Of a stretch of DNA of 64,000 nucleotides, positions 1 to 64,000 are shown one piece after another. Where the stretch lies: assembly GCF_030384885.1 (NCBI RefSeq), contig NZ_CP128613.1. One strand, written 5' to 3'. Origin of the DNA: Escherichia coli (GTDB lineage Bacteria; Pseudomonadota; Gammaproteobacteria; Enterobacterales; Enterobacteriaceae). The first letter of the stretch is position 1. Every line of letters starts with the position of its first letter. The notes beneath the pieces were generated by a model, which made no database searches, was not told the origin of the DNA, and worked only from the letters and a program-made list of their open reading frames with translations. A program made the position numbers and the translations under genes.

Positions 1-33474: not shown

Positions 33475-35736
33475 TTAAAGCTGACGATTTTTATTGAAGT
33501 TAATCAAACTACCCGCTTTGATAATCTCGCGCTCTTCAGCAGTCAGACTTTCCATATAGAGCGTAATCTCTGTTACCGGCGCATCTTCATGGATCACATA
33601 ACCTTTAAACGTCGTACCTGGATTATCCAGCGCCATTTTAATGCCAGGGATGTAAATGTAATCGCCCACTTCAAAGTTCGGTACTTCCGCCATCTGCAGC
33701 GGTAACATTCCCCAGTTGATGACGTTAGAACGGTAGCGTTTAGTCGCGTACTCCTCAGCAATATTCGCCAGACCGCCAATCACACGCTGGCAGCTCGCCG
33801 CCTGCTCACGCGCAGAACCATCGCCTGGTTTCACCGCATAGACCATGCTGCCAATTTCAGTTTGCAGCGGATCAATATGCTCCTGACCAGCAATCTGCTT
33901 AATGCGCGCAAACACCTCTGTCAGCTCGCTGACATTGCCCGCCAGACGCTGATTTTCCAGCTCGGCAGTCGCTTTACTTCTGCCAACATAGCCCGGATCA
34001 CGGCGTGACAGGGTAAACTCCGCCAAACCAATCGGATTTGAACGATAAGAAGAGGTTTCACCGGAAGGAATCAATTCGTCGGTGGTGGTCACTTCGTCGA
34101 GGATCTTCGAGCACACTTTGAGGACGATATTGTCAGTCAGCGCCCCCAATTCCGGCCAGTCTTTGATGTTCGGTCCGTAGATCAGCGATTGCTGGGTCGC
34201 CCCTTTCACAAAGCCCTGATAGACGCGATTTTTATACGGCGTGACATCGAAGGCATACTCCGGCACGATGTCCCAGCAGTCCAATTCACTTGCAGAGGTT
34301 AAATAACCACCGTTTGCGGCTGTTGCAGCGATAGAACGGGCATCCATCAACGCCACCGCTGACATCTGACCGTTGGCTGGCTTAGAGCCTTCGCGATTCG
34401 GGAAGTTACGCGTGGTGTGGCGAATACTCAAACCGTTGTTGATTGGCGTGTCGCCCGCGCCAAAGCATGGGCCGCAAAACGCAGTTCTGATGATTGCGCC
34501 TGCGCCAATCAAATCTGCTACCACGCCTTTTTTGGCTAAATCCATAAACACCGGCTGTGATGATGGATAAACCGCCAGCGAGAAGGTGTCATTGCCACAG
34601 GATTGACCGCGCAGCGCATTAGCTGCAGCGATAACGTTTTCATAGTTACCGCCAGAACAGCCCGCGATAATCCCCTGCTGCACTTTCAGGCGACCATTTT
34701 CTACTTTATCCAGCAGCGAGAGTTTGGCTTTACCGTGCGCCACTCGTTCGGACTCAATTTCAATCTCACGCAGAATGTCGGTCAGGTTCTGGTTAAGCGT
34801 GTCGATTTCATACACGTTGCTCGGGTGGAACGGCAGCGCAATCATTGGTTTGATGGCGCTTAAATCAACGCTGATGCAACCATCGTAGTACGCCATCGGT
34901 TGTGGATTAAGCTGGCAATAATCCTGGCCGCGACCGTGCAGCGCCAGCCAGTTATGCACTTCTTCATCAGTTTGCCAGACGGAGCTTAAACAGGTGGTTT
35001 CAGTGGTCATCACGTCAACGCTGTTACGGAAATCGGTAGAGAGCGCGCTAACGCCCGGTCCAACAAACTCCATGACTTTGTTTTTGACGTAACCGTTTTT
35101 GAACACCGCGCCAATGATCGCCAGCGCCACATCCTGCGGTCCAACATAGGGGGCAGGTTTTCCGGTCAGATGCACCGCAACAACTCCCGGATAGTCGATA
35201 TCCCAGGTGTCATTAAGCAGCTGTTTTACCAACTCACCGCCACCCTCACCGACTGCCATTGTCCCTAATGCACCGTAACGGGTGTGGCTGTCTGACCCGA
35301 GGATCATTTTGCCGCCGCCTGCCATCATTTCACGCATATATTGATGGATTACAGCAATATGCGGAGGCACAAAAATACCGCCATAACGCTGCGCTGCCGA
35401 TAAACCAAAAATATGGTCATCACCGTTAATAGTGCCGCCGACGGCGCAGAGTGAGTTATGGCAGTTGGTCAGCACATACGGCAGCGGGAAACGTTCCATT
35501 CCGGACGCTTTAGCGGTCTGTACAATACCAACAAAGGTAATATCATGAGAGGCTAATGAATCAAACTTAATTTTAAGTTTGTCCATATTTCCGGACGTAT
35601 TATGAGAAGAAAGAATAGACCAGGCAATAGTGCCTTTTTTGGCTTCTTCTTTTTTAATTTCGCCGCTGAAATGTTCTTCGGCAATTATTTCGTTATTACT
35701 GGCGAGAAACACGCCTTTTTCAGATAACTTGATCAT
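33475..35736 (-). CDS. ybhJ: aconitase-family protein YbhJ (753 aa)
   Basis: Aconitase-family sequence; start taken at [10 protein letters not shown] (ATG 35734-35736) to match the 753-aa length. Confidence 0.85.
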
Positions 35737-35918
35737 CAAATGCTCCAGATATCTGCGCACCGTTAAGTGCGCAGAAAGATAATAAATGGATATACTCTAA
35801 ATAATTCGAGTTGCAGGAAGGCGGCAAGCGAGTGAATCCCCAGGAGCTTACATAAGTAAGTGACTGGGGTGAGCGAACGCAGACGCAGCACATGCAACTT
35901 GAAGTATGACGAGTATAT

Positions 35919-37352
35919 TTACAGCATGTTCCAGCCGATCAGCATATTCCACCACCACACGCCGAGGGTGATATGTACCAGGAAGGTTAATATCGTCAGT
36001 ACCGCACCGACCAACCACCAGGATTTAATATCGTTATAGCCTACGCCGAAGATGACCGGACCTGCCGCACCGCCATAGTGAGTAACCATGCCGCCATAGG
36101 AGTTGGAGAAAAGCAGCGCCAGCGCAGTTAACATTAACGGTGCGCCGGAGACGTTCGCCAGCATGGCAAATACCGGTAACATGGCAACGATATAGGCACT
36201 ACCGGAAGCAAAGAAATAACGCACGATGATGCTAAGGAAAATAATAACGAAGAAAGCTACGTTACCATGGCCGTCAAATGCCAGGTTATTTTTAAAGACT
36301 TCAGCTAACCATTCGAAGAATTTAACTTTCGATAATAAGGAGCTTAAGCCGATAATACCGCCGTACCAGATTAAGGTATTCCAGCCGCCTTTATTTTTCA
36401 CCACGTCTTCCCAGGTAACGATCCCCAGCAGCAGCATGGTCGCCATAACAACGATTGCCACAGTGGATTCATCTACCCCGAGCGTTTTACTGAAAATCCA
36501 GCCCAACAGCGCCAGCACAAAGACACCGAGCAGCATTTTTTCGCGAATTTTCATCGGGCCCAGTTCGGCAAGGCCCGCTTTAGCGATAGTTTTGTTATCC
36601 ACCTTTTTAATTTCTGGCGGATACATGGTGTAAATCACCAGCGGAGTGACCAGCAGCATAATGATGCCCGGTAAACCAGCGGCCAGTGCCCATCCACCCC
36701 AGCTAATTTGCAGGTGCAGAATGTCGTTGATCATTTTCAGCGCCAGAATGTTCCCCGCCATTGCAGTAAAGAACATATAGCTGGTGGTTTTAGTAACCAT
36801 GTAAATGGACATCATCAGGTAATGTCCAACACGACGTGGGCTTTTTTCAGGTTCTGACCCCAAAGCCACCGCCACGCTGTTGATGATCGGTAACACAATG
36901 CCGCCCGCACGCGCGGTGTTAGACGGTGTTGCCGGAGCCAGTACCAGATCGAGGAATACCGTAACGTAACCCAGCCCCAGGGTAGTGCTACCAATTTTGC
37001 CAATCAATAAATAGGCAATACGTTTACCTAACCCTGTGGTCACAAATGCGGCGCTTAAGGTAAACGCCGAGAACACCAGCCAGGTGGTACCTGAAGAGTA
37101 ACCGCTTAATACGGCGGTGGTCTTAAATGCACCATCGGATAAATTACCGACCACCACCATTGAGGCAGCAACGGCAATTAACAGTACGACAGGTTCCGGG
37201 AAAGGCTTGATAACCAGCCCGACGATTGCTGCCAGGTAAATACCAAAAAGCACCCACGCCAGTTCGCTTAATCCTGCCGGAGCTGGCATAAAGCCAATAA
37301 TACATGGGATCGCTAATATCAGAATTAGCTTCCATAACGATTTTTTATTCAT
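35919..37352 (-). CDS. ybhI: DASS-family anion (di/tricarboxylate) transporter YbhI (477 aa)
   Basis: 477-aa polytopic transporter; synteny with ybhJ/ybhH. Confidence 0.9.
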   Translation of the reverse strand: MNKKSLWKLILILAIPCIIGFMPAPAGLSELAWVLFGIYLAAIVGLVIKPFPEPVVLLIAVAASMVVVGNLSDGAFKTTAVLSGYSSGTTWLVFSAFTLSAAFVTTGLGKRIAYLLIGKIGSTTLGLGYVTVFLDLVLAPATPSNTARAGGIVLPIINSVAVALGSEPEKSPRRVGHYLMMSIYMVTKTTSYMFFTAMAGNILALKMINDILHLQISWGGWALAAGLPGIIMLLVTPLVIYTMYPPEIKKVDNKTIAKAGLAELGPMKIREKMLLGVFVLALLGWIFSKTLGVDESTVAIVVMATMLLLGIVTWEDVVKNKGGWNTLIWYGGIIGLSSLLSKVKFFEWLAEVFKNNLAFDGHGNVAFFVIIFLSIIVRYFFASGSAYIVAMLPVFAMLANVSGAPLMLTALALLFSNSYGGMVTHYGGAAGPVIFGVGYNDIKSWWLVGAVLTILTFLVHITLGVWWWNMLIGWNML

Positions 37353-37426
37353 TTAAAATCCTGTTCTTTCTGTATGACTTATACAGAAGTCCTTTGTTAA
37401 TTGCCCTTATCACGACAACGACCTTT

Positions 37427-38479
37427 TCAGGGAAGATAAACTTCACCGGAAAATATTTTTCTGGTCGTCCGAATAACAGATGCGCGTAAGGTTGTGGCAT
37501 CCTGACCTTCATTGCTTAAATGAACGTCGAGCGCACCACTGGGATGTTCAATATTGATATTGCCATATCCTACAGAAGGGACGATTTGTCGGGTGACGGT
37601 GCCTTCCAATGCACAGCTACTGGAAATGGCAATAGCACCGGTTATCGCCAGCGCACGATGGCAGGAGTGCGGCATAAAATAACGCACATTAATTGCCCCG
37701 CCTTTCTGTGCTGGAGAAATAAGCACAGGCTTAGGGATAACCATATTACTGACATCACCTAAGCCCATTGCTTTACCCGCTTGTAGGCGGATAGATTCAA
37801 TGCGGGCTAATAATGTTTTGTCGGCATCCAGTTCCGCCGGTAATTCATAGCCTGTTTTACCCAGATATTCAGCCGGAATAATGACGACTGGCATCGCCAT
37901 ATCAATACAAGTCACTGGAACATCGTCAAAATAATCAATCTGATTATCAGTCGGGAAGACTTTTCCGGTTTTTGTTCCGGCGGCATTCAGGAAAGTGAGC
38001 GCAACTGGTGCGGCAGTACCCGGTACACCGTCAATCCTGGCACTACCTTCATATTCGACAACACCATTTGGCGTTTGCACATCAGCTTCGATGAACGTAC
38101 CCGTATTGACGTTGCGGATACGTACGCGGGTAACTGGCGAAGTCGCTGCAATCAAACCATTTTCAATGGCGAATGCCCCAACGCCAGACAGCATATTGCC
38201 GCAGTTAGGTGTTGTGTCGACACGTTGCTCATGGACGATAACCTGAGCAAACAGATAATCGACGTCAGCACGCGGATCGCTGGAACGGCTAATTATGGCG
38301 ACTTTACTGGTCAGCGGATTACCGCCGCCAATACCGTCAATTTCCAGATCGTTACCGGAACCCATAATTGCCATCAATATTTTATCGCGCTGCGTTTGAT
38401 CTTCGGGTAGATGTTCCGCTAACAGGAACGCGCCCCTCGAGGTTCCACCTCGCATCATCACGCAGGGTATTTTTTTCAT
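37427..38479 (-). CDS. ybhH: PrpF/AcnD-accessory family isomerase YbhH (350 aa)
   Basis: 350 aa; PrpF-like sequence; synteny. Confidence 0.9.
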   Translation of the reverse strand: MKKIPCVMMRGGTSRGAFLLAEHLPEDQTQRDKILMAIMGSGNDLEIDGIGGGNPLTSKVAIISRSSDPRADVDYLFAQVIVHEQRVDTTPNCGNMLSGVGAFAIENGLIAATSPVTRVRIRNVNTGTFIEADVQTPNGVVEYEGSARIDGVPGTAAPVALTFLNAAGTKTGKVFPTDNQIDYFDDVPVTCIDMAMPVVIIPAEYLGKTGYELPAELDADKTLLARIESIRLQAGKAMGLGDVSNMVIPKPVLISPAQKGGAINVRYFMPHSCHRALAITGAIAISSSCALEGTVTRQIVPSVGYGNINIEHPSGALDVHLSNEGQDATTLRASVIRTTRKIFSGEVYLP

Positions 38480-38662
38480 AATAATGCCCTCAATTTAAAA
38501 ACATAACTTATTGCGATATGGTTACATTAAGGGCAAAGCATCTCTAATGACTTTAGCTCAACGATTAATAACATTTTTTCATTAATTTAAGTTGGCTAAA
38601 TGCAGTTAAAATTTTTAACTGCCTGTCATCCAAAATCGTCGCATCCATTTTTCGGAGTAATA

Positions 38663-39616
38663 ATGAAGCATGAATTATCAAGTATGAAGGCATTTGTCAT
38701 ACTGGCAGAGTCCAGTTCATTTAACAATGCTGCTAAATTACTCAATATTACGCAACCTGCATTAACGCGAAGAATAAAAAAGATGGAAGAGGATTTACAT
38801 ATTCAACTATTTGAGCGTACAACTCGCAAGGTTACGTTAACAAAAGCAGGAAAAAGGTTGCTCCCGGAGGCGCGGGAATTAATAAAGAAATTCGATGAAA
38901 CGCTTTTTAATATTCGTGATATGAATGCTTATCATCGTGGTATGGTGACGTTAGCGTGTATTCCGACCGCAGTATTTTATTTTTTACCACTGGCAATCGG
39001 TAAATTTAATGAGCTGTATCCCAATATTAAAGTGCGGATTCTGGAACAAGGCACGAATAATTGCATGGAATCGGTGCTGTGTAACGAATCAGACTTTGGC
39101 ATAAACATGAACAACGTCACAAATTCATCCATTGATTTTACCCCACTGGTCAACGAGCCGTTTGTGCTGGCCTGTCGGCGTGACCACCCATTAGCCAAAA
39201 AGCAGCTTGTAGAATGGCAGGAGTTAGTGGGTTACAAAATGATTGGCGTACGCTCCTCCAGCGGCAACCGACTTTTGATAGAACAACAGCTGGCCGACAA
39301 GCCCTGGAAGCTGGACTGGTTTTACGAAGTGCGTCATCTTTCGACGTCATTAGGACTGGTGGAGGCGGGACTGGGGATTTCGGCGCTTCCTGGTCTGGCA
39401 ATGCCCCATGCACCCTATTCTTCGATTATTGGTATCCCGCTGGTGGAACCGGTTATACGTCGGACATTGGGGATTATTCGCCGCAAAGATGCCGTGCTTT
39501 CTCCGGCTGCAGAACGCTTTTTTGCCTTGCTGATTAATTTATGGACCGACGATAAAGACAACTTGTGGACCAATATCGTCGAACGCCAGAGACATGCGTT
39601 ACAGGAAATGGGGTAA
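38663..39616 (+). CDS. ybhD: LysR-type transcriptional regulator YbhD (317 aa)
   Basis: N-terminal HTH (ITQPALTRRIKKMEEDL); start at ATG 38663 to match 317 aa. Confidence 0.9.
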   Translation: MKHELSSMKAFVILAESSSFNNAAKLLNITQPALTRRIKKMEEDLHIQLFERTTRKVTLTKAGKRLLPEARELIKKFDETLFNIRDMNAYHRGMVTLACIPTAVFYFLPLAIGKFNELYPNIKVRILEQGTNNCMESVLCNESDFGINMNNVTNSSIDFTPLVNEPFVLACRRDHPLAKKQLVEWQELVGYKMIGVRSSSGNRLLIEQQLADKPWKLDWFYEVRHLSTSLGLVEAGLGISALPGLAMPHAPYSSIIGIPLVEPVIRRTLGIIRRKDAVLSPAAERFFALLINLWTDDKDNLWTNIVERQRHALQEMG

Positions 39617-39656
39617 TACTCCGGCGCAGGAGATACTGCGCCGGGTAAATCAGCGG

Positions 39657-40688
<1,032 letters not shown>

Positions 40689-40806
40689 CTAAAATTAGTC
40701 GCTTTTGGCGGTGAATGCTGAATTAAAACGCAGAATTTTGTCCGATAGTGGTATCGGTGTACCATTCGCGCAGACGAAAATTCTTAACCTTAATCTGGAA
40801 TACGCC

Positions 40807-41625
40807 ATGACCACACGCGTGATTGCACTCGACTTAGACGGCACCTTATTGACCCCGAAAAAAACCTTGCTTCCTTCATCGATAGAAGCCCTTGCCCGCG
40901 CTCGCGAAGCAGGCTATCAATTAATCATCGTCACGGGCCGCCATCACGTCGCTATTCATCCTTTTTATCAGGCGCTGGCGCTGGATACACCTGCTATTTG
41001 CTGTAATGGCACCTATTTGTATGATTATCATGCAAAAACAGTACTTGAAGCCGATCCAATGCCCGTTAATAAAGCCCTGCAACTCATTGAGATGTTGAAT
41101 GAACACCACATTCACGGTCTGATGTATGTGGATGATGCAATGGTCTATGAGCACCCGACCGGGCATGTCATTCGCACGTCTAACTGGGCGCAAACCCTGC
41201 CGCCGGAACAGCGTCCGACCTTTACCCAGGTTGCTTCACTGGCCGAGACAGCGCAGGAAGTTAACGCAGTATGGAAGTTCGCCCTGACACACGATGACCT
41301 GCCGCAATTGCAGCATTTTGGTAAGCATGTTGAACATGAATTGGGACTGGAGTGTGAATGGTCCTGGCACGATCAGGTTGATATTGCCCGCGGTGGTAAC
41401 AGCAAAGGTAAACGCCTGACGAAATGGGTTGAGGCGCAAGGCTGGTCGATGGAAAACGTTGTCGCATTCGGCGATAATTTTAATGATGTCAGTATGCTGG
41501 AAGCCGCTGGTACAGGCGTGGCGATGGGCAACGCCGATGACGCGGTAAAAGCGCGCGCCAACATTGTGATTGGTGATAACACCACCGACAGCATTGCCCA
41601 GTTCATTTATAACCACCTGATTTAA
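40807..41625 (+). CDS. ybhA: HAD-family pyridoxal phosphate phosphatase YbhA (272 aa)
   Basis: HAD motif I DLDGTLL; start at MTTRVIALDLDGTLL. Confidence 0.9.
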   Translation: MTTRVIALDLDGTLLTPKKTLLPSSIEALARAREAGYQLIIVTGRHHVAIHPFYQALALDTPAICCNGTYLYDYHAKTVLEADPMPVNKALQLIEMLNEHHIHGLMYVDDAMVYEHPTGHVIRTSNWAQTLPPEQRPTFTQVASLAETAQEVNAVWKFALTHDDLPQLQHFGKHVEHELGLECEWSWHDQVDIARGGNSKGKRLTKWVEAQGWSMENVVAFGDNFNDVSMLEAAGTGVAMGNADDAVKARANIVIGDNTTDSIAQFIYNHLI

Positions 41626-42684
41626 TCAGGCAGTTATCGACACACTTTTAATTTGCGCGTACAGCCACAGGCCAGGTTTGATCGCCAGTTCATCCCTGGC
41701 CCACGGGCTTATTCGCGCCCACAGCGTTTTACCGCCGACTTCCAATTCCACTTCCACCTGACCGTTGTCGTCATAGCTATTGACGACTTTGGCGCGCAGC
41801 ACATTGCGGATGCTGGTTTGTTGCGGCGGTTGTAAAACCAGAGAAACATCGGAAGCCTGGATGCGGATGCGTAGCGCGGCTTGCAGCGGTTCATCCAGCT
41901 TATTAACCCACAAATGCTGATCGCCCAGCGCCAGCGCGGTCATCGCGTAACGCGGATGATGTTCCAGTACCGTTACTTTCAGAATGCTGCTTTGTTGCTC
42001 TTTCGGCAGCCATGGATTCATCACGCTACTGCCCCAGACTTCTTCCAGCGCACCGAACGCTTTCACCTGGCCATTTTCCAGTACCATCACTCGGTCTGCC
42101 AGATGGAGGATCTCATCCAGCGAATGGCTGACATAGAGCATCGGAATGTTGATTTCCCGCGTCAACCGTTGCAGATAAGGCAATAGCTCGCGTTTTCGCG
42201 GAAGATCCAGCGAGGCCAGTGGTTCATCCAGCAATAATAATTCCGGTGCTGTCAGCAATGCCCGGCCAATTGCCACACGCTGTTTTTCGCCTCCGGACAG
42301 GCTGCCCGGTAAACGGTCAAGCAACGGTTCAATGCCTAAAAGCGCCACCAGCTTATCGAACTGATCGACCATGCTTTTCGCCATGCCGTAGCGCAGATTT
42401 CCACGTACTTTGTAATGCGGAAACAGCCGCGCATCCTGAAACACATAACCAACGCGACGCTTTTCTGGCGAAAGGCAGATCCCTTTTTCGGCGTCATTTA
42501 GTACCCGACCATTGAGGACAATCCGCCCTTTTTGCGGACGTGTCAGCCCACTGATGGCATTAATCAGCGAGGTTTTTCCAGCTCCGGAGACACCAAAGAT
42601 AGCGGTGATACCATTGGCGGGCAGCGTTTCATTAATGGCCAGGCAATGATTGCCCAACGTCTGGGAAAAATTCAGTTCCAGCAT
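41626..42684 (-). CDS. modC: molybdate ABC transporter ATP-binding protein ModC (352 aa)
   Basis: Walker [12 protein letters not shown] signature LSGGEKQR, C-terminal TOBE domain. Confidence 0.95.
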
Positions 42685-42686
42685 GA

Positions 42687-43376
42687 TTAGCGCCCCGCCC
42701 GTTCACGGCTGATTCTGGCCAGCCATTCAGAAATCAACAGGGAGATCATCGCCAGCGCAATAGAGATAATGCACAGTCTCGCCGCACCACTTTCCCCGCC
42801 GGGGGTCTGGATCAGGGTATACATGGCTGAAGGAATGGTTCGCGTTTCGCCAGGAATGTTAGAAACAAAGGTTATGGTTGCCCCAAACTCACCAAGCGAA
42901 CGAGCGAATGCCAGTACCGTACCGACGATAATTCCCGGTAAGGTCAGCGGTAACGTGATAGTAAAGAACACGCGCCAGCGCCCTGCCCCCAATGTTCTTG
43001 CGGCCTGTTCCAGTTTGACATCAACCCCTTCCAGCGCCAGACGAATTGCCCGCACCATCAACGGAAACGACATCACGGCGGCAGCGAGAACCGCGCCACG
43101 CCAGCTAAAGGCGAAGGTAATGCCAAACCAGTCATACAGACGTTCACCGATAAATCCGCGCCGTCCCATCGAAACTAATAACAAGTAACCGACGACCACG
43201 GGCGGTAACACCAGCGGTAGATGCAGTACGCTATCGAGCAGAGCTTTGCCCGGAAATGTGCAACGCACCAGTAACCAGGCAAAAAAGATCCCAAACGGCA
43301 GGCTAAACAGCACAGCCAGGGAAGAAACTTTCAGGCTTAATAAAACCGCCTGCCATTCTGGATCGGTCAGTATCAT
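42687..43376 (-). CDS. modB: molybdate ABC transporter permease ModB (229 aa)
   Basis: Sequence and length; operon position. Confidence 0.95.
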
Positions 43377-44149
43377 TACTTGGTTGTAAATCCGTAGCGT
43401 TTAAAAATTTCCGCAGCCTGCGGTCCCTTCAGATAATCATAAAATGCTTTTACTGTCGCATTGTTATGTCCTTCCACAACAGCAACCGGATATTCCACTT
43501 TTTTATGTGAATCTTCCGGGAAGGTGGCAACCACTTTTACCCCTTTGCTGGCAACTGCGTCAGAACCGTAAACAATGCCCAGCGGCGCTTCATTGCGTTC
43601 GACCAACGCCAGCGCGCCACGAACATCTTCCGCCGGAGCCAGTTTCGGGGAGAGCGTATCCCATGCGCCCAGTTTTTGCAGTGCTTCTTTTGCATAAATG
43701 CCAGCGGGAACATGTTCCGGATCACCAACCGCCAGGCGACCGCCATTCAGCAGCGAAGTCCAGTTGGTTTTGCTGTCAATGGAGAAATCTTTCTGCTCGC
43801 TGGCTTTCGGTGCTACAACAACCAGGCTATTACCGAGTAGAGTCTGACGCGAGGCCGTATCGATCGCTTTTTTATCAACCGCATAATCCATCCATTTCTG
43901 ATCGGCAGAAATAAACAGATCCGCAGGCGCACCCGCTTCAATCTGACGGGCCAAGGTAGAAGACGAGGCGAAAGAAGAGACGACATCTACGCCTTTCTCT
44001 TTTTTATACTGCGTAGCGATGTCCTGCATTGCGTTAGTCAGTGATGCGGCGGCGAACACCGTGATTTTTCCTTCATCTGCCAGTACATTGCCAGCAACAG
44101 CGAAAGAGAATGCCGCTCCGGCAAACAAGTTCAACCATTTACGAGCCAT
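43376..44149 (-). CDS. modA: molybdate-binding periplasmic protein ModA (257 aa)
   Basis: Signal peptide and sequence recognised. Confidence 0.95.
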   Translation of the reverse strand: MARKWLNLFAGAAFSFAVAGNVLADEGKITVFAAASLTNAMQDIATQYKKEKGVDVVSSFASSSTLARQIEAGAPADLFISADQKWMDYAVDKKAIDTASRQTLLGNSLVVVAPKASEQKDFSIDSKTNWTSLLNGGRLAVGDPEHVPAGIYAKEALQKLGAWDTLSPKLAPAEDVRGALALVERNEAPLGIVYGSDAVASKGVKVVATFPEDSHKKVEYPVAVVEGHNNATVKAFYDYLKGPQAAEIFKRYGFTTK

Positions 44150-44160
44150 TGGTAACCCCT

Positions 44161-44191
44161 TAACGTGACGTTATGTAGGCGACAATATAAC
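44161..44191. promoter_or_regulatory. ModE operator at the modA promoter
   Basis: taacgtgacgttatgtaggcgacaatataacg, the reverse complement of the CGTTATATTGTCGCCTACATAACG-type ModE site. Confidence 0.75.
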
Positions 44192-44314
44192 GGCAAGTTC
44201 AGAATTTTCCCAGCAGTTATTGCTAACCTTTGTGAGGTTGATGAAAAAAATATCGGCAGGAAAAGCAGGAAGTTGAGAAAAAGAAAATGCCCGACTAAGC
44301 GGGCATTCAGAGAA

Positions 44315-44482
<168 letters not shown>

Positions 44483-44592
44483 TCATGAGACTATTCTAAC
44501 CGCTAAGCACAGAAAAGCACTCCCCTTTTGTGCGGTCAGCTTTGCGTGGCGTTCGTTTTCCGTCACAATAAGACTTTTGCCAGGACATTGTT

Positions 44593-45381
44593 ATGCAGGC
44601 CGAAATCCTTCTCACCCTTAAGCTCCAACAAAAATTATTCGCCGACCCGCGCCGCATTTCGTTACTAAAACACATTGCGCTTTCAGGTTCCATTAGCCAG
44701 GGAGCGAAAGATGCCGGTATCAGCTATAAAAGCGCCTGGGATGCCATTAACGAGATGAATCAGTTAAGTGAGCATATTCTGGTTGAGCGCGCAACAGGCG
44801 GTAAAGGTGGCGGCGGCGCAGTACTGACCCGCTATGGTCAGCGACTGATTCAGCTCTATGATTTACTGGCGCAAATCCAGCAAAAAGCCTTTGATGTGTT
44901 AAGTGACGATGACGCCTTGCCGCTGAACAGCCTGCTGGCCGCGATCTCACGTTTTTCACTGCAGACCAGTGCCCGTAACCAGTGGTTTGGCACCATCACC
45001 GCCCGCGATCATGATGACATTCAACAACATGTTGATGTCTTACTGGCCGATGGCAAAACACGCCTTAAAGTCGCGATTACCGCACAAAGTGGCGCACGTC
45101 TGGGACTGGATGAAGGCAAAGAAGTGTTGATTCTGCTGAAAGCGCCGTGGGTGAACATTACTCAGGATGACACTGTCGCCCAGGGTGCCGACAACCAATT
45201 GCCGGGCATTATTCGTCATATAGAGCGCGGTGCAGAACAGTGCGAAGTATTAATGGCGTTACCTGACGGGCAAACTCTGTGCGCCACGGTGCCGATAAAT
45301 GAAGCAGCTTCTCTTGAACAAGGGCAGAATGCCACGGCTTACTTTAACGCCGACAGCGTGATTATCGCTACGCTTTGCTAA
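44593..45381 (+). CDS. modE: molybdate-responsive transcriptional regulator ModE (262 aa)
   Basis: Sequence recognised; divergent from modABC. Confidence 0.95.
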   Translation: MQAEILLTLKLQQKLFADPRRISLLKHIALSGSISQGAKDAGISYKSAWDAINEMNQLSEHILVERATGGKGGGGAVLTRYGQRLIQLYDLLAQIQQKAFDVLSDDDALPLNSLLAAISRFSLQTSARNQWFGTITARDHDDIQQHVDVLLADGKTRLKVAITAQSGARLGLDEGKEVLILLKAPWVNITQDDTVAQGADNQLPGIIRHIERGAEQCEVLMALPDGQTLCATVPINEAASLEQGQNATAYFNADSVIIATLC

Positions 45382-45448
45382 GCGTGTTGACAATTTGTTA
45401 TGAAACACGTATCCCTGTCAGTAATCGCTGCAAAAAATGGGATATAAA

Positions 45449-46921
45449 ATGTCATCGTTGCAAATTTTGCAAGGCACGTTTCGTCTTAGCGACACAAAAA
45501 CGCTGCAATTGTCTCAGCTAACGTTAAACGCGGGTGATAGTTGGGCGTTTGTCGGTTCGAATGGAAGCGGGAAGTCGGCGCTGGCCCGCGCGCTGGCGGG
45601 GGAACTTCCGCTTTTGAAAGGTGAACGACAAAGTCAGTTTTCCCACATCACTCGTCTCTCCTTCGAGCAATTGCAAAAGCTCGTCAGCGACGAATGGCAA
45701 CGGAATAACACCGATATGCTCGGCCCTGGCGAAGATGACACCGGACGCACTACGGCTGAAATCATTCAGGATGAAATTAAGGATGCACAGCGTTGTGCGC
45801 AGTTGGCGCAGCAGTTCGGCATTACCGCCCTTCTCGACCGACGCTTTAAATACCTTTCCACTGGCGAGACGCGAAAAACCCTGCTGTGTCAGGCGCTGAT
45901 GTCGGAGCCAGACTTGTTGATTCTTGATGAGCCGTTCGATGGCCTGGATGTTGCCTCACGTCAGCAGCTGGCTGAGCTGCTCGCCTCGTTACATCAGTCC
46001 GGTATTACCCTGGTACTGGTGCTCAATCGCTTCGATGAGATCCCGGAATTTGTCCAGTTTGCTGGTGTGCTGGCGGATTGCACGTTAGCGGAAACTGGTG
46101 CTAAAGAGGAACTGCTCCAACAAGCACTCGTCGCGCAACTGGCGCATAGCGAACAGCTTGAAGGTGTGCAACTGCCGGAGCCAGATGAACCTTCAGCACG
46201 TCACGCCTTACCCGCCAACGAACCGCGCATTGTGCTGAACAACGGCGTGGTTTCTTATAACGATCGCCCCATTCTTAATAACCTTAGCTGGCAGGTGAAT
46301 CCAGGCGAACACTGGCAAATTGTCGGGCCAAATGGCGCGGGAAAATCGACGCTATTAAGCCTGATTACAGGCGATCATCCGCAAGGTTACAGCAACGATT
46401 TAACACTTTTCGGACGACGTCGCGGCAGCGGCGAAACCATCTGGGATATCAAAAAACATATCGGTTACGTCAGCAGTAGTTTGCATCTGGATTACCGGGT
46501 CAGCACTACTGTGCGTAATGTGATTCTTTCTGGCTATTTTGATTCGATTGGCATTTATCAGGCCGTTTCGGATCGCCAGCAAAAACTGGTGCAGCAGTGG
46601 CTGGATATTCTCGGCATTGATAAACGCACAGCTGACGCTCCTTTCCATAGTCTTTCCTGGGGACAGCAGCGTCTGGCGCTGATTGTCCGCGCACTGGTGA
46701 AACATCCGACGTTGCTTATTCTCGATGAACCACTACAGGGGCTTGATCCGCTCAATCGCCAGCTTATCCGCCGTTTTGTTGATGTGCTGATTAGCGAAGG
46801 TGAAACGCAATTGTTGTTTGTTTCGCACCACGCTGAAGATGCGCCTGCCTGTATTTCCCATCGTCTTGAGTTCGTGCCGGACGGTGACCTCTATCGTTAT
46901 GCGCTGACAAAAATAAACTGA
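45449..46921 (+). CDS. modF: ABC-family ATPase ModF (two ATP-binding domains, 490 aa)
   Basis: Two Walker A motifs (GSNGSGKS, GPNGAGKS); start at MSSLQILQG. Confidence 0.9.
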   Translation: MSSLQILQGTFRLSDTKTLQLSQLTLNAGDSWAFVGSNGSGKSALARALAGELPLLKGERQSQFSHITRLSFEQLQKLVSDEWQRNNTDMLGPGEDDTGRTTAEIIQDEIKDAQRCAQLAQQFGITALLDRRFKYLSTGETRKTLLCQALMSEPDLLILDEPFDGLDVASRQQLAELLASLHQSGITLVLVLNRFDEIPEFVQFAGVLADCTLAETGAKEELLQQALVAQLAHSEQLEGVQLPEPDEPSARHALPANEPRIVLNNGVVSYNDRPILNNLSWQVNPGEHWQIVGPNGAGKSTLLSLITGDHPQGYSNDLTLFGRRRGSGETIWDIKKHIGYVSSSLHLDYRVSTTVRNVILSGYFDSIGIYQAVSDRQQKLVQQWLDILGIDKRTADAPFHSLSWGQQRLALIVRALVKHPTLLILDEPLQGLDPLNRQLIRRFVDVLISEGETQLLFVSHHAEDAPACISHRLEFVPDGDLYRYALTKIN

Positions 46922-47087
46922 GTCGGTAATGCTGACTGTACCGGAGGCGGCCTTAGCGCCCTCTCCGGCCTAAAGTTCGACGCATCCAGGCATGAAACCG
47001 CGACTTTTTTCAGATAAAAAGCGCAATCATTCATAAACCCTCTGTTTTATAATCCATTAATGGCGCATAAAAAACGGCTATATTCTT

Positions 47088-47103
47088 GTGTAAACGATTC
47101 CAC
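47088..47103. promoter_or_regulatory. gal operator OE (GalR/GalS site)
   Basis: gtgtaaacgattccac; followed by CRP-site-like ...tgtcacac... and the P1/P2 -10 region (tatgctatggttat). Confidence 0.85.
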
Positions 47104-47181
47104 TAATTTATTCCATGTCACACTTTTCGCATCTTTGTTATGCTATGGTTATTTCATACCATAAGCCTAATGGAGCGAATT

Positions 47182-48198
47182 ATGAGAGTTCTGGTTACCG
47201 GTGGTAGCGGTTACATTGGAAGTCATACCTGTGTGCAATTACTGCAAAACGGTCATGATGTCATCATTCTTGATAACCTCTGTAACAGTAAGCGCAGCGT
47301 ACTGCCTGTTATCGAGCGTTTAGGCGGCAAACATCCAACGTTTGTTGAAGGCGATATCCGTAACGAAGCGTTGATGACCGAGATCCTGCACGATCACGCT
47401 ATCGACACCGTGATCCACTTCGCCGGGCTGAAAGCCGTTGGCGAATCGGTACAAAAACCGCTGGAATATTACGACAACAATGTCAACGGTACTCTGCGCC
47501 TGATTAGCGCCATGCGCGCCGCTAACGTCAAAAACTTTATCTTTAGCTCCTCCGCCACCGTTTATGGCGATCAGCCCAAAATTCCATATGTTGAAAGCTT
47601 CCCGACCGGCACACCGCAAAGCCCTTACGGCAAAAGCAAGCTGATGGTGGAACAGATCCTCACCGATCTGCAAAAAGCCCAGCCGGACTGGAGCATTGCC
47701 CTGCTGCGCTACTTCAACCCAGTTGGCGCGCATCCGTCGGGCGATATGGGCGAAGATCCGCAAGGCATTCCGAATAACCTGATGCCATACATCGCCCAGG
47801 TTGCTGTAGGCCGTCGCGACTCGCTGGCGATTTTTGGTAACGATTATCCGACCGAAGACGGTACTGGCGTGCGCGATTACATCCACGTAATGGATCTGGC
47901 GGACGGTCACGTCGTGGCGATGGAAAAACTGGCGAACAAGCCAGGCGTACACATCTACAACCTCGGCGCTGGCGTAGGCAGCAGCGTGCTGGACGTGGTG
48001 AATGCCTTCAGTAAAGCCTGCGGCAAACCGGTTAACTATCATTTTGCACCGCGTCGCGAGGGCGATCTTCCGGCCTACTGGGCGGACGCCAGCAAAGCCG
48101 ACCGTGAACTGAACTGGCGCGTAACGCGCACACTCGATGAAATGGCGCAGGACACCTGGCACTGGCAGTCACGCCATCCACAGGGATATCCCGATTAA
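47182..48198 (+). CDS. galE: UDP-glucose 4-epimerase GalE (338 aa)
   Basis: Start MRVLVTGGSGYIGSH (Rossmann GxxGxxG); the track ORF is 5'-extended. Confidence 0.97.
   Translation: MRVLVTGGSGYIGSHTCVQLLQNGHDVIILDNLCNSKRSVLPVIERLGGKHPTFVEGDIRNEALMTEILHDHAIDTVIHFAGLKAVGESVQKPLEYYDNNVNGTLRLISAMRAANVKNFIFSSSATVYGDQPKIPYVESFPTGTPQSPYGKSKLMVEQILTDLQKAQPDWSIALLRYFNPVGAHPSGDMGEDPQGIPNNLMPYIAQVAVGRRDSLAIFGNDYPTEDGTGVRDYIHVMDLADGHVVAMEKLANKPGVHIYNLGAGVGSSVLDVVNAFSKACGKPVNYHFAPRREGDLPAYWADASKADRELNWRVTRTLDEMAQDTWHWQSRHPQGYPD
47201..47216. promoter_or_regulatory. gal operator OI (internal to galE)
   Basis: gtggtagcggttacat within the first codons of galE. Confidence 0.85.
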
Positions 48199-48207
48199 GG
48201 AACGACC

Positions 48208-49254
48208 ATGACGCAATTTAACCCCGTTGATCATCCACATCGCCGCTATAACCCGCTCACCGGGCAATGGATTCTGGTGTCACCGCACCGCGCTAAGCGC
48301 CCCTGGCAGGGGGCGCAGGAAACGCCAGCCAAACAGGTGTTACCTGCGCACGATCCAGATTGCTTTCTCTGCGCAGGTAATGTGCGGGTGACAGGCGATA
48401 AAAACCCTGATTACACCGGGACTTACGTTTTCACTAATGACTTTGCGGCCTTGATGTCTGACACACCTGATGCGCCAGAAAGCAACGATCCGTTGATGCG
48501 TTGCCAGAGCGCGCGCGGTACCAGCCGGGTGATCTGTTTTTCACCGGATCACAGTAAAACGCTGCCAGAACTCAGCGTTGCGGCATTGACGGAAATCGTC
48601 AGAACCTGGCAGGAGCAAACCGCAGAGCTGGGCAAAACGTATCCGTGGGTGCAGGTATTTGAAAACAAAGGTGCGGCGATGGGCTGCTCTAACCCGCATC
48701 CGCACGGACAGATTTGGGCAAATAGCTTCCTGCCTAACGAAGCTGAGCGCGAAGATCGCCTGCAAAAAGAATATTTTGCCGAGCAAAAATCGCCAATGCT
48801 GGTGGATTATGTTCAGCGCGAGCTGGCAGACGGTAGCCGTACCGTTGTCGAAACCGAACACTGGTTAGCCGTTGTGCCTTACTGGGCTGCCTGGCCGTTC
48901 GAAACGCTACTGCTGCCCAAAGCCCACGTTTTGCGGATCACCGATTTGACCGACGCCCAGCGCAGCGATTTGGCGCTGGCGTTGAAAAAGCTGACCAGTC
49001 GTTATGACAACCTCTTCCAGTGCTCCTTCCCCTATTCTATGGGCTGGCACGGCGCGCCATTTAATGGCGAAGAGAATCAACACTGGCAGCTGCACGCGCA
49101 CTTTTATCCGCCTCTGTTGCGCTCCGCCACCGTACGTAAATTTATGGTTGGTTATGAAATGCTGGCAGAGACCCAGCGAGACCTGACCGCAGAACAGGCA
49201 GCAGAGCGTTTGCGCGCAGTCAGCGATATCCATTTTCGCGAATCCGGAGTGTAA
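48208..49254 (+). CDS. galT: galactose-1-phosphate uridylyltransferase GalT (348 aa)
   Basis: Sequence recognised (HPHGQ active-site motif). Confidence 0.97.
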
Positions 49255-49257
49255 GAA

Positions 49258-50406
49258 ATGAGTCTGAAAGAAAAAACACAATCTCTGTTTGCCAATGCAT
49301 TTGGCTACCCTGCCACTCACACCATTCAGGCGCCTGGCCGTGTGAATTTGATTGGTGAACACACCGACTACAACGACGGTTTCGTTCTGCCCTGCGCGAT
49401 TGATTATCAAACCGTGATCAGTTGTGCACCACGCGATGACCGTAAAGTTCGCGTGATGGCAGCCGATTATGAAAATCAGCTTGACGAGTTTTCCCTTGAT
49501 GCGCCTATTGTCGCACATGAAAACTATCAATGGGCTAACTACGTCCGTGGCGTAGTGAAACATCTGCAACTGCGTAACAACAACTTTGGCGGTGTGGACA
49601 TGGTGATCAGCGGCAATGTGCCGCAGGGTGCAGGGTTAAGTTCTTCCGCTTCACTGGAAGTCGCGGTCGGAACCGTATTGCAGCAACTTTATCATCTGCC
49701 GCTGGACGGCGCACAAATCGCACTTAACGGCCAGGAAGCAGAAAACCAGTTTGTTGGCTGTAACTGTGGGATCATGGATCAGCTGATTTCCGCGCTCGGC
49801 AAAAAAGATCATGCCTTGCTGATCGATTGCCGCTCACTGGGCACCAAAGCGGTTTCCATGCCGAAAGGTGTGGCTGTCGTCATCATCAACAGTAACTTCA
49901 AACGTACCCTGGTTGGCAGCGAATACAACACCCGTCGTGAACAGTGCGAAACCGGCGCGCGTTTCTTCCAGCAGCCAGCCCTGCGCGATGTCACTATTGA
50001 GGAGTTCAACGCTGTTGCACATGAACTGGACCCGATCGTGGCGAAACGCGTGCGTCATATCCTGACTGAAAACGCCCGTACCGTTGAAGCTGCCAGCGCA
50101 CTGGAGCAAGGCGACCTGAAACGTATGGGCGAGTTGATGGCGGAGTCTCATGCTTCTATGCGCGATGATTTCGAAATCACCGTGCCGCAAATTGACACTC
50201 TGGTAGAAATCGTCAAAGCTGTGATTGGCGACAAAGGTGGCGTACGCATGACCGGCGGCGGATTTGGCGGCTGTATCGTCGCACTGATCCCGGAAGAGCT
50301 GGTGCCTGCCGTACAGCAGGCTGTCGCTGAACAATATGAAGCAAAAACAGGTATTAAAGAGACTTTTTACGTTTGTAAACCATCACAAGGAGCAGGACAG
50401 TGCTGA
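49258..50406 (+). CDS. galK: galactokinase GalK (382 aa)
   Basis: GHMP kinase motifs; sequence recognised. Confidence 0.97.
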
Positions 50407-51440
50407 ACGAAACTCCCGCACTGGCACCCGATGGTCAGCCGTACCGACTGTTAACTTTGCGTAACAACGCAGGGATGGTAGTCACGCTGATGGACTGGGG
50501 TGCGACTTTACTTTCCGCCCGTATTCCGCTTTCCGATGGCAGCGTCCGCGAGGCGCTGCTCGGCTGCGCCAGCCCGGAATGCTATCAGGATCAGGCCGCG
50601 TTTCTGGGGGCCTCTATTGGTCGTTATGCAAACCGTATCGCCAATAGTCGTTATACCTTTGACGATGAAACCGTAACACTTTCGCCAAGTCAGGGCGTTA
50701 ACCAGCTGCACGGCGGCCCGGAAGGGTTCGACAAACGTCGCTGGCAGATTGTGAATCAGAACGATCGTCAGGTGCTATTTGCCCTGAGTTCAGAAGATGG
50801 CGATCAGGGCTTTCCGGGTAATCTCGGCGCGACAGTGCAGTATCGTCTGACCGACGATAACCGTATCTCCATTACTTATCGCGCCACGGTTGATAAACCT
50901 TGCCCGGTGAATATGACTAACCACGTCTATTTCAACCTCGACGGCGAGCAGTCTGACGTACGCAATCACAAGCTGCAGATTCTGGCAGACGAATATCTGC
51001 CGGTTGATGAAGGCGGCATTCCGCACGACGGCCTGAAATCTGTCGCCGGAACGTCTTTTGATTTCCGCAGCGCCAAAATCATCGCCAGTGAGTTTCTTGC
51101 CGACGATGATCAGCGCAAAGTGAAAGGTTACGATCATGCGTTCTTGTTACAGGCTAAAGGTGATGGCAAGAAAGTGGCGGCGCATGTCTGGTCAGCAGAT
51201 GAAAAATTGCAACTGAAGGTCTACACCACCGCTCCGGCTCTGCAATTTTACTCCGGCAACTTCCTTGGTGGCACGCCGTCACGGGGAACTGAACCTTACG
51301 CCGACTGGCAGGGCCTGGCGCTGGAAAGCGAGTTCCTGCCGGACAGCCCAAACCACCCTGAATGGCCGCAACCGGACTGCTTCCTGCGTCCTGGCGAAGA
51401 GTATTCCAGCCTGACAGAATATCAGTTTATAGCTGAATAA
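50400..51440 (+). CDS. galM: aldose 1-epimerase (galactose mutarotase) GalM (346 aa)
   Basis: Sequence recognised; overlaps the galK stop. Confidence 0.95.
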
Positions 51441-51642
51441 CTTTAAGCCCTCGCGATGAGGGCTTTCTCCTTATATTGCTCAAATCACCAGCAAACACCG
51501 ACATATTTGCAACTCAATATTCACAACAACCTTACACTGCGACACTATTTTCGCTATGGTTATGCGTAAGCATTGCTGTTGCTTCGTCACGGCAATATAA
51601 TGAGAATTATTATCATTAAAAGATGATTTGAGGAGTAAGTAT

Positions 51643-52395
51643 ATGGCTGTAACTAAGCTGGTTCTGGTTCGTCATGGCGAAAGTCAGTGGAACAAAGAAA
51701 ACCGTTTCACCGGTTGGTACGACGTGGATCTGTCTGAGAAAGGCGTAAGCGAAGCAAAAGCAGCTGGTAAGCTGCTGAAAGAGGAAGGTTACAGCTTTGA
51801 CTTTGCTTACACCTCTGTGCTGAAACGCGCTATCCATACCCTGTGGAATGTGCTGGACGAACTGGATCAGGCATGGCTGCCCGTTGAGAAATCCTGGAAA
51901 CTGAACGAACGTCACTACGGTGCGTTGCAGGGTCTGAATAAAGCGGAAACCGCTGAAAAGTATGGCGACGAGCAGGTGAAACAGTGGCGTCGTGGTTTTG
52001 CAGTGACTCCGCCGGAACTGACTAAAGATGATGAGCGTTATCCGGGTCACGATCCACGTTACGCAAAGCTGAGCGAGAAAGAACTGCCACTGACGGAAAG
52101 CCTGGCGCTGACCATTGACCGCGTGATCCCTTACTGGAATGAAACCATTCTGCCGCGTATGAAGAGCGGTGAGCGCGTAATCATCGCCGCACACGGTAAC
52201 TCGTTACGTGCGCTGGTGAAATATCTCGATAACATGAGCGAAGAAGAGATTCTTGAGCTGAATATCCCGACCGGCGTGCCACTGGTGTATGAGTTCGACG
52301 AGAATTTCAAACCGCTGAAACGCTATTATCTGGGTAATGCTGACGAGATCGCGGCGAAAGCAGCGGCCGTTGCTAACCAGGGTAAAGCGAAGTAA
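51643..52395 (+). CDS. gpmA: 2,3-bisphosphoglycerate-dependent phosphoglycerate mutase GpmA (250 aa)
   Basis: [10 protein letters not shown] catalytic-His motif; start [13 protein letters not shown]. Confidence 0.97.
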
Positions 52396-52418
52396 ACGTC
52401 ATTCGCTTAAAAATGAGA

Positions 52419-52449
52419 AAGCCGACTGCAAGTGAGTCGGCTTTTTTGT
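52419..52449 (+). terminator. rho-independent terminator of gpmA
   Basis: aagccgactgc aagt gagtcggctt followed by TTTTTT. Confidence 0.8.
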
Positions 52450-52469
52450 TGCTAACAATGGAGCACATT

Positions 52470-52545
52470 GCCTGATGCGACGCTGCGCGTCTTATCAGGC
52501 CTACGGTGATTCATCGGATAACCACTGTGACGGCGCATCCGACAA
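52470..52545. repeat. REP/BIME element between gpmA and aroG
   Basis: gcctgatgcgacgctgcgcgtcttatcaggcctac ... gacggcgcatccgacaa, a REP-consensus palindrome pair. Confidence 0.8.
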
Positions 52546-52552
52546 TTAAACT

Positions 52553-53605
52553 TTACCCGCGACGCGCTTTTACTGCATTCGCCATTTGACGTAACAGAGC
52601 ATCGGTATCCTCCCAGCCAATGCAGGCATCGGTGATGCTCTTGCCATAGGCCAGCGGTTCCCCGCTCTCCAGGCTCTGATTGCCTTCCACCAGATGGCTT
52701 TCCACCATCACACCAATAATGGCTTTCTCGCCACCGGCAATCTGCTGGCAAACGTCAGCACAAACATCCATCTGCTTTTTGAACTGTTTGGACGAGTTGG
52801 CATGGCTGAAATCGATCATCACCTGCGCTGGCAGGCCTGCTTTGTTCAGCCCTTCTTTCACTTCTGCGACATGTTTCTCACTGTAATTAGGTTCTTTACC
52901 GCCGCGCAGAATGATATGGCAATCGCCGTTACCGCTGGTATTCACAATCGCCGAATGCCCCCATTTCGTTACGGACAGGAAGCAGTGCGGCGCACCGGCG
53001 GCATTAATAGCATCGATAGCCACTTTAATCGTACCGTCGGTGCCATTTTTGAAGCCGACCGGACAAGAAAGCCCTGATGCCAGTTCGCGGTGCACCTGCG
53101 ATTCCGTGGTACGTGCGCCAATTGCGCCCCAGCTCATCAGGTCAGCGAGATATTGTGGGGTGATCATATCCAGGAATTCACCCGCCGCTGGCAGACCGCT
53201 GTCGTTAATATCGAGCAGCAATTTGCGGGCAATACGCAGACCGTCGTTGATCTGGAAGCTGTTATCCATATGCGGATCGTTAATCAGCCCTTTCCAGCCC
53301 ACCGTGGTACGCGGCTTTTCAAAATAGACGCGCATCACGATTTCCAGCTCATCTTGCAGCTCTTCACGCAGCGCCAGCAAGCGAGTGGCATACTCTTTAG
53401 CCGCGACGGGATCATGAATAGAACACGGACCAATCACCACCAACAGGCGATCATCATTACCTTTCAGGATCTTATGGATCGCTTTTCGGGCATGGGCAAC
53501 CGTATTCGCGGCATTTTCAGTAGCAGGGAATTTTTCCAGCAATGCGACAGGAGGAAGTAACTCTTTGATTTCTTTGATTCGTAAATCGTCGTTCTGATAA
53601 TTCAT
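52553..53605 (-). CDS. aroG: Phe-sensitive DAHP synthase AroG (350 aa)
   Basis: Sequence recognised (MNYQNDDLRIKEIKELLPPVALLEKFPATE...). Confidence 0.97.
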   Translation of the reverse strand: MNYQNDDLRIKEIKELLPPVALLEKFPATENAANTVAHARKAIHKILKGNDDRLLVVIGPCSIHDPVAAKEYATRLLALREELQDELEIVMRVYFEKPRTTVGWKGLINDPHMDNSFQINDGLRIARKLLLDINDSGLPAAGEFLDMITPQYLADLMSWGAIGARTTESQVHRELASGLSCPVGFKNGTDGTIKVAIDAINAAGAPHCFLSVTKWGHSAIVNTSGNGDCHIILRGGKEPNYSEKHVAEVKEGLNKAGLPAQVMIDFSHANSSKQFKKQMDVCADVCQQIAGGEKAIIGVMVESHLVEGNQSLESGEPLAYGKSITDACIGWEDTDALLRQMANAVKARRG

Positions 53606-53675
53606 GTCTGTTCCAGTGTTGCCATACTTATCTTAGTGAATGCAATACTTCCAATCTATATCTTCCGTCAGAATG

Positions 53676-53693
53676 TGTAAACGGGGTTTTACA
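53676..53693. promoter_or_regulatory. TyrR box upstream of aroG
   Basis: tgtaaacggggttttaca, matching TGTAAA-N6-TTTACA. Confidence 0.8.
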
Positions 53694-53920
53694 CTATGAA
53701 CGGATTAATCCTGGAATTAGCAAGAAAAACGCCAGATTGTCGCGAAAAACGAGATCTCTCCTACAATTTCTAACTGTAACTCCTTTGTTTGTTAATTATT
53801 TCAAGATTCTCTGCTGGGTATCTTTGCCTGGCTGAAATCTTAAACCATTGCCTTATATTCACCTGCAAATGCACTGTTGGAAGAGGTTATCCGACATAAC
53901 GACCATAACAGGAGCATCCT

Positions 53921-54301
53921 ATGAAAATGACAAAACTGGCCACACTATTTTTGACTGCCACTCTAAGCCTTGCCAGCGGTGCCGCACTGGCTGCCGATAG
54001 CGGAGCGCAAAGCAATAACGGCCAGGCAAACGCCGCAGCTGATGCGGGCCAGGTAGCCCCTGATGCCCGTGAAAATGTCGCGCCAAATAACTTCGACAAT
54101 AACGGGGTAAATACCGGTTCTGGCGGCACAATGCTGCATCCGGATGGTTCTTCAATGAACAATGACGGCATGACCAAAGATGAAGAGCACAAGAACACCA
54201 TGTGCAAAGATGGTCGCTGCCCGGATATCAATAAAAAAGTCCAAACCGGTGATGGCATCAACAATGATGTCGATACCAAAACCGACGGTACCACGCAGTA
54301 A
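53921..54301 (+). CDS. ybgS: secreted protein YbgS (126 aa)
   Basis: Signal peptide; Gly/Asn/Asp-rich; length and position match ybgS. Confidence 0.85.
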
Positions 54302-54414
54302 GCCTGCGAAATAGCCAATAATGGGAGAGCGGAGTCTCTCCCTTTTAATTTTTCCCTTCTAAAAGCAGTATGATGTCATAAAGTTAAGTGAGAATAATTA
54401 AGGGATGACTCGTC

Positions 54415-55356
54415 ATGGCGCACTCACACTCACACACTTCCTCACACCTGCCAGAAGATAATAATGCTCGTCGCTTGTTGTATGCTTTCGGCGTGACTGC
54501 CGGGTTTATGCTCGTAGAAGTCATTGGTGGTTTTCTTTCCGGTTCTCTGGCATTGCTGGCCGATGCGGGTCATATGTTGACCGATACTGCCGCCCTGCTT
54601 TTCGCCCTACTCGCAGTGCAATTCTCCCGTCGTCCTCCCACCATTCGCCACACTTTCGGTTGGCTAAGATTGACCACGCTCGCGGCGTTTGTGAATGCCA
54701 TCGCCCTGGTGGTGATTACTATTTTGATTGTCTGGGAGGCGATAGAACGCTTCCGCACGCCGCGTCCGGTCGAGGGCGTCATGATGATGGCAATTGCCGT
54801 AGCTGGGCTACTGGCAAATATACTTTCTTTCTGGTTACTTCATCACGGCAGCGAAGAGAAAAACCTCAACGTGCGCGCAGCGGCACTGCATGTCCTCGGG
54901 GACCTTCTGGGTTCGGTTGGAGCTATTATTGCCGCGTTGATTATTATCTGGACCGGCTGGACACCTGCTGACCCCATTCTCTCAATACTGGTGTCGCTTC
55001 TGGTTCTGCGTAGCGCGTGGCGACTGTTGAAAGATAGCGTGAATGAATTACTTGAAGGTGCACCGGTATCGCTGGATATCGCCGAACTGAAGCGTCGTAT
55101 GTGCCGGGAAATCCCGGAAGTCCGCAATGTGCACCATGTACATGTATGGATGGTAGGCGAGAAGCCGGTGATGACGCTGCATGTGCAGGTGATCCCGCCA
55201 CACGATCACGATGCCTTGTTAGATCAGATCCAACACTACCTGATGGATCACTATCAGATTGAGCACGCCACTATTCAGATGGAATATCAACCTTGTCATG
55301 GGCCAGACTGCCACCTGAATGAAGGGTTGTCTGGCCATTCACATCATCATCATTAA
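54415..55356 (+). CDS. zitB: zinc efflux transporter ZitB (CDF family, 313 aa)
   Basis: His-rich N and C termini; CDF TM core; sequence recognised. Confidence 0.95.
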
Positions 55357-56072
55357 TGGGACAGCGCGCGTGAACCTCTTTCGCGTGCGCTGTTGATCCA
55401 CATCCGGCTGCCGTTGAGGGCAATAAAGGTCAGGATGATGTACTCCAGAGACATGGCGTAAACGCCCTGAAGTGCAAAAATAACGACGCTAATCACGTTA
55501 ATAATCACCCACAATAGCCAGTTTTCCACATACTTACGCGTCATCAGAATCATTGCCACGATAGATAACACCATCATGCATGAATCCCAGAACGGGAAAG
55601 CGTCCGGCTGTAGTTCAGGCATCGCAACCTGTAATCCTAATGCTTGCATGATCATGACTGCCACACGGGTCAAAAATGCAAACACCGGATTGATAAATAC
55701 CGTCATCAGACCAATCGAAACAACGCAAACCGCCAACCAGCTGAGCGCCTTCGGCAATGGCAACCAGCGAATTTTCAACTCCGCCTCGTTCTGACTGGTT
55801 TGTCGCGACCACGCATACCAACCGTAAATATTCGCGGCAAAGAAAAACACCTGTAATAGCAGGCTGGCATACAGCTGAATCTGAAAGAAAATAATGCCAA
55901 ACAAGGTGACGTTGATCAGGCCAAAGAAGTAGTTGCTGATCTTCTCCAGACTGGCAAGGCCAATACACAGCAACCCGGCGATCGTGCCTACCGCTTCGAT
56001 CCATGAGAGATCATAACCGCCTGCTCCTATTGGTATATGTACCAGGATATTCTGCACACTAAAAAAATCCAT
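55353..56072 (-). CDS. pnuC: nicotinamide riboside transporter PnuC (239 aa)
   Basis: Sequence and length; co-oriented downstream of nadA. Confidence 0.95.
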
Positions 56073-56109
56073 CTTTCCCCCAAAGCGTAACGTGACGCCT
56101 TATTATTAG

Positions 56110-57153
56110 TTATCCACGTAGTGTAGCCGCAAAATCCAGCATACGATTGAGCGGCACCAGCGCCTTCTCTCGCAGCTTTTCCTCAACATGAACCTCGTGA
56201 TTGCTTCCTTCCTGTTCTAATGCCTCTGCGATGGCCTGAAGGCCATTCATGGCCATCCACGGACAATGCGCGCAGCTGCGGCAGGTTGCGCCCTCACCCG
56301 CGGTTGGTGCTTCCAGTAACTCTTTATCTGGCACCGCCTGCTGCATTTTGTAGAAAATACCCCGATCGGTTGCCACGATAAGTCGCTGATGTGGCAATGT
56401 TTTCGCAGCAGCGATCAGTTGACTGGTGGAACCGACCGCATCCGCCATATCTACAATAGCTTGCGGTGATTCTGGATGCACCAGTATGGCAGCATCCGGG
56501 TATTCTTCTTGCAAGCGGGTTAACGCCTGAGTCTTAAACTCATCATGCACAATGCAGGCACCCTGCCAGCATAAAATGTCTGCTCCCGTCTGTTTTTGCA
56601 CGTAACGCCCCAGATGTTTGTCGGGTGCCCAGATGATTTTTTCACCCAAACTATCCAGATGATCAATAAGTTCGACGGCAATGCTTGAAGTTACCACCCA
56701 ATCTGCGCGCGCTTTTACCGCAGCAGAAGTGTTGGCGTAGACGACGACAGTACGATCGGGATGGGCATCGCAAAATGCGTTAAATTCTTCAACAGGGCAG
56801 CCGAGATCCAGTGAACATTCAGCCTGAAGTGTCGGCATCAGAATTGTTTTTTCCGGACTGAGAATTTTGGCGGTTTCTCCCATAAATCTCACCCCAGCGA
56901 CTAACAACGTAGAAGCGGGATGCTTTGCACCGAAGCGCGCCATTTCCAGAGAATCAGAAATACAGCCACCGGTTTCTTCTGCCAGTTGTTGAATTTCGGG
57001 ATCGGTATAGTAGTGGGCAACCATCACCGCATTACGTTCTTTTAGCAGACGTTTTATCTTCTCGCGGTAATACGCTTTTTCATCAATGCTTAACAGCGTC
57101 GGCTTCGGGGGGAAAGGATAAATCGCCGCTTCAGGATCAAACATCACGCTCAT
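56110..57153 (-). CDS. nadA: quinolinate synthase NadA (347 aa)
   Basis: Sequence recognised ([18 protein letters not shown]...). Confidence 0.97.
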
Positions 57154-57225
57154 CTTACCATCTCGTTTTACAGGCTTAACATTAAAACCGACTTAAGCGT
57201 GACATTCGCTATTATCGGCATGATT

Positions 57226-57243
57226 TGTTTTATATGCTAAACA
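57226..57243. promoter_or_regulatory. NadR operator (NAD box) upstream of nadA
   Basis: tgttttatatgctaaaca, a TGTTTA-N6-TAAACA palindrome. Confidence 0.75.
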
Positions 57244-57430
57244 AGATAGTCGAATGGTGGGGAAAAGTCACTCGAAATACGTATGAGATGACGAATGCCA
57301 CACTTTGCGTCTTATTCCTCCGACGTAGAGTCGTTTACGCAGCAAGCGCGGAGTATGTCATCAGGGTCAAGAATTGAAATTGAGAGATGCCTGAATAGCA
57401 AAAAAGCGCCTTTAGGGCGCTTTTTTACAT

Positions 57431-57506
57431 TGGTGGGTCGTGCAGGATTCGAACCTGCGACCAATTGATTAAAAGTCAACTGCTCTACCAACTGAGCTAA
57501 CGACCC
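57431..57506 (-). tRNA. lysQ: tRNA-Lys (anticodon UUU)
   Basis: Reverse complement equals GGGTCGTTAGCTCAGTTGGTAGAGCAGTTGACTTTTAATCAATTGGTCGCAGGTTCGAATCCTGCACGACCCACCA; gene name assigned by order in the lysT operon. Confidence 0.95.
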
Positions 57507-57539
57507 CTTGCGGGATTATGCTGCTTTAATCATTCAGGA

Positions 57540-57611
57540 TGGTGGGTCGTGCAGGATGACTCGACTTCGTCTCGCCCTTCGGGCCGTTGCTGACGCAACG
57601 TTATCCTTCAC
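57540..57611 (-). repeat. spacer repeat carrying the 3' 17 nt of tRNA-Lys plus a conserved roughly 55-nt hairpin-forming segment (copy 1)
   Basis: tggtgggtcgtgcagga + tgactcgacttcgtctcgcccttcgggccgttgctgacgcaacgttatccttcac; contains gcccttcgggc and cgttgctgacgcaacg hairpins. Confidence 0.85.
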
Positions 57612-57638
57612 ATTCTCTACCAGTAACCACCTTTAAAT

Positions 57639-57714
57639 TGGTGGGTCGTGCAGGATTCGAACCTGCGACCAATTGATTAAAAGTCAACTGCTCTACCAAC
57701 TGAGCTAACGACCC
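57639..57714 (-). tRNA. lysZ: tRNA-Lys (UUU)
   Basis: Exact 76-nt match to tRNA-Lys on the minus strand. Confidence 0.95.
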
Positions 57715-57762
57715 ATACGGGTGTTACCTGAATGATTTCTACTCGGGACCAATCTTTAATAT

Positions 57763-57832
57763 TGGTGGATCGTGCAGGATGACTCGCTTCGCTCGCCCTA
57801 CGGGCCGTTGCTGACGCAACGTTATCCTTCAC
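57763..57832 (-). repeat. tRNA-Lys 3'-end spacer repeat (copy 2, diverged)
   Basis: tggtggatcgtgcagga + tgactcgcttcgctcgccctacgggccgttgctgacgcaacgttatccttcacg. Confidence 0.85.
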
Positions 57833-57860
57833 GCTTAACATCTGAGTTTGATGTTAAAAC

Positions 57861-57936
57861 TGGTGGGTCGTGCAGGATTCGAACCTGCGACCAATTGATT
57901 AAAAGTCAACTGCTCTACCAACTGAGCTAACGACCC
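57861..57936 (-). tRNA. lysY: tRNA-Lys (UUU)
   Basis: Exact 76-nt match to tRNA-Lys. Confidence 0.95.
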
Positions 57937-57939
57937 GAG

Positions 57940-58015
57940 TGGTGGGTGATGACGGGATCGAACCGCCGACCCCCTCCTTGTAAGGGAGGTGCTCTCCCAG
58001 CTGAGCTAATCACCC
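57940..58015 (-). tRNA. valZ: tRNA-Val (UAC)
   Basis: Reverse complement equals GGGTGATTAGCTCAGCTGGGAGAGCACCTCCCTTACAAGGAGGGGGTCGGCGGTTCGATCCCGTCATCACCCACCA. Confidence 0.95.
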
Positions 58016-58065
58016 GATACTGCGCTGGATACTACAAACTACTTCCACCGAACCCACCGCATTAG

Positions 58066-58141
58066 TGGTGGGTCGTGCAGGATTCGAACCTGCGACCAAT
58101 TGATTAAAAGTCAACTGCTCTACCAACTGAGCTAACGACCC
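58066..58141 (-). tRNA. lysW: tRNA-Lys (UUU)
   Basis: Exact 76-nt match to tRNA-Lys. Confidence 0.95.
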
Positions 58142-58143
58142 GG

Positions 58144-58219
58144 TGGTGGGTGATGACGGGATCGAACCGCCGACCCCCTCCTTGTAAGGGAGGTGCTCTC
58201 CCAGCTGAGCTAATCACCC
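58144..58219 (-). tRNA. valT: tRNA-Val (UAC)
   Basis: Exact 76-nt match to tRNA-Val. Confidence 0.95.
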
Positions 58220-58254
58220 GATACTACGCTGGATACTACAACTAACTAGGTTAG

Positions 58255-58326
58255 TGGTGGGTCGTGCAGGATGACTCGACTTCGTCTCGCCCTTCGGGCC
58301 GTTGCTGACGCAACGTTATCCTTCAC
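58255..58326 (-). repeat. tRNA-Lys 3'-end spacer repeat (copy 3)
   Basis: tggtgggtcgtgcagga + tgactcgacttcgtctcgcccttcgggccgttgctgacgcaacgttatccttcacg; identical to copy 1 over the first 71 nt. Confidence 0.85.
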
Positions 58327-58354
58327 GTTTTACTACCGCTTCCACCTTAGCGAT

Positions 58355-58430
58355 TGGTGGGTCGTGCAGGATTCGAACCTGCGACCAATTGATTAAAAGT
58401 CAACTGCTCTACCAACTGAGCTAACGACCC
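58355..58430 (-). tRNA. lysT: tRNA-Lys (UUU)
   Basis: Exact 76-nt match to tRNA-Lys; promoter-proximal gene of the operon. Confidence 0.95.

Positions 58431-64000: not shown

Follow-up and report, generated by a model that had tools for sequence, protein, structure and literature searches.

Short-form RtT repeats in the spacers of the lysT tRNA operon of Escherichia coli

Repeats that follow tRNA genes and end in the 3' sequence of the preceding tRNA are known from the tyrT operon of E. coli. The RtT units of the tyrT-tyrV operon reportedly correspond to the repeats of 178 bp described by Egan and Landy 1978. As a discrete stable RNA, rtT is given a length of 171 nt. Both rtT from tyrT and the RtT homologues of A. 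pleuropneumoniae are described as detectable RNAs, the latter on northern blots, and Bosl and Kersten 1991 are cited for an effect of rtT on how relA mutants respond when starved for amino acids. RtT homologues are differentially expressed in K. pneumoniae, and a study of this organism contains four entries named 'RtT RNA' with lengths of 166-170 nt, as long as the Rfam matches obtained here. The text of Agrawal et al. 2014 (PMC4176162) treats the lysT operon as one polycistronic unit that is processed by RNase P with the assistance of RNase E. Northern probes placed in the spacers considered here detected large precursors in rnpA49 backgrounds and, in the wild type, 'surprisingly few' intermediates.

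Repeat units in the spacers of the lysT operon

In the window, i.e. the whole 64-kb stretch of E. coli contig NZ_CP128613.1 that was analysed, ARAGORN placed five genes for tRNA-Lys(UUU) and two for tRNA-Val(UAC) at 57431-58430, all of them on the minus strand. Their order is that of the lysT operon of E. coli K-12. Three of the spacers are occupied by repeat units, designated A, B and C. The units were scored with the Rfam RtT model and with R1, a covariance model of the module alone from which tRNA sequence was excluded. In the direction of transcription the operon comprises:

58355..58430, minus strand: lysT, tRNA-Lys(UUU), operon gene 1 (ARAGORN; Rfam tRNA 79.2 bits; K-12 gene order)
58329..58354, minus strand: spacer between lysT and unit A (predicted fold)
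58255..58328, minus strand: RtT short-form unit A in the lysT>valT spacer (Rfam RtT 60.6 bits; R1 66.5 bits)
58144..58219, minus strand: valT, tRNA-Val(UAC) (ARAGORN)
58066..58141, minus strand: lysW, tRNA-Lys(UUU) (ARAGORN)
58016..58065, minus strand: 'empty' lysW>valZ spacer of 50 nt (sequence compared with other strains)
57940..58015, minus strand: valZ, tRNA-Val(UAC) (ARAGORN)
57861..57936, minus strand: lysY, tRNA-Lys(UUU) (ARAGORN)
57763..57834, minus strand: RtT short-form unit B in the lysY>lysZ spacer (Rfam RtT 54.8 bits; R1 66.7 bits)
57639..57714, minus strand: lysZ, tRNA-Lys(UUU) (ARAGORN)
57540..57613, minus strand: RtT short-form unit C in the lysZ>lysQ spacer (Rfam RtT 60.6 bits; R1 66.5 bits)
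57431..57506, minus strand: lysQ, tRNA-Lys(UUU), final gene of the operon (ARAGORN)
57400..57426, minus strand: intrinsic terminator AAAAAAGCGCCCUAAAGGCGCUUUUUU 3' of lysQ (function according to Agrawal et al. 2014, PMC4176162)

A repeat finder and direct reading confirmed the three spacer repeats (lysT>valT, lysY>lysZ and lysZ>lysQ) that had been proposed in a sequence-only reading of this DNA. Each of them has a tRNA-Lys gene directly upstream; for unit A, lysT is the source of the copied 3'-end sequence. The 17-mer TCCTGCACGACCCACCA was found eight times in the 64-kb window, five times in tRNA-Lys genes and three times in units, against an expectation of 0 from dinucleotide-preserving shuffles. 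An exact 17-nt tRNA-Lys ending had been claimed for all three repeats; this holds for two of them (57540-57556 and 58255-58271), whereas the ending of the lysY>lysZ unit (B), TCCTGCACGATCCACCA, has one mismatch to the tRNA-Lys 3' end. Copies 1 and 3, now units C and A, are identical across 72 nt as had been read, and the diverged copy 2 (unit B) agrees with them at 68 positions, the differences being 2 substitutions and two gaps of 1 nt each.

All units share one anatomy. A 5' strand, (C)GUGAAGGAU, is followed by a module of hp1, CCC-GNA-GGG (hp2) and hp3, and the unit ends in the last 18 nt of tRNA-Lys, which begin inside the T-loop (AUCC...CCA). These 18 nt are all that the window units retain of tRNA-Lys; two tails are identical to it and the third has one mismatch. 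The parts of the units are located as follows:

58318-58328, minus strand: unit A, 5' strand ACGUGAAGGAU
58300-58315, minus strand: unit A, hp1 CGUUGC/GUCA/GCAACG
58290-58298, minus strand: unit A, hp2 CCC/GAA/GGG
58278-58286, minus strand: unit A, hp3 GAC/GAA/GUC
58273-58277, minus strand: unit A, GAGUC
58255-58272, minus strand: unit A, tRNA-Lys 3' end AUCCUGCACGACCCACCA
57824-57834, minus strand: unit B, 5' strand GCGUGAAGGAU
57806-57821, minus strand: unit B, hp1
57796-57804, minus strand: unit B, hp2 CCC/GUA/GGG
57786-57792, minus strand: unit B, hp3 GC/GAA/GC
57763-57780, minus strand: unit B, tRNA-Lys-like end AUCCUGCACGAUCCACCA with one C>U change
57603-57613, minus strand: unit C, 5' strand
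57585-57600, minus strand: unit C, hp1
57575-57583, minus strand: unit C, hp2
57563-57571, minus strand: unit C, hp3
57540-57557, minus strand: unit C, tRNA-Lys 3' end

RtT family membership and fold of the module

The units are short-form members of the catalogued RtT repeat family (Rfam RF00391, 'RtT RNA'), which is typified by the rtT/rttR repeat at tyrT. The guess that such repeats might already be described for E. coli was right: annotation pipelines label matches of this kind RtT, and PGAP has annotated 'RtT sRNA' in the lysT operon of other strains. The repeats belong to an already annotated family and are no new class of element. Units A, C and B scored 60.6, 60.6 and 54.8 bits against a gathering threshold of 45. 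The Rfam match of unit A spans 58255-58423; in the alignment, model positions 1 to ~58 fall on the body of the upstream tRNA-Lys, with an insertion of 43-44 nt. True homology to RF00391 is limited to the 3' half, the short form being devoid of the 5' domain of rtT. Since GGAU is directly joined to AACG and the 5' half of the model lies on the tRNA body, the units represent a truncated form, and the full-length RtT architecture (~130 model positions, 5' domain included) was absent from the window units.

The unit core, AACGuuGC..GCaaCGgCCCGaAGGgCGAg...CGAGUmAUCC, is that of the four units at the K-12 tyrT locus, which obtained 133-137 bits with the Rfam RtT model and 65.4-65.5 bits with R1. In the 64-kb window, R1 found exactly three sites, the units A, B and C, with 66.5-66.7 bits. 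A merely compositional likeness of the core to the tyrT units was ruled out by the R1 E value of ~1e-15 and the three matches in 64 kb. The permissive Rfam scan of the region yielded otherwise only tRNA and sub-threshold noise (plastid UTRs, YrlA, SpF41), without a match to a ribozyme or riboswitch family.

With RtT/rttR of the tyrT operon, the lys units have in common the conserved core (hp1, CCCGNAGGG, hp3, CGAGUMAUCC), the location just 3' of a tRNA gene in a tRNA operon, an end in the 3' sequence of that tRNA including CCA, and a closing stem formed by a GGAU-containing 5' strand with an AUCC... 3' strand. They differ in length (~74 nt versus 130-171 nt), in the tail, which is tRNA-Lys instead of tRNA-Tyr, and in the missing 5' domain (GAUGAGAAC motif, second T-arm-like segment, CGAGCG..CGAGA hairpin). 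The lys units are known here from sequence, whereas rtT of tyrT is known as RNA. A tpr-like internal ORF is also absent. Coding of a small peptide by the units, in the manner of tpr, the protamine-like protein of the tyrT repeats, is extremely improbable: K-12 annotates tpr inside rttR, and on the plus strand an ATG opens a reading frame in units A and C (MTRLRLALRAVADATLSF...), but the transcribed strand of the units lacks an ATG, the antisense frame stops after 11 codons in unit B and ends differently in A and C, and the covariation tracks base-pairing, not codons. Peptide coding was rejected on the frame evidence.

Both hairpins of the earlier reading, CGUUGC-GUCA-GCAACG and GCCC-GAA-GGGC, occur in the minimum free energy structures of units A and C, while that of unit B is without the first. 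Two elements had been missed, hp3, formed as such in the folds of units A and C, and a closing stem of 9-10 bp, (C)GUGAAGGAU with AUCCUGCAC(G), in the folds of all three units. In the predicted fold, the tRNA-Lys tail pairs back on the 5' strand and leaves ACCCACCA at the 3' end; GGUGG of the spacer at 58329..58354 is able to pair with CCACC of the CCACCA end of unit A. The fold z-scores were -3.8, -1.9 and -2.7 for units A, B and C, with a fold energy of -28.5 kcal/mol for unit A.

Homologues were collected by a pattern scan with CCCGNAGGGYGA...GARTMATCC fixed in an arbitrary sample of taxa, and the counts of homologues refer to the matches listed; the invariance of the fixed positions is therefore partly due to the construction of the scan. 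At least 47 distinct hp1 stems were present among the matches listed. For 47 MAFFT-aligned sequences among them, pairing in hp1 and hp3 was 92.6% of cells versus 75.9% in shuffles, and the covariation score was 0.345 versus 0.121, a value reached in 0 of 500 shuffles; slid controls gave at most 0.071. The 133 distinct model-aligned homologues listed yielded the same picture (pairing 92.8% versus 75.2%, score 0.397 versus 0.136). The strong covariation, together with the conserved nucleotides at the junctions, points to selection on the module, which would then be more than a passive relic. The wobble test counted 21 G.U versus 12 A.C among the homologues listed, leaning weakly to the transcribed strand; with so weak a bias, a hairpin acting at the DNA level would also be compatible.

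Association with tRNA genes, origin and recombination

The module was found 3' of at least 11 tRNA isoacceptors in Gammaproteobacteria among the matches listed. In 73 of the 86 units listed, located at most 160 nt downstream of a tRNA, the 18-nt tail matched the upstream tRNA without a difference. An extension of the closing stem by 7 nt follows the tRNA as well: among the homologues listed, 4.72 of these 7 nt pair with the tail of the own tRNA type versus 3.22 of 7 with those of other types, and the observed value was reached in 0 of 2000 permutations of the tRNA types. Looking for the 5' partner of the tail without an anchor was too noisy (9.2 of 12 for the own type, 8.3 of 12 across types), and the anchored test was used instead.

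Short-form units are also present in the serV-argV-argY-argZ-argQ operon of E. coli, where filled and empty spacers alternate. Their sequence, ...CCAGGGAGGAU-AACGUUGC....GCAACGGCCCGAAGGGCGAG-hp3-CGAGUA-AUCCUCCCGGAUGCACCA, has the GGAU/AACG junction and the architecture of the lys units; they differ in the 5' strand and the tail, which match tRNA-Arg(ACG). R1 scored them with 59.6-66.5 bits, and none had an Rfam match at E<0.01. Annotation of the family is incomplete, since the Rfam RtT model finds the lys units only via the neighbouring tRNA and misses the units of the arg operon. The metT operon of K-12 does not contain the module.

The earlier reading had considered the repeats as possible footprints of tRNA gene duplication. 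This was partly supported: the units probably derive from tRNA-Lys copies, of which the homologues in Photorhabdus are complete examples, but duplication leaves the hairpin segment unexplained. That segment is a separate module, as it is common to repeats after Tyr, Arg, Pro, Ser, Gln and Val tRNAs, each with the local 3' end. A plain duplication footprint, in which unequal crossing-over copied the tRNA-Lys 3' end together with an arbitrary spacer whose hairpins are incidental, would agree with the position of the lys-operon units, always 3' of tRNA-Lys and never of tRNA-Val, and with numbers of units and of tRNA-Lys genes that both differ among strains with boundaries at repeats. The 'spacer' is however not arbitrary, as the module follows these various tRNAs in many genera with the local tRNA end, and its two variable hairpins covary. 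We regard this explanation as very unlikely. Duplication accounts for the multiplication of the units within the operon, not for their nature.

Tyrosine integrases that target tRNA genes classically leave partial tRNA 3' ends starting in the T-loop as their signature. Like the attachment sites of integrative elements, the lys units contain a duplicated 17-18 nt tRNA 3' segment from the T-loop, and attR-like scars, left by insertion and loss of an island or prophage at the tRNA-Lys 3' end, would resemble this signature. At a prophage border (contig L138), the tail of a lys-type unit is broken right after ATCC, as it would be after use as an attachment site, and the tail of L047 has 8 mismatches. 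Against such scars stand the arrangement of the units, ~75-180 nt long and in tandem, the structured module in place of element DNA, and the joining of the same conserved module to at least 11 different tRNA ends. An integrase or island was not present; in the five strains compared, the operon always lies between cpoB and nadA, and nothing but tRNA genes and units occupies this interval. Among 2.9 million viral contigs scanned there were 16 matches, mostly host flanks at tRNA loci. An integrase scar is thus highly improbable.

The possible origin of the units is visible in Photorhabdus caribbeanensis. Thirteen tandem units, at the same cpoB-linked locus, are copies of tRNA-Lys, identical in 70-74 of 76 positions, whose T-loop is split by an insert of 64 nt between TTCGA and ATCC. 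After removal of the insert in silico, ARAGORN called tRNA-Lys in 13 of 13 units. Extra tRNA-Lys gene copies with a T-loop interrupted by the RtT module between TTCGA and ATCC were probably the ancestors of the units. Photorhabdus would have kept complete interrupted copies and the long forms an inverted T-arm together with the module, whereas the Lys and Arg short forms of E. coli would be the most reduced derivatives. We infer this direction, insertion into a tRNA copy and then reduction, from the series of living forms rather than from a dated phylogeny.

The number of units in the lysT operon varied among five E. coli strains from 1 to 5, and the strains also differ in their number of tRNA-Lys genes: K-12 has 5 units, EC42405 has 4, the window 3, AR_0118 also 3 at other positions, and the O157:H7 strain 2159, with only four tRNA-Lys genes, a single one. 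The sequence-only reading had proposed a comparison of spacer repeat number across Enterobacteriaceae. Every position of a unit in the lys operon was empty in some of the five strains, and with a total of 1 to 5 units no single unit is indispensable. The empty sites are precise. The lysW>valZ spacer contains an RtT unit in K-12 and AR_0118 and is empty in the window, where the CCA of lysW is joined straight to CUAAUG..., the flank that in K-12 comes after the CCA of the unit. K-12 and EC42405 have a long-form RtT unit and a second terminator copy after the lysQ terminator, both absent from the window. In a larger set of 5426 genomes, 5261 contained the lys core, each at 1-11 places.

The suggestion of unequal crossing-over fits these strains: all presence/absence differences are bounded by direct repeats that contain the tRNA 3' end, which supports recombination as the driver of unit gain and loss. 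The direct repeats, formed by the unit tail and the preceding tRNA 3' end, would recombine and thereby add or remove units and sometimes adjacent tRNA genes. Each spacer would consequently either hold a unit or be empty to the nucleotide. Through its units the lysine/valine tRNA array is recombinogenic, which bears on tRNA gene dosage; tandem units could also hamper the assembly of the lysT locus.

Spacer RNA and relatives outside tRNA operons

Since the units are located inside the single lysT transcript, they should be transcribed and cut out as spacer RNA. This RNA would be freed as RNase P, with the aid of RNase E, cleaves the tRNAs from the transcript. In the combined reading, which we hold to be quite probable, the units are short-form RtT repeats that arose from interrupted tRNA-Lys copies, recombine, would leave the transcript as excised spacer RNA and are probably by-products or passengers. 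Most likely, they are tolerated by-products or selfish passengers that chiefly affect how plastic the tRNA gene array is. At the RNA level, a weak role like that proposed for rtT is conceivable.

A stronger form of such a role, a selected functional RNA element that guides or paces the processing by RNase E and RNase P, protects neighbouring 3' ends or, after release, mimics the acceptor/T-arm end of uncharged tRNA and thereby modulates the stringent response, appears rather doubtful. In its favour are the conserved junction nucleotides, the strong covariation of hp1 and hp3 across Gammaproteobacteria, the closing stem that follows tRNA identity, folds stabler than those of shuffles, the RtT homologues seen as RNA in A. 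pleuropneumoniae and K. pneumoniae, and the starvation effect reported for rtT. However, no single unit of the lys operon is indispensable across E. coli strains, and the text of the northern study describes no stable lys-spacer RNA (PMC4176162). The strand bias of the wobble pairs is weak, and DNA-level events could have created the stem complementarity, given the inverted T-arm copy (GGATTCGAACC) in the long forms. A search of the literature for small RNAs from lys spacers revealed nothing specific. Pieces of tRNA precursors can act as sponges: 3'ETS-leuZ and the metZWV internal spacer, reportedly described by Lalaouna et al. 2015, are said to be single-copy and to base-pair with specific sRNAs, not to form a repeat family. 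The lys units resemble these sponges as tRNA-precursor pieces that processing would set free and that might act in trans, but differ as members of a repeat family.

The same module occurs inside an ERIC-like palindromic repeat in Pluralibacter, Photorhabdus and an uncultured proteobacterium among the matches listed. There it sits between ...GTGCTCGA and ATCCTCACG...., a context almost identical to the TTCGA^ATCC of the T-loop. The similarity of the ERIC-PCR primers to the host ERIC-like repeat is only partial. ERIC variants with ~70 bp insertions at specific internal sites were reportedly described by Wilson and Sharp 2006. The ERIC-like repeat copies of E. coli are without the module. What is common to the ERIC-like repeats of other genera is the module only, not the whole unit. 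Unlike ERIC-like repeats, which belong to the MITE class, the window units are bound to tRNA genes, neither dispersed nor equipped with their terminal inverted repeats; in the window the module is confined to the three tRNA-linked sites. Because the conserved core precedes a variable 18-nt tail, a 'scaffold plus guide' organization like that of the TnpB omega-RNA was considered; it was set aside, the non-tRNA tails of the dispersed copies continuing the host repeat.

While the RtT family itself is catalogued, the occurrence of its module within dispersed repeats of the ERIC-like kind is possibly the one new point. With due caution, the module might be no degenerate spacer but a structured, site-specific mini-element of ~62-66 nt that repeatedly entered TCGA^ATCC in the T-loops of spare tRNA copies of at least 11 isoacceptors and in ERIC-like repeats, by some mobilising activity, and whose three-hairpin fold was selected; we see this as a tentative proposal with less than even prospects. 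If it were true, a single Gammaproteobacteria family would unite the RtT RNAs with the short forms of lys and arg and with the '70-bp insertions' of ERIC, and the mini-element would also reshape tRNA gene arrays. The comparative picture, a covarying module at TCGA^ATCC in T-loops and in ERIC-like repeats, provides a testable hypothesis for the origin of RtT. In one MAG, the module has a length of ~85 nt.

RtT units of the lysT operon and their predicted fold

The lysT operon comprises five tRNA-Lys(UUU) and two tRNA-Val(UAC) genes (ARAGORN) in the gene order of K-12, and the chromosome of E. coli strain 2013C-4282 matched a 1181-nt query of operon and flanks with 100 % identity. Repeat finding and direct reading located three units:

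Unit A: 58328-58255, minus (transcribed) strand, 3' of lysT
Unit B: 57834-57763, minus (transcribed) strand, 3' of lysY
Unit C: 57613-57540, minus (transcribed) strand, 3' of lysZ

The 17-mer TCCTGCACGACCCACCA occurs eight times in the 64 kb (0 expected, up to two mismatches allowed), five times in the tRNA-Lys genes and three times in the units. This bears out the three spacer repeats of the sequence-only reading, including the identity of its copies 1 and 3 and the divergence of copy 2: 72 nt are identical between units A and C, from which unit B is set apart by two substitutions and two gaps of 1 nt. The exact tRNA-Lys 3' end claimed for each copy is present in units A and C, while unit B has one mismatch. 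On the plus strand opposite units C and A (57556-57636 and 58271-58370), an ATG-initiated frame MTRLRLALRAVADATLSF... can be read; it is broken in unit B and probably meaningless.

RNAfold predicted that units A and C share one architecture. A closing stem of 9-10 bp between the 5' strand and the tRNA-derived 3' tail, (C)GUGAAGGAU x AUCCUGCAC(G) with one A.G mismatch, encloses the hairpins hp1 (CGUUGC-GUCA-GCAACG), hp2 (GCCC-GAA-GGGC) and a small hp3 (GAC-GAA-GUC); ACCCACCA is unpaired. The sequence-only reading had proposed hp1 and hp2 and overlooked the closing stem and hp3. Both of its hairpins are present in units A and C, whereas the MFE fold of unit B retains the closing stem and hp2 but neither hp1 nor hp3. 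Fold z-scores against dinucleotide shuffles were -3.8, -1.9 and -2.7 for units A, B and C. If the upstream spacer is included, its GGUGG may form a further pairing with the CCACC of units A and C.

A scan with Rfam 15 matched all three units to RF00391, 'RtT RNA', with 60.6 bits for units A and C and 54.8 bits for unit B (gathering score 45). The unit core is the 3' half of the consensus, AaCGucGCgucAGCgaCGgCCCGaAGggCGAgG...CGAgUaAUCCuuCcCccaCCACCA, but the model closes with the 3' end of tRNA-Tyr and the units with that of tRNA-Lys. The 5' half was placed on the body of the upstream tRNA-Lys, with 43-44 nt inserted, a placement that we take for an alignment artefact. The tyrT-tyrV-rttR locus of K-12 gave four full-length RtT matches (133-137 bits) and the K-12 lys operon five matches (46.7-60 bits). 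In other strains PGAP labels one lys-operon match 'RtT sRNA', and a paper on K. pneumoniae includes four 'RtT RNA' of 166-170 nt, a length like that of the Rfam matches here. Matches, label and listing indicate that the elements are already catalogued, as had been suspected for E. coli, namely as RtT (RF00391). The units are known elements, a short form of the RtT family, and the lys-spacer repeats themselves thus add little new. Long forms include the tyrT units, the K-12 unit 3' of lysQ and the unit 3' of proK. They start with a strand complementary to the tRNA 3' end, followed by GGAUGAGAAC and, further on, the T-stem 5' strand and GUUCGA; the remainder is the module (CGAGCG..CGAGA, hp1, hp2, hp3, GAGUM), AUCC and the tRNA 3' end. 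In the window units, by contrast, GGAU joins AACG-hp1 directly.

Gain and loss of units in E. coli

RtT units in lys operons of E. coli strains
Window: 3 units; after lysT, lysY and lysZ
K-12: 5 units; among them one behind lysW and one beyond the lysQ terminator, which is duplicated
EC42405: 4 units
AR_0118: 3 units; after lysT, lysW and lysY; lysZ-lysQ spacer 33 nt
O157:H7 strain 2159: 1 unit; four tRNA-Lys genes only

The sequence-only reading had tied its case to a repeat number that varies with tRNA copy number across strains, and such variation was found, from one to five units, the one-unit strain 2159 having four tRNA-Lys genes. In an empty spacer the tRNA CCA joins directly the sequence found elsewhere behind the CCA of the unit; such precise empty spacers are the exact product expected of recombination between direct repeats. 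Of 5426 complete genomes, 5261 had the lys-type core, with 1-11 places each and a median of 6; the operon of the window was matched to at least 80 % in one place in only 1481 genomes. In strain 3385 (L129) the sole core place is the arg cluster, with a unit after the last arg gene, which would imply a lys operon without units.

The K-12 serV-argVYZQ operon (L125, NC_000913.3 2817300-2819000) carries three units, after argV, argZ and argQ, of exactly the same short type as those of the window; filled spacers alternate with empty ones. The arg units read ...CCAGGGAGGAU-AACGUUGC...CGAGUA-AUCCUCCCGGAUGCACCA, with the tail of tRNA-Arg(ACG) and a matching 5' strand. They were not reported by Rfam RtT at E<0.01 and scored 59.6-66.5 bits with R1, a covariance model built from the module alone, without tRNA sequence. 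Downstream of proK in K-12 (L126), a full-length unit (449-582, 101 bits) follows the terminator; beyond it lie a second terminator copy and the beginning of a further truncated unit, and a BIME-type naRNA4 match (276-355) adjoins it.

The lys operon forms one polycistronic transcript, separated by RNase P with help of RNase E; for probes within the lys spacers, the text of that study describes large species alone in rnpA49 backgrounds and few intermediates otherwise, and makes no mention of the repeats (PMC4176162). The rtT of tyrT is, according to papers citing the work, a released RNA tied to the stringent response, and in A. pleuropneumoniae RtT homologues beside tRNA-Asn and tRNA-Lys genes are detectable on northern blots. 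A real RNA-level role of the lys units appears doubtful. Because every unit position can be empty, we favour a tolerated by-product or passenger, with array plasticity as its clearest effect.

Split tRNA copies and structural conservation

In Photorhabdus caribbeanensis, a cpoB-linked locus (L027 5460-7870) carries two tRNA-Lys genes and then at least 13 tandem units (80-89 bits with Rfam). Since Rfam places a CpoB/ybgF thermometer just upstream (L027 4214-4352, 124 bits), this array is at the position that the lysT operon holds in E. coli. The units are tRNA-Lys copies that agree with the real gene in 70-74 of 76 positions, each with a structured insert of exactly 64 nt in the T-loop, between TTCGA and ATCC; after its removal in silico ARAGORN called tRNA-Lys(UUU) in 13 of 13 units. 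Such split tRNA-Lys copies occur at further loci (L025/L026, L050, L051), and in Citrobacter a tRNA-Tyr copy is split at the same T-loop point. RtT units are therefore read as spare tRNA gene copies with a T-loop insert. The earlier interpretation as a footprint of tRNA duplication is right in part. The series would start with a spare tRNA gene copy that acquires an insert in its T-loop; reduction would then lead, in an order that we infer, from the interrupted copy to the long and finally the short form.

Scanning species-representative genomes with the pattern CCCGNAGGGYGA-N(5-20)-GARTMATCC yielded at least 120 loci. Among the matches listed were Enterobacterales (Yersinia, Photorhabdus, Citrobacter, Enterobacter, Klebsiella, Serratia, Pluralibacter, Pantoea, Brenneria and others) and other Gammaproteobacteria (Marinobacterium, Marinobacter, Methylophaga, Alishewanella, Thioalkalivibrio, Rhodanobacteraceae MAGs). 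ARAGORN places at least 86 of these listed matches no more than 160 nt downstream of a tRNA; the isoacceptors are Lys UUU, Tyr GUA, Arg ACG, Arg CCG, Pro CGG, Pro GGG, Pro UGG, Ser GGA, Gln CUG, Gln UUG and Val GAC. For 73 of these 86, the 18-nt tail running from ATCC to CCA is identical to the 3' end of the unit's own upstream tRNA, an agreement that is not built in, because the pattern ended at ATCC.

In a MAFFT alignment of 47 diverse module sequences, 92.6 % of the cells of the three-hairpin structure were paired (shuffles 75.9 %), and the covariation score of 0.345 (shuffles 0.121) was reached by 0 of 500 shuffles, with slid controls at 0.071 or below. Both-side changes affected five of seven hp1 pairs and four of six hp3 pairs. 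The R1-aligned set (149 hits, 133 distinct), an alignment fitted to the model, gave 92.8 versus 75.2 % paired and covariation of 0.397 versus 0.136. At least 47 distinct hp1 stems occurred among the matches listed; CCC/GGG of hp2 is invariant, yet demanded by the scan pattern. On the question of strand, or of RNA versus DNA, the small excess of G.U (21) over A.C (12) favours the transcribed strand weakly at most.

For the closing stem, the seven nucleotides that extend it were compared with GGAU and AUCC as anchors. They pair with their own tail in 4.72 of 7 positions versus 3.22 of 7 with tails of other tRNA types, a value reached in 0 of 2000 trials with permuted tRNA types. The closing stem tracks the tRNA type, but RNA-level selection need not be the cause. 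In long forms the tRNA 3' region is present as an inverted copy that includes the 5' strand, e.g., GATTCGAACCTGC (distal lys unit of K-12) and GTCGTGCGGATTTGAACCTGC (Acerihabitans); the complementarity could therefore arise in DNA, by inverted duplication or palindrome correction.

The module outside tRNA operons

The module was found also away from tRNAs. In the MAG 'Proteobacteria bacterium SZAS LIN-96' (L005-L021) it lies near the apex of an intergenic palindrome of about 215 nt, a dispersed repeat present on at least 17 contigs. In Pluralibacter and Photorhabdus cinerea (L099 ~6530-6720 and L049 ~150-370) it sits inside an ERIC-like palindromic intergenic repeat, a host with only partial resemblance to ERIC. 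The E. coli relatives of this repeat (L131 301-418, L132 301-411), among them the pyrH-frr and pheM-pheS intergenic regions, occur at a median of four places per genome and are 'empty' there, without module. By alignment the insert lies between ...GTGCTCGA and ATCCTCACG..., nearly the same context as the T-loop site TTCGA^ATCC. Wilson and Sharp (2006) reportedly described ERIC variants with ~70-bp insertions at specific sites. If the module is a site-specific mini-insertion, these ERIC insertions would belong together with RtT and with the short forms of the arg and lys operons as a single phenomenon. The comparative results give a clearer picture of what RtT is. Naville and Gautheret found rtT similar to repeated candidate attenuators.

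A sub-threshold match to Rfam sX9, a Xanthomonas sRNA (~35 bits), lies just 3' of the module in two of these loci (L013 and L049). In a Rhodanobacteraceae MAG (L081-L090) the module is within a different small palindrome, GTCATTCCCGCGCAAGCGGGA ... TCCCGCTTGCGCGGGAATGAC, with ATCC at the right junction as elsewhere and GGGA, not TCGA, at the left. On a prophage-border contig (L138 2189-2240) the tRNA-like tail of a lys-type unit ends directly after ATCC, and in Acerihabitans (L047) it diverges a few bases beyond ATCC; from these borders it looks as if the pseudo-3' end may have been used as secondary attachment site by a tRNA-targeting integrase.
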